Origin: Piedraia hortae CBS 480.64
Lineage: Eukaryota
NCBI GenBank assembly: GCA_010093745.1
Contig: MU005982.1
Location: 1-64,000 of the forward strand
Length of the DNA: 64,000 bases
Direction of reading: 5' to 3'
Shown piece after piece: positions 1-64,000 of the stretch (position 1 is its first letter; each line of letters opens with the position of its first letter). The translations under genes were made by a program, and so were the position numbers. The notes under the pieces are model-generated. The model was not told the DNA's origin. It was given only the letters and a program-made list of their open reading frames with translations, and did not search any database.

Positions 1-325
1 AAAGACATGTCCGACCAAGGTCTTGTCTGTTGCCAGGCTCAGAGCGCCCTGCAAGTCAGCGTTCCATGCCTCGAATGGCGTTCCAGCCTTGAGAATGACA
101 GCTCTTTTTCTTTCGTAGCTCATGGTCTCTGGAAGCTCCGCTTTCGCTTCGAGACTCAATTTGAATAGCGCTTGTTAGCGGTAGAGCCCGGGCTCATAAC
201 CTATTATAATTGTGAGCAGATGTGTACCTGCATACAAATCTCTACGGAAAACTAGTTGACGCGTGAAGTCGAGAGCCGAGCGACGGTTACTAATAATGCG
301 CGTAATATACCGCATATTCACAACA
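1..325 (-). mobile_element. 5' end of a Ty1/Copia LTR retrotransposon (family B): 124-bp LTR 325-202, PBS 201-190, gag start at 123; truncated by the window edge
   Basis: The minus strand reads TGTTGTGAAT...CACAATTATAATA, followed directly by GGTTATGAGCCC, a copia-type PBS for half-tRNA-iMet priming. An open frame MSYERKRAVILKAGTPFEAWNADLQGALSLATDKTLVGHVF then runs to the edge. The same LTR recurs at 24318-24441. Confidence 0.8.
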
Positions 326-663
326 GTACTTGCATAGCAAGTCAGCGATACCTCCTACACTACCAGATGCACCCCAGGTTTTTCCTTCACAGAGGATTTC
401 CCTCAGGGTCATGTCATATGTGACATGGCGAATGCGCCCTGCTAAAGTACGACGTGACGACAACGGCCCACTGTTACGGAATTTTTATTCTGAACGTCCC
501 CTCACTTTAAGATATATAGTCGTTCACACTGTCATATCGTTACTGGTATTTACTCCTACCCACCTGTATCTTTCCTGTTCCTGTCGTTTGAAATTCATCT
601 ATTGCTATGTCCTCCAAGTTTGGGCCGCTGTGCACTTCCATTTAGGAGGGTACTATCGCAACA
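326..663 (+). mobile_element. Family A LTR, 5'-truncated by the Copia-B insertion
   Basis: Matches 6379-6738 from about nt 37 onward (TGCATAGCAAGTCAGCGATACCTCCTACAC...) and ends CGCAACA. Confidence 0.8.
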
Positions 664-967
664 TATTTCGTACTAAACGGTCGCACTCGATATTGTGGGG
701 CGCGCCTGTTCATCGCAACTCATTGGGTGAGAAGTTTTGCTTTGCTACGCAGGGAATGCCCAGAATTTTATCTTGACTGCAAATTGCCAAAGGTCAACAA
801 TATGAGGCGTCAAGGGCCGCTATGAAACTGTTCAGTCAGCCGACAAATAGAACTGCCCTTGATCTTGCGGGAGTCTCTAAGTAAATGCTAAAGAAAAAGC
901 GCAAGATGTGGGTGTTACCGCGCGGACTATGCTATCCTTACAACGGTGTTGTGCCTTATGGAAGAGC

Positions 968-1327
968 TGTAGGTATTTAGCTCTCGTGGGTGAGAGTGCA
1001 CAGCGACCCGAAGAGGGCGGAGCGATAGACGGAAACAGGGACAGGAAAGATGTAGATGTGTGTAAGTCAAAATACCAGTTGCAGCATGGTAGTGTGAATG
1101 ACTATTTTCAATAAGGGGACGTTCAGAATGAAAATTCTGTTCCGGTGGGCCGGTGACGTCACGTCGTACACTAGCGGGGCGTATTCACCATGTCACATAT
1201 GACATGACCCTGAGGGAAAACCTCTGTGAGGGAAAAACCTAGGGTGCAGCTGGTAGTGTAGGAGGTATCGCTGACTTGCTATGCAAGTGCCCTGCATACG
1301 CGCTAGCGGCGATGCTTGAATCCAACA
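968..1327 (-). mobile_element. Solo LTR, family A (360 bp)
   Basis: TG...CA termini, exact 5-bp TSD AGAGC (963-967 / 1328-1332); reverse complement of 6379-6738. Confidence 0.92.
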
Positions 1328-2392
1328 AGAGCTAGCTATGCTATGGGCTGGAGGTGAGGTATCGGGTCACGTGGCTGCGAAATGGGTTTTTGACAGTGGG
1401 AGAGCGAGGAGCCTGTATGTTAGACCAGAATCGAAGACGTTCTCTCGGACTCGTTCCATAACAGGTGCTTTCCGATCATGCCCGATCGAGTAAGAAGAAA
1501 GACAATGCTGCGCGATAACCTAACCCCCCATCTCAACTTGGCGGGCTTGAAGATCAGGAACCGCCATCGTGCTAGCTTCAAACTGTAAAGTTAGAAAGGC
1601 AAAGAGCCCACGATCAAACCTTCGCCGAACGATTTACTCGCCCTACTCGACCCGTGTCGTCGTTGATGGTGCGTCCTGGGAAGCATCGGGGTGTACCATC
1701 TCCTAGTCCTCTAGTATCACTTCCAGGCCTGATCAATTTTGTGCCCTAAAATATTTATGCACGTGTCCTCTTAGTATCCTGCAACACTCTTCTTGAAGTT
1801 CTCGAGACGTGGGCGCAGGTAAGTGGCCACCTGAGATGCCATTGTTACTCTCTGCGACGAGATTAGCATGCAACAGCGAACGTCTCCATTAATAAAGGAT
1901 TTGAGATCCAGTTAATCCCAGATTTTTCAAGTATGTCAGCGCGCATGTTAGATCCATAATCCAAGCTCGTGCAATTTCTATATATATGGCTGAACGGAGG
2001 GCCGTTGTCGCCGCACTCTCTCTGACTTTCAATCAGATTCACATGATGTAGAAGTTCACATTGCGGCCGCTAACGGGAAGGTGCGCTAGCTTTGCCCCTC
2101 ACAGGTTGCTGGGCGGAAAAGAGCAGGCGCGTCAACACACAGCTACGTCGAGCTCAACTGCCCCTCTCAACCAGCTCCACTAGCGTCCTTCGCTCTCATA
2201 AATTGACAGTTCTTCTCCATTCTCTTCTCCATCCCCTTCTTCCTCCATCACTCTACTTCTACCTCTTCATCACAGTCATCCTGCAACACTTGTCATTACC
2301 TCGTACACTCCATCAGAGTCTGCTCTTCCATTATACGCCCCTCCTTGACTCCTTGGGTCCGTCGTGCTGACGCTTTTCCAGGCATTGTTACA

Positions 2393-4191
2393 ATGTCCGA
2401 CGTGAAGAGCATGTACCCTCGCTCCGGCAGTACTGGTCATAACGTCTACGGTCCGCAGCAGCAGGACTCCATGCACCCATACGGCCCTCGCGCTACTTTC
2501 TTTGGTGGTCTGGGCCATGCCATGCCCGCTGGGGTGGCAGCACTAGCTCACGGATTTCAGGGGATGAATGTGCATCCCGCACCATTCGCCTCGAAGAACG
2601 CTATGGTTGTCCCCAATACCGGGTATCACGGCGGGTATCCTGGAACGACTCCCTATTTTCCGGGTGCGTTTGTCGACAATGGAAAGTACACTGCTCCGCA
2701 TGGTACTGCTGTGGGGCCACCTCCAGAATTATATGCTCCGCACGTTGCTCCAATGGGGTATCCCGCTTGTATGGCCCAAGATATTAGCCCCCTATCCAGT
2801 AATCGCTGGACGCCCCCGACTGGAAACAACCACGAGTTGCCCGCTCTTACACCACGACAGGGCTCCGTGTCGTCGAACGAGAACGACCAGCCTGTCACGC
2901 CGTCTTATGCCAACATTCCGCGCTTTGTAACCGCAAACTTCTATCGCCCTCCCAGTGGCCCATTTGCCCATGGAACTCCGTCTCCGATGTCCATGATTCC
3001 TCCCTTTGGGTATGCAACAGTCAAGCCCCAGGAAGACAGCAACGTGTCGCCGCATATCAAGATGCTTGTTACGAGGGACCCCGCAATTCCACCAGCAATT
3101 CCTGCGCCATCATCCCCTTTGAAACCTTTGGACCGCGCTTTAGAAAACCAGCGTGGTGAAACAAATGTGTATATTCGTGGCCTTCTGCCAGAAACAACTG
3201 ACGAAATGCTAGTAGCCTGGGCTGGACGATTTGGAGAAATAAATAGTTCGAAATCCATCATTGATCTTAACACAGGCTTTTGCAAGGGGTAAGGGCTGGC
3301 TCAGAATATGGGCCATGGCTAACAATTGCAAGGTTCGGATTCGTGAAGTATTTCAACTATACGGACGCTGAAAACTGCATCCGTGGCTTCCACTACCTCG
3401 GGTATGAGGTCAGCTTTGCTCGGGTCAGTTGTAGTCCTTTGCGGTTTTTCTGAATTTGGCTAACCACTTCCAGGAATCCTTTTACTCCAAACTTAAAACT
3501 TTCGCGGATGACCGAAATACCAATCTTTACATCTCCAATCTTCCCAGAACCATGAATGAGCATGAGCTTGCTCAGCTTTTTGCGCCTCACAAGGTGGAAT
3601 CTACCCGAGTTTTGCGCGACAGAAATGGTCATGGGCGTGGCGTTGGCTTCGCAAGGTCAGCCGACATCATTGACACTGCAATCGCTAACAGCGAATGATA
3701 GATTCGAGAGTAGAGCCGTATGCGAAGATGTCATCAAGACATTTGGCAATCATGCCTTACAGGCAGGCGACGAAGAGTTACAGATACAAATTCGGTTCGC
3801 AGACACCCAGGAGCAAAAGGCTCTCAAACAACAAACACAGGCTGCAAGGCTCTTTCGCTCTGCGGAGTATGAGTATGCTACCCAGACCTTGCGCCAAGGT
3901 GGGCTATCGCTCCAACCTGGTAGCCAAGATGGCCCTTCTAGCGACTTTAGCCAGTATCTGAAGACGACAGCACCCGCAACAACTGTCGGACAACCCTCGA
4001 CCGTTCATGTTCCACGAATATTCACTGAACGAAACTCGTTTACTTTGAGCGCCTCTGCCTTTCCACCGCTTCCTTCTGTGGCCGGCAATTCCGAAACGAC
4101 TTCCGATTACGCCAAAAAAACGCATGATGATTCCGCCGTCAAGAATCACTTGAGCAGCAACGAAGCGCCCTCTGCCCCGGAGCGCAATTAG
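2393..4191 (+). CDS. Two-RRM RNA-binding protein, Spo5/RBMS(MSSP)-like; exons 2393-3288, 3333-3423, 3474-3655, 3702-4191
   Basis: RNP2/RNP1 motifs TNVYIRGL...CKGFGFVKY and TNLYISNLP...GRGVGFARF, restored by three GT-AG introns (44, 50, 46 nt) with GCTAAC branch sites. Long P/G/Y-rich low-complexity N-terminus. Confidence 0.88.
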
Positions 4192-6378
4192 AGGCCAGAT
4201 TATGATGACTTTGCGAAGAAAAAAAACGGTTGAAAAGGGAAGGTACGATGCATCGCTTAGCATTCATGGTGGGAGAAACTTTTGTTCAGCCTTTTCCCGG
4301 TCGAATGTTCTTGGGGAATGTTTATCTTGCAGGCAGTTTTCGGGCAAATGGAGGGCTTTGATTTATGGCATATATTAAAGTCTCTGCAGACTATATAATG
4401 CGAGTATTATAGACTTTTGGCACGTAATAGTATCTACAGTGCTCTACAAGTAGTTTGGCGTGGTGAACAGGGCTTTAATTAGAGCATAGCTTGTGAAAGC
4501 CCAATAGCATCATGACAAGGGTGCAAATTATGACGCGAGGTTCTTCGTTGACGTGGCCTATTCGAGTCTGGTTTCCCGCTTCGGCCAATCAGAAAGAGAC
4601 TTGCTCCGTTTTCTAAACCAGTGTATGAATGGTGCGGGAAATGAAGAGCATAACAAGTCTGTTTCATTCGCCGAACCGGAGATCTAGGCCGAGATAAGCA
4701 CTATACCAATAGACCACTCATCTAACGCGAGTATAGGCCGTTCCGAGCGGGTTTGACTTTCTGCTTGGATGAAAATGGATTTCGTGGGAAAAGTTCAAAG
4801 TCCATACTTATTTCAAGTCTTTTTACCTACATTTCTAGGTCGTAGTCATTACTTCTTGCCATCTACAGGAGAGGTCTGTCCACGAGGTGCGATAGTCATT
4901 CATGAAGACCAGACAGGGGTTCCTCCTTATAACGCAAGTATGTCCTTTGTTGATCTTTCAAAACAACTTCATCGCCATGTACGATATCAAGGTATTGTAG
5001 TCGTTGAGATGGGGTATTATCTTGGGTGGAGTGTGTTCAGCTTGATCCCGCGTTTGGGAGGTGGGGTATGAAGCTGGGGAGCTGGCTGGATGGGGACTTT
5101 GAGGTCTTTGAAGAGGAGGGAGGGATGCAAAAGGCTTGGACTTCATGTTTGCGGAGTTTAATGATTTTAGAGAATGATCTCTTGCTCTGGATGCGATTTT
5201 GACTCTGGACTCTCTGTGCTATAGTATAGTTGTGGGTTCAAATTCTGATCTCCAGGGAAGCTTTTCGGGGTGGAATTTTGTCACCCTCAGCCTTGGTTTG
5301 AGTGGAATCCAGCTGTAGCTTGACGTTGACTGGCCCTATATTTTGCTTGAGAGGTTCAGGATCATGAGTCGTCTAATTCCTGGTCGGGAGTTGTGACTTC
5401 CAAGCATTTATGCTTGGGTGTTTGGATTTTGAAGACAGCCAGGTTCTGCTCAAGATATTTGATCTGTGTCTTGAGAATCTTGGTGGTATGTCTGCTGGAT
5501 AAAAGCTTCGACTCTAAATATTTCATATTTTGGATATCCTTTAGAAATTTGAAGGTTTAGTTACTGCTCGCGTTGTGGTATCGTTGTCCTCGGACAGAGA
5601 GACATTTCCTGGCTGGCTGCTGGGTTCTGTTCCTGTTCATTGAGCAGTTTAAATGTTCGGAACCGGGCACTGTTTTATGAGTTCTCATAGATTTTGAAAA
5701 AAACCTCTGCGAGGTTTAGGCCTGGAACCTGAAGTTCAACGTTTTCTTTTGTAAGCTTCCCATCCGGAGACTCAGTACATGTATGTGCATACTCATTCCT
5801 GTCGTGCAGGAATTCCAGCTCTTGCTAAGTTTCCTCTGCAATTTTGGATCGTCTTCGCATCTCCTTTCTTTCTTCTTGCTAGGTTCAAGTCTGCACACCG
5901 TGAAATCCCGCCTTCCAAACCGTTGACGCAGGTTCTGATTCTCCCCGATGTCTCTGCATCATTCCCATCTAGGGATTTTACGATCCTAGGAACACCCCCA
6001 GGTCATTCATAGGCATCATCCGACCCTAGCTTCATTTGTTATCCAGATTGTTTGTTTACCTGCGCAAACTTACGTTGCTTGTCCTGGAGACCCTCCTGCC
6101 ACTGCCTCATTTTGATGTTGTGTATTAGCGCCCGTGGTAGTGCAGCTAACTGTTTGCTTCGCGCGTTTTGAAAAGGTTGAAGACCGTGTGAGCAAGTACT
6201 AGTTGCTTAATATTACCTAGCTTGCTCTTCAACTAACTTGTCTCCCAAATGATATCTTATCTATGGACCCGAAGTACTTTAGTGAGTCTCGCCAGAGCCT
6301 GATAGATCTCGCCATAGCCAATAATCGACTTCACTGGTGGCAGTAGCCGTGGCAGCGGCAGTTGACTAATGTTTTATT

Positions 6379-6738
6379 TGTTGGATTCAAGCATCGCCGC
6401 TAGCGCGTATGCAGGGCACTTGCATAGCAAGTCAGCGATACCTCCTACACTACCAGCTGCACCCTAGGTTTTTCCCTCACAGAGGTTTTCCCTCAGGGTC
6501 ATGTCATATGTGACATGGTGAATACGCCCCGCTAGTGTACGACGTGACTTCACCGGCCCACCGGAACAGAATTTTCATTCTGAACGTCCCCTTATTGAAA
6601 ATAGTCATTCACACTACCATGCTGCAACTGGTTTTTGACTCAAATACATCTACATCTTTCATGTCCCTGATTCTGTCTATCGCTCCGTCCTCTTCAGGTC
6701 GCTGTGCACTCTTACCCACGAGAGCCAAAATCTCTACA
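6379..6738 (+). mobile_element. Solo LTR, family A (360 bp)
   Basis: TGTTGG...CTCTACA with exact TSD TTATT on both sides. Confidence 0.92.
6461..6499 (+). other. Putative ENE-like RNA structure (stem / U-rich internal loop / stem-loop) in the LTR
   Basis: ACCCU-AGG UUUUUC CCUC ACA GAGG UUUUC CCU-C-AGGGU; conserved with covariation in other LTR families of the window. Confidence 0.6.
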
Positions 6739-7251
6739 TTATTGCATCATCCTTGCAGCGAAGACTGTCGATTGACCTGCTCCGGGCCTTCTTGCGGCTG
6801 AGCCTATCTAAAGGTAGTTGGTTGCGCAAGCTCTTTTTTCATAACTGGTTTCCTCAATCCATCGCAAAGGTTCGACCTGACTAAGTTTTTTGAGAATCGC
6901 AATTGTCCGTTTGTATAGTCCTTCATCAGCTGCTTGGTTACGAGTTCGACATGCTTGGTCCAAACACCTGTGTCGGCGATAGCAGCGTGAAAAACTCATG
7001 CTGACGAGGGCCATGATACACCGTCTCAGCGTAGTCTGCTACAAATCGAAGACAATCTGCTAGGCTGGAAGGTTTCCCTGCAGAATGTCGTTAGTGAGGT
7101 CCAAGGGGGGTGGCAATTTATTATAAGTTTAACGGCTAGATTGGTTCCCTGCGAAAATTCCGGCAAAGAAACGTGCGAGGCAGGTTAAGCACAGTGTGGA
7201 GACAACATACGTGCTCTTTCTGGATGCCAGTCGGTAAATCGTCGCGCTTTT

Positions 7252-7538
7252 TGTTGGATAAAGTTGGCATGAAGCCTCGTTGCTATGAATACGAAAGCAT
7301 ATATGGCTGGAATTCTCAGGGTTTTTACCTCACAGAGGATTTTTCCCCTGGAATGTGGTCATGTCACATGATGTGATCACGGCGAATGCGGCTCGGACTG
7401 TGCCGGAACATGGGGCACCCTCACTTCCTCGACACCACAAATACAATAAGACAGAACAACTCAATGCATGAGCATAATCACGGATACTGTTCTTGTTCCC
7501 ACTCTCCGTGTCCATATTGCACATGACGCTGCGTTACA
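7252..7538 (+). mobile_element. Diverged LTR related to families A/C (ends approximate)
   Basis: Starts TGTTGG, contains GTTGGCATGAAGCCTCGTTGCTAT (like family C) and the CAGGGTTTTTACCTCACAGAGG...CCCCTGG core; no TSD seen. Confidence 0.55.
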
Positions 7539-8940
7539 TTACCACCTCCAAATTATCAGATAATCTCTGTGAGTATTGTCCTCATTGCTTGCCCTACTCG
7601 TTCCAGAGAAATTTAACCTTTGAGTCATGGCAAACTCTAGGAAGCAATATATCTCTCCACGATCCGTCATCTCTCTGCAGAGAGGAATATAGTGAGTTTC
7701 AAGTCAATGCAATTGAGATTAGGGCTCTCTAAACGAACTGAACTAGACCCCGACGTGAAATTCGAGATTAGTTTGATCACAGATTCATCAAATGAAACAT
7801 CTTCGGGCTGTAGATGATTTAAAAGAAAAGGTCATCGTGACTTTCGGTGCAGTGGCGACTTGTAAAAGCGAAAAAACCCAACCACACAAACACAAATGAA
7901 AGCTGATTGTTTTCGTGAAAATTCCCTTCTTCGTTTGTTGGAAAGATCGCGCCACGCTTTGAGAGACTCGCAAAGATCCTAGATCGACGCATATGTTTCT
8001 AACTAGGGGCTCCAACAGTTCATACTGTACCGATAAATGTCTGGAAAGCAAGAAGGACTGAGGCAGACTTGTTCCTGGTTGCCGTGGCCTCATCATCTCC
8101 AACTGCATTCGACGGCTCGTTAGGAGCGGCCGTCACTGACGAACAAGAGAGACTTCAAACACTGTGCGTTATTTGGTATGACCACTCGCCAAGTGAGTAC
8201 AAGTGTATGCCGTTCTCGGTTGATTCCTAATCAGCTGACATCAGCGAAAGAGCTACCTGGATAAAATATTACCTGCCGTGCAGCTGCGAATCCTCTCATG
8301 AAATGTTTTGGCACGGTGACCGATCCTTGCCAATCATTTAGCTTGTAAATCTGGGGGGCTAGTGTGGTGGTCCTGATTCTGGCAAGAAGCGAAGCATCCG
8401 GCGCGAAATATCACTTGGACATACTCAGCCGAACTTGCCACTTTCATCCCAGCAGACACAAGCTAGATTCAATCCGGACGATCCCTCTTTCACTGGCATC
8501 TGCAAGAGCAGTGCCGGAGCATCTGACTGCTGATATACGATCACTTGTTGAAACGAGCCCCAAGCTGGCATCTCGTCATCGTTTCGATGAATGTTTCGAG
8601 GGTCAAGCAAGAAACACAAGAGAAGATGAAATTGCGCAACGAATCCGACGAAAGAGCCAAATGTGCTGTTGCAGTTATCTGCGATGGTCACGGTTCTTGT
8701 TGGGCTACTCTCCTTGGTAGGATTCGCTTGGGACAAGGTGACGCAGCTCCATCCAGATCAGCGCACTTCTATGGTCCGCACAGTATGATGCACCTGAAAG
8801 GCTAGCTAACCAGCTATTTTCATGTGACAGCTGCCCCTGCAGCCCCGCGAAGCCCACAGCCACCACCGCGGCCAATATTCACAAACTTCCTCGCACCTTC
8901 TCAGCCTCATCAATCTCTTCATCCGACAACTCTCCTTCCA

Positions 8941-9942
8941 ATGCACACTCGCACCACTCGCTCAACCACGGCAGCTGCAGCCGCAGCCGCCGCAGCCGCC
9001 GATGCTGCCTGTTCCGTCGGCTCACCCGGTTCAGCCAATGGCACCAGTGCCGCCGACGCTGCTAGCGAAGCTGTTTCTTCCATTGCTTCCAATGGTGACA
9101 AGGGTGCCAATGCTGGTAAAGCTAGTATGGCTGGTAAATCTGGAAAATTTGACCATGCTGGCAAACCTGGCAAGACTGGCAGTACCTCCAAAGCTGGCAA
9201 GGCCGGCAATGCAAGCACTGGGGTTAATACTGCGAATGCTGGCGATGCCGGCTATGTTACCACCACGGCTGTAACGACGGCGAAGGCTACAAATAAGAAC
9301 TCTGCTTCAACGAAGAAAAAACTTGAGATTAAACAGCTTTACCTCGAGGAAGGCTCCGGTTCGCTTTTCTCCTCACCAACAAAAGCAAAACATTGCTAAC
9401 GATTAATAGAATGGTTCTTGCTGGACGTCGCCCACACCTTTCCCGGGTGCCTCCTCCCTAAAGGGAAGCTCCCGCCCCTATTCAAGCAATTTGCCAAGTA
9501 CGAAAGGGGCAACGAGAAAATAATCGAGATCCATGTGTCTAAAAACAGTGCTAGGATCCGCAACACGCCTGATTTCCTGTTGCACAAAACTGTAGAGTAC
9601 GGACGCGGCGGACCCAAGATTGTCGACCCGAATGAGATTCATACTACAGTCGCGGAGACTGGAATAAAGTGCAAAGCGGATGACAAGCTCAAGGGTCCTA
9701 GCAAGGAGAAAAAGACCAGTGGTGGTACGCAAGCCAATCTTGGCAAGGAGATCAAAACTGATAAAATTAAGCCTAAACTTCCGCCCAAGGCCTTTTTCCG
9801 GGTGACACCCAAGAAGCCGATCGTTGACGGAATCCCTCTTAAGATCAAGAAGATGAGATCTGTTGAGTTTGAGGAACCCAAAGTTCTGAAGAAGACTGGA
9901 ATGGCTGCTAAGTGCTCGGTGGCTTCCCAAATGAACTCCTAA
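8941..9942 (+). CDS. Hypothetical Ala/Gly/Lys-rich basic protein; exons 8941-9358, 9410-9942
   Basis: Two adjacent ORFs are joined in frame by a 51-nt intron (GTTCGC...GCTAAC...TAG). Codon usage looks coding-like; no recognisable domain. Confidence 0.65.
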
Positions 9943-10158
9943 GCAAAGAAGTTTTTTGATGTCTTGTGTGCTATCATTCAGCTGCATGTCATTGTGCAGG
10001 AGCTGCTGATGGTATTCCGTGATTTGAACAGAATGACGATGAAAAGAGAAGTTTCATCAATCCTTAGTCTATAGATCTATCATTCTGTTCCAGTCTTCTC
10101 TCCCCTGATATGGTTCACACGTTCAAATTCTTCTCGCGAATAAATTAAATCTGCCATA

Positions 10159-11804
10159 CACAGCCAATCCCGCATCAGACGAAATCAGCCTGAAATCGGT
10201 CTGAAACCGACTGAAAATCTATCTGAGATCTGGCTGGTTTCAGCCATGTGATCGGTTGGAATTCGTGAAATATGTGCCTGATTTCAGGTGAGATTTAGCC
10301 TGACTTCAGGCCTGTTCCTATCAAGTCTGATTCTATGTGATATCGTCTCTGTGGCAGCCTGACTCTACACTGCCAACCCTCTCACGTCATGTCACATCAT
10401 TTTCTCACTCTTTTCACGTCATGTAGCGAGATTGTGTACATCACGTGCCATGATGTAGGATGTGACGCAGCAAGATGCGGTGCACGACGTAGCCAGACGC
10501 TACACGCCTTGCAAAGTCACGCAGCAATACTTGGGACAAGATGCTGCATGACGTGAATAATTCGCATCAAGAGGGACTCCTTGGTATCACGCAGCGACAT
10601 GAAAGACAAGATGCAGCATGATGAATAAAATGTACTAACAAATGATCAAATTTTACACAGCTATTACTAAAGGCCCGAGTATGATGAGTACCCCTGGGAC
10701 ATAGTGGTCACCAGTGATGCCCGCCCACTAGCCGTGACCTGTCCGCCCTTATCTTCTTTTTTCAGCCACCCAAACTCACCAAGATCATCGCTCAGTATCT
10801 TGGTCCTGCAAAATGAGTTGGCAACGATGCAGATGAGGCCAAAGGTGTTTCACAACTTACTTTTGTGATGAGGTCAGCGCCTTGTACATCGTGTCTGATG
10901 CTTGAAAGAAATCTCTGGAATCGAGGGAGAATTTCTTGGCTTTGTAACGCTGAGCTGGTTAGCATTCCATATGATGGAAGTAATATTCATCACCACATAA
11001 TGCTGGGCATACCCAAACAGAAGCAGTCTCTCTCTGCTCAGCCGTGCACTGCTCAGCGGCAAGGTCGTTGTCATCGGCGAGAGCCTTGACAACGTCCAGA
11101 AGTGGGGTTTCGAGCACCTTATCCAGGCGAGTCTTCGTTTTGGTAATCCGACCTGACCCTTCCGACTACTTTCGACACTTCACGTCCCGGCGAGCTTCGA
11201 AAGACTCCCCAACGGACAAGAGCCGCCTACAAATATCTATCAGTGTGGGGCTCAAATATAACATGATTTTGCATACCCCAGAACAACAACGAAGGCCTTT
11301 GTGCGTCGGTCAAAGTTACCTTGATCGCCTCAACACGAGGTTACAGAATCATCCCGAGAAGAAATCTGGCCCGCGTTCTCAATGTCATGCGTTTGTGTGG
11401 CGAGTGGTGTGGCGTAAAGCAGGATCTCATCGCTTATCGAACGGAAAGGCAGATGGCCCCTGGTGATGTATGGCAGCACGAGGTAGAGAGCGCGTCTAGC
11501 CGCTGGGTGGCCAATGTCCATATGCTTAATCTGCATAGCTGATTGGCAGGCCAAGCATGACAGGGTTTTTCCACCACCGCGTGGCTTTTGACAGTTTTAA
11601 TTCATTCTGCACATGTTGATTAAACGTCCCTTATTATGTAGTTTCGGAATCAGGTAGTTGTCGTGACAGCCTGAAAAACAACGCCATGTGGAATCCTGAT
11701 CTTAGGTCTCCTGGAATTCAGACTGTGACAGCCTGAAAACACGACCCTGTAATACCCTGATTTCAGATTTCAGGTGGTGGCGGCCTGATGCGGGATAGGC
11801 TGTG
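10159..11804. mobile_element. Non-autonomous or degenerate TIR DNA transposon with TA target duplication (Tc1/mariner-like)
   Basis: TA|CACAGCCAATCCCGCATCAG at the left and CTGATGCGGGATAGGCTGTG|TA at the right (19/20 inverted match). Many subterminal CCTGAAA/TTTCAGG motifs at both ends. Confidence 0.65.
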
Positions 11805-11969
11805 TAGAATTCCTCTACCCTGCACTACAGTCTGCCATTATCCAGCGATGAGGTTAAGAAAGATGGCAGGTAATTGCGGCAGTGTACAACAGCTCTACTA
11901 AAACACTTCAATCCTTGCTTTAGATTTTCAAGGCTTGCATATACAAATGATTCAATGCCATCGATCGCT

Positions 11970-12200
11970 AATTACGGTGCTCAGAGGAAAAGAATCAGTA
12001 AGTCCCAACAGCAAGGACAGTCAGAAACTACTATCTATTGGGAAGCTAGGATACTACAAACCAATCCAGAAGCACTGTCCATACGTGCGCGGTAACGAGC
12101 GTAGCTATGAATAACTAGCAGGGCGCGTCTGTGTATCAAATTCCCCTTGCGCTTAAGCGGCGCGGGTCGTCCCGCGCACACTCACCGCCCCGCCGTAACA
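11970..12200. mobile_element. Solo LTR, family F
   Basis: Similar along its length to 51357-51584; ends CCGTAACA. Confidence 0.75.
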
Positions 12201-12396
12201 AAGTTATCCAATACCTGCCCATCTCTTTCGTCGAACAAGATTGAATGATCACCCTTAGAGATGTCAATGCGCTTGGTCGGAACCCGGGCGAGGCTTGGAG
12301 GAGCCAGTCATATGGCTTTTTCGGTCCAGGCGGCACTTCTTGAATGTGGTGCAAGCGACGAGCCAGACGATGGCTTCGTTCGACTTGAGAAACTTC

Positions 12397-12758
12397 TGTT
12401 GGCATGAAGTCTCGTTGCTATCAGTGTACGATGCCACTGCGCGACACCTCTTACACCAGCAGCTGCACCCTAGGTTTTGTCCTCAAATCAGGGCCATGTC
12501 GCATACGCCATGGTGAATGTGCCCTGCTACTGTTTGAGGTGAGTCATGGAGTAAGGCTGCATGTTGACAGTCTTACTGCATATATAACCACTTGCTTACG
12601 GTCATACAATCGATGACCCTTCATACGAGGCTATGCACGGGCCTTCCAGCCCAGAATATATTCTCTGATGTCCCCTCGTAGATACACTAGTATTCACTCA
12701 TAAACACATCTCTACTCTCCATCCATCGTTCTCACTAGTACATACCATCTGTTTTTCA
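12397..12758 (+). mobile_element. Solo LTR, family C (internal deletion in the ENE-like core)
   Basis: TGTTGGCATG...TTTTCA; homologous to the reverse complement of 39605-39974; flanks do not form a TSD. Confidence 0.8.
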
Positions 12759-15700
12759 CTCGGTAGTTCGGCATATTGTAATTCGGGAGGATGAGGGAAT
12801 GGCGGGTGGTGTTGGGACATTCGCGTCGGCTTAGCGGCAGAGGGTAGATAAGAGCGTAGATGGAGCACGTTCCGGTGGTGTCAAGCTTGCAACTTGGCCA
12901 CAACAGGCGACGTTATATCCATGAAAAAACGTTAGATTGGAAATATCGCAGAAAAGATATACGAGAGCACGATATATGAAGCAGCACGGTGATAGAACAT
13001 ATAATTCTGTTCAGACTATGACTATCGACATATGAAGGTCCATTGCATTCGTCCTTGTGTATCAAACGACCGCCCATCTTATCCATCCACGTCCCGCAGA
13101 CCTATGAAGGTCCATCTTGTTCTCCGTTGCGCAAAGGACGATCCGCAACCGAGTCCGTCTCGATGACACACACAACATATCATCTTGTCCATCCGTGCAC
13201 CGCAGAACCAGGCACAGTCCCCCGGCGCCACAAAACGGATCCCAAGCCCCAGCACATTCGATGCCGATTCCCCTTCCAGCCACACTTATCCCGATGGAAA
13301 TAGAACGAGGGGTTCTACGGCACTGGAGGGCCCATCCACCGATGGACTCGAGATGACGATGTTGCCGGTGATTGGCGACTGTAGTGGCGCCGTAAGAGAG
13401 CATCTCGATCGGAAAACCAACAAGTCGGCAGCTTGTTGTTGGCATAACATCGCTGGTGGATTTTGATGGTGGCATTTATCGGCATCGCGAAATCTTGCGC
13501 TGCCTCTCCGCATCGCCAATATTCTACAGCAGCCAGTCTCCATATTACTCATTTCGCGGTTGCTTGACTTACCCGCGGTAGAACCAAGCAGGTCGGCAAC
13601 ACAACAAGTTTCTGTTTGTCCAGAGCAGAGCCAAAGACTGGTGGCTCACTCCTTTCTTATACAATCCGACGCCCAATAGGGCCGGACGCTTGGAACAGTA
13701 AACCCCACGCCAGTGTGCGCACCAATTTCTACTTGAAGTTAGAGAGCACATAATTAGACGCTGGATTATAGCTTACCTGGCCTAGGCTCAGTCACGGTTG
13801 AAGATATCCCAAGGACACGCTGTTGATCAGAGGCTTGCCTTTAATGGCAGAAGGATCCCGGATCTAGGCATAATTTGTGCGTTATTGACGTTTGTCGTCA
13901 ACGGTCGTGTTGCTTTGGTGAACTTCCCTCAATAGATGAAAAAGGATCGTACCACGACAAACCCAGAGGTTTGTGAGCCACTATGTCAGGACAAAAGCTC
14001 ATTCGTCAAACGATGACGTCCGAGCATTAGACGTTGATTTTTCTTGGACATTATTCGCAAGGTGCACCTTGGTGACGAAAGCGATCGAACAACTTACCAG
14101 AAGGCCAAGTAGTCCGATCAGTGAGTTGATTGAGCTAATGCCAGCTCATGGATCAAAGGCGAGATGCCTTCATCTCTGCCCAAAAAGTCGAACGGAGTCA
14201 GACCCAATGGGTGGCGATACTGGGGGTGGTATCGGCATTGGCATTGGCGGTGGTGGCGGTGGCAGGGGTCGTTTGTTTGTTTGTTTGTAGTATGTAACGC
14301 CTAGACAGAGCGGCCGCTTGGGCGATCGAGGGTAGTGGTTGCGATGGTAGTGTTAGTTTTGGTGGTGGTGGGGAAGAAAAATTTCCCTTAAAAAAATCCC
14401 CACAAACACAAAATCCACATTCGCGTGATGTTGCGTCACGCCGTAAAACATGAACCTTCTATACTCACTCTGACTCTGCAAAGCTGATGTATTCCTCACG
14501 GGAGGATCAGAGTTCTTCGTCGAATTGGCGTGAAACCAAGTTGGCAGCCTCTTCAAAACGCCGAGCTCAGCGCGGTAGAGCTCGTACAGTACAAACGATC
14601 CCTGCTGCTATCATGCCTTATACTCACGCCAAGTAGGGCACTCTCCAGACTTCTCCACAACCCTGAATCGACGGTCTGACCAACAAATTAGCTTTCCGCG
14701 CGTTCATCGTCTGAATCAAGATCTGCTCCACAAGTCTCAAGACGCTCGATAGATGCTGCAGTCTTTCAGTCCCATGGTACAGCCAGCTCAGGCCGACGGT
14801 ACGATAACCATGCGTGTTGGGAGCTAGCCCGAGCAGAGGACCAGTGCATCGGGAATTGGAAAAAACTGCTGGAATGATATTAAGGTGTATGGCTGATCAA
14901 ACAAAATCAAACCTGCATGTTACCAAAGTGCCAAAAGATTGAATGCTCTGACAATAGTGGCCACGGGAGCTATCAAAATTCAAGCACTGCGATTTCAAAT
15001 ACATCCATGGAACCCGTTGGTGGACTTTGGCAGCTATGCGGGTGACAAACGTTCCGCCAATGCCGGCTCTCCACAATGAACGTCAATTGCTTCCATCTCT
15101 GTTGCCAAATAACACAGTCAATTCCAACATCCCGTTAAGAAAGGAGCGTGAATGACCCACGAACCATTGATTATCTAGTACAACAGCAGATACATCGGCC
15201 AAGCCCGACAAGTCCTACAAGTAAGCCCTGAACTCCCAAAAGTCTCATTGCTGTGCTGCTGCATACATTTCGCCACAGCAATTGGCAGCGATTCAGGCAG
15301 CTACTGCACACCACGAGCCTTTGGACGTAAGAGGAGGTGTTCATAGACGTTTTCGACGGTGATCATTGAACAATGCGACAGTCTTTGAACTATATGCAGG
15401 CGAATGTCCATGGATCCTGTAGACTCCAGTCCTTAGATGGGTGCGTGAACTCATTTCCTGCGACGGTCGTCCATCCGTTAACCCAGATGCAATCAGTTGA
15501 GCGTTACCCTATCAATCTTACCGTTGTCTTTGCTTGTCAGCGTCGGAGGTCCTACCCGCTCTTTCGCATAAATTGACCTGGATTCGACAATGAGCAGCGT
15601 AATTGACTGTTTAGCACAGCAAGGGGACCGTACCAGGTTCATGTTTCCAATGATACGACGGCGGCGCTAACTGTTCGCTGGTTTGAGAGGGCTACTCGCC

Positions 15701-16084
15701 CAGCCACGGAGATTCTATGACCAGCCGCGTCAGTTGTTGAAGAGGAACAGGAGGGGCGAAGTGGTCCTGGAGGATTCCATTTCGAATAAATGCTTGTCAT
15801 CCACTCGAAACTCGGTGACCAGGGCGATAGCAGGTGACTATAAAGTATTCGTCTTGACAAACAGAGACAATCTGTCAATACTCGCTGTTGAGCATCGCGT
15901 AGTCTCCTTTACCGACGGCGATTAGCACTTGGAGTACCTCAGCTGATCGCGAACACAGCAAACGAAGAAAAGAGGCAAGTCTCATGTGAAGTAGAGCTCT
16001 GACGGTGCGGACAAGACTCTACAGCGCCCGACTGTGCCACGTTCACGCTCGTGGACATCGCCAAGCCGGGCGTCTTGGGGAGGA

Positions 16085-16121
16085 GGGGGGGGGGGGGGGG
16101 GGGGGGGGGGAAGGGGGGGGG
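16085..16121 (+). repeat. Poly-G tract (G26-AA-G9)
   Basis: Directly visible homopolymer. Confidence 0.9.
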
Positions 16122-18647
16122 ATATTCCAGCGCCGCCACCGCTATCGTGCTTATTCGATTGTGACTGTCCTCTGGCACCATCACCACAACTGGTCGAGCT
16201 TGGCCAGTCAACGTCAACTCCGCTCATAACAAGGAGCAGTTTTAACGCACGGCACTGGACCTTTGGGTTAAACCACGCTTGATAAATTGTTGAAGTCAAG
16301 TTCTGTGGTCTTCGCTAGCTTTCAGTCGGCAGCCGTACAAATGGCTATCCGTACCGCCTTGATGGCCATGCCAAATGACCTTGGTGCATGGTGTATTGCC
16401 ACTCATAGGCGTGATGATGTGGTGGTAGTGGGCGGAGAGCTGATCCCAAGTTCTTTTCGCTTCGATGATGGATATTTGGATTGTAAAGCATCGGTCTTGC
16501 GAAAATTCTTTGTCGACAATAGTTCTTAGCAAGGTACTATTGTAGTTTTGGGAGTCTCTCATGCGTTTGTGCGTAGCATCATTGGGTTTCACAAGCAGAG
16601 GGAGGCAGTGACTCGTTTGGATATGTTGAACCTGAGGTGGTGTAAATCCAGGATTCGGTGAGGACCCGAAACAGGTCGCGAACTGCATCACCGAGTAGGC
16701 TGTGCATCACAATAGCATGTAAGAGCGTTTATAACAATGCAGTACAAGGTAAGACGGTTTGACAAGTGTAAGAAGAATAGTTGCGTTCGTGAAGAGCGTA
16801 AGCTTCACTGCTATGTTTATTCACCGGCAAACGCCTAGACCGGTGCCCCGCGTTGCCCCACTTTCTCTAGAGGAAAGTTGCCAGTACACATGTACGCACA
16901 TTGCTGTTGAAAGACGAATTCCTCGTCACTGCATAGCTTATAAGCTTTGAACCAACTACTGTGTAATCAACAGGATCGTTTCAGACACGAAATGGCAACC
17001 CAACCAGCGACGCTTGTTTGCATTCGGAAAGAAAACAAATTCAAGTTTGTCGTGAGGATCTGTTGATATGATGGATCCATTCTGGTTCCGTGATTCACAA
17101 TCAGCGTGGCGAAATGACGCAAGTGCAAAAGGATTCAATGACGTGTCATCCGTCCACTGTTCAGCCTCTTATCTATGAGCCAGGCAGGATGGACGTGGCG
17201 CAATCCAGGGCTGGTGCAACGTCATGTCGCACAGCACGTTTGAACCCCTAACGGAGCTGACATTACGCGCCTCATGATTACCAGATCGACGACAATCACT
17301 AACCTGCGAAAATCACACTGGCACTCCGTTGCTTCTCAAAGAATTGATTGGTTTTCCGTGGCCTAAGCAAAGTTTTCGGTTCCAGACCAGTTAATGTAGC
17401 TGATGGCCTTGTCCGTTTGATCATCAACGGTGAGGACATCCTACTGGGCCTCACAATGTCATCGAATCCTACACCCAGAAACTATCCGACTCACCAGCAA
17501 CGTTTGCTCGGCTCGGCTCAAAATCAGCTCAGCTCGGCTCGGGCTTGTTTCAGCTCTTACGCCCCGGTTGGATAATGTTGAGCATTGAGCCTCGAGGTAC
17601 CTCACCGCTTATCCATCCGCCTACTATAGCAGCAGCGGCTCGGGCTCCGGTCAAGTCCTGGTCCCGCACGGGCAGGATCGGTTGACATGCATGCATGATG
17701 CAAGCGAGCTGATATCATAGACTTCGCAATAGACTTAGACGCAAAGACGACGATCATCTTAGATTACGTGCCGGATGAGGAGACAACGCTCGGGCTGGCA
17801 TGATCACGCTCGGAAGAGGCCATGCGATGTGGTTATGCTCGGCATGATGAAAGCAACAGTGCATTTCGAGGCACTCATCCTCAGCTGAAGGAGAATTTCT
17901 ATGTCAAAGCAGGGTAGTGGCGAGAAAGTTTGGGACAAAAGTCGTGGAGCGCGCGCCATGACAAATGGCCCGAGATCTCACCCTCTCTCGTTGACGTCAC
18001 CCAAGATCCTTACAAGACGTTACATGAGGCACCAGGCGCACTGTAACGATGGCTGTGACCTAAGTCGTGTTTGCCCTTACACCCGAGCAAGCTGACGTCT
18101 GGGGTTGGGTGAGACGAAACTCTGTCGCATTGTATTTACCAAGAATAGTATGTCGAACAGTATTCGGATGGGAAGAGTTCTGTTCGGCAGTGAGAACGTT
18201 GTCCACATGCATAATCTGTCAATCTATAGTTATCTGTGTTTAGCCTTGCGACGCTTGGGGTGTACGGCTTGTGACATCATGACGCGATCGTGTGAATACA
18301 CATGGGTTGACACATTCCACTCGCTCGGCGCTACCCTTTACATCTTCGGATTCCTTCACAAGCCAACAGTTGAGGTTCTCAACAACGCCGCTGCGGCTGA
18401 TGATCCCTGACGTCACCCCTGAAACGCCCGCCACATCTATTTTCGCCCGCCAATCCGCCCAATCAGCCGGCGACCCGACCGGCAGGGGATATTTTCTTGA
18501 TTTTCCTCGCGCATTCTTCTATCGCTCTCTTTTACGCACTTCGGGAATCCTGTCATTGGCGCTCCGCCAGCCACACATTCGTTTATAACAGTTAGCCTTC
18601 GTTTTCTGTCTTGTCGTTCCTTTCCTTTCTATCTTCCCGTCAATGCA

Positions 18648-19952
18648 ATGATGGCTACCGCAACGCAGACGGCCGTTTTCCCCCGGTCACTGTCGACCAA
18701 AGGGCGGAATCACTTCCTACACCTGGATATTCCGCTCCCGGTTTCCTTCGGTGCCCTCTCTCCCGGTTTCTACGACCAACCACGAAGCTCCTTCCTGGAC
18801 GAACAACCGACACTCACCTGCTGGTTGGTAGACACTCGGTGTCTCTGGCCAGGCGCCAGCATCAACACCGCGGCAGGAGTCCAACAGGCGCTGAACCTCA
18901 TCAGCCCGGCCGAGCAGAAGATCGTCAAGGGCAAACTACACATTGCGGACGCCAAGATGAGCCTCGCATCGGCTCTTCTGAAGCGCATGTTCATCAGTCA
19001 GACGCTCGAAATACCCTGGGACCATGTCCACATTGCCCGCAAAGGCAACGAGAAACACGGCAAGCCATGCGCCGTTGACGAAGTCGGGCGTCCGATCGAC
19101 GGGATCGACTTCAATGTGTCACATCAGAATGGGCTTGTGGCGCTTATCGGGTGGAATGGGAGGCGCCGGCGTCGTTATTCGCCCGGCGGCCACATCCAGG
19201 GCATGCTGTCGCCCCGCATAAATGCCAATGACGTCATGGTCGGTGTCGACATCGTCTGCGTCAACGAGCGGGAGTCAGCGGCAACGACAATTGAAGAGGA
19301 GGGCTTGGACGGCTGGGTGGACGTATACGACGCCGTCTTTTCGGACGAGGAGCGGTGGAGTATGAAGTATGACGTCGACTACGTTACACTGCTCGACGGA
19401 AGTACGCTATCGGGACAGGAGATTGGCCGCCACGATCGGTGCATCTCGCGTCACAAGAATCTCAGGTGCACAACCTCCTCTGGCCAATGTGTTGATTTCT
19501 CGTCGGAGCGCCTCATTGAAGCCAAAATGCGTCGGTTTTATACATATTTCTGCTACAAGGAGGCCTACATCAAGCTGGCGGGCGAGGCGCTGCTTGCGCC
19601 CTGGCTGAAGCAGCTGGAGTTTTCGGGTGTGCGCTCACCCAAGCCCGGTGCTCCCGCGCGGTGCTCTCTTCACGGCGTTTGGGGCGAGGAAGTTGATGAC
19701 GTCGAAGTCCGCCTTCACGGTCGCGTGGTTGAAGATGTCAAGATGAAGGTACAGGCGTTTGAGGAGACGTTTATGCTCTCCACTGCGATCCAAGGAAACA
19801 TTCAGGGACTGACGATTCCCGCTTTCCAGTCGCTATCTCTGCTGGAGATCTACGCCCAAGCTGCCTCGGCCAAATCATCTGCATCGGATGCGAGATCAGT
19901 CGGCAGTCCCGTCGAGCTGACGTCTCCGTGGGAGTCGCGTTACTGGAGTTGA
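18648..19952 (+). CDS. npgA: Sfp-type 4'-phosphopantetheinyl transferase (NpgA/Ppt1/Lys5 family), intronless
   Basis: Motifs DAKMSLASALLKR, GKP, FNVSHQ, VGVDIVCVNER and FCYKEAYIKLAGEALLAPWL, typical of fungal Sfp-type PPTases. Confidence 0.9.
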   Translation: MMATATQTAVFPRSLSTKGRNHFLHLDIPLPVSFGALSPGFYDQPRSSFLDEQPTLTCWLVDTRCLWPGASINTAAGVQQALNLISPAEQKIVKGKLHIADAKMSLASALLKRMFISQTLEIPWDHVHIARKGNEKHGKPCAVDEVGRPIDGIDFNVSHQNGLVALIGWNGRRRRRYSPGGHIQGMLSPRINANDVMVGVDIVCVNERESAATTIEEEGLDGWVDVYDAVFSDEERWSMKYDVDYVTLLDGSTLSGQEIGRHDRCISRHKNLRCTTSSGQCVDFSSERLIEAKMRRFYTYFCYKEAYIKLAGEALLAPWLKQLEFSGVRSPKPGAPARCSLHGVWGEEVDDVEVRLHGRVVEDVKMKVQAFEETFMLSTAIQGNIQGLTIPAFQSLSLLEIYAQAASAKSSASDARSVGSPVELTSPWESRYWS

Positions 19953-22822
19953 TAGACGGCGCAAACTGCTGATAGAAGAACGGCTCGGTCGGCTACGATG
20001 ACTACGTTGGCGTGGGCGTTTATCGCATCTGTTAATGTATTTTCACCTTCAGTATTGCATGCTGATCCACTACACTCACCCTACATCCAGCTGATCTCTC
20101 TTCATCCATACCAAATCCGCATGACGCAATGCACTCAATATTCCCCGAAGAAACGGTGGGTCCGTGGTCCTCTTTCTATTCTCGTCGACGCCATGACCTG
20201 AGGCTGATCAATCAAAGGATGTGGCTTGCAGCCCGTTTAGAATTGCTTTTTCGCAGCCACTTATATCATCTACTACTATCTCGTTCATGCGAGATTTGTG
20301 TCCCGTAAAGACCCGCGTGTGCCTGTAGTACGAGGGCGATCGGATCGCACTAGGCTATGCCTTTTAATTTTATTTGACGACTGCCCCGAGGGCACTCTCC
20401 CCTTTAGGACTTCCGGCACTTTTGACCGTTGGTTGGACGCCCATGCGCAGGCTGTCAGCCAATGTTCCTCAAGATGGATTGATTGCATTCCCACGGCTAA
20501 GAGACGGAACCATCGCAGGTCCTCAAGCGAGGACGGCTACTCGGAATCGCGGCCCGATGGTATCGATCGGGCGTTATCGATCAGGTAGCGCTGAGAACTA
20601 GCCAGAGGAGGGCGAGGGTCGTGGTTTGTTGGTGGTTTAACATGACTCTGGCTCTGCGAGTGCGTGGCTGGATGAAGCTGACGCTGAGACTTTTTTTACC
20701 TTCTGCGATGCTCCGGCCAGGGTTCTACTGTAGAAAGGGACCCTTCATGGCATCATCGTGATCCCGAGCCCGTAATGTGAAAGGAGGCAAAATGGAACAG
20801 CATCTCTCAATTTTCAACGAAAATGATCGGCTCCAAGTACCAGTGTGCATAAGACGATGTGAACTAATCTTCACCGTGCCATCTCTATCTGCGCCTAGAA
20901 TCCTTTGGGGAAACTGCAGTAAGCTCCGGAAATATACTCCCTTCATGGCCAATTCAGGCATTCACATCCCTGATGAGCTTGATTATTTTTTATCCACTTC
21001 CGCGACAACGCGCTCTACCTTAAATTACGGCCTGTCATGCAATAGCTGAGACCTCTTGTCTGGAAGCTAAACGGGCTCAAACAGTTCCTGACACGCGCTA
21101 CTGTTCCCAAGGGGCAACGACGATACGGAATGAAACTCAAAAGTCTGAAGATGACTTGCGATACGGAGAGGCGCGTCTGGTGATTCGGTAGCGGAGGGAA
21201 CGATTTGCACTGAGGATTCTCGCTTAGGAGATAACCTTTCAAGACTTGGAATCTTCCGAAATTTTTGGTCAGTTTTTCAAAATGGGCATGCGCGTTAAGA
21301 AAGGGAGTCTGAATTGATTGACGGACCTCCGTCCGGGCATTCGATTCTGGAATTATCCAGGATTACACAGGAATGAGGTTTCGATGCTTTTCCTCAACAT
21401 GAGATGTGGCGAATATCTTGACTGCGCCGCTTGCAACCTGGAAAGTTAATCATGTGTCTTGTGGAAAGTAGGCATTGCTAAGCTGTCGACTCTTGGCAAT
21501 GACTCGACTGCTTGTCTTGGGGTGGAGTGTACTTCTGTTTAAGCGGTTGGAGTGTACAGAGAACGATTGGGCGATTTCGTTTTCTGGCCGGGATTGATCA
21601 GCAAATTTCCCGGCAGTTTCGGTGGATCGATGGAGGCTTCAATGCGTGTTTGGTCTAATTATCCGAGACTGAGTCAGTTCAACGGCTCGTTCATCACCAA
21701 GCTGGGTCCGACGGGACTTTCTTGCAACAACTGCGTGTGGAACTGTCCTTGAGTGAATTTCAATGTGAAGGCATCTGCGACAGACCTCATCAGCCTGGCC
21801 TTTGATGCTCGAGGGAAACGATGCGACGATTTGCGGATGCTGCAGTTACAAGGCCTCTTCTGATCAGGTTCCATTGAATCAGCTGTACATTAACGACCGG
21901 GGACATTGTCCGATTCTTTGCTCGCCTTCGTGTGTGTGGGACACGCGATCAGCTTGGACTTCATCCCACATCTGCAGTGTATGGTATCGAAGAAACGTTT
22001 GGTCAAGGTGATACGGGATCAAGGATGTTTTGCTGTCCAGCAAGCGCAACGCCTTCATAGACATGCAGTGGATCCGGGATATGCACTTGCAGGTTGTCTA
22101 TCCCCAGACACTCAACAGGCGAATGGGAACATTCACATTCTCAATACCACCGTGTTGATTGGGAAGGTACAGGTTGTCAAATTCCCTCACCTTGGATGTC
22201 ACCGTTTTGCGCGCCAGCTCCAATCGGTTCAACTTCCGGTATCAAGCGACCGAGGTACGCGGTAACTTCATGCATGACGATGCCGATAGAATGCATCAGG
22301 GACGAGGCCAAAGAGGATCTTGGTGGCGTGGTCAATCAAAGAGCCGAGAGATTGACTGAAAAGCTCGACTACTCTAGCACACCGTTGTGGTTTCGTTACA
22401 CGTGCTTCTCATCGCTGAAATCGACTTCGACGATTTCTCTAGCTGTCGCATTTGTCATGTCTCGCAGATATTCTGCAGCCTGTTGAGCAAGAACCGGGAC
22501 CGGTACGGTCGACCGATCTTCCACTGAGTACGAGGCGGCTCCTGCCCGTGGGAGAGCCTTTTTTGGATACGGCGGCTGTTGTGCTGGCTTTGCGCGCGGC
22601 GCGAAGGGAGAGGGAGGAGTGGTGCAGAAGGATGGAGCAAAAAGTCAGGATTTTCCGGGAGTTGAGGCGTCGGGTTTGTTTAAGTGGCTAATGGAGCTAT
22701 TGTAAGGGGTTTGGTTTGGTTTTGTGTGAGTTTTTGGTTTGGTCATTGACTCGATCATTTGCAAGATTTAACTGTGGTGAACGAACAAGCTGCTTGGGAG
22801 CAGAACCCACCGAAAAATTTTT

Positions 22823-23625
22823 TTGGGAGCTGCATGGGCCCACCCCGTTATGGAAGGTGCCTCACAAGTCGCTCCGAATTTGGCAGGAGCTGCAGCCTTT
22901 GTCAGCATGAAACAAGTCCTACCCGTGCTGGCTGCATTTTCAGGCGATCGTGCAGATTACGTGCAATGGACGGTTAAGGCCACTGCAAAGCTCAAGATCG
23001 ATGGCGAGGCCATAGGCTCTGAACTTGCGAAAATTGCTATCCTTGATGCTGCCCTAAGCGGCCAGGCAGGCAGAGCCTGCGTGCAGTTTATGACGGTCAT
23101 ATCAGGCAGAACTAATCCACCACCAGATTCAATGGCGGTGATGGCATGTCTTGATCGCTTATACTTGGACCCCCATGGGAAGAATCGTGCTCTCCGGCAG
23201 TGGGGTCACACCCCCTGCAAAACGGGGCCCCATACAACGTCTTTTATGCTGAATTTGAGCGTCTGATGCACAAAGCCGACGCGGCCCGGATGGCCTGACC
23301 GGTCAAAGAAGGATCGTCTTCTTGAAGCGGCGGATGATGCAGTCGTCGCCAACCTGAACGGCGTCTCACGTATTGGCACATACCAGAACCTTCTCAATGC
23401 ATTTTACCTCGCCGCTGACGACCTCGAACGGATGCACCATCGTCGCACGGCAGTCGCCATTGCCACCTACCCCATGCTTGAACTGGGATTGGGGATTAGT
23501 CTCGCCAACGCTGGGCATCTCTCCAGCAAATCCGTTAAGCAGTTTGTACGCAACGACAAGGGCCGCCCAAAGGACCCTGGCCTTCCTACTGACAAGGCGC
23601 TCCGGGGACACGTGCTATATGGGTA
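22823..23625 (+). pseudogene. Frameshifted retrotransposon gag relic
   Basis: FSGDRADYVQW...AKLKIDGEAIG...LDRLYLDPHGKNRA, then FYAEFERL in another frame; resembles fungal retrotransposon gag. Confidence 0.6.
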
Positions 23626-23664
23626 ACCAAGGACGTCCTGGCTGAACGCCGCAAGGCACGCACT

Positions 23665-23758
23665 TTTTGGCATGAAATCTCGTTGTTATGAGCGTACGAT
23701 GCCACTACGCGACACCTCGTACACCAGCAGCTGCACCCTAGGTTTTGTCCTCACAGAG
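23665..23758 (+). mobile_element. 5' fragment of a family C LTR
   Basis: TTGGCATGAAATCTCGTTG...CAGCTGCACCCTAGGTTTTGTCCTCACAGAG matches the start of 12397. Confidence 0.75.
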
Positions 23759-24206
23759 AAATCTTGGAGACATTGTTAACCTCCATCCGGCAAACTCAAA
23801 TCCTCAATCAAGAGCTTGCCAAGCTATTCCAGACTCGATTCCCCAGCCGTCCACATGCAAAAAACAATTTGCCGCCTTTGCGCCGCAGTAGGTCTCCTCT
23901 CACCACTCGCGCCCACAATCCGCATCAAAGGATTGGAAGCCGCAAGACAGAGAGCACTGCAAAGCACCGCGCTGGTCAATTCCCTGATGTTCTTCCATGT
24001 TCGTATCGAGCGACTTGATTGACATACGCTCCATATCCCCGCATGCAGATTCCATCCAACCGCATGGGTTTGTCTTGCCGCTGAATTGCTTGGTTGCTTT
24101 TCCTGCTCTTTTTTTGCTCGGTCTTGTCTTTGGCCTCGTCTATGTCTGCTATTATGCTGCCGGAGGCGCTTGTCGAGCCGGCCAATGTTTCCGCGCAGGT
24201 GAATGG

Positions 24207-24678
24207 TGTTGGATTCTAGCATCGCCGCTAGCGTGTACGCAGGGCACTTGCATAACAAGTCAGTGATACCTCCTACATTACCAGCTGCACCCTAGGTTTT
24301 TCCCTCACAGAGGTTTCTGTTGGGAATATGCGGTATATTACACGCATTATTAGTAACCGGCGCTCGGCTCTCGACTTCACACGTCAACTAGTTTTCCGTA
24401 GAGATTTGTATGCAGGTACATATCTACTCACAATCACAATAGTTTCCCCCCAGGCGAATGCGCCCTGCTAGTGTACGACGTGACGTCACCGGCCCACCGG
24501 TACAGAATCTTTATTCTGACGTCCCCTCATAGAGATAGATAGTCAATTCACACTGTCATATCGACACTGGTACTGACTCATATACATCTACATCTGTCCT
24601 GTCCCTGATGCCGTCTATCGCTTCGTCCTCTTCGGGTCGCTGCGCACTCTTACCCACGGGAGCCCCCAAACCTCTACA
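24207..24678 (+). mobile_element. Solo LTR, family A, carrying a nested family B solo LTR
   Basis: TGTTGG...CTCTACA with exact TSD AATGG; insertion at 24318-24441. Confidence 0.9.
24318..24441 (+). mobile_element. Solo LTR, family B (124 bp)
   Basis: Reverse complement of 202-325 (about 8 substitutions); exact TSD GTTTC (24313-24317 / 24442-24446). Confidence 0.88.
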
Positions 24679-26351
24679 AATGGGAGGACGCGCGGACCGA
24701 TTAGTTTGCTAGCTGAGCTGCAAAGGAAGAGGTACAGGGCTGGCTCGTAGTGACGGAAGTTCGAACGGAGCATGAGAGTGCGCAGAGACTTTGCTGCTCT
24801 AGAGATCTGTGGATAGCCGGGAGGGTGGTGGGCAAGAAAGATCGAAATCCAGCGGCTCGTCGACAGCGCGCTGAGGAGGCAAGGCGAGACTGGAGGTATT
24901 AGCAAAATCTTCTGGAAAGAGGGGAGAGGGAGTTGGGTGAATGATAGCTCTCAAAACGTGGTTGGCAGTATATACCTGGCGGTTGGTTGCACGGAAGGAG
25001 GGCGAAGGTCGCTAGTATTGTCGATATGGACAGCGTCCATGCGGAAAAGCGTACTTCAATGATTGAGAAAAGTTTTCCTATGCTCTGTACGCCGTCTGAG
25101 ATCCGGCATTGAGATTGGGAGGGTGCTTTGGACGGGAAACTCCATCCTCTGTTTTGTGCGCTCGGTGTCGAAAGTCCTGCGGGGCAGTGTGGATGGGCCA
25201 TGTTTGTCCGATTTCACATTTCACAAATTTGAGGGAAAGTTTCTGCAGACTCTTGCATACCATGTGGTTTCATGCTACTGGCAGCCGATCATGACTGGGG
25301 CAGGAAAAGCGACTGCTTGCTTTGCGCCGCTGCTGGGGCAGGAATTCGCAGAACCAAGGGGCCATCATCAGGGTTACATGACCGGGCTTCTAGCAGCAGA
25401 ATTCAAAGAGAAGTGGACTTCACATTCACCACCAGCGATCGCAGACTCAAGCGCATTGGACCAATTTAATGCAAAAATTTGTCTGAGGAGCAACTCAATG
25501 ATTTTGATGTACTCAACGATCTGACCTAAACACTACAGCAAGGGCTTTCACTTCCCCGGCTAGGTTATATATGGCCAATATTCTGAAGCTGGTCGGCGAT
25601 TTCGTACCAATCTACGAAATTTGGGGCATCCTTTCTGTTCGACGGACAAAATCTTATGAATTTTTATCCAGCGAAATCGTGCATTGGCAAACAGCAGTGA
25701 AGCTGAAGCATCCAACAAATTATTGAAACCATGAGTGGACTTTCTATGTTACGAGCGGAGAGAGAATTAAAGTAGAAACAGATTGATTCGCATGAGGGTC
25801 TTCAATCACGCTCTCTATTGTGCAATCATAAAATGCACACACATCATGAATAATTGACGACATGATTATCATAGGCTCATGAGAATATCGGCCATGAACA
25901 TAAATAGCTGCAAGGAAAATCAGGCAGCCATACTGGCAATTGAAGTTTCGGTTGGCGCCTATAAAAATGCATACTGCCAAGGACATTAGGAGACCGCAGG
26001 TCTGTCACTTGAGCCCGGTGATGCCGCACGCCAGGTTTTCAACACACTCTGTAAAAATCTGCGATTACTACATTCAAGTGCGAATGTCACCAAGGCGATC
26101 CAGTCAATCGGCGTTATTTCTATCACGTAACCAAAGAGCCAGGTTTACTAGCAAGCAGCGCCCGCCAGGTGAGGGGAGATAATCAGGCACACACGAATTT
26201 GCTGCGACATATTACTGCTCCAAACACGTCATACCTGACCGTCAGTGATGTTAACATTTGCGAGTAAAAAGCCGAAGTTTCATCGAGTGGCGACGTGGGT
26301 CCACGTGGGGCCGTTCACTTGATCATTCAAACTTCTTCCATCTTAGTGAAT

Positions 26352-26476
26352 ATAGGAATGGGAAGTGACATGAAACACAATGTTGTTGCTGCTACCCTTT
26401 TTTCTACGACTCTAGAGGAGATGAGGTTACTAGTCACCCTAGCCCTACCGGGACTGGCTACCGACTAACATTAACA
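26352..26476. repeat. LTR-like direct repeat, copy 1 (left boundary uncertain, possibly 26249)
   Basis: Similar to 27843-27966 (ATAGGAATGGGAAGTGAC...CCGACTAACATTAACA). Confidence 0.6.
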
Positions 26477-27728
26477 CCATCCACCCAACATAACTTTCTT
26501 CATGAATTGACAATGCACCATCTCGACAGCGGGAACAACCAGGAGGCCATGTATAAACCACTTTGTCTTGTTTCATCAGGCAATTTTTAACCGTGTCACG
26601 CAATATCATGTTGCGAGTGAGTATCATGCCTAACAAACATCACCAGTCGCTGACAGTTGACTAGCAAACACAAAACGCTGAAGGCTTCTGGGAAGTCAAG
26701 TTACCGGCGGCCATCTGACCTGGCCGGGGTTGTCCTTTTGACAACGTTGACGTTGGCCGTTCCCAATCCCAGCATTTGCAGGCTTTGATGGCTAAGTTGC
26801 AATGTTGGCAACGCTTAGAGAGCGAGCTGCAGCCAGGCTGGCCGCCGAACTCGGGTCACACAGGTCCAGGGAAGTTATCGATTTCTTCCTCCGGAAGATT
26901 GTCCTTGGCTTGGCTGGACTGCTGACCGCATTGATCTGAATCAACAACTCCAGTCTGGCCACCTCAGTGGCTTGGTTGATGTTGCTTGGATCAAGGGAAT
27001 TCCGGCAGGTTGACAAAGGTTAACTTTCGGAATCTAAGCATGGCTTTTACAACAACTATGGTAAGTGTGCCTCCACAATGTTTCCGCAGTTTATATGCTA
27101 ATTCCACTAGCGGCCAATCTAGCCCACAAGTGCGGCGATGGATGCACCAGTGGTGTGTCTTTCGGGGACATATCAAAAGCCTCGCGATACTTGGTAAGTT
27201 AATTTTCAAAGCGTTTCTAAGTTCTCTAGCTGAATTTACCACAGTCCAGCAGAGCGCCGAGCAGGACTTTGGCTTGGCCCGCTAGACAAATGACGAGCAC
27301 ACCTCGCGGCCAAACCCCTTGGCCATCTCGAGACCCCGATAGAGGTAGTCATATGGCCCTTTCCGCCTTTCAAAGACAGGGTTAGAACGCCGTGCGACCG
27401 ACACCTCCAATTGTTCTTTGTGTTGTGGCGAGGCGAGTATGCGCATTTTGAGGAAGAGGTATCTGGTGCTGGATGGCGAAAAATGGCCAAGCAGGATACA
27501 CGTGAAGTACGATGGCAAAGCAGGATATAGTTGAGTGATTTGTGTATAGAGACTTGCGAGCTTAAAGCAAAGATCAAGCCCTTGTAATGAAACTATGCAT
27601 ACTGTGTACTTTATTGGTCATGTTCATTTACACCTGGCCTTCTTCGTCCATGAGGTAAAGAGTCCGTCTGTAGTCTCCCGATCACGTGTGCAGAGTCAGA
27701 CGGACAGGAAAGAGTAGCTACTTCCACG

Positions 27729-27966
27729 TGTTGTAGAAATCGAATAACCATTCAGTCCCATAGCCAGCCGTTACGGTCATCAGTATGGGGGGTACTTATT
27801 CCCCCGAGGTATGAAGCTCATGATTGGGCAGCGATAGAGAATATAAGAATGGGAGGTGACACGAAAGACAATGTTTTTGTTGCTACCTTGCTGCCAAGAA
27901 TCTAGAGTAGGTGAGGTTACCGGTCTCCCTGACCGTATTGGATCTGGCTCCCGACTAAGATCAACA
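27729..27966. repeat. LTR-like direct repeat, copy 2
   Basis: TGTTG...TCAACA termini; 3' half similar to 26352-26476. Confidence 0.6.
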
Positions 27967-28835
27967 TAACGTCCTACCGAAACCTCAGTCAAAGTGATCG
28001 CCGGCCATTTCGTGAAGAGTGCAGTGCTGGAGGGTCGTTTAGAGCCAACGGCGTGATCCAACGTGCAGGCGTCTTTCCATAGCAAGATTCCGAACGGGCC
28101 AGCTGATTTTCTCTCGCTCTGCACAAGCAGCAGCAACGACTTTACACGTTTCAACTGCTGCACCAGGTGCCACCAACCATCTTGTCCTTCATCCACGGCA
28201 AGTTGCAACTCCAGGATTCCATATCGACTTGCCCATGTTTTGTTTGTGGCGATTTCGCTCTCATTCTCGAGGTTATCTTACATTGTCCTCTTTCCTGCGT
28301 TTCTTCCGGTACTGGCGCTTTTAACGAGATCGTTGAGCGCGTGGAGGAGGATATGAAGCACCGACGGTCTTGCTAGGGATGAAAGACCCATCCTTGGTTA
28401 GTCTGTCAGGTTGGAGTGTCGGTGGCTGAGAATAGCTGAACTCATGAAGACTGTGGGTGCTTTTAGGCGCTTGGAAGGTAGCGGATTGCATCCACAGAGA
28501 ATAGCCTCTCAGAGGAGGAACGAGCTGCCAGGATGTAAATGACCTTCTGTTTTACACGAACAGCGCCGTGAGAAGTGATGTAATTCCACATTTGGGTTCC
28601 CGAGGTTTATCCGCCGACAAACTTTCTATCACCACACAACATTTTTGCGTTTCACACTGCAGCGGCTCGTTGCCATCGCAGCACCACACTTACTTGGACA
28701 ACAATGAAGGCGGGGGAAGAATAATACTCTAGCACTTACTCGCTTATACAATGTTTGAAAAAATCGCCAAGCTGTCCAACCATATGACAGGTGTGTCGCC
28801 CCCACAGCGAGCGGAGTCACTTCTGACTCAGTTTT

Positions 28836-31467
28836 AGCTTATGAAGCCAAGCATCTAAATATCCGAAAGGAGAGGCTATCCGTGCTGGAATGCAAAGAAC
28901 CAAGATATTTCAGGGGCCTATCTACGAAGCGTTACACGCGACCGAGCGGCGAGGACAGTCGGCTAAACGCTACTAGGTTTGGAATGGAAGGAGCTTGGGG
29001 GCAGAAACACGGCCATACACGATAGCCCACGACGGAACCGCCCTTTATAAATTTGAAGCTACTGAAAAGCAACATACATAAAAGGCTTCAGAAAGGCTTC
29101 AACCAACAGGTAAAACCAGTTCGCCAGTTATGGCAAGCCATTGAGGCGATAAACTCGTGGCGAAGATATCTACCACGACTCTGTCCTCCCTGCGCCGGGA
29201 TTTACGACAAACGAAGCAAGACAACCGATCCGTTACATGCTCGGAAGAAGGCAACTACGATGGAGCGTTTGCCGTGGCAGTATGCTTTTAAACCGCCCTA
29301 AATCCCTATGGATGGTTGAATATCACACAGACAGGGCAAGCCCTACAGGCTATACAAAGTTGCACCTCTGAGAGGCATTCAGAAGAAGCACGGCAAACCG
29401 TATGGTTTGTACACTGCTGGCTTGTGGAGGATCCCAAAGTTCGACGAAAAAGCCAAGTCTCACGAAATCCTCAACGAATTGTCCCCTCGCCTGTCTGCTT
29501 TGTCAACCAGTACTTTGACCACGGCCTGGCAACTTTTATCAGTTTGGAAAACCAGAGAGAATCAAACTCGGCAAAGACGGCGCACAGAATGCTTAACAGA
29601 TCCGTTTCTCCCGGATGGCTGTCGTCTGGAGACAAAACCAGACCCGGTTCGGACCAGTCGACACTGTCAGAGGCTGCGCTCGCTCCATCGTTCCCAGGGC
29701 TACCATTCTCGAATGAATAAATCCCGTTTTGCTTCTGCGTCAGTGAATCAGACACCCCACCTCTCGCCAATCCCTAGCAGAAGCTGGTAGCTGGGAACGC
29801 TAGTCGATGTGATGGACGCCATGGGCAATAAGAACGAAAGCACGGAGGTGACTAGAAAGCTGGGAGCACAGAGAATGATTCAAGCCATTAATAGCATGAA
29901 GACTGGAGTTGAAGGCACAGAGACATGGGTTGAACAGGGCAAGGTAGCCTCTGAACTGGAAACGAGACAGACCAAGTGTCGGAGGGGTGAACCTCCGAGG
30001 ACTAGGGCGGAGTGGATGTCAACGACAAAGGTTTTCACTCAACTTTTACTGAAAGATGTGTAATGTAGATGTTTATCTCTATGAGGTGAGGTTCGAAATC
30101 TCCCCCACACTACCTCAGTCTAACCGCACTTGCCAGGACAACGTCAGCGAACCATGCCCTTGAGCATGAACGAGACAATAACCCGTCTCAGGGAAGACTT
30201 CCTCTATAGAAGTAAAAACCCTGAGAAGTTTCGACTTCTATCTATAGTTCTGGTCATGGTGGGTGCCACATCCTTTTGACACCAAGTCTTCATAGCCACT
30301 CCTAAATGGAGACAAGAGAGGCCATCGACGTAACGGCCTCCAGCTACCAATAAAAGGCCGGCAGAACAAGACAATGCCAAACCGAGCAAGATACGCAGGA
30401 TACACCATGTTTACATCATGGCGGCAGAGTCAGCAATACGAGTCGCGATCAGGAGTTTTATCGCATGGGGAAACGGCAACATGAAAAGGATCGTGAAAGT
30501 TATTCGGTCGAACATTGAGTCTGCGCTGTTGTCTACGGAGTTCAAAATCTGGCTAGCACGACAGGGAATTGAATCTCTGCCCTCCGCACCGTATACTCCC
30601 GCGCAAAACGGAGCAGCAGAAAGGTCGGGTAAAATGATAACTACAAAGGCACGGGCGATGCGCTTAGGTGCAGGGCTACCAGTTTACCTCTGGCCCCTCC
30701 CGGTGCAGGGTGTAGCTTACCTGTTGAATCGTACACCCGTAAAGACACTCGACTGGGAAAGTCCATTGGACGCTTTAAATCAGAAGCCAGAAACAATAAC
30801 GCATCTAAAGGCATGGGGGTGCAAAGCCTACCCATTAGTGCATCTTATCCCCCGCACGCACATGCAGGAGCCTCGGGTGAATATAGGGTATCTGGTCGGA
30901 TGCAGATCCCGAAATAGTTTCCGATTTGGATTCCCAAGCTGCGTAAAATCATTTGTTGTTAAGAAGTATCGGTGCGATAACTCGGCTTGATAACAAAGAC
31001 TATACAAATTAAAATCCTGTGTAGCAAAATACTCAAGGGGCATAGAAAAGAGGACAGTGGGGCAACGGAGTAATATTTGAAACTGTTTGAACAAAGAAGC
31101 CACTTGTGTATGAGCTCACTGCTGGACATCTAAAAAGATGTTTTTGTAAAGAGAACTCAATCTTCACAACGATCACACTACGCAACAATTATCTTCCAAT
31201 ATCATTGACACAACAGACGTAATGTTTGATGAACGTGTTACTTATGGCATCGAAGAAGAGTGTGAGGAAATACTCCCACTGGAAGTCATGAAGAACATCG
31301 TTGAAATGGTCAAATTGCCTACTACAGGCGAGACAACCATTGACATAGGTGACGATTTCTCCGACTCGAATTTGGACAATGAAGAAGAAGTTCCTCCAAA
31401 CTCTAACAACAATCACGAGACAAGATCCGTCGCCAGAAGAGTCGAAGAGCTTTTTAGGATTGAGTAA
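28836..31467 (+). pseudogene. Degenerate Ty1/Copia internal region; integrase core best preserved at 30490-30930
   Basis: VKVIRS...EF...GI...SAPYTPAQNGAAERSGKMI...LP..LWP.....AYLLNRTP...HLKAWGCKAY is the Copia integrase signature; VMFDE lies downstream. A possible decayed PBS at about 28836 and gag-like fragments upstream are less certain. Confidence 0.75.
30064..30255 (-). mobile_element. Partial LTR, family E-related
   Basis: Similar to 31541-31730; contains the CTCAGGG...CCCTGAG core. Confidence 0.65.
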
Positions 31468-31509
31468 TTGGGAGCTCGCCAAAAGTGACAACAAGATCTA
31501 AAGGGCAAA

Positions 31510-31776
31510 TGTGTGCCCCCAACTCTAATGAAGAGGTGGTTGTAGATGTCTATATCTATGAATTGAGGTCGGAAAAAACCTTCTCCACATTATCTGAGCC
31601 TAGCCGCATCCGCCACGACAACGTCATTGAAACATACGAGAACATAAGCGAGACGATGACCCGTCCCAGGGAAGACTTCCTCCAGAGAGGTAAAAACTCT
31701 GAGAAGCCTCGACCTCTATCCATGCTGGTAGAGGTTATCGGGCTGTATACTGCATAAGAGGGTTTACCTTCTCACA
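31510..31776 (-). mobile_element. Solo LTR, family E-related (about 267 bp)
   Basis: Ends GGGTTTACCTTCTCACA like 37581-37847 and has the same length; strand inferred from the U-rich core. Confidence 0.7.
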
Positions 31777-33125
31777 ATATGTCCTCGTTTGTTTATATCT
31801 GACCGCTTGTAATCAAGCTTGACTACTGATCCTCCAGACCTTGTCGGGACACGTTCTTCCGATATTCATATCGTACCCTGGCGTGGTGAAACTACACGGC
31901 GCTGAAATATCCCAAAAAATACAAGATTGGCAGGTCCGCGCCAGGACTTTAATGAGTCAGATGCCAAGGTGTCAACTGTATCAGTCTTTGCGCAGCGCCA
32001 TAGGCGTAGATGGTGGATTACCGGCGCCATTTTCTCTGGCCGTGGAGGTTCACACGAGTAGCCGTGCCCAGCAGTGCCGTGCTGTCTTATTCCTCTATGA
32101 CCACCCAAGTTGTTGCTTCGCATTGTGTTGTGTTTGCGCACCTTCTCCTGCGTTTGACCAAGTTTGTCCCTATACCCAGTTGTTTGTGCTTCGAAAGAAG
32201 TTATTTGTTCTACTCCACGCTTCGTTTGTTCCGTTCTCTCATGGATGAGCAGGCACTAGCTTGGACAATGGCGGAAATTTGGCGGTGCTGTTTGTCTCCT
32301 TTGCGCAGCGACTTCTCGCGCGTTCGGTTTTGGCCAATGAACGAGTTACCGCTGCTAACAGCATGGTGGAACGGGCGCGAGAAATGCACGCATAGAATCT
32401 GAGAGGAAACGCCGTGCGAGGTAAACTGGAAAAGAAGAGATAGTGTCGTGGCGGCGCGCGGTTTAATCGATCGACAGTGCTGAAGTTGTCAGTTGCCTAC
32501 ACTGCAGAGGAGCGCAAGGAAAGTCTTAGCTGCGGCAAGCCACTGTGCTGTAGCCAGGATTCCAAACATCACCCTCTTATTCAACTCTGGGAGCGCGTTG
32601 ATAGAATAATTGCGAGGAGTTGAGTGTAAGTCGACAATGATGTGAGCAATCACAATATACGCCTGATTCAACTCCATCAGAGGGCGGACTGCAGCCCCAA
32701 CATTCTAGAGCCTCGCAGTGTGCCACTGAGTCAGCCATAGTGGGACGGGTCCACTCAGACGTGTGATTGGACCGATGGTCGGTAGCGCAAAATTCTTCAC
32801 ACCACAGGATTTTCACCTCACCACATTTTTACACCAGGACACATCTTCGTCAGCATCACCAACATTGATACCCTTGCCTCACTCATTGCTTACATATTTG
32901 ACAATTGACGGGCTTCTGAATTTTGTGGCGGTTGGGTATTTTGTGCAGCGCAAGACGTATTAAGTCGTTGCCTGCAAAATCAATCGACAACGCACTGTTT
33001 CTCTTACGGACAAGAGTGAGTGGCCGGAGTGGTGCCCCAACAGCTCATTACCATCATCAAGCTACCATGTTTCAACACTTTTGTTTTGAATGAATCGATT
33101 TAGTGTCTTCTTGCGGAGGGGAATT

Positions 33126-33498
33126 TGTTGGATTCAAGCATCGCAGTTAGCGCGTATGCAGGGCACTTGCATAGCAAGTCGGCGATACCTCCTACACTAC
33201 CAGCTGCACCCTAGGTTTTTCCCTCACAGAGGTTTTCCCTCAGGGTCATGTCATATGTGACATGGTGAATACGCCCCGCTAGTGTACGACATGATGTCAC
33301 CGGCCCACCGGTACAGAATTCTCATTCTGAACGTATCCTCATTGATTGAGATAGTCATTTTCACACTGTCATGTTGACACTGGTATTGACCCATATCCAT
33401 CTGCATCTGTCCTGTCCCAGTTGTCAATTCCGTCTATCGCTTAGTCCTCTTGGTTCGGGACGCTGCGCACTCTCATCCAGAGGAGCCCAATCTCTACA
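33126..33498 (+). mobile_element. Solo LTR, family A
   Basis: TGTTGG...CTCTACA with exact TSD GAATT. Confidence 0.92.
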
Positions 33499-34156
33499 GA
33501 ATTTGCATCGTACACTCGGCACGACAAAGCAGCTATTGAAGCTCATATGCCCGATTCTCGATGAACTCATCAACGACATCAAAATGATAAAAGGTTGCTT
33601 CCAAAGAATGAGCAGTTGAGTAGCTCAGCATATGGTTACCTTTTTTACTCCTGCCCGCGGTTCTGCCAACAACTGACCCTAGAGTGGAAATTCTTCGACG
33701 CCCTTCCGCCATGGTCGTAATAGCTTATACGATATAGGACTGGGTTCACTTGATTCCAGTACCCACTAGAGTGGCGCTTCTACCATAGGACTAGAAGAAA
33801 CGGGTGCCTAAAATTTGTGCAGCAAGGTTCAGATGACGGAAAATGCCAAGCGTTTTGAGTCTTGACCATCACACAACGGTTGAACTCTCCTGTACTTGCA
33901 TAAACAAGGAAATGCGATCGACAACAGGTTATCTTTACGAGGGCATTTCTGCCGTCTAGCAGGCGGCAGTACTTACACACGACACCGTGACCCTTTCTCA
34001 TCGAAGGTTGCACATCGATCTACGCTCCATCTTCCAGTCTTTGCGAATGGACAAGAAAACAGTTTCACTTTGAAATTCGACGTTTTAGACGGTCTGTTCA
34101 AGCGACGGCATTCACCGAAGAGTCTTGTGGCGTGGCGGACTTAACTACTTCGTGTA

Positions 34157-34355
34157 TGTCGGAGGAAAAGGTGAGGACTCATACCCCAGCAGAGAGCATT
34201 GTTAATATCTTTAGATGAATGATGTTCCGGGAGGAAACCCTCCTGACTAAATACATGAGAGGACTTTGTCCTTCAATCCTTACATATTATCATTTCCTTT
34301 ATTAGGAGACGGATCCGGTCTCAACAACCCTTCCGCAAGTGGCAGACTTCTGGCA
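34157..34355. mobile_element. Solo LTR, family G (199 bp)
   Basis: TG...CA termini, exact TSD GTGTA; second copy at 40246-40436. Confidence 0.85.
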
Positions 34356-34465
34356 GTGTATTAATGGACGGACAGATAGTCGTTTGCGAGATATTTTTTG
34401 GAGTTGGGTCCAAGGCTTTGGCTCTCTGCTCTCTGCTTTCTGCTGGTCTTGGCACCGCAATACAT

Positions 34466-34636
34466 CTACGAGGCGGCGACTAATATCGATCCTTGCCGGT
34501 GCCTCGGTATGTCGATCGTATGATTGACATTGTAGTCGCTGATAGATTAGTTGTTTTAGTACATAGTTCCGCCCGCCGGCTCGGGCGGGCAGTCCTGTCT
34601 TTCTTTCATTGCTGTTTCCTGTCCACACAAGTGATA
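34466..34636. repeat. Dispersed ~170-bp repeat, copy 1
   Basis: High similarity to 61552-61720. Confidence 0.8.
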
Positions 34637-37355
34637 AGATCAAACCAGAGACAGAAGCTGGCCTTGCCAAAACTTCAATTTCCTTTGCGGAGAAGCAATT
34701 TTCAAGGGACTGTGAACGGTGGCACAGCCAACGCCTGCAACTCAAACCACTGGCCCTACACAAACGTGACTCTTCGCTCGCTCCCGTCCTCGTCTTATCT
34801 CGCCTCACGATCTCTCTCTACAGCTGGATAGTTCTGAAACCGATCAATGAGAACGATCTGATTGAGGCATCTCTAATCCTCCGCCAGCCCACCCGCAAAT
34901 TTTCCACTGCTATCGGCCTGAGCAGTGAGCGGCCGCAATTCATAAATTCTCAAACCTTGCAGCGGTCGGATACGGTCAACACTCCTCAACGCGGCCACGG
35001 CTAGATGTGCCCCTACCGCCGTTGTCCGCTACACCTTTGGGGCAAATCCACTATCCACTCAGGTCTCAGGCAGCCCGTGACCGACCTGATTCGGAAGGAC
35101 GAAGACTGTTCAAGCACCATCCTGTCCATGCTTGCAGAGTTTGCATTACACCTGAGCAAGATTCTCCCGCTCATCCCAGTCACCGTCACGTCTCACAATT
35201 GATCGGCACAGCTGGATGTTTCTCGAGCCTATTGAACTGGAACGACCAATTTACCAACTCTGAACACCCCTCCAGCCCGCTCGCAGCTTTCCTATCGGCG
35301 GCAATGTCAGCGACAGAAAAGCAAACCACCGCCTCTTGCTGTGGTCTAGCACTGTCGATACTCACCACAGGCAGTCATGCCTGGACAATCCTTTGCAACC
35401 TTTGCGAAAAATCATTTGCTGAGTGATTCCCCTGTCCCCTCCGGTCCTCAGTTATCCACCGCAGGTTGCTCGTGCACCATTCTCTTTACCCTTCCAAATT
35501 CAGTGAAACACTCTTCACAGTGATCAGCTAAAATGAATGAGTCCACACCAGCTTGTGTCCATGCCCAACCCCGCAGGGCCTCGCACCAATGAACGCCGCT
35601 TGAGCCGATTGGGGAAGAAGAAAACGCGGCCAATGGCCTCAAGGCGTCTGGTCGGCACACCCACAGATTTTTCGCCTGCGTTGGCATCAGCAGCGGACAT
35701 ACAGAAGGCCAGGCTTTGCAGCGGTCTGTCACGGTCAGTACTCCGCACAGGCGGCCTTATTTCGTCAAGCCCCTCCCGCCTCTGCCGGTCGCCCAGCCGG
35801 CAGCAAGGCCACGACACAGTCCTCCGCCTAGCAGCTCCTTGCTGACTCCTCCCCCAAAGAGGGTCGAGCCTATGGCAGAGAACCTTCAAGGAGACCATCA
35901 GCGCAAAGGCCGCATAACCCTTGCTTTGGCTGAGTTGGACGACGAGCAAGAGCCGGCAATCAATTCGGATACCCTGGACTGTGCCTTGGATGACCTCGTC
36001 GATTCCACGTTATTACCAGTTTGTGCGTTCTGTTTCTTTTCTCAGGTACAGAAAGACAAGCCAAGACGGCGCTGCGCGAAAAAGCACAAATATGGAAGGG
36101 ATTTGGTTATTTGGGTCACCTAGACCACCTGGGCTTACATTTAAGCGAATGTCCCAACTTCTCTGGCTCCCATCTCTAAATGCGCAAACATTGCGCGATG
36201 ATTTCAATGGAAAATGCTATGTGCACGATGCTTCTTGTTGGGAGTACACGTTGAAGAAGCCTGGATTGAAGCGCACTCTTCACAGAGAGTCGATGTTCTG
36301 CGGAGGGCGTCGAAAAGGGATTGCCAGCATTCATCGAGCAGCGTTCATGTCTGGCCATGAACCTCGATATTAGCTATCGCTTTTTCCTCGCCTCTGCTGA
36401 AGTCAGGATTCTGATCTCTCTTCCATATGACCAAAGTGGCCCCGAGCGAGGTCATCAGTACGTTCCACGCCAAGGCCAACCACGACGAAACTCAAAGCAA
36501 CCGGAAAGTAGCGCTCGCATGTACCTGATGGCCCGGATTCTAGTGGATGTCCTCTTTAAGTCGACATATGATCCACGGACTTGTAGTGGTTCCTTTGGCG
36601 GAGATGTCAGCGGTGACATTCATTCTCCCAAGAACATCGAGTCACTGGCACAGGGCATCGAACGGGCCACCAACGTCACACGAAAAGTGCTGGTATTCCT
36701 CTCGCTGAATGACTGAAGAATTGGACGGCATTCTCGCTTCATTATTTGTCTGAGAAAGCCTGCTTTCTTCGTCGTTGCGGAGCAAGTTCCGATACTGCCG
36801 TCTAATGAGGTGGCACGTGATGCTAGAGCCAAGGTGGGACAAAAGAAAGAATAAGTGGCACGGGGACACAGACGAAGATGCCAGGCGTGGTGTTGGAAAT
36901 TTCACAGAGGTGTGTATGAGACGAGTGAATCTCAATGCCGGCCATACGGTTGGTTTCGGCCTCTCCGCCTTTCCAGTCGCTCCACCTGGCGACGATTGTG
37001 GCGGTACCAATCAAGGTGAAACTGGACAACAACCTGAAAGACAGGAAGCTGATGGAGGATTGAGAACGGAGGCTTGTAAGAATGTCACAGAATATCCTGC
37101 TATCATATAGATCCAACGACGAGACAAGAGAACCGACAAAGGTGGAACAGGCAGTTAAGGCGTCGTAAATAATGCCAGTATCGCAGCCCACATGGTTCAT
37201 GCATCATTCGGACCCTTCGCCTTCACTGAAACAATCAAAAACATGTCTTCCTGCCCCATGACTTCCCTCTGTAGAGACCCGCATCTGACGTTACAACCTT
37301 AGTCTTTGTCATCCAAAAGAAAGTGTGACCGACCGAGGAAAAAAAAGTCAACACT

Positions 37356-37427
37356 TGCCTCCATTCAGGTTTGAACTGAAGACCTCGGCATTACAAGTGC
37401 CGCGCTCTACCACTGAGCTATAAAGGC
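37356..37427 (-). tRNA. tRNA-Thr(UGU), intronless
   Basis: GCCTTTA TAGCTCAGTGGTAGAGC G CGGCA CT TGT AA TGCCG AGGTC TTCAG TTCAAAC CTGAA TGGAGGC A folds as a full cloverleaf; T8 Pol III terminator at 37346-37339. Confidence 0.95.
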
Positions 37428-37580
37428 TTGGCACATGTTGACAGGTAAACTGTTTTCAATTTATACAAATTCAACAATTGCCAACTTGGATTGCCAAGAT
37501 AGATGCAACCTGGCAACTAGACTATACAAGTGGCCCGAGAGATGCATGCATCTTCTTTCAGATTAGTACAGGCAATAGAG

Positions 37581-37847
37581 TGTGAGGCGCATATATGTGT
37601 GGCTATGTGGTGGTATGTATATGTTGAGGTGGTGAGGTGAAGTGCGGAACTTCACTTCACGCTGACCCAGGTCTAGCGGCATTCAACGAGGCAACGTCAC
37701 CGAGCACGCTCAGAGTATGAACGGCACCGTGCCTCGTCCCAGGTAACTTCCTCCAAAGAGGTAAAAACCCTAAGAAGCATCGACCTCCATCTAAGCTCGT
37801 AGATGCGATCTGGTTGTGTACTATATGAGAGGGTTTACCGACTCACA
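37581..37847 (-). mobile_element. Solo LTR, family E (267 bp)
   Basis: TGTGAG...CTCACA inverted termini; homologous to 49837-50092. Confidence 0.8.
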
Positions 37848-39604
37848 TCTTCGGCCCCTCTTCTTAAGAAATGGCACTCTCGCTGCCAAGGTAATGTTCA
37901 CGTGATTTGGCGCTTGGAAGATCACATCTATTTTTTTGGGGACCGAGACAATGTGGGATGCGAATCGGAGCCGATTTATGGTTGGGCCATGATGCAAGAG
38001 TAAAGCTTGTCGCGAGCTGAGGCGCAGCTACTAACATCATCTTGGCTCAATCCTACTAGGGTGGCGCCCAGTCACCGTACGTAGTCCTTCGGCTGGTCCG
38101 GAGATCAGGGTAGTAACTTACATTCCACTCCTTTGTCACCAAGGTGCGTCTTCGCTCTTCTCCGTATTCTCGCAGCATCGCGATACAATAAATTCTTCAC
38201 GACTGTTTGGAAGCGTGTTCAGATATTGGGGTGATGTCATGATGACGACACTGTCTACAAAGTTTCAACCCCACTCACCTTCAAAAATCCTTCACTTGTC
38301 TGCCTGAAGTGGAGGGACTGGGACTGGTTGGTCGCACTCTATCCGTGGCGTCACCCGTGTCCAGTGGGCTGCTTCCCTTTGTGGAGGGCGGCTTGGGGTC
38401 AATTGACCTGCGGATATGGTATGGATACAGTCGAGCCTGGATATAGCGTATCGATGTTTGGATGAGACTTCGTCCACTGTGGGGGAAGGGGGGGATAAGT
38501 TTCTCATTCTGTCCCATTGCATGGAGCAATTGCTGATTGCACTAGCTATCATGATTGTTAGAGGATCTCTGCCTTTACCTGCTTCAGCTTGTTGCACCAC
38601 ACCTGGACAGACTGGGTTGTGAGACAGAGACTCTCGAAATGGTGTCCTGCTCACACCGGGCAACAGTCTGCGCAGATGGCCAATTTCCTATGAGAGTGTC
38701 TGTCTCCCAAGAGGAAGATGCCAGATGCAGGTCTTGACGCACCTGACTCAGCGACTTTCGGCCTCCCGACATGGCGGCAGAAGACGATGTTTCCCACGTA
38801 AATGAGTTCGGGGAACATCATTTCCCTAGGCCGTCTTTCCTACGATGGGTTCTCGACAAATGGGCCGAAGCGGCTCCTGGATAACAACAACAACAGGGCA
38901 AGACTGGGTTGTTGCCTTGACTGTGTCAACCACAGTCGCTCCTGAGGATCTTGCGGTGGAAATTCCGTGTCTGATTACTCGTCACGGGCCCTCTTCTTCC
39001 ACGGCATTCAAGCTGTTGGTTTCCGTAGAATGCAGGGCCACCTGATTATCTCGCCTTGAGGCTCGCCGTTGGTCGGTTTGACATAATAGAAATGGCCCGC
39101 AAACGGATTGGCCCCATACGCGACGTCCGGTGAACCAGGTGTTGTCTGTGGCAAGATCAAGAAGAAGACTTTCCGCCTCCGCCGCACCCGCCGCCCAATC
39201 TCGAATTGGTGGAGGTCTCCAAACTGATCGCTTTCCCTCGGCAATTCGCAGCCCATCAATCCGTTCAGCTTTTTCTTCTTTTCCGGCAATGAAAACCATT
39301 CTCCTGCCGCAGCCCATGTCGGCAAAAGCACTTTCCACAGCCCAAAGGGGAATAGCTGCGCGATGCACCCTTTGTCCAAAGAACTCTCCAACAACCATTT
39401 GATTCTCTCGTGGGAGATGAGATTATCAGAGGATAGTCGCCTGGATTGGATTCCATGATGGCCAAAGACTTCGCCTGCCTCGTCGTCTGGCATTCCGTGC
39501 TCATCAGCCCCGGGTCCCGTTGGTGTCTTCAGATTGAACTACAATGCGGGAGCTCACGAGTAGGTGAGCCTGCTGGGCGGCCTGCGCGTAACGATCGGCC
39601 TTTT

Positions 39605-39974
39605 TGAAAAGACAGTATGTACGAGCGAGAACGATGGATGGAGAGTAGAGATGTGTTTATGAGTGAATACAAGTATATCTTCGAGGGAACATCAGAGAAT
39701 ATATTCTGGGCTGGAAGGCTCGTGAGTAGCCTCGTATGAAGAGTCATCAATTGTATGACCGTAAGCACGTGGTTATACATGCAGTAAGACTGTCAGCATG
39801 CAGTCTTACTCCATGATTCACCTCATAACAGTAGCAGGGCGCATTCACCATGTCGCATGCGACATGACCCTGAGGGAAACCTCTGTGAGGACAAAACCTA
39901 GGGTGCAGCTGCTGGTGTAAGAGGTGTCGCGCAGTGGCATCGTACACTGATAGCAACGAGACTTCATGCCAACA
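39605..39974 (-). mobile_element. Solo LTR, family C (370 bp)
   Basis: TG...CA termini, exact TSD CTTTT. Confidence 0.9.
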
Positions 39975-40245
39975 CTTTTGACATCTTCAGACGAAGGACT
40001 TGCCAGCGATCGCATGGACAGGCTGGTGCTGAGTGGCTTGCGCGTCACGGCTGGGCTGCCGTCAGGACGAGAAGAACTTACGGCCATGGAAGGAGTGAAC
40101 AAGGTGGGTCACCTTTTGGTCAACTGGCCCCTCACTTCTGGGACAACGATGGCGTCAGGGAAGTTGAAAGGGATATTTATTCACTTCCCGGAAGGGGAAG
40201 AGAGATGGGGTTAAAACAAATGTGGGAACAGATTTATCTACATGT

Positions 40246-40436
40246 TGTTAGAGGGCGAGGAAAGAACTCATACCTTAGTAGGGAGCAAGGTGAATATCTC
40301 TAGATGGATGATGCTCTTGGAGGAAACCCTGCTTAATTATATGAGAAAACTGTCCTCAAATCCTTTCAAATTATCATCTCTATTCGGAGCCGGATCCGGT
40401 CTCAACAACAATCCCGCGAGCAGCAGAATTCTGACA
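40246..40436. mobile_element. Solo LTR, family G
   Basis: TGTTAGA...TCTGACA; near-TSD CATGT/CAAGT; similar to 34157-34355. Confidence 0.8.
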
Positions 40437-42985
40437 CAAGTGCTTTATGGGGGATGGGTTGAAATGAAATGTGATGCACAGTTTGAACATCTTTGCTAGC
40501 TAGCACGTAGAAATGGAGAAGAGGAAGACTCCAAGGCAAACAAAAAAGCCTACTCAAGTATTTGCATTATCATCAAGACGTGTTGATTGCCTCGCTTCTT
40601 CGCAATGGACTTTAGGGCTTATGTGATTGTTCTTAACCTCTATACTATGATTGCCGGCTTTCCCTCCAGTGTACGTCTTGTAGCGATAGGACTCTAGTGG
40701 ATGAGAGTGCGCAGAGGCCCGAGCTAGGAGGACGTAGCGATAGACGAGGATCATCGACAGTGACAGCACAAAGGCTTTACGAAATTTGCTGCGTGTGTTA
40801 AGGGACCATTGAACACGCCTCTGGGATTGCTTTCGGTATGGGGCCGAATTATTTGGGGCATGAGTTTAGCTTCGTGCCAAAATGCTGAGCCAAACCATCG
40901 ATAACGAATCAATCACGTACACCAAATGCGAAAAACCGGCGAGATGTGCTGATTTCCATTCCAGAATCCATTACCGCTAGATGTAAATGGTGTGTGATTG
41001 AAATGACGTAATTTGGTATTGCCAAGGCGCTAAATAAACTTTCCCCTTAATGACTTGTGAAGCCACTGCACTTTTCGCCACTGACATGACCTGCCTTCAC
41101 CACCTTTACTCTCTCTGAACCCCTTTCTATTATTGAAGGCCTTGAAGTCTTCAACAGAGTCATTGCAAAGCCGATAACCAATTCTGAATTGGTTAAAAAA
41201 GCTGGGTGATGGTAAGTAAAGCTGCCACCGTGGTAACCAATCCGCCGGCGGCTGACGAGGAGATAGCTACCAACTTAAGCGGCGTCTCTGAGCGTCGCCC
41301 ACCCTCAAATTGCTGCCACATTACCGCAGGGCGTCGGGGGAAAGCTTTCCTCGCTCCGCCGTTATAATTTTCAGCAAAAGAGATACATCTTCGATCTCTT
41401 TCTTTAAGGAACAATACCAGATGACCCAAAGCTGGTCAGAATGGTGAGTCACATCCACATTCCAGCCCTTCATCACGGATGTTTAGCTAACAAGTGCAAG
41501 AGTCAGGGCAGCAGCACTATGATGCTGGGCTTGGGTACAGCCTGACTAGCAAAAGCCGTTCCATATACCACAAGCGGAGCCCACAACTCTTGAACCGCAC
41601 CACTGAGTACGTCACTAACGGAACAGACGAGAATCCGGCCAAACTGATGCAACGAAACAGCCGGCGGCATCAGTGGGTGGGGGCACCCTTTGGACGGGCA
41701 AAAACCAGCACCAGGCTGCCCCTAACATCCGCGGCGGATCCCACTCCGACGGCGGCACTGGCGGCACAGTTGCTGCTTGATGCAACGAATGCCAAGCCTA
41801 AAGGGTGGCTTGCGCTGCAACGAGCACAACGAAGTTCTTGCTCGCCGTCCTTCCTCTCGAGCGTACAGCGAAAGTGCGGAATGCCCCGTGGTTCTGCCTT
41901 GGGAAGCTAAGAAGCCCAAGAAGAAGAAGTTGGCGACGGTGCTGTGGCGGAAGTTGGCAATTTCTGCATGGTGCCAACATCGTTATCACCTACAGGTAAG
42001 CATTGGATCATGGATGTGATAAGACAAGATAAGATAGGCTGACCAAGTTAGCATGACAGGTTGACGCTGACAGTCCTTGTTGCGTCCTGATTCTAATGCT
42101 TTGGCAACGCCCCCACAAGAGAAGAGACGGATGGAAGCGGATGGGAAAGGCAGCGCGTGCGTCAAGCCAAGGCATCGCGAACTCTGTCACCAGTTGTTCA
42201 TTGAATCCTCTGATGGGACAGAGGTTGTAGAAAGGCGACTGGATAGCCCTTCCCAGAGCTGACGCTGCTACGTTGTCGAGGCTCCCTGTGTCTGGTGTGT
42301 GAATTTCATACATCGATTGATCTGCTCGTGCAGCAAAGCTAAGATAGTTTACAATCTTTCGTTGCGGATCCAACCAGATAGAAGTCGAGGCATGGCTCTG
42401 TCGCCCTTTGGAGAGCCTTTGCAACTGCACAAGGAGGGTATGTATGTCAATACTATATTGATTGATTTGTTCGTGCAGCATTGCTAACATATTTATAGTC
42501 TTTTAGTCCCACCAAAGATAAGACGCTGTCTCACATCAGACAACTGGTGGGAATCGAACAACTACGGGCCTGACTGGGCCAAATTCACAAGAGGCAAAAT
42601 GTGGGTTGGAAGGTTCTCTGAAAGGTGCGGCGAGGCGAAGAAAATCCTCCCGGTCAAGTGAGTGCCGAAAAGACACACCAGACAATGAATCGAGGCTAAC
42701 CCTGGTGAGCAGTTTCGCCATATATACTGGGCGCAACTGAACACTGGCCGGTTAAGAGAGGCCCAGCAGCGTGTCGCCGCTTACTCCTTGTCCCCAACAG
42801 CATGTACTCACTGGGCTTGCAATGACAAGCGGAGTATGTGCTTGGGACATGGAGGTGGGACGGACACACTTCCACGCAATTCAGGGGTTGTAGATGGGAG
42901 CGAGGAAATCGTCCCGCCCGGTCGACACGATTACATTGGCCTTTGCAGCCCAAAGACTGACCAAAGCAAGTCTATCTTCAAAGTT

Positions 42986-43360
42986 GTAAGTTAATGTGCT
43001 CAGATGCTGAATATACTTATCTGATTTTCTTATCGACCAGGTTCCTTCTCAGCATCCGCCGCCCAACGGCAAAATTTCTCGAATCTGTCGAGGCTATGAG
43101 TTCGAAAGCACTCTTGATTTCGACGTATGAATTACTTGATTCACTGTAAGTTAATGTGCTTAGACGTTAGGTCAATTCAGCTAATTCTCTTAAAAACGAG
43201 GTTCCTCCCCTGTCCTCTGCTTCCACGCATGGAATGTTCTCAGGCTCATCGAGGCCATAATTGCGAGTGCAATCTGGTTCTTGGTGTATGAATTACTCAA
43301 TTCACTGTAAGTTGATGGGTTCAGATACCTGATCATCTTAGCTGACTCCTTTATCGACAG
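42986..43360 (+). repeat. Tandem ~160-bp repeat; each unit is an intron-like 54-55 nt plus an exon-like 105-106 nt
   Basis: GTAAGTT at 42986, 43146, 43307; branch-like CTGAT/CTAAT/CTGAC; AG at 43040, 43200, 43360; TATGAATTACT..ATTCACT repeated before the second and third donors. Confidence 0.75.
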
Positions 43361-43797
43361 GAATCACTTCCCAGTATTTGCCCCAGGCATTAATCCCTCG
43401 GCAGGGGCAGAATTATTCTGGCCAGCTAAAATGGTGGGTTCCATTGACAGGATCCGTGCACGAGGCCCAGGTATATGTACCTGGCCCCCGCCACCTGTCC
43501 TCTTCTTCCTTTCCATCAAGAAACACAAATCACTGCTTACAGATAACTCTCGTTCCTGTACTATCCGCTTGCCATTTGTGTTTCGTGATCTGTATGAGCG
43601 GATCCGGATCTCCAACTCGCTCTTTGAACCTACTTCGTCGCGACATCCCACCGTCAGGACTTCCCTTACATTCCGGTCACCATCCCCCACATACTCCTCC
43701 CAAGGAACGTATCGTTGTGGGGTTTTGGCCTCACACTCAACCCTCGGACGACGAATACCCAGAGGACAGCGATGACGTACGATCAGATACTGACGCC

Positions 43798-44650
43798 ATG
43801 GATGCAAAGTCTACTAGCTTCGAAGTGTCATTAGATGGCGAATGCACCTTTTCGGGCAAAGCCCAGAACCTTCCCTCTTTCCTGATGCACATCCGACTCA
43901 AAGAGCTCTTGGATAGTGACCTCAGGGACCAGGCGATAAAGTGTGCCTACGCGGCAAACCAGCTACGCGGAAGGGCACAGGAATGGTTCGTGAGGACAGC
44001 CACAATCCAACCAATCCTCCTCTAGAAGTGGAGAGCTTTAGAGGCAGCTCTTCTGGAAGTTTCCGGCGATAATGATAATGTTCGCAAGGCCTAAGCAGAA
44101 CTCAGGATCACTCGCTTGAAGCACACCACGTCGGTGGCTTATCTCATTGCCGAGCTTGAAGGCCTGGCGGATCAATTAAACTGGCCGGCCCAGGCCCGTC
44201 GCGCAGTTCTCTATCAAGCGCTAAAACCCTCCCTCCGCGTGGCTCTGGTCCTCTGCGACATCGAAAGTTATGACGAACTCGAACAGCAGGCGTATGGAGG
44301 CCCTTCTGGACGCGGCAACTTCGACGTCAGGAGTGCAGCACCACAAAGCCATGCGCTTGGGAAAGAATTGCCGCGGGAATCCCGGGAAATGCCACCGTTG
44401 TGGCCGGACGGGCCACATACAAAAAAACTGCTACTCAAAGGACACTAAAGAGGGTAAGGCGATCAACAGGATGACTGCTTCGGGCGACGACGCAGCCCTG
44501 GCAGTACACTTGCCCGTCACGATTGGCAGCAAGACATGCCACGCCTTATCGACACAGGCGCAGCCGTCAATTGTGTACGCGAAGACATCGCCCCTATGGA
44601 GCGCCTCCCTTCCAACGTCAATATAGCTGGCCCAACCGGCGTTCCCATTG
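43798..44650 (+). pseudogene. Ty3/Gypsy gag-protease relic
   Basis: FSGKAQNLPSFL...YAANQLRGRAQEWF (capsid), CHRCGRTGHIQKNC zinc knuckle and LIDTGAAVN aspartic protease motif, broken by stops and frameshifts. Confidence 0.85.
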
Positions 44651-45658
44651 AGCTATGCCTTTCTCCAAGCAATCATGAAAGCCAGTTTGGCTTGCTAGGA
44701 GCCATCGAGATGGCAGATTATCCTCTTAGCGCGAGTATCTGGCCAAAGCATCGTCTTGCTCGCCATTCACTCTAAGCCTCACATGGGCGTTTTAGCGACT
44801 GGAAGCACAGCAAAGTCAGCGGCTTATGAAAATGGCATTGCACGAATCATCCAGTTTGGCCTTTTCTTCTTGAAGAAATGGTTGCGCCTTTGCCACAGCG
44901 GCACTGTCAACAGATACTGAACACAACGTTTCCGAAGTCGCTTGTATTATCGACTAACGAGAAGATGACCAAGGCTGTTCGTTTTTAATGGATCATGAAG
45001 ACTTTGAAACGGTTAGGAGTTGCCAAGGAGATCAGCAAGAGGGGCTAGAGCAGGAATCAACAGCGCTTGTCGAACACTTATGGTTTCGACTGGGTTAAAC
45101 CTTCTTCATAGCACGGAGCTGAGAGATTTTGGATGGTGAATGTTCCTTGAAGTATTTTATATAATGGTTTTGTAGTCGTTGCGGATGCACCTAGTCATCA
45201 TCGAGCCTCTTTACTATTCCCATCTAATCTCCATTGAGTTCTAAGGACGCGATTGATCCATTTCAAACCTTGATGACGTCTTACACCAGTCTTGAGCAAC
45301 GCTTCTGCCATATACGTCAGCTACGGTCAACAGTTGCGGTCGCAGCGCTTTCCGTTGATCTGAATGACTGCTAAACGTGCGTGGGTTGAATTCAAGAGCG
45401 ACCCTTCCTCTTCCGGTGGGCTTCTAATCAATCCATGACTGGACAACGTGAGTCCAGAGTGTGGCTTCCTATTGATACATGACTAATCCCTAGAGAATAT
45501 AACTTCGCTCTTCTTGTTCTCCTCTCCATCCTCTCTTCCTCAACCTCAGATATTCTGCATCAAATCACCAGCTCAACCCCCTGCTTTATATTCTCAGTCA
45601 CTTAACAACACCAGGTCTATTCTTTCACTTCGAATCGTCAACGTTACTATCTGTCAGG

Positions 45659-46313
45659 ATGTCCTTCTCTGCCGACTCGAACGTCGATGAGACCGTTCAA
45701 TCGACTGAGCCAACTGGAACTGGCGAGTCGAACAACAACGATGGGTTTAAGCCAACTGAGCGCATGACGCAGTGTGCTAATACTAGCCCTGGATGTTCCC
45801 CGGAAGGTGAGCAGCTGTTCCTTTGTTCTTCACTGCAGATTGCTTACAATTTCAGACTGCCTCAAGGCAAGCAACGAGGCTCGTGCGACAAAGGGCTGCC
45901 CTGGCTTAACTTGGGACGCTGGATTGGCTCAAGATGCACAGAACCAGGCCAACTTGAACGCGGCAGCGAAAAAGATGCAACATTTGGTCGCGCCTGGTGT
46001 AAACGAAGGAGAGAACCTCTACATGTCGACGTCTTCCAATGCAAATTTCAGCGACGCAGTGAGGGCCTGGATGGCTGAGGCTCAGTTTTACGACGGATCA
46101 CCGCTTTCTCAGGACAATTACCACAAGGTTGGGCACTATAGTAAGTCTTGAGGCGCAGGGTGTGTTGGGCTGGCTGACTGGTGGCTAGCACAACTCATGT
46201 GGCGCAATTCGACGCAGGTTGGAATGGCAAAGGCATTGGCTAATGACGGATCAACGTATATTGCGGCGAGGTACAGGCCGCAGGGCAACATTGCGGGTCA
46301 GACCCCGTTTTGA
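45659..46313 (+). CDS. CAP/SCP/PR-1 domain protein without signal peptide; exons 45659-45806, 45856-46140, 46189-46313
   Basis: LTWDAGLA, GENLY, AVRAWMAE, GHYTQLMWRNSTQVGMA and ARYRPQGN after removal of 49- and 48-nt introns. Confidence 0.9.
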
Positions 46314-46523
46314 GGGAATGATTTGATGTTGTGTTACCTATAATGATGTATTGATGACTCTATGATTGCTCCAATGTCGTGCCTTCCTGTTTTGTTAATG
46401 CTGACGTCAGTTGAGTGGAGTCGCGCTAGAAAGCAGACTAGATGAGTCCTTGGCCAATCAGCTTGTCGGACGCTTTTAGCGCAGGCCCAACGAACCCCGC
46501 ACCCAATCTAACGACGTCACTCA

Positions 46524-46534
46524 CAAAAATTTTG
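46524..46534. promoter_or_regulatory. RRPE-like motif CAAAAATTTTG upstream of the Sqt1 gene
   Basis: AAAAATTTT core about 36 nt before the ATG of a ribosome-biogenesis gene. Confidence 0.5.
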
Positions 46535-46569
46535 CAACTCTCCGATAGCACCGCACCGCATTCCTGATA

Positions 46570-47934
46570 ATGAGCCACGACGAGGAAGATGTTATGCGCA
46601 TGGAGGATGCGGAGGAAGAAGTCGCTCCGGAAGACTCGGGCGACGAGGATATGGACATGGACGATGAAGACAACGACGACTCGGACCAGGAGATGGAAGA
46701 GGAATACACGGGTCCCGACGACAGCATTGCGCGGTTTACGCATCATAAAAGCAGCGTCTTCTGCATAGCTCAACACCCAAAAGTGCCAGATATCATGGCA
46801 ACCGGCGGCGGCGATGACATTGGCTATGTCTGGAGCTCGGCACCAAAGGAAGGGAACAATGGAGAGAGTCAAGACATCATTGCCGCACTTGAACATCAGA
46901 CAGAAAGCGTCAATGCCATCTGCTTTCTCGAGCCTCACGGCGATTTCATCGTGACGGGTTCATTGAGTGGGAAAATCAATATATACATTACCCCCAAAGA
47001 CATATTTCCCACTGGATTGTTCATCTCTTCAATGCTGGAGACGCGAGAAGTGATCTGGATGCATGCCTGTCCCCACGGCCAACATCCCTACGTCTTTGCC
47101 GTCGGTGCTGAGGACGGCACTGTCTGGATCTACGGCCTTACACCCGAGCAAACAACCGGCATCCTACATATCCTCCGCACCTACAACCAACACACCGACT
47201 CATGCACGGCGGGTGCATGGAGCCCGGATGGCAAAATGCTCGCGACTGTTTCAAACGACAGCAGTTTATACATTCATGACGCATTCGGGGACTGCTGTGC
47301 CGGACGAACCATTGTCTCCATGACAGGCAAAGACGAGCGATTCAGAGTCGAAGATGGTTTTCTCAGCGTAGCATTCTCCCCTGGCGGCGGCTTTGTAGCC
47401 GTAGGAGGCGCAGACGGCACAATTCGCATCGTAGGACTCCCTCCACCTGGCACCCTCCGTGCGGGCAAATTCGATCCCAAAACAGCAGGCACTCTGCGAA
47501 CTTCTTTCCGGTACCAGTCTGATGGGATTGAAACCCTCGACTTCTCCCAGCCGCCGCAGTGTCTCCTCGCCGCGGGATCTCTCGATGGCTCGATTGTTGT
47601 TTTGGATACTTCTCGGAATTTTAACGTTCGACGGCAGATCCGCGCGCATGAGGATGAGGCTGTGGTGAAGGTCGAGTTTGTGAAGACTTATCCTGGCACG
47701 TCGAACCCTCGATCATGGCAGCTAACGTCTTGTGGACATGATGGGGTTGTTAGACGGTGGGATACAAGAGCGAGTAATAGTGTGGGTATGATCGGAGAGT
47801 GGAGGGGTCATAGACCTGGAAATGAGAGGACGGGTGGTGTGCTTGATTTCGTCCAGTTTCCGGATAAGATCGTAACGGCGGGGGATGATGGAAAGGCGCT
47901 TGTGTTCAAAGTTGAGGATGGGTTAAGTAAGTAA
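46570..47934 (+). CDS. SQT1: WD40 ribosome assembly chaperone Sqt1/AAMP-like (uL16/Rpl10 chaperone)
   Basis: Acidic N-terminus, then DDSIARFTHHKSSVFCIAQHP, ATGGGDD, HTDSCTAGAWSPDGK and multiple WD repeats. Confidence 0.85.
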   Translation: MSHDEEDVMRMEDAEEEVAPEDSGDEDMDMDDEDNDDSDQEMEEEYTGPDDSIARFTHHKSSVFCIAQHPKVPDIMATGGGDDIGYVWSSAPKEGNNGESQDIIAALEHQTESVNAICFLEPHGDFIVTGSLSGKINIYITPKDIFPTGLFISSMLETREVIWMHACPHGQHPYVFAVGAEDGTVWIYGLTPEQTTGILHILRTYNQHTDSCTAGAWSPDGKMLATVSNDSSLYIHDAFGDCCAGRTIVSMTGKDERFRVEDGFLSVAFSPGGGFVAVGGADGTIRIVGLPPPGTLRAGKFDPKTAGTLRTSFRYQSDGIETLDFSQPPQCLLAAGSLDGSIVVLDTSRNFNVRRQIRAHEDEAVVKVEFVKTYPGTSNPRSWQLTSCGHDGVVRRWDTRASNSVGMIGEWRGHRPGNERTGGVLDFVQFPDKIVTAGDDGKALVFKVEDGLSK

Positions 47935-49003
47935 ATTGTTGGGGTAGTGGTATTTTACCCTTTTTGCTGTCTGTGTTGATCAGAAGTGTGTGTGTTGCTG
48001 AGTCGGAAAACATGAACTCTGACGGGGCGTTGTACAAGAATGAAGGACGGCTGCTGCTTGTGCGCCTATCATAAAACCAAAAATCTCTCCTCGGGCCCCG
48101 CAGAAAATTTGGCCAATTTTGTGTTTGCCTTTACTTTTTAGACTCTCTATATGACCCAAACACGAGTCTATTTACCCTTATAAGCGAGTGTCTCTGGACC
48201 CGCGTATAAATGTGCTGTTCTCCATCATTTTGAATCCTCCTTCTCAAGTCCACGGTGTTGCTGAGATGAACTCCAAATGAACATGCCTTTCAGTCGTACG
48301 TATTGGGATTGGATTCCGGCAGCCAAACACGATCATAGCGTATCAATCCATGAGAGTTCTGTCCACTATATCAGCGATCTGCTGTATCCAAGTGTCTAAC
48401 GTCTCATGAAGACCCTTCGGGGGCTCTGTCAGTCCGCTATGAAGAGGATTCCGCTATATACAGGTTTTACTGCACGCGTCTTCAACAAAGTGCAAACCGT
48501 TATATCTCCCCCAGCACTGATGTGCTTCAGGTCGGCGAGGAAACTGCGGCTCCCTCCGTCCTTTGCTAATGATGTAGATCTTCACGATCACTCGGTCGTC
48601 TTAGGCTTCCAGTCCCTCCTTGAGCGGGCGACAGCAATATCTCCAGTTGACCAAATCCAATCTATGCAACAAAGTATTCGAGCCTTTCCACCAGCTGGTT
48701 CTTTTCGCGCAGATGAGCTGGATTCTGGCATCCGGGTTAAAATTCTGCAAGCTTGATGGGGCTTTCGGCTGGCAGGGCGGGTTGTATGACGTGGAGCGGT
48801 GGACTGTTCGGAAATCTGAGGGGGTGTAGATGGCATATTTCCTGAGAAATGGTAGAGATCATGTCCAAGACCACGTCGGAGGCTCCAAAGGTTACTGAAC
48901 AGGTGAATACATGCTCCCGAATGCGTGAGTTTCTTCTGTCCGGACGAAGATGCCGTTGGGTGAATTTAGCTTTTTTTAAGCTCAGATAATCAAGGGCGGC
49001 GGT

Positions 49004-49364
49004 TGTGGCGATAAGATGGGAATGCGCAGCGGCCCCAAGAGGACGAAGCGATAGACGGAAATCGACAACAGGGACAGGACAGATGCAGATGAATATAAGT
49101 CAATACCAATGCCGATATGACAGAATGAATGACTATCTATCTCAAAATGAGGGAACATTCAGAATAAAGATTCTGTACCGGTGGGCCGGTGACGTCACGT
49201 CGTACACTAGCAAGGCGCATTCGCCACGTCACAGATGACATAACCCTGAGGGGAAACCCTCTGTGAGAGAAAAACCTAGGGTGCAGCTGGTAGTATAGGA
49301 GGTATTGCTGACTTGCTATGCAAGTACCCCGCATACGCGCTAGCGGCGATGCTTGAATCCAACA
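49004..49364 (-). mobile_element. Solo LTR, family A (361 bp)
   Basis: TG...CA termini, exact TSD GCGGT. Confidence 0.9.
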
Positions 49365-49836
49365 GCGGTTGCAACTGCACTAAGCTGTGCGAAGCTGGAA
49401 CTGGGCTTTGTATACAGACTGGGCCTCTCGTCTCGTGGTTTTGTCATGGGACTGGTTTGCGTAAATCACATCTTCGCGCACTACACTGTCTGCCTCTCTC
49501 CCAGCGTTTTCTTTGCCACTTTGCAACGGTGGAGGGTCGCGCTGACTGATGCAGAAGGTGCCTTTTGTGCTTGCCTTTGAACCGCTAGTGGCAGGATGCT
49601 GGCGGCGAATGCTGGTGGTGCGAAATTAAGTGACGATGGCTTAACGGTCTGAAGGTGGATCTTAGTTGCAGCACTTCTGAAACCTGTGTCAAGGAGTAAG
49701 CAGACGCTCGCTTAACACACCTTTCAGCTGACTGTTTGGTGTGGTTGGAGAGATGACTTAGAGGTTTACACACTCTATTTGGATGTCCACCCTCTGGTGG
49801 ACGAAAAATTGTTGGAGGATGTGGCAAGCAATGTTG

Positions 49837-50092
49837 TGTAAGGCACATATATGTGTGACTATGAGTTTATGTTTGTGTTGAGGTGAAGTTCCGCACTTCG
49901 CCTCATGCTAACCCAGGTCTAGCCGCATTCACCGAGACCACGTCACCGAGCACGCACAGAGCATGAACGGCACTGCAACTCGTCCCAGGGAAAACTTCCT
50001 CCCATGGAGGTAAAAACCCGGACAAGCATTGGCATCTAAGCTCGCAGATGCGACGTGACTGTATACTATACGAGAGAGTTTACCGTCTCATA
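49837..50092 (-). mobile_element. Solo LTR, family E
   Basis: Homologous to 37581-37847 along its length. Confidence 0.8.
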
Positions 50093-50987
50093 CAAAGGGG
50101 ATATGAGAGATACATGAGCATCCACAATGTGCCAAACACAACCTTGGATCATATTCCCCACGTAACCTTTGCGAGTGCGGAGGGCCGTGTGGACGGAGAC
50201 CCCATAGGGAGCACATAATAGTGATCCTCCCAAACGAGCGACAGTCTTACCCTTCCCATAAACTCGCTCTCTACAGAATCCGTTGAATTCACACCTCCAC
50301 ATCAACCTCTGCGCAACTCACCGCGGCCACGATAACACCTCTCCTCCACATTAGCTCAATAATCGAACCCCTGTCCCCTGAAGGCGCCGTCAACCTCTGC
50401 AAATCCTTTCCCCCGGCCACCCCCCATGCCAACCGGGTCAAGTTCCTCTCAGCATCCGACCCTTCGACTGAAATAAACACTACCGTCGCAGAAGCACGGC
50501 ACCGGCGTGACATTTAAACTCGCAGAGCTGGCATGAAGCGGGCCCTCCACCCAATCACCTCTCCGCACAATGACATGCAACTTTCGACTCCCAAACACCC
50601 CCGCAAACCCTCCTGGACCCTGGGCATGGAAGAAGACGGCTGGACACTGCTCAGGGTAGATGAAAGGGGATATATATATATCCACTTTTCCGCGATGATC
50701 GAGAGTTTCACCTATGGAGTTCCCCCCCAGTGGTGTGTAACGTATGGATGAATACGATCATACACGGGTTTTTGAAGGTTACTAACCTCGCCATCGCATT
50801 GGGGTTAAGAGGGTGTCGCAACTGAAGGCTGATCTGCCGAGTTTGGGTGATCCGTCGGTTTCGCTCCCCGTGGATCTGTTGATCGATGTTTGGAGTGTGT
50901 TTGTGGAGGATGAGGGGGAGGAGTATGTGCTGTGAGACTTGGATGGTGGGGTAGATTCATTTTTTTCGGTTGCTTCTCTTCGCACTT

Positions 50988-51198
50988 TGTGAAACGATGG
51001 AACCGATAGCAGTGTGTGATATCGTAACTATCAAGAAAGAGGAAGTGAGAGGAAGATTGGTGCGCAAAAACTGCCCCACATTCCGGCACGACCCAAACCA
51101 CATTCGCCGTGATGTACAGTGACGTGCAACCACGTCCCAGGGAAAGCATCTTCTGTGAAGTGAAAACCCTGGGAGGTCCGGTACCCTAGCTACCTACA
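50988..51198 (-). mobile_element. Diverged LTR related to 7252-7538 (ends approximate)
   Basis: Shares CACATTCGCCGTGAT and the CCCAGGG...CTTCTGTGAAG...CCCTGGG core. Confidence 0.55.
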
Positions 51199-51356
51199 GC
51201 AGGCGCCTGACGGTTGATTGGTGAGTAATTACGATACTTAGGGGTTGGCGGATTCTTTTTTTGGTTAGTGGATTGGTAAAGCAGCTAGACGTGGATTTGC
51301 TCATTGAAAGATAGCAGCGACTGATTAGTGCTGTTAATGTTGCATTGTCAACGAAC

Positions 51357-51584
51357 TGTTACGGTGCTCAGAGGAAAAGGTGCAATGAGTCCCAACAACG
51401 ATGACAATCCGAACTTCTATCTACTGGGAAGCTAGGATAGTATAAATCAATCCAGAAGCGCCGTCCATACGTGCGTGGTGGCGAGCGTAGCTATGAATAC
51501 CTAGCAGGGCGCGTCGGTGTATCAAATTCCCGGTGCGCTTAGGCGGTGCTGGTCGTCCCGCGTACACACAACCTCGCCGTAACA
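51357..51584. mobile_element. Solo LTR, family F (228 bp)
   Basis: TGTTACGG...CCGTAACA inverted termini; near-TSD CGAAC/CGGAC. Confidence 0.85.
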
Positions 51585-51689
51585 CGGACGGCCGATTTCT
51601 CGCATCCATGTCCCAGAATAAGCAGCTCAGTTTTTGGAACATTGAGACGCAAGTTTGCGAACAGTGGCTATCAGATTAGAGGCTCTTGA

Positions 51690-52420
51690 AGCTCTCATGT
51701 TGTCTTCGCTTCCTGATTTTGCTCTCATCGGACGGGCTTTTCGTGGTTGTTGTCTCCGCAAACCAAGCCCCGGAGAATGGGGTTTGGGTCTGGGACCTGG
51801 ATGGAGCTGGAAGACAAGCCAGGCGATCTTTCCGCTCTTGCATTGTTTGCAGACAGCAAGACTTTCATTTGCAGTTTCCAAGACGGCACGATATGGGCGA
51901 CTGATCTCACACATTGCGCTATGCTAAAACAATACACGGGTCATACGAAAAGCATCAGATTCTCCAAATGGACACAGTTTTGCGTCGATGTCAAGTGACA
52001 AAACTCTGAGGATCTGGGGATCTAGGTCAGAAACCCCGCTAGTACTGAGGTTTGAAGACTTGGCGATGGAGACAAGTTTCTCAGCAGACGGATGGATGCT
52101 ATATAATTGTGACATTCGTTCGGGCATATGTGAATGGAAAATTGTAGAGGCCTGCTTTGTGCGCACGTATTTCCCTGAAGGCCGACACGATTTGGGTTCG
52201 ATAATCTCTACTAGTGGCTTTGTGTCCTCGTTCATTCTGCCTGTCGCGGATAAAACAGAGGCCACTAAAGCCGATCAGTCTCACACGCACGCGGATACTT
52301 CGACTTCAAAGGAGAACATTGCGATGTTCAAAACTCAAGAACTTTGGCTCTTGAACGAGGTAGGTGGTATCACTATCAATGCTCGGGAAATGCTCAGCCT
52401 CCCTGATCAGCTGTCGCCGT
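51690..52420 (+). pseudogene. Frameshifted WD40-repeat relic
   Basis: Fragments VWVWDL, FADSKTFICSFQDGTIW, QYTGHTKSI, SSDKTLRIW and SFSADG in different frames. Confidence 0.55.
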
Positions 52421-53392
52421 AACACTGGATTTTATGCGGGCGAATGATGTCTATCCCCAACCAGGCGGTTGGGTGTATGGTATATCACTTCACGTGGAAA
52501 GTCTCTTTCTGAATGATATTGAACTCTTCCAGGTGGAACGGTGGATAAAGTTTGTGCGTCTTGAAGAATTAGCTTCATTCTTGACTAGCTGCACTGGGCT
52601 AAGGTTTATAGGTGTGATAGGATTTTGTTACAAGCAGGTAACTGCTACATGAATCCAGCATGGCGATCAGGCTACTGCTTTGCCTTGAACCATGTTCCAA
52701 GTAACGTCAACGTTGTTGGACCCACTCGAGAAACCACGAGGTCGTTTAATTCGTCAACTAGGTATTGCAAGAGTCAATGGCGGTGATGGAAAGCAAGATT
52801 GCAATGTTGACCGGCAAGTATGGCAAACACACGAATAGACAAAGGGCTGATTATAAAGCAGGGGTTCAGACATGCAGAACCCAATAACACGATTTATCCA
52901 CCGCGCGGGATGATTGTCGATGAATGGGGCAAATAAGGGCTAGCATACGCGTCAAGCACCCACCAAGAAACAGATCTCGAGTGTGTGGTTCTTTATCATA
53001 TTCACTCACCCCATACAACCTTGACTGCGTGTTCGCCTGGCGCTAGTTATCCCGTAGCGGCTTCAGCCTCACCATGTTGGCAATCTCCTATGCAAGTGTG
53101 TGCCACAGGACCAACCCGCCATAGTGCTGATGCATACCTATGAGGGTTTGTTACGCATTGTCTTAAGTGATTTGAAAACCCTCGAATGAACTTTACACCT
53201 CTGAAGTCCAAGGCTAATGACAGTGTTGGTGCGACTTGGTGCCTTCTTTGACCAACACAGACGAGATACTTGGAGTTCATCGGCCAACATGACTGCAGGA
53301 CGAGATGTGACCAACAAAACGAAGCTGCACTACGTCTAGGTGATGCATAAAGAGGGAGACTCTGCTCTTCCATCACCTCAAGCAACGCAAAC

Positions 53393-54025
53393 ATGCATAT
53401 ACTCAAGACCCTCCTCTCCTTGCTCTTCCTATCCCTGGTAAGCGCTGGGCCTGTGCTGCCGCTAGAAACGGATGACTGGGACTTCTCTGTCAATGGATCG
53501 TGGTCCAACATGACCGAGCGCGCCAAGCGTCCCACCCGATATATCCCCACCATAATCGAAAACATGGACGAAGAATTGGTTCAATGCGGGAATACTCCCA
53601 TCACCAAAGAGGCAATCAGGGCCGCCATCGAGTGGGGCTCTGCTCTGAACGAAAACCATGACGGTCGTGAAACTGATGTAAAAGGTAAGACCAGCCCATC
53701 GCCGTGTGTCGTCTTTCTGACTGTGAACCAAGGAAAGTCAACTAAGTGGCCCAAGGGTTACGGAAACAGCGAAAAGTTTGTGTGGATTAATGAAATCAAA
53801 GAATGCAATGGTTATCGCTTGGAATTTCCCGTCATTGAAGGCCGTCTCTTTGGCGATACTCCTGATGGCAAAGATTCGCCCGGCCTGTACCGAGCTATCT
53901 TTACCCACAAGCGAGGCAAGAAGAATCGCAAGGATGGACAACTGGTTTCCTACTATTGTGGGACAATTTATCATATTGGTAGAGCTGGTGAATTTGCTGG
54001 GTGCGATGTCTCCAACAATGCTTAA
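53393..54025 (+). CDS. Secreted RNase T1/N1-fold protein (effector or ribotoxin-like); probable in-frame intron 53685-53732
   Basis: Signal peptide, Kex2-like KR site, CG..(helix), WPKGYGNSE, EFPV, SPGLYRAIF, YCGTIYH and FAGC align with RNase T1 YPHKYNNYE / EWPI / SPGADRVVF / ITH / FVEC. Confidence 0.85.
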   Translation: MHILKTLLSLLFLSLVSAGPVLPLETDDWDFSVNGSWSNMTERAKRPTRYIPTIIENMDEELVQCGNTPITKEAIRAAIEWGSALNENHDGRETDVKGKTSPSPCVVFLTVNQGKSTKWPKGYGNSEKFVWINEIKECNGYRLEFPVIEGRLFGDTPDGKDSPGLYRAIFTHKRGKKNRKDGQLVSYYCGTIYHIGRAGEFAGCDVSNNA

Positions 54026-54332
54026 CCCGCTGGAGAGTAGGAGTAGGATATATTTAGCTGTGGGAAGCGGTTAATCGAAACCTTGTCTGATGCTGAGGTT
54101 GTCTTTTAGTAATTGGGTTTCTGATGCGGTAGCCTCGGTGCGATTGTCGAACATGTAAAGGCACAACAACGGACAGTGGCTTTTCTGATAAGCAGAACAG
54201 AGCCTATTAACGGCTCTGGCAAGCAGACGACTGACACAGCCGTATCTCTGTCGTTGGTGGCAGTCGAGGCTGCTGGGCAATGATGTCACACCTCCAGGAA
54301 CACCAAAATTCATTACACGCGCAGCGAAGACC

Positions 54333-55646
54333 ATGGCCGGCCTCTTCAACCGCGTGTTTGGCGGACAGAGCAGCGTCTCAGCTGGTAATGTAGACTCAGA
54401 CGCGGACTTTGCAGATTTCGCAGCAAATCCAGCACCGCCGTCGCATGCCGCGCCTAGTGCGGTCGTTGCGACATCAACATCCGCAGCAGCAGCAGCAGCA
54501 GCGGTATCTCCAGGACCAGATGCGGCTGTTTACACTAAATGGTACCGTGTATGGGAGCGCACGACGCCGGCAGACTTTTACCAGGAAATGGCTATCGTGC
54601 CGTTCCTCCTCTTAATTATCCTGACGTATCTATGGGGAAGTAGGGCTAACCGTGGACGCGCAAAGCAATGGATGGAGACCCATCGGCCGATAATGGAGGC
54701 AGAGTTTGCGCAGGTTGGACTCGGCAAAGGAAAGGCGGATTTGAAGCAGAAGACGCTGAGCGAATTTACTACCTATGCTACTGGACGACAGAGCGTAGCT
54801 TGGTTGGATGTCAAGCTACAGCTATACCCACGCTACAATCCCTCGCGCTGGTTCGGTCAGTGGCTCATTTCCTTTTTCATGGAGAGCCTGCCGGCACCAA
54901 CAGAGAGGATGGAGGCCGTAGCCGTGTGCTTTGACGGCAAGGAAAAGACGCTCCTGCCATTACCGCCAATGGCTTCAAAGGATTCGGCTTTTGACGGCTT
55001 CGTCTGGGCCATTGTCCACAAGGATGTCATGGCTAAACTCCGGGACGAGCGATACGACGTCAGCCTTACGACGACCAAGGAACACCCAAAGCTCCCGGTA
55101 TGGACGACGGTCATGAGCGAGAGCGCAGAGGTGACGCAAGCGCTCCTTACGCCGGAGCTCATCCAGGCCATAACCGACACCGGGGACGACTTTGAGGCCT
55201 TAATCGTATCGGATATGCCCGTTGACGCGCCAAAAACGTGAGTAACAGCAAAATCCGTCAAACGTAATGACTAATCAAACAGCGTTGACGACCTCACGCC
55301 CCAGAAACGCGTGTCGCTGCTTACAAAGCTCAATGCAAGCTCCTCCGCGTCATCGCTGTTCTCCTACTTCCTGCGCATGCCAGATCAGCTTGTCTCCACG
55401 GCCCATTTCCGCCCAGAGGCTCTGCGCAAGGTCCGTGCGACACGCCAGGAGGAGCTACAAAGGATTCGCAAGGCCGGTGAGAGCGAAAAGGACGTCGATC
55501 GCCGGTCAGAAGCCGAAAAACGGAAAAAGGAGGAGCGCGACAGGAAGCTGAAGAAAATGTCGGCGGAAGAGCAACGCAAGTTCCTGGAACAAGAGAAGAA
55601 AAAGGAGCAGCGGAAAGATATGGCGCGGCGATCGATGCGGGCGTGA
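54333..55646 (+). CDS. DUF1682 / CCDC47 (PAT complex subunit)-like ER membrane protein; exons 54333-55237, 55283-55646
   Basis: YTKWYRVWER, a single TM segment, EFAQVG, YATGRQ and a C-terminal coiled coil MSAEEQRKFLEQE; a 45-nt intron restores the frame. Confidence 0.85.
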
Positions 55647-55875
55647 ATGGTATTGCCAAAAATAGGCATTCAAGGCTTAGGGTTAGGTTCTCCGCGAATG
55701 GAAGCGCCGCGCCGATTGCTGGAGGCGCGGCGCGGAGATGACGTGTGCAGTAGACAGCCACGCGGGGTCACGTGAACGCCATAAACGGCAAGAACCTGTT
55801 TCCTTTCTGTTGTACTGGAGTTTCGTCGAGCTTTCGCCTTCTCTCTCTCCTTTCTCCCTCGTTCGCTTCCTCATC

Positions 55876-57537
55876 ATGTTGTCCCTACTGTTCGCGTCGG
55901 CCGCCTTCGCTCTCCCTGAAATCTCAATCTCCAAGCGCGATGCACACATGCAAAAGTCGCTGATGGCGCGCGGAGTCTACAAGCGCGACTCGTCGGTGGA
56001 AACAAACGTTTACAACATTGCGCCGTGGAGCGCGGGCGGAGCTTACTACGCCAACGTCACAGTAGGCACGCCGCCGCAAGATCAGGTGGTCATCTTAGAC
56101 ACGGGGTCGTCCGATCTTTACTTTGACGCCTCAACCGCCAGTTCATGTTCGGGCGGAGAAAGAGGTTCCTGTCGCGGTGGGACATTTGACCATTCCAAGT
56201 CTAATTCGTACAAAGTTGTCGCTCAATCTCCCGCATTTAACACCTCATTTGGCGATGGCACCACCGCCTACGGTCCCTTTGGCGAGGATGTGGTTGGAAT
56301 CGGCGACTTGCGCATAAAAAACGTACAGTTTGGGCTTGCCGAGACGGTCAACAGCACCACGGGATATGCTGTCGGACTCATGGGGGTCGGATACGGCTTC
56401 AACGAGGCCACGGACCACTCTTATCCCAATATTCCCGAGGTTCTAACGCTCTCTGGTGCAATCAACAGCCGGTTGTATTCGGTTTATCTCAATGATGACG
56501 ATTCCACAGGAAGCATTCTTTTTGGCGGCATTGACAAGTCCAAATACACGGGCGATCTGGTCACAATCAATCTTCTCCCCGATGCGAGGACGGGCACAGT
56601 TTTCCAGTTCATCACTACCGTTACCGATTTGAGTGCAACAGTCGGCGGTAAAACCAGCAGCCTCTTCTCCGGCGGCACCAACACAATCCAAGCCTACGGA
56701 AATGACGACCAAAGTCTTCCCGTTCTTTTGGACACTGGTAGCGCGGCTTGGGAATTGCCATCTTCCTACTACTCGCGACTGTTCAAGCCTGCCTTCCCCT
56801 ACATTCGCAAGGACTTTACCTGCCCCTGCTCGGTGCGCAACCGTGACGACAGCGTGACTCTGACCATTGGTGGTGCTGTCAAAATTACGGTCAAGGCTCG
56901 GGATTTCATCACTCCTTATTATGACCCCGAGACCAACCAGGCTGTGCCAGATACCGTGGACTCGGGGGATACGCTCTGCCTGTCCATGATTCAGCCTGGT
57001 CAGTCGCTCGGCACGGGCTTCATGGTCCTAGGCGATGCCATTCTCCGTAGCATGTACGTTGTTTTCGACCTCGACCAGGGCCAGGTATCGATTGCCCAGG
57101 CAAAGCTCAACTCCACGGACAAGCCCAATATTGTTGAAGTTCCTTCTGGTCCGGGTGGCGTTGCGAAAGCCGCCAGTGCGAAGCAGCCTTCTTCCAGCCA
57201 GACGTGGAGTATCGAGCCCGCTGTTCAAGACCAGACAGCAAGCTTCTCCGCTAGCACCGCTCAGAGCACCATTGGCACAGCAACGGGCACCGCAGCCGTA
57301 CCCGCAGATGCCCAAATTTCGGGCGAGGCTAGCTCGTCTGGTTCCGGCAGTAGTGGAAGTGGAGACAGCAGCGGCAGCGGCAGCGGCAGTGGAAGCGGAA
57401 GCGGAAGCGGAAGCGGAAGCGGAAGTGGCTCAAGCGGAACGACAGGTTCTGCGTCTGCGGAAAGAATCGACTGGATTGTGTTTTCCGTCTCGGCTTTGGT
57501 TGGCGTTTTTGTTTTGGGCGGAGTTGGCTCCCTATAG
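55876..57537 (+). CDS. GPI-anchored yapsin/OpsB-like aspartic endopeptidase (A1 family)
   Basis: Signal peptide from the ATG at 55876, KR propeptide sites, two catalytic motifs DTGSS and DTGSA, LGDAILRSMYVVFD, a Ser/Gly-rich stalk and a hydrophobic C-terminal GPI signal. Confidence 0.92.
   Translation: MLSLLFASAAFALPEISISKRDAHMQKSLMARGVYKRDSSVETNVYNIAPWSAGGAYYANVTVGTPPQDQVVILDTGSSDLYFDASTASSCSGGERGSCRGGTFDHSKSNSYKVVAQSPAFNTSFGDGTTAYGPFGEDVVGIGDLRIKNVQFGLAETVNSTTGYAVGLMGVGYGFNEATDHSYPNIPEVLTLSGAINSRLYSVYLNDDDSTGSILFGGIDKSKYTGDLVTINLLPDARTGTVFQFITTVTDLSATVGGKTSSLFSGGTNTIQAYGNDDQSLPVLLDTGSAAWELPSSYYSRLFKPAFPYIRKDFTCPCSVRNRDDSVTLTIGGAVKITVKARDFITPYYDPETNQAVPDTVDSGDTLCLSMIQPGQSLGTGFMVLGDAILRSMYVVFDLDQGQVSIAQAKLNSTDKPNIVEVPSGPGGVAKAASAKQPSSSQTWSIEPAVQDQTASFSASTAQSTIGTATGTAAVPADAQISGEASSSGSGSSGSGDSSGSGSGSGSGSGSGSGSGSGSSGTTGSASAERIDWIVFSVSALVGVFVLGGVGSL
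57345..57432 (+). repeat. (GGAAGC/GGCAGC)n hexamer repeat encoding a Gly-Ser stalk
   Basis: Directly visible within the protease CDS. Confidence 0.85.
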
Positions 57538-59076
57538 ACTCTGGTGATGCGCCGCGTATGATTGTTTTCGTGATGTACATATGGCTATATTCTTAGACGA
57601 GGACACCTGTGAATTTGTGTTGATACTTGTATGTGCCATTCAGCTTTATTTATGGACTGTGAGGATGATATATTTCTCATTTCTGTTGGGCACGATGCGC
57701 CAATAATTTTCGTTTCGTGAATGGGGGATAGATGAATGACCACCCCTTCCTGACTCCACCCGCATTTATATAGATTGTCGATCTCTACATCGTATACTTT
57801 CCAACCATAACTCGCAGGTGATGGCACATCCCTCAACGTTTTGGTGAAGAGGTTTGTGATCCGGCTTCTTTCTGCTGTTCAGAGAGGCAAGGAGGGCGGG
57901 ATGGGTATATCCTCCCAAGGGAAGAGGGTTGATGTAGCTTATACGACTGCGCAGTTATTAGCTTTATGAGGTTGAAGGAGAAGCTAGCAGAGCGATCCCG
58001 GGTGCCGAGGGTTTTGGGCCGTTTTGAGAAAGATGCAACACTGCTTTCTACGCGGAGGGATAGATGTCTGTCAATCCAGATTCCTGTCTGTCATCGGTTA
58101 GGTGAATGATCGAGACCGGGAGGGTTTGTTGATACTACGGGATAGTCGCAACGTGACCGAACTGCGCACATACCGGGTCTGAGGACGGCCAACTTGCAGA
58201 CCAATTCGCTTTCAAATGATGGGGCACCACGTACTTGTAGATGACCAATACCATGGCGAATGAATCCACGCCCGGGTGAGGGCTTTCGGGAACAGGTCTT
58301 GATAAGTTGCCGCTGTGATTGGAGGTATTCGAGTTGTAGGATGGCATTTGTTGGGACGTTGCAGGGTTGTGGATTGAGAGATGTCACTTGCGTGGGACAG
58401 ATGTGCTGCTGACGAGGAGGAGAGTTTGCTTTTTGAGTGTGATGATCCCCCGTTTCGGCGGATGGGATGCTTTGTTGATTCACCTGGCAGAGGAGATCGA
58501 ACGAGTGAGGCTTTGGAGGCTCGGTTAGTGGTGGTGCGTTGTATGAGATGGCTTGGAGGATGATGGTCCGGTAAAGGTCGTGACTTTTTGAGAGTGGCTC
58601 TTGAACGGGACTGTCAATTGGCGGATCGACTTACTGTGTAACAAACGGAGGATCGGTAGACGAAGGTGTACGAGTGGGATTGAGGATACGGACTATGGTT
58701 ATTGTGCAGAGTTCCGGTAAGGGACAGGCCATCTTGCTGTGACCTGGATCAGTGAGGTTTCTGCGCTGGGTTGGTGGTTCCTTCGGGCTATTTGTGGAGA
58801 CAGTCGGTTTTTGCGAGCGTTGGAGAAGCTGGAAGGGATCTCGTATAACCACGACGGGCAGCCACAGCAATACGGCTGAAGAAAATGACTTCGACAGGCC
58901 GATAGACATCATGGCGAGTCCTCTCCCCACTCTTTCACAACAAATTGAGAGGCATAAAGCCACTAAAACACGGCCCGTACCGAAATTACTCCCACGCACA
59001 CAAGCTTTGACGAGCAAACGCCAACTCAAACCCCACAATCAATTCTTACACCCATACTGACTAACACCAACCAACC

Positions 59077-61146
59077 ATGTCCTCCCTCCCACACAGCTGG
59101 GACACCCCGGCAGAATACCTCAATTTCCTACTGCAACGTTTCAACGTCAACACGGACGAGCACCGTGCTAACCTCAACGAAACCGTCTCCTCCAACGAAA
59201 CTCCCGAAACAGGTCACACGTTGGACTACGTCGCCCTTCTGGGTCCAGACGTCATTGCTAGACTTAACCTCTCGGCCACCGAGCACGCCCGCATCGCTAA
59301 AAAATGTAAAACCCTAGAAACTCGCATCGAAGTCCTCCTCACCAGACATGTCAGCATCCTAGACGAATCCGAGCGTGTGGCCCGCCAACTCGCTGACAAT
59401 CTCGAAGAATATAGAGCTTGCTTGGAGGGACTCAAGAATGGGAGAGTGCAGATTGCGTCTACTGAGGCTAAGGATGCCATTAGGGAGGTTCTAGTTAGGG
59501 ATTTCCTCCGCCAGTTCAGGGTACAGGCTAGGGAGAAACTCGGGGATAGTCCTATTCAGCAGATGCATAGTTTGAAGGCTGTTGTCCCGGAGTGGGCAAA
59601 GGAGAAGTTGGAGGGGGTTTATGGGCCTGTGGAGGGACGTGAGGGTGGAGAGGGTGGTGATTATGGAGAGCCTGCTTTTGTTGGAAAGGGGAAAAGGAAA
59701 GATAGGGCTATTTCGCCTTTCCATGTCCCGGATATTGAAGCGTTCAAGGTAGGCGAGGTGGAGGAACGTCGCCTTCGTCTGACGAAATTGGTTGCCGAGC
59801 ATATTAGTTCCCCAGAATGTATAAGGGCGGAGCAGGCGATTTTCCGGCTCAAACAGGTGGAAGAAATGGATGGACCCTTGGCTTCAATGCTGGGGGGCGA
59901 AGTGGCTAGGGGAGGGGGAAAGCTTATGTTTGAATTGGTGCAGAGCGACGGCGGTCGCGATTTTCTCCTTGTGAGCGGGGGCATGCCTTTTTCAGCCGGG
60001 AAGCCGTCTCAAACGAAGTCAGACAAAGGGAAGTCAGTGCAGATTGAGGAGGCTCCTCAGGCCGGGTTCAGCCCGTCCCAGAATGATTCCGGAAGGGGAA
60101 AAGCACCGCAGAGCCGTATTGTGAAGATTGCTCCACCAATTCCTCCGGCCAGGTTGAGCTCCAAGGGGCAAACATCGGGTGGAATAGTGAAGCAGGGTGG
60201 TATGAATGGAACATATACTCAATGGTTCCCTCCCACACCCAACGCGAAGCCTATTATTGCGGGTGAGCCGTCAAAATCGGTGGAGGGCAAATCAGTCCAG
60301 GGGCGGAGTGCTCAAGAGCTTCCCCCTACGCCAATTCCAAAGAGAGAGTCGTCAAAATCGACTCGGGGCAAGACAGTTGGTGACACAAACATGAAGCAGT
60401 CCCCTCCCACATATAACGCGAATTCCGCCTCCAATGGAGAATCGTCGACATCTAAGCAGGGAAAATCATTCGGCGAGATGGGCGCTCAGCAGCCTTCTCC
60501 CACCCATACCGTGAAGCCAGCCTCCAATGGAGAGCTATCTAAATTGAACCAGGGCAAGTCAGTCGGCGAGACGGACGTTCAGCAGTCCCCTCCGACGCCC
60601 AACGTGAAATTGGCCTCACATGAAGAGTCCCTGCAGTCGAAGCAAGGCAAGTCAGCCCAAAAACCGACCGGGACGAGCGCTCAAGAGCTCTCCCCTACGT
60701 CTATCTCCAATGGAGAGTCTTCAAAACCTAAGCAGGGAAAGTCAATTGAGGAAACGGGCGCGAAGTGGTCCTTTCCTCCCTCCAACGGAGGATCATCTCA
60801 TTCACCGCGAAGCAACGACCCCCAAACCTCAATCCCTCCCACCTCGGTGACCAAACCCCTCTTAAAAGCAAGGCCATCCAGATTCATCGAAGGCGAAGTG
60901 GTCCTAAACGAGAACATTTCTCCCACGCCTATGACCAAATCCATCTCCCCGGATAACTCCAAATCAGCCAAGCCGCAGCAGGACACCAACGCTCCAACCA
61001 AGGGAGACGCTAACCCAGGAACACCCTCCACGCCGAAAAAATCCTCCCTCAGAAAAGTAAAATCCGAAGACTCACCCGCTAGTACTTCAAGCAGGCTCTC
61101 CCCGGGCCAGATTATTCGCTCTCGCTGTGGTGGGGAAGTGCAGTGA
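59077..61146 (+). CDS. Hypothetical 689-aa protein: helical/coiled-coil N-terminus, S/P/K-rich C-terminal half with ~32-aa tandem repeats
   Basis: 2-kb uninterrupted ORF with a good start context (CAACCATG); repeats of PPT..N.K.ASNGESS..KQGKS. Confidence 0.75.
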   Translation: MSSLPHSWDTPAEYLNFLLQRFNVNTDEHRANLNETVSSNETPETGHTLDYVALLGPDVIARLNLSATEHARIAKKCKTLETRIEVLLTRHVSILDESERVARQLADNLEEYRACLEGLKNGRVQIASTEAKDAIREVLVRDFLRQFRVQAREKLGDSPIQQMHSLKAVVPEWAKEKLEGVYGPVEGREGGEGGDYGEPAFVGKGKRKDRAISPFHVPDIEAFKVGEVEERRLRLTKLVAEHISSPECIRAEQAIFRLKQVEEMDGPLASMLGGEVARGGGKLMFELVQSDGGRDFLLVSGGMPFSAGKPSQTKSDKGKSVQIEEAPQAGFSPSQNDSGRGKAPQSRIVKIAPPIPPARLSSKGQTSGGIVKQGGMNGTYTQWFPPTPNAKPIIAGEPSKSVEGKSVQGRSAQELPPTPIPKRESSKSTRGKTVGDTNMKQSPPTYNANSASNGESSTSKQGKSFGEMGAQQPSPTHTVKPASNGELSKLNQGKSVGETDVQQSPPTPNVKLASHEESLQSKQGKSAQKPTGTSAQELSPTSISNGESSKPKQGKSIEETGAKWSFPPSNGGSSHSPRSNDPQTSIPPTSVTKPLLKARPSRFIEGEVVLNENISPTPMTKSISPDNSKSAKPQQDTNAPTKGDANPGTPSTPKKSSLRKVKSEDSPASTSSRLSPGQIIRSRCGGEVQ

Positions 61147-61551
61147 ATACACACAATCGTTTCAAGGTTACGGAGTCATGTCGGATGCTCTGCCGGGTAG
61201 GAAGATTACAAGCTCGTGACGAGGGACGAGAGTTTGTTCTTTTCGATGTTAGGGTAAATAGGTGTGGACTTTTCTGTGAAAACAAGAAAATGCAGATGTG
61301 CAGTGTGGTGACAGAGGATTTGTGATGCGAAATTTTTTTCGCTCTTGTAGGATTTCGTTTTTCGATAGCAGCTCTTTGAGGGCTTGGAAAAGTGAAGCCA
61401 TGGACGGATTTGGAGTAAAAATTATATTGTGGATGTGAAATTTTTCTGGATGCGAAAGTATCTGGTGGGAGGGTAGAGGGATGTTGTGTGTTTCCTTCCT
61501 CGCGATGTATTCATGGGGAAAGCGATGGGAGACATGAAATTCACTCTGACG

Positions 61552-61720
61552 CTACGAGGCGGCGGCTAATGTCGATCCTTGCCGGTGCCTTGGCATGTCG
61601 ATCGTATGATCGACAATGTTGTCGCTGATAGATTGGTTGGTTTTGTATATAGTTTCGCCGGCCGGCTCGGGCGCAGTCCTGTCTTTCTTTCATCGCTGTT
61701 TCCTGTCCACACCAGTGATA
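61552..61720. repeat. Dispersed ~170-bp repeat, copy 2
   Basis: High similarity to 34466-34636. Confidence 0.8.
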
Positions 61721-64000
61721 GACGTTCTTGATATGGATGTCTGCGGAGAGGAATTGGTTTCAGGGATATGTGCCATTATTTGTTGGAGGGGGAAGGAGTT
61801 TTTGGGAAGCAGCGGAGTGATTTTGCGATTGAGGGAGAGGTTGTGAAGGAGATGGAGTTCTACACTTTGTGAGATACTAGGGAGTATATATAAAATTGCT
61901 CACGAAAAAGTCTTGGTAGGGTTGGAATAGAATTTTTCGCTGGAGCACAGGGGATGGGATGCTACCGCGATGCTGTGGAGAGTTTCATTCTAATGATGAA
62001 TCTAGTCTGTCAGGGAGAAAGCAAACCTGCAATTTGTGGAATCCTTGGGATGAAAAATGAACCTGTGAATATTTTCCGCTACAAATTTTTTGAGATGCAA
62101 TGTCTCAGATTGTGTAGAATGGGTTCAGACAGCCTCAATACTGACTAGAACGTAACAACTTGAAGGTCGTCACGAAATTGGTAGCTTTCTAGTGCGTGAT
62201 GCGGCCCGTACCACGTAGATCCGCCCAGGTCCCGTTCCGTTCGTCCGGGACTCTCCGTAACAGGCAGCAGCTCTATTTTACGTCGTACAATGATTTCTGG
62301 GAAGAGTTGAACTGCGTTTTTTATGTCGAGCAGTGAATCTACAAATCGCAATAGAAGTTCTACATTACAGTGCTGGATAAATGTCATCAGACGATATTAG
62401 GCACTGGCCTGCCATGCCATAGCCTGACGCACTTGACAAACTCATTGTCAACCATTATGATTGCTTATCGAACCTGACACACGCCACGAGCGAGAATTGA
62501 ACAGGAAGTAGTGACAAGGGTCTATCTCAATAGCGTGTCTTCATTTTACTGTCTCGAACTAATAAAGTTGATGAAATGAACTATATTTGGTCCCCCAGAC
62601 ACCTAAACCCTTTTACTAAAACAGACCGGCCGAACAGTTAGCCTTGCCCTCCTTCGTAGGCAGACGGCAAACACCAACCATCTAGTTTTAGATGCTTCTC
62701 AAATCGACCGCAAAAGCAAAGGTTGATTTATTGATGCACAGAACGACCACAGCCTTCAGAGTTGTCCCTGGATTGTCAACCACGGCAAATAACACCTATG
62801 ATTTGTTCCCGGTGATAACGACAAGCCGTCCGCAGATGGTGAGGACGTTGCCAATGCAGCAGTAGAAACTTTTACCGAATCAGGCCAGCCGAACAGTTCG
62901 TTTTACGCTCCTTTGTGAGGAAGATCGCAAAGCCCACACGTCGTGTCTTGGGTTTTTGTCCAGCTTATCGATCACAGCAACCGCAACGATTGATTTATTC
63001 CCCGTAATTACGACAAGTTTTCCGTGGACAGTCCGATGCGTAGCGGAAGCAACACCAAAAACAACGTTTGCAAAGACGGCAGCGAGACAATTTACTTTGC
63101 ATTCTTTGGTTGGCAGGAAGGCAAAGCCCACCCATGCGGTGTTTGGCTTTTTTTACACGATAACAGCAATGGTTGGTTTGTGGATGCAGATGGCGACCAG
63201 AGAAGTTTTGACGGTAGTGTCCGATCGGCCAGGTCACAAGCCCATGGCGCAGTTTGTTGTCCGTGTCGGTGAGCAGCGGCGAGGACAACATCATATTGTC
63301 AAACGATGACGGGATAGCGGGCATTTGAGTAGAGCGAGGACGTGTTCTTGGAAGGAACGTCACATGGGTTGCAACGACCACCTCTGCTTGTGGATTGTCG
63401 GTGGCTGATAGCGCTTGGCGGGCTGACAGGGTCGGAGGGTGGGCAAAAAAATGGCAAACTTCGATAGTGTCGGGAAATCAGGAGTCTTTCGTCTTCAGGG
63501 TCGATCAACTAACAACCAAGGCAGCCCTGGGTCGCTTGTCTTGCTCCGGGGCCGATTGCATGCTTCGTGTGCAAGTGCATGTTGCGGGCTTTCGGAGGGG
63601 CGCCATGGTTTGTTGAACCTTCACACAGTCAGCTTCTGTCTAACGAATCAAACAATGTACGTGCCAGAGAGGAAACTGCAGTGTAAGTCTCATGTTCTTC
63701 AGCCGTTTCAACATTTTGTCGGGCAGCAAAATCAGGGAATAGACCCGGAAAATCGCACCCATCCAGTAGTGATAATAAAGACACCCGCGTCGGATGTAGC
63801 CATAACTGGCCATGAAGTCATCTTGGGGTAATTTCAGCCAGAGCATCCCCAGGGCAGTATTCCATGGCGATTAAGTGGCTTGTATGCACACCGCCAATGC
63901 CTTCGAGAGGGGCAAAGCGTCGGATTTGATTTGTCATGATCAGTGAACGGGGCCGCGTTTGACTTGACCCTGTCATGACGAGCGAAAGATTGCATGGTGC

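Follow-up and report, generated by a model that had tools for sequence, protein, structure and literature searches.

ENEs are described as stem-loops with a U-rich internal loop beside G-C pairs that take A-minor contacts, and their site is given as near the 3' end of a polyadenylated RNA (PMC7583470; this paper and the others named here are cited from excerpts, and what we say of them extends to those excerpts). The KSHV PAN RNA ENE, itself about 79 nt long (PMC13541005), forms five U·A-U triples, and G-C pairs of its stem take part in three A-minor contacts (PMC7583470). ENEs of plant and fungal transposable elements have been in print since 2016 (Tycowski, Shu and Steitz, as referred to by the citing papers PMC7583470, PMC12501189 and PMC13541005), and the same three papers back the statement of the first-pass annotation of this DNA that ENEs are known in plant and fungal retrotransposons. 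About 200 ENEs have been predicted in plant and fungal transposons, most of them tied to LTR retrotransposons (PMC12501189), and some transposon ENEs are embedded in the 5' and 3' LTRs (PMC13541005). The ENE of Evade/Copia93 from Arabidopsis raises RNA stability and mobility by blocking CCR4a deadenylation, and its triplex forms only if the U tracts as well as the G-C pairs beside them are intact (PMC12501189). Function has been demonstrated for about ten ENEs, none of them fungal as far as the excerpt of PMC7583470 states.

The DNA analyzed here, a stretch of 64 kb that we refer to as the window, contains a module of 39–45 nt that recurs in LTR-type repeats. Like the ENEs of plant and fungal transposable elements, some of which also lie in LTRs, it is a stem-loop with a U-rich internal loop beside G-C pairs; unlike most plant transposon ENEs, which are double-domain (PMC7583470), it has a single domain, with an upper hairpin of 4–5 bp. 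Evade is a Copia-type LTR retrotransposon, the type presumed here too, with U tracts and flanking G-C pairs, and for the module this likeness is read from the sequence. The family B copy of the module shares with the KSHV PAN ENE a U5/U5 loop and a GGG/CCC lower stem, and the core letters of the two are presumably closely alike. The PAN ENE, however, has a far longer upper stem-loop, and the 3' tract of the module has fewer than five U in most copies. Among the literature listings searched, none was of a paper that describes an ascomycete LTR with an ENE. The module is at best a new, unusually small single-domain candidate of the known ENE kind.

The feature itself is real and conserved, and an ENE function is plausible. 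We tentatively read the module as a conserved and selected structural element of related ascomycete LTRs whose likeliest single function, at rather less than an even chance, would be that of a minimal single-domain ENE-type RNA element. In this case, transcription through the U3 of the 3' LTR would place the module at the 3' end of the polyadenylated RNA of the element, with strand and placement as presumed below. Both U tracts of the loop would then take up a stretch of poly(A) as U·A-U triples, the adjoining G-C pairs of the lower stem would take A-minor contacts, and deadenylation-dependent decay would thereby be slowed.

The module at 6461–6499 and its host LTR

The module at 6461–6499 (+) occupies positions 83–121 of a solo LTR of family A (6379–6738, +), which is 360 bp long, ends in TGTTGG…CTACA and has the 5-bp TSD TTATT on both sides. 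The outer stem consists of 8 bp and one bulged C, the internal loop reads UUUUUC on one side and UUUUC on the other, and the inner stem of 4 bp (CCUC/GAGG) carries the loop ACA. A second hairpin with a perfect 7-bp stem, a 4-nt loop and CATATG inside follows at 6500–6517 (+), and at 6518–6527 (+) lies a GGYGAATRCG block, the second conserved block, which is common to all LTR families (identity 0.65 over 20 columns). The first-pass annotation had placed a stem, a U-rich loop and a stem-loop at this site, and both the sequence and the MFE fold agree with it: the MFE fold of 6459–6519 is exactly the proposed structure, with -21.1 kcal/mol and z = -2.62, and only 2 of 200 shuffled sequences were as stable. 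The second hairpin had been described as a companion of the module; it is clear in A, C, B and G, and only in those types.

When the window was searched against Rfam at the gathering score, tRNA alone was matched, and at E ≤ 10 the region 6300–7500, which holds two copies of the module, gave a chance miRNA hit only; for both searches, the presence of an ENE model in Rfam 15 is unconfirmed.

Copies of the module in the window

A covariance model (R1) was built from ten distinct copies and run unfiltered on both strands of the 64-kb window. It found 12 intact copies at 47–58 bits (E ≤ 6e-10), among them the hit at 6459–6502 with 54.2 bits; three of the 12 are identical, which leaves ten distinct sequences. 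The next-best match was a truncated copy with 25.5 bits, and everything else scored 15.9 bits or less. The intact copies measure 43–47 nt as matched by the model and 39–45 nt as the whole hairpin module, and three further copies are damaged, being cut or deleted. Every copy sits within an LTR-type repeat (types A, B, C, E, F, G and H), and in every family with a defined TG end the module starts 62–82 nt from that end. All copies named in the first-pass annotation (~385, ~30200, ~49260, ~49995, 51136–51173 and 7322) were located, and those at 39864–39906 (-), 31661–31706 (-) and 37734–37777 (-) come in addition to its list.

Two more family A copies, at 1204–1247 (-) and 33206–33249 (+), are identical to 6459–6502 and lie in the solo LTRs 968–1327 (TSD GCTCT) and 33126–33498 (TSD GAATT), respectively. 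Diverged family A copies are found at 369–412 (+), with an inner U·G wobble, one C/A mismatch in the outer stem and the 3' tract AUUU, and at 49240–49284 (-), with an inner stem of 5 bp that includes a U·G pair (solo LTR 49004–49364, TSD ACCGC). The family C copy at 39864–39906 (-; solo LTR 39605–39974, TSD AAAAG) has the 5' tract UUUUGU and the 3' tract UUU, and its second hairpin carries a compensatory change from A-U to G-C. The family B copy at 7312–7356 (+), in an LTR that starts at 7252, has U5 on both loop strands, is followed by an 11-bp hairpin, and is the most ENE-like candidate among the copies.

In the type G copy (51132–51176, -), the inner stem is changed to CUUC/GAAG in a compensatory way, the outer stem is a perfect helix of 8 bp, and the 3' loop strand reads AUGCUUU. 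The type E copy (49980–50026, -) has an inner stem of 5 bp, the 3' loop strand AAGUUUU and a 2-nt bulge in the outer stem, and the type F copy (30183–30228, -), with the 3' loop strand AAGUCUU, belongs to an LTR that is truncated on the TG side and borders on a fragment of a Copia integrase. Type H is represented at 31661–31706 (-), with one A/C mismatch in the outer stem and an MFE fold that lacks the module, and at 37734–37777 (-), with the decayed 3' tract UUA and two U·G pairs. The LTR of this last copy (37569–37847) lies about 140 bp upstream of a tRNA-Thr(TGT) gene (37356–37427, -), an arrangement reminiscent of certain yeast Ty elements, whose targeting is directed by Pol III.

The damaged copies are at 24287–24329 (+), where the module is cut after the inner stem by a foreign segment of 129 bp (24317–24445), and, for family C, at 12465–12497 (+), where it has an internal deletion, and at 23733–23773 (+), where an LTR fragment ends within it. 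The 129-bp segment occurs twice (24317–24445, +, and 198–326, -; 93% alike, with TGTTGGG and TGTTGTG as starts). Both times it adjoins family A LTR sequence, but the junction sites differ and the orientations are opposite. The occurrence at 24317 has taken the place of about 31 nt, among them the second hairpin and the 3' half of the module, and the composite LTR (24207–24678) still retains the exact TSD AATGG.

Conservation across the LTR families

Exact 5-bp TSDs flank all five full copies of family A and one of the two copies of family C, with TGTTGG…ACA as ends, and the family A copies with defined ends are solo LTRs; none was found when TSDs were sought for the LTRs of types B, E, H and F. 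The module-bearing LTRs, about 360 bp in length, are probably of the Ty1/Copia type, as we infer for the superfamily, and none of the LTRs in the window has an internal region (PBS, pol in Copia order, PPT) attached to it.

We aligned seven family representatives, leaving out A379, A49274 and H37777 against over-weighting of clades. Mean pairwise column identity was 0.27 over the LTR and 0.55–0.68 in the 20-column windows of the module, which is the best-conserved block of the LTR, at 2–2.5 times the LTR average. The sole other conservation peak (0.65) is the GGYGAATGCG block, 20–75 nt downstream of the module. As GGYGAATRCG, this block is present at the equivalent place in every LTR type, for example at 7382–7391, and its reverse strand reads CATTC. 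The statement in the first-pass annotation that the families otherwise barely align is nearly correct in view of the mean identity, but the families are related and also share this block, a TGACGT motif and TGTTGG or related ends.

Sharing between the families is mosaic. Families A and C have in common about 114 nt around the module (86%), B and G about 104 nt (76%), and B and C only the terminal ~30 nt, the places concerned being 7252–7290, 39935–39974 and 12397–12440. This suggests an exchange of blocks between LTR families. The mosaic sharing also fits a further reading, in which the single-domain ENE of 39–45 nt moves as a recombining cassette (module, second hairpin and GAATG block) between otherwise unrelated ascomycete LTR families and is occasionally given to host transcripts as a stabilizer through solo LTRs that supply poly(A) sites; we give this extended version little credence. 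Solo LTRs may more generally scatter a portable stabilizer; since a U3 module lies upstream of the LTR's own start, a solo LTR would bring it into RNA only by read-through from outside.

Other dispersed repeats in the window, with 78–90% identity, lie outside the module-bearing LTRs (11972–12200/51359–51584, 34466–34636/61552–61720, 34174–34355/40263–40436 and 26344–26476/27835–27966).

Internal loop and closing pairs

The MFE fold has an outer stem, an internal loop and a short hairpin, that is, two helices flanking an internal loop, in nine of the ten distinct copies. The loop is closed by a G-C pair on the lower side and by a C-G pair on the upper side, each in 9/10 copies. In B, E, F and G, the three pairs on the lower side read GGG/CCC, in A and C they read AGG/CCU, and the upper stem has only 4–5 bp. 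A single DNA strand supplies U-rich sequence to both sides of the loop; this would not result from a plain DNA palindrome and counts for an ENE.

The 5' loop tract is U5 in eight of the ten distinct copies and U4 in the other two. For the 3' tract, counted as contiguous U beside the lower stem, the numbers are five U in one copy, four in two, three in four and two in three copies. This tract is short or interrupted in types E, F, G and H. In three of these (E, F and H), most of the loop can be closed through pairing of the 5' U tract with an AAG spacer. The U-rich internal loop said to be shared by the families is thus well kept on its 5' strand but reduced on its 3' strand, where 7/10 copies have two or three U. 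In the same way, the ENE architecture ascribed to the module is borne out by the helices, by the G-C closing pairs and by their conservation across diverged LTR families, but the 3' U tract is weak. The 5' U tract is much better kept than the 3' tract, an imbalance more in keeping with a sequence-specific site than with a symmetric clamp.

A DNA-level element as an alternative

Such a site would be expected if the module were a DNA-level cis-regulatory element of the LTR promoter or enhancer in U3, with its hairpin potential as a by-product. The GGG-T5-A/C-CYTC core, the partial tandem repeat and the nearby dyads would then be TF sites or T-tract elements that exclude nucleosomes. We consider this explanation possible but doubtful. 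Besides the decay of the 3' tract only, it is favored by the 5' half of the module, which is near-invariant beyond what pairing alone demands, and by the surroundings: the module lies amid short dyads and site-like motifs (CATATG, CAGCTG, CAGAAT/ATTCTG and the GGYGAATGCG block), a palindrome of the TGACGTCA type is perfect in three of six family A copies, and the TGACGT core is found in most families. The dyads near the module (TGACGTCA-type, CATATG and CAGCTG) we take to be sites of known type. The first 225 nt of the A LTR contain 13 dyad motifs against 6.4 expected (reached by 38 of 1000 shuffles), as expected of a U3, and dyads are also enriched in the C LTR (5/1000), but the B and E LTRs show no such enrichment. 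The family A module is at the same time a tandem direct repeat with a unit of about 14 nt. However, types G, E, F and H no longer resemble such a repeat and yet keep the pairing. It also speaks against a DNA element that compensatory changes at four pairs keep complementarity while the sequence changes, and that the arms of the outer stem are 27–33 bp apart, which is unusual for one dimeric site.

Pairing and covariation

The z-scores of the folds range from -3.89 to +0.59, and in six of the ten copies at most 4 of 200 shuffled sequences fold as well. Pairing was evaluated in a model-fitted alignment (A4), which leans towards structure. In this alignment, 91.7% of 120 cells keep their pairing, compared with 83.8 ± 1.9% when the letters of the 3' side were shuffled (0 of 500 shuffles reached the observed value), and when the partner was slid by 1–3 columns only 42–64% of the cells paired. 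The helices are clearly conserved.

The covariation score was 0.333 versus 0.207 in shuffles, again reached by 0/500, on a cell-based measure that is inflated by shared ancestry. Four pairs are altered on both sides (UA 6/AU 4; AU 5/UA 3; CG 5/UG 4/UA 1; CG 7/UG 2/UA 1). Counted as such, these two-sided changes are not significant, since shuffles gave 2.9 on average and 143 of 500 reached four. On a small tree, about 4–5 events account for the double changes, and two of these events do no more than set the A/C clade apart from the other copies. Because shared ancestry inflates the cell-based measures and double-change events are few, covariation is suggestive, and on the measure least inflated by ancestry it is not significant. 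The covariation of the stems proposed in the first-pass annotation can accordingly be traced to the compensatory CUUC/GAAG of type G and to the four two-sided pairs, but their number is not significant.

Non-Watson-Crick pairs were counted with the bulges of the MFE folds in place, namely the bulged C in the A and C rows and the bulge of 2 nt in the E row. There are eight G·U, three C/A and one G/A cells. Wobbles had been stated to occur only on the U-rich strand, which does not hold, as the three C/A cells would be wobbles on the other strand. The ratio of G·U to C/A (8:3; one-sided binomial p ~0.11, with events that are not independent) leans weakly towards the U-rich strand, and folding gives a tie between the strands, the antisense strand being equally or more stable in 5/10 copies.

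Orientation of the LTRs

An ENE requires the U-rich strand to be the RNA strand, with the module upstream of the poly(A) site. We give the U-rich strand a chance of about two in three of being the sense strand. No full-length element was found in the window, and Pfam searches of 12 and then 147 stop-to-stop ORFs returned a single retroelement piece, a Copia-type integrase fragment (30334–31467, +; SH3_retrovirus, E = 9e-6) without gag, protease, RT or RNase H. Base composition is not decisive on orientation. No PBS motifs were found beside the LTRs, chance-level matches being confined to places away from them, and PPT-like flanks were uninformative, as the E, F and H copies have purine-rich runs to either side. 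The Pseudoviridae terminal consensus TGTTRNR…YNYAACA (PMC3601003) fits either orientation, being an inverted repeat. Further likenesses to the LTRs studied here that this source describes are TATA-type motifs, and inverted repeats in the 5' part of the Sire U3. The Sire repeats pair with sequence outside the LTR around the PPT, whereas the hairpin of the module is self-contained and has U-rich loop strands.

Several hints favor the U-rich strand as sense. Of the five full family A LTRs, four have INR-like TCAKTY motifs on this strand, and none has them on the reverse strand. The first 225 nt of the A LTR are enriched in dyads, as a U3 would be, and a pyrimidine-rich tail comes after them. We also count here the Ty1 5' integrase motif, given as TGTTGGAATA in the excerpt of PMC3601003. 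A hint in the opposite direction is AATAAA, which occurs on the reverse strand in two of the five family A LTRs. R and U5 are usually better conserved than U3 (PMC3601003), and since the module lies in the conserved half of the LTR, this would point to the R-U5 of the opposite strand.

These last observations are what would be expected if the module were a structured RNA that serves a different purpose and is perhaps read from the opposite strand, which we consider unlikely. With the TGTTGG end as the U5 end, the module would stand about 60–100 nt before the end of the LTR in R-U5, with A-rich internal loops, and could act in reverse transcription, packaging or dimerization, or occlude a poly(A) signal. 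If read from the U-rich strand instead, it might enhance 3'-end processing as a U-rich upstream element, or serve as a hairpin for protein binding or export. The folding of the antisense strand is compatible with the opposite-strand form, and so is the Copia integrase fragment. This fragment is boxed between LTR F (30015–30245) and LTR H31 (31495–31776), both of which have their U-rich strand on the minus strand, opposite to it. We considered F and H31 as the LTR pair of one Copia element, which would make the module antisense, and rejected this, as the two share only 74% identity and are not sisters. Since one of them is nearer to a third copy (81% identity), we read the arrangement as nesting. 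The opposite-strand form is further disfavored by the wobble ratio, by the INR-like motifs, and by the TGTTGG/CCAACA end, past which no copy has a PBS.

Finally, it is quite improbable that the module has no present function and is an inherited block of one LTR lineage, spread by recombination and seemingly conserved since the copies are few and related: the ten distinct sequences from two or three clades, the non-significant pair count, the several decayed copies and the solo-LTR state of all family A and C copies with defined ends would agree with this, and pure inheritance fits so small a sample, but not the 2–2.5-fold excess conservation across barely alignable families, nor do the fixed place near the TG end and the substitutions, which avoid the stems or compensate, speak for it.

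Significance of a possible ENE-type module

Should the module function as an ENE, a retrotransposon of a filamentous fungus would possess a natural poly(A) clamp of very small size, of use as a compact RNA-stabilizing tag and as a case for how fungal transposons resist deadenylation-dependent decay. The module would also be an example of one RNA module being retained while the remaining LTR turns over. If it is a promoter element instead, it marks the conserved regulatory core of these LTRs. Either way, the kind of element has already been described, and the gain is therefore incremental.

Genomic setting and occurrence in other data

The sequence of the window is eukaryotic. Between the scattered LTR-type repeats lie ordinary genes for an aspartyl protease, a phosphopantetheinyl transferase, a WD40 protein and CCDC47, and the clusters nearest to the protease belong to Ascomycota.

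A pattern made from families A and B had no match in a metagenome collection. A wider pattern matched 11 metagenome loci, none of which resembled the LTRs of the window by blastn except for a chance match of L010 elsewhere; it had no match in viral contigs, and its five loci in prokaryotes were taken as chance. The Copia integrase, used as a query against viral contigs, found no relative. Two unrelated metagenome contigs, L003 (591–619, -) and L009 (128–156, -), share with the module a GG-U5-CCCUC-loop-GAGG-U4/5-CCC architecture, with no coding context around the motif in the available stretch.

Run X1 is the sole public run with part of the stretch (its kind is guessed; it was used as contigs and holds 0.08 of the words). 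Within positions 1–8000, it covers only the LTR parts, at high summed depth, which indicates that the LTRs are repeated in that organism. For the copy at 1189–1247, the differences listed include three within the module and second hairpin, all at unpaired positions, and nine in the adjoining 75 nt. In the bin 1–267, the summed contig depth of X1 is about 525,000, about 100 times that of the family A LTR bins, so that something there is extremely abundant.
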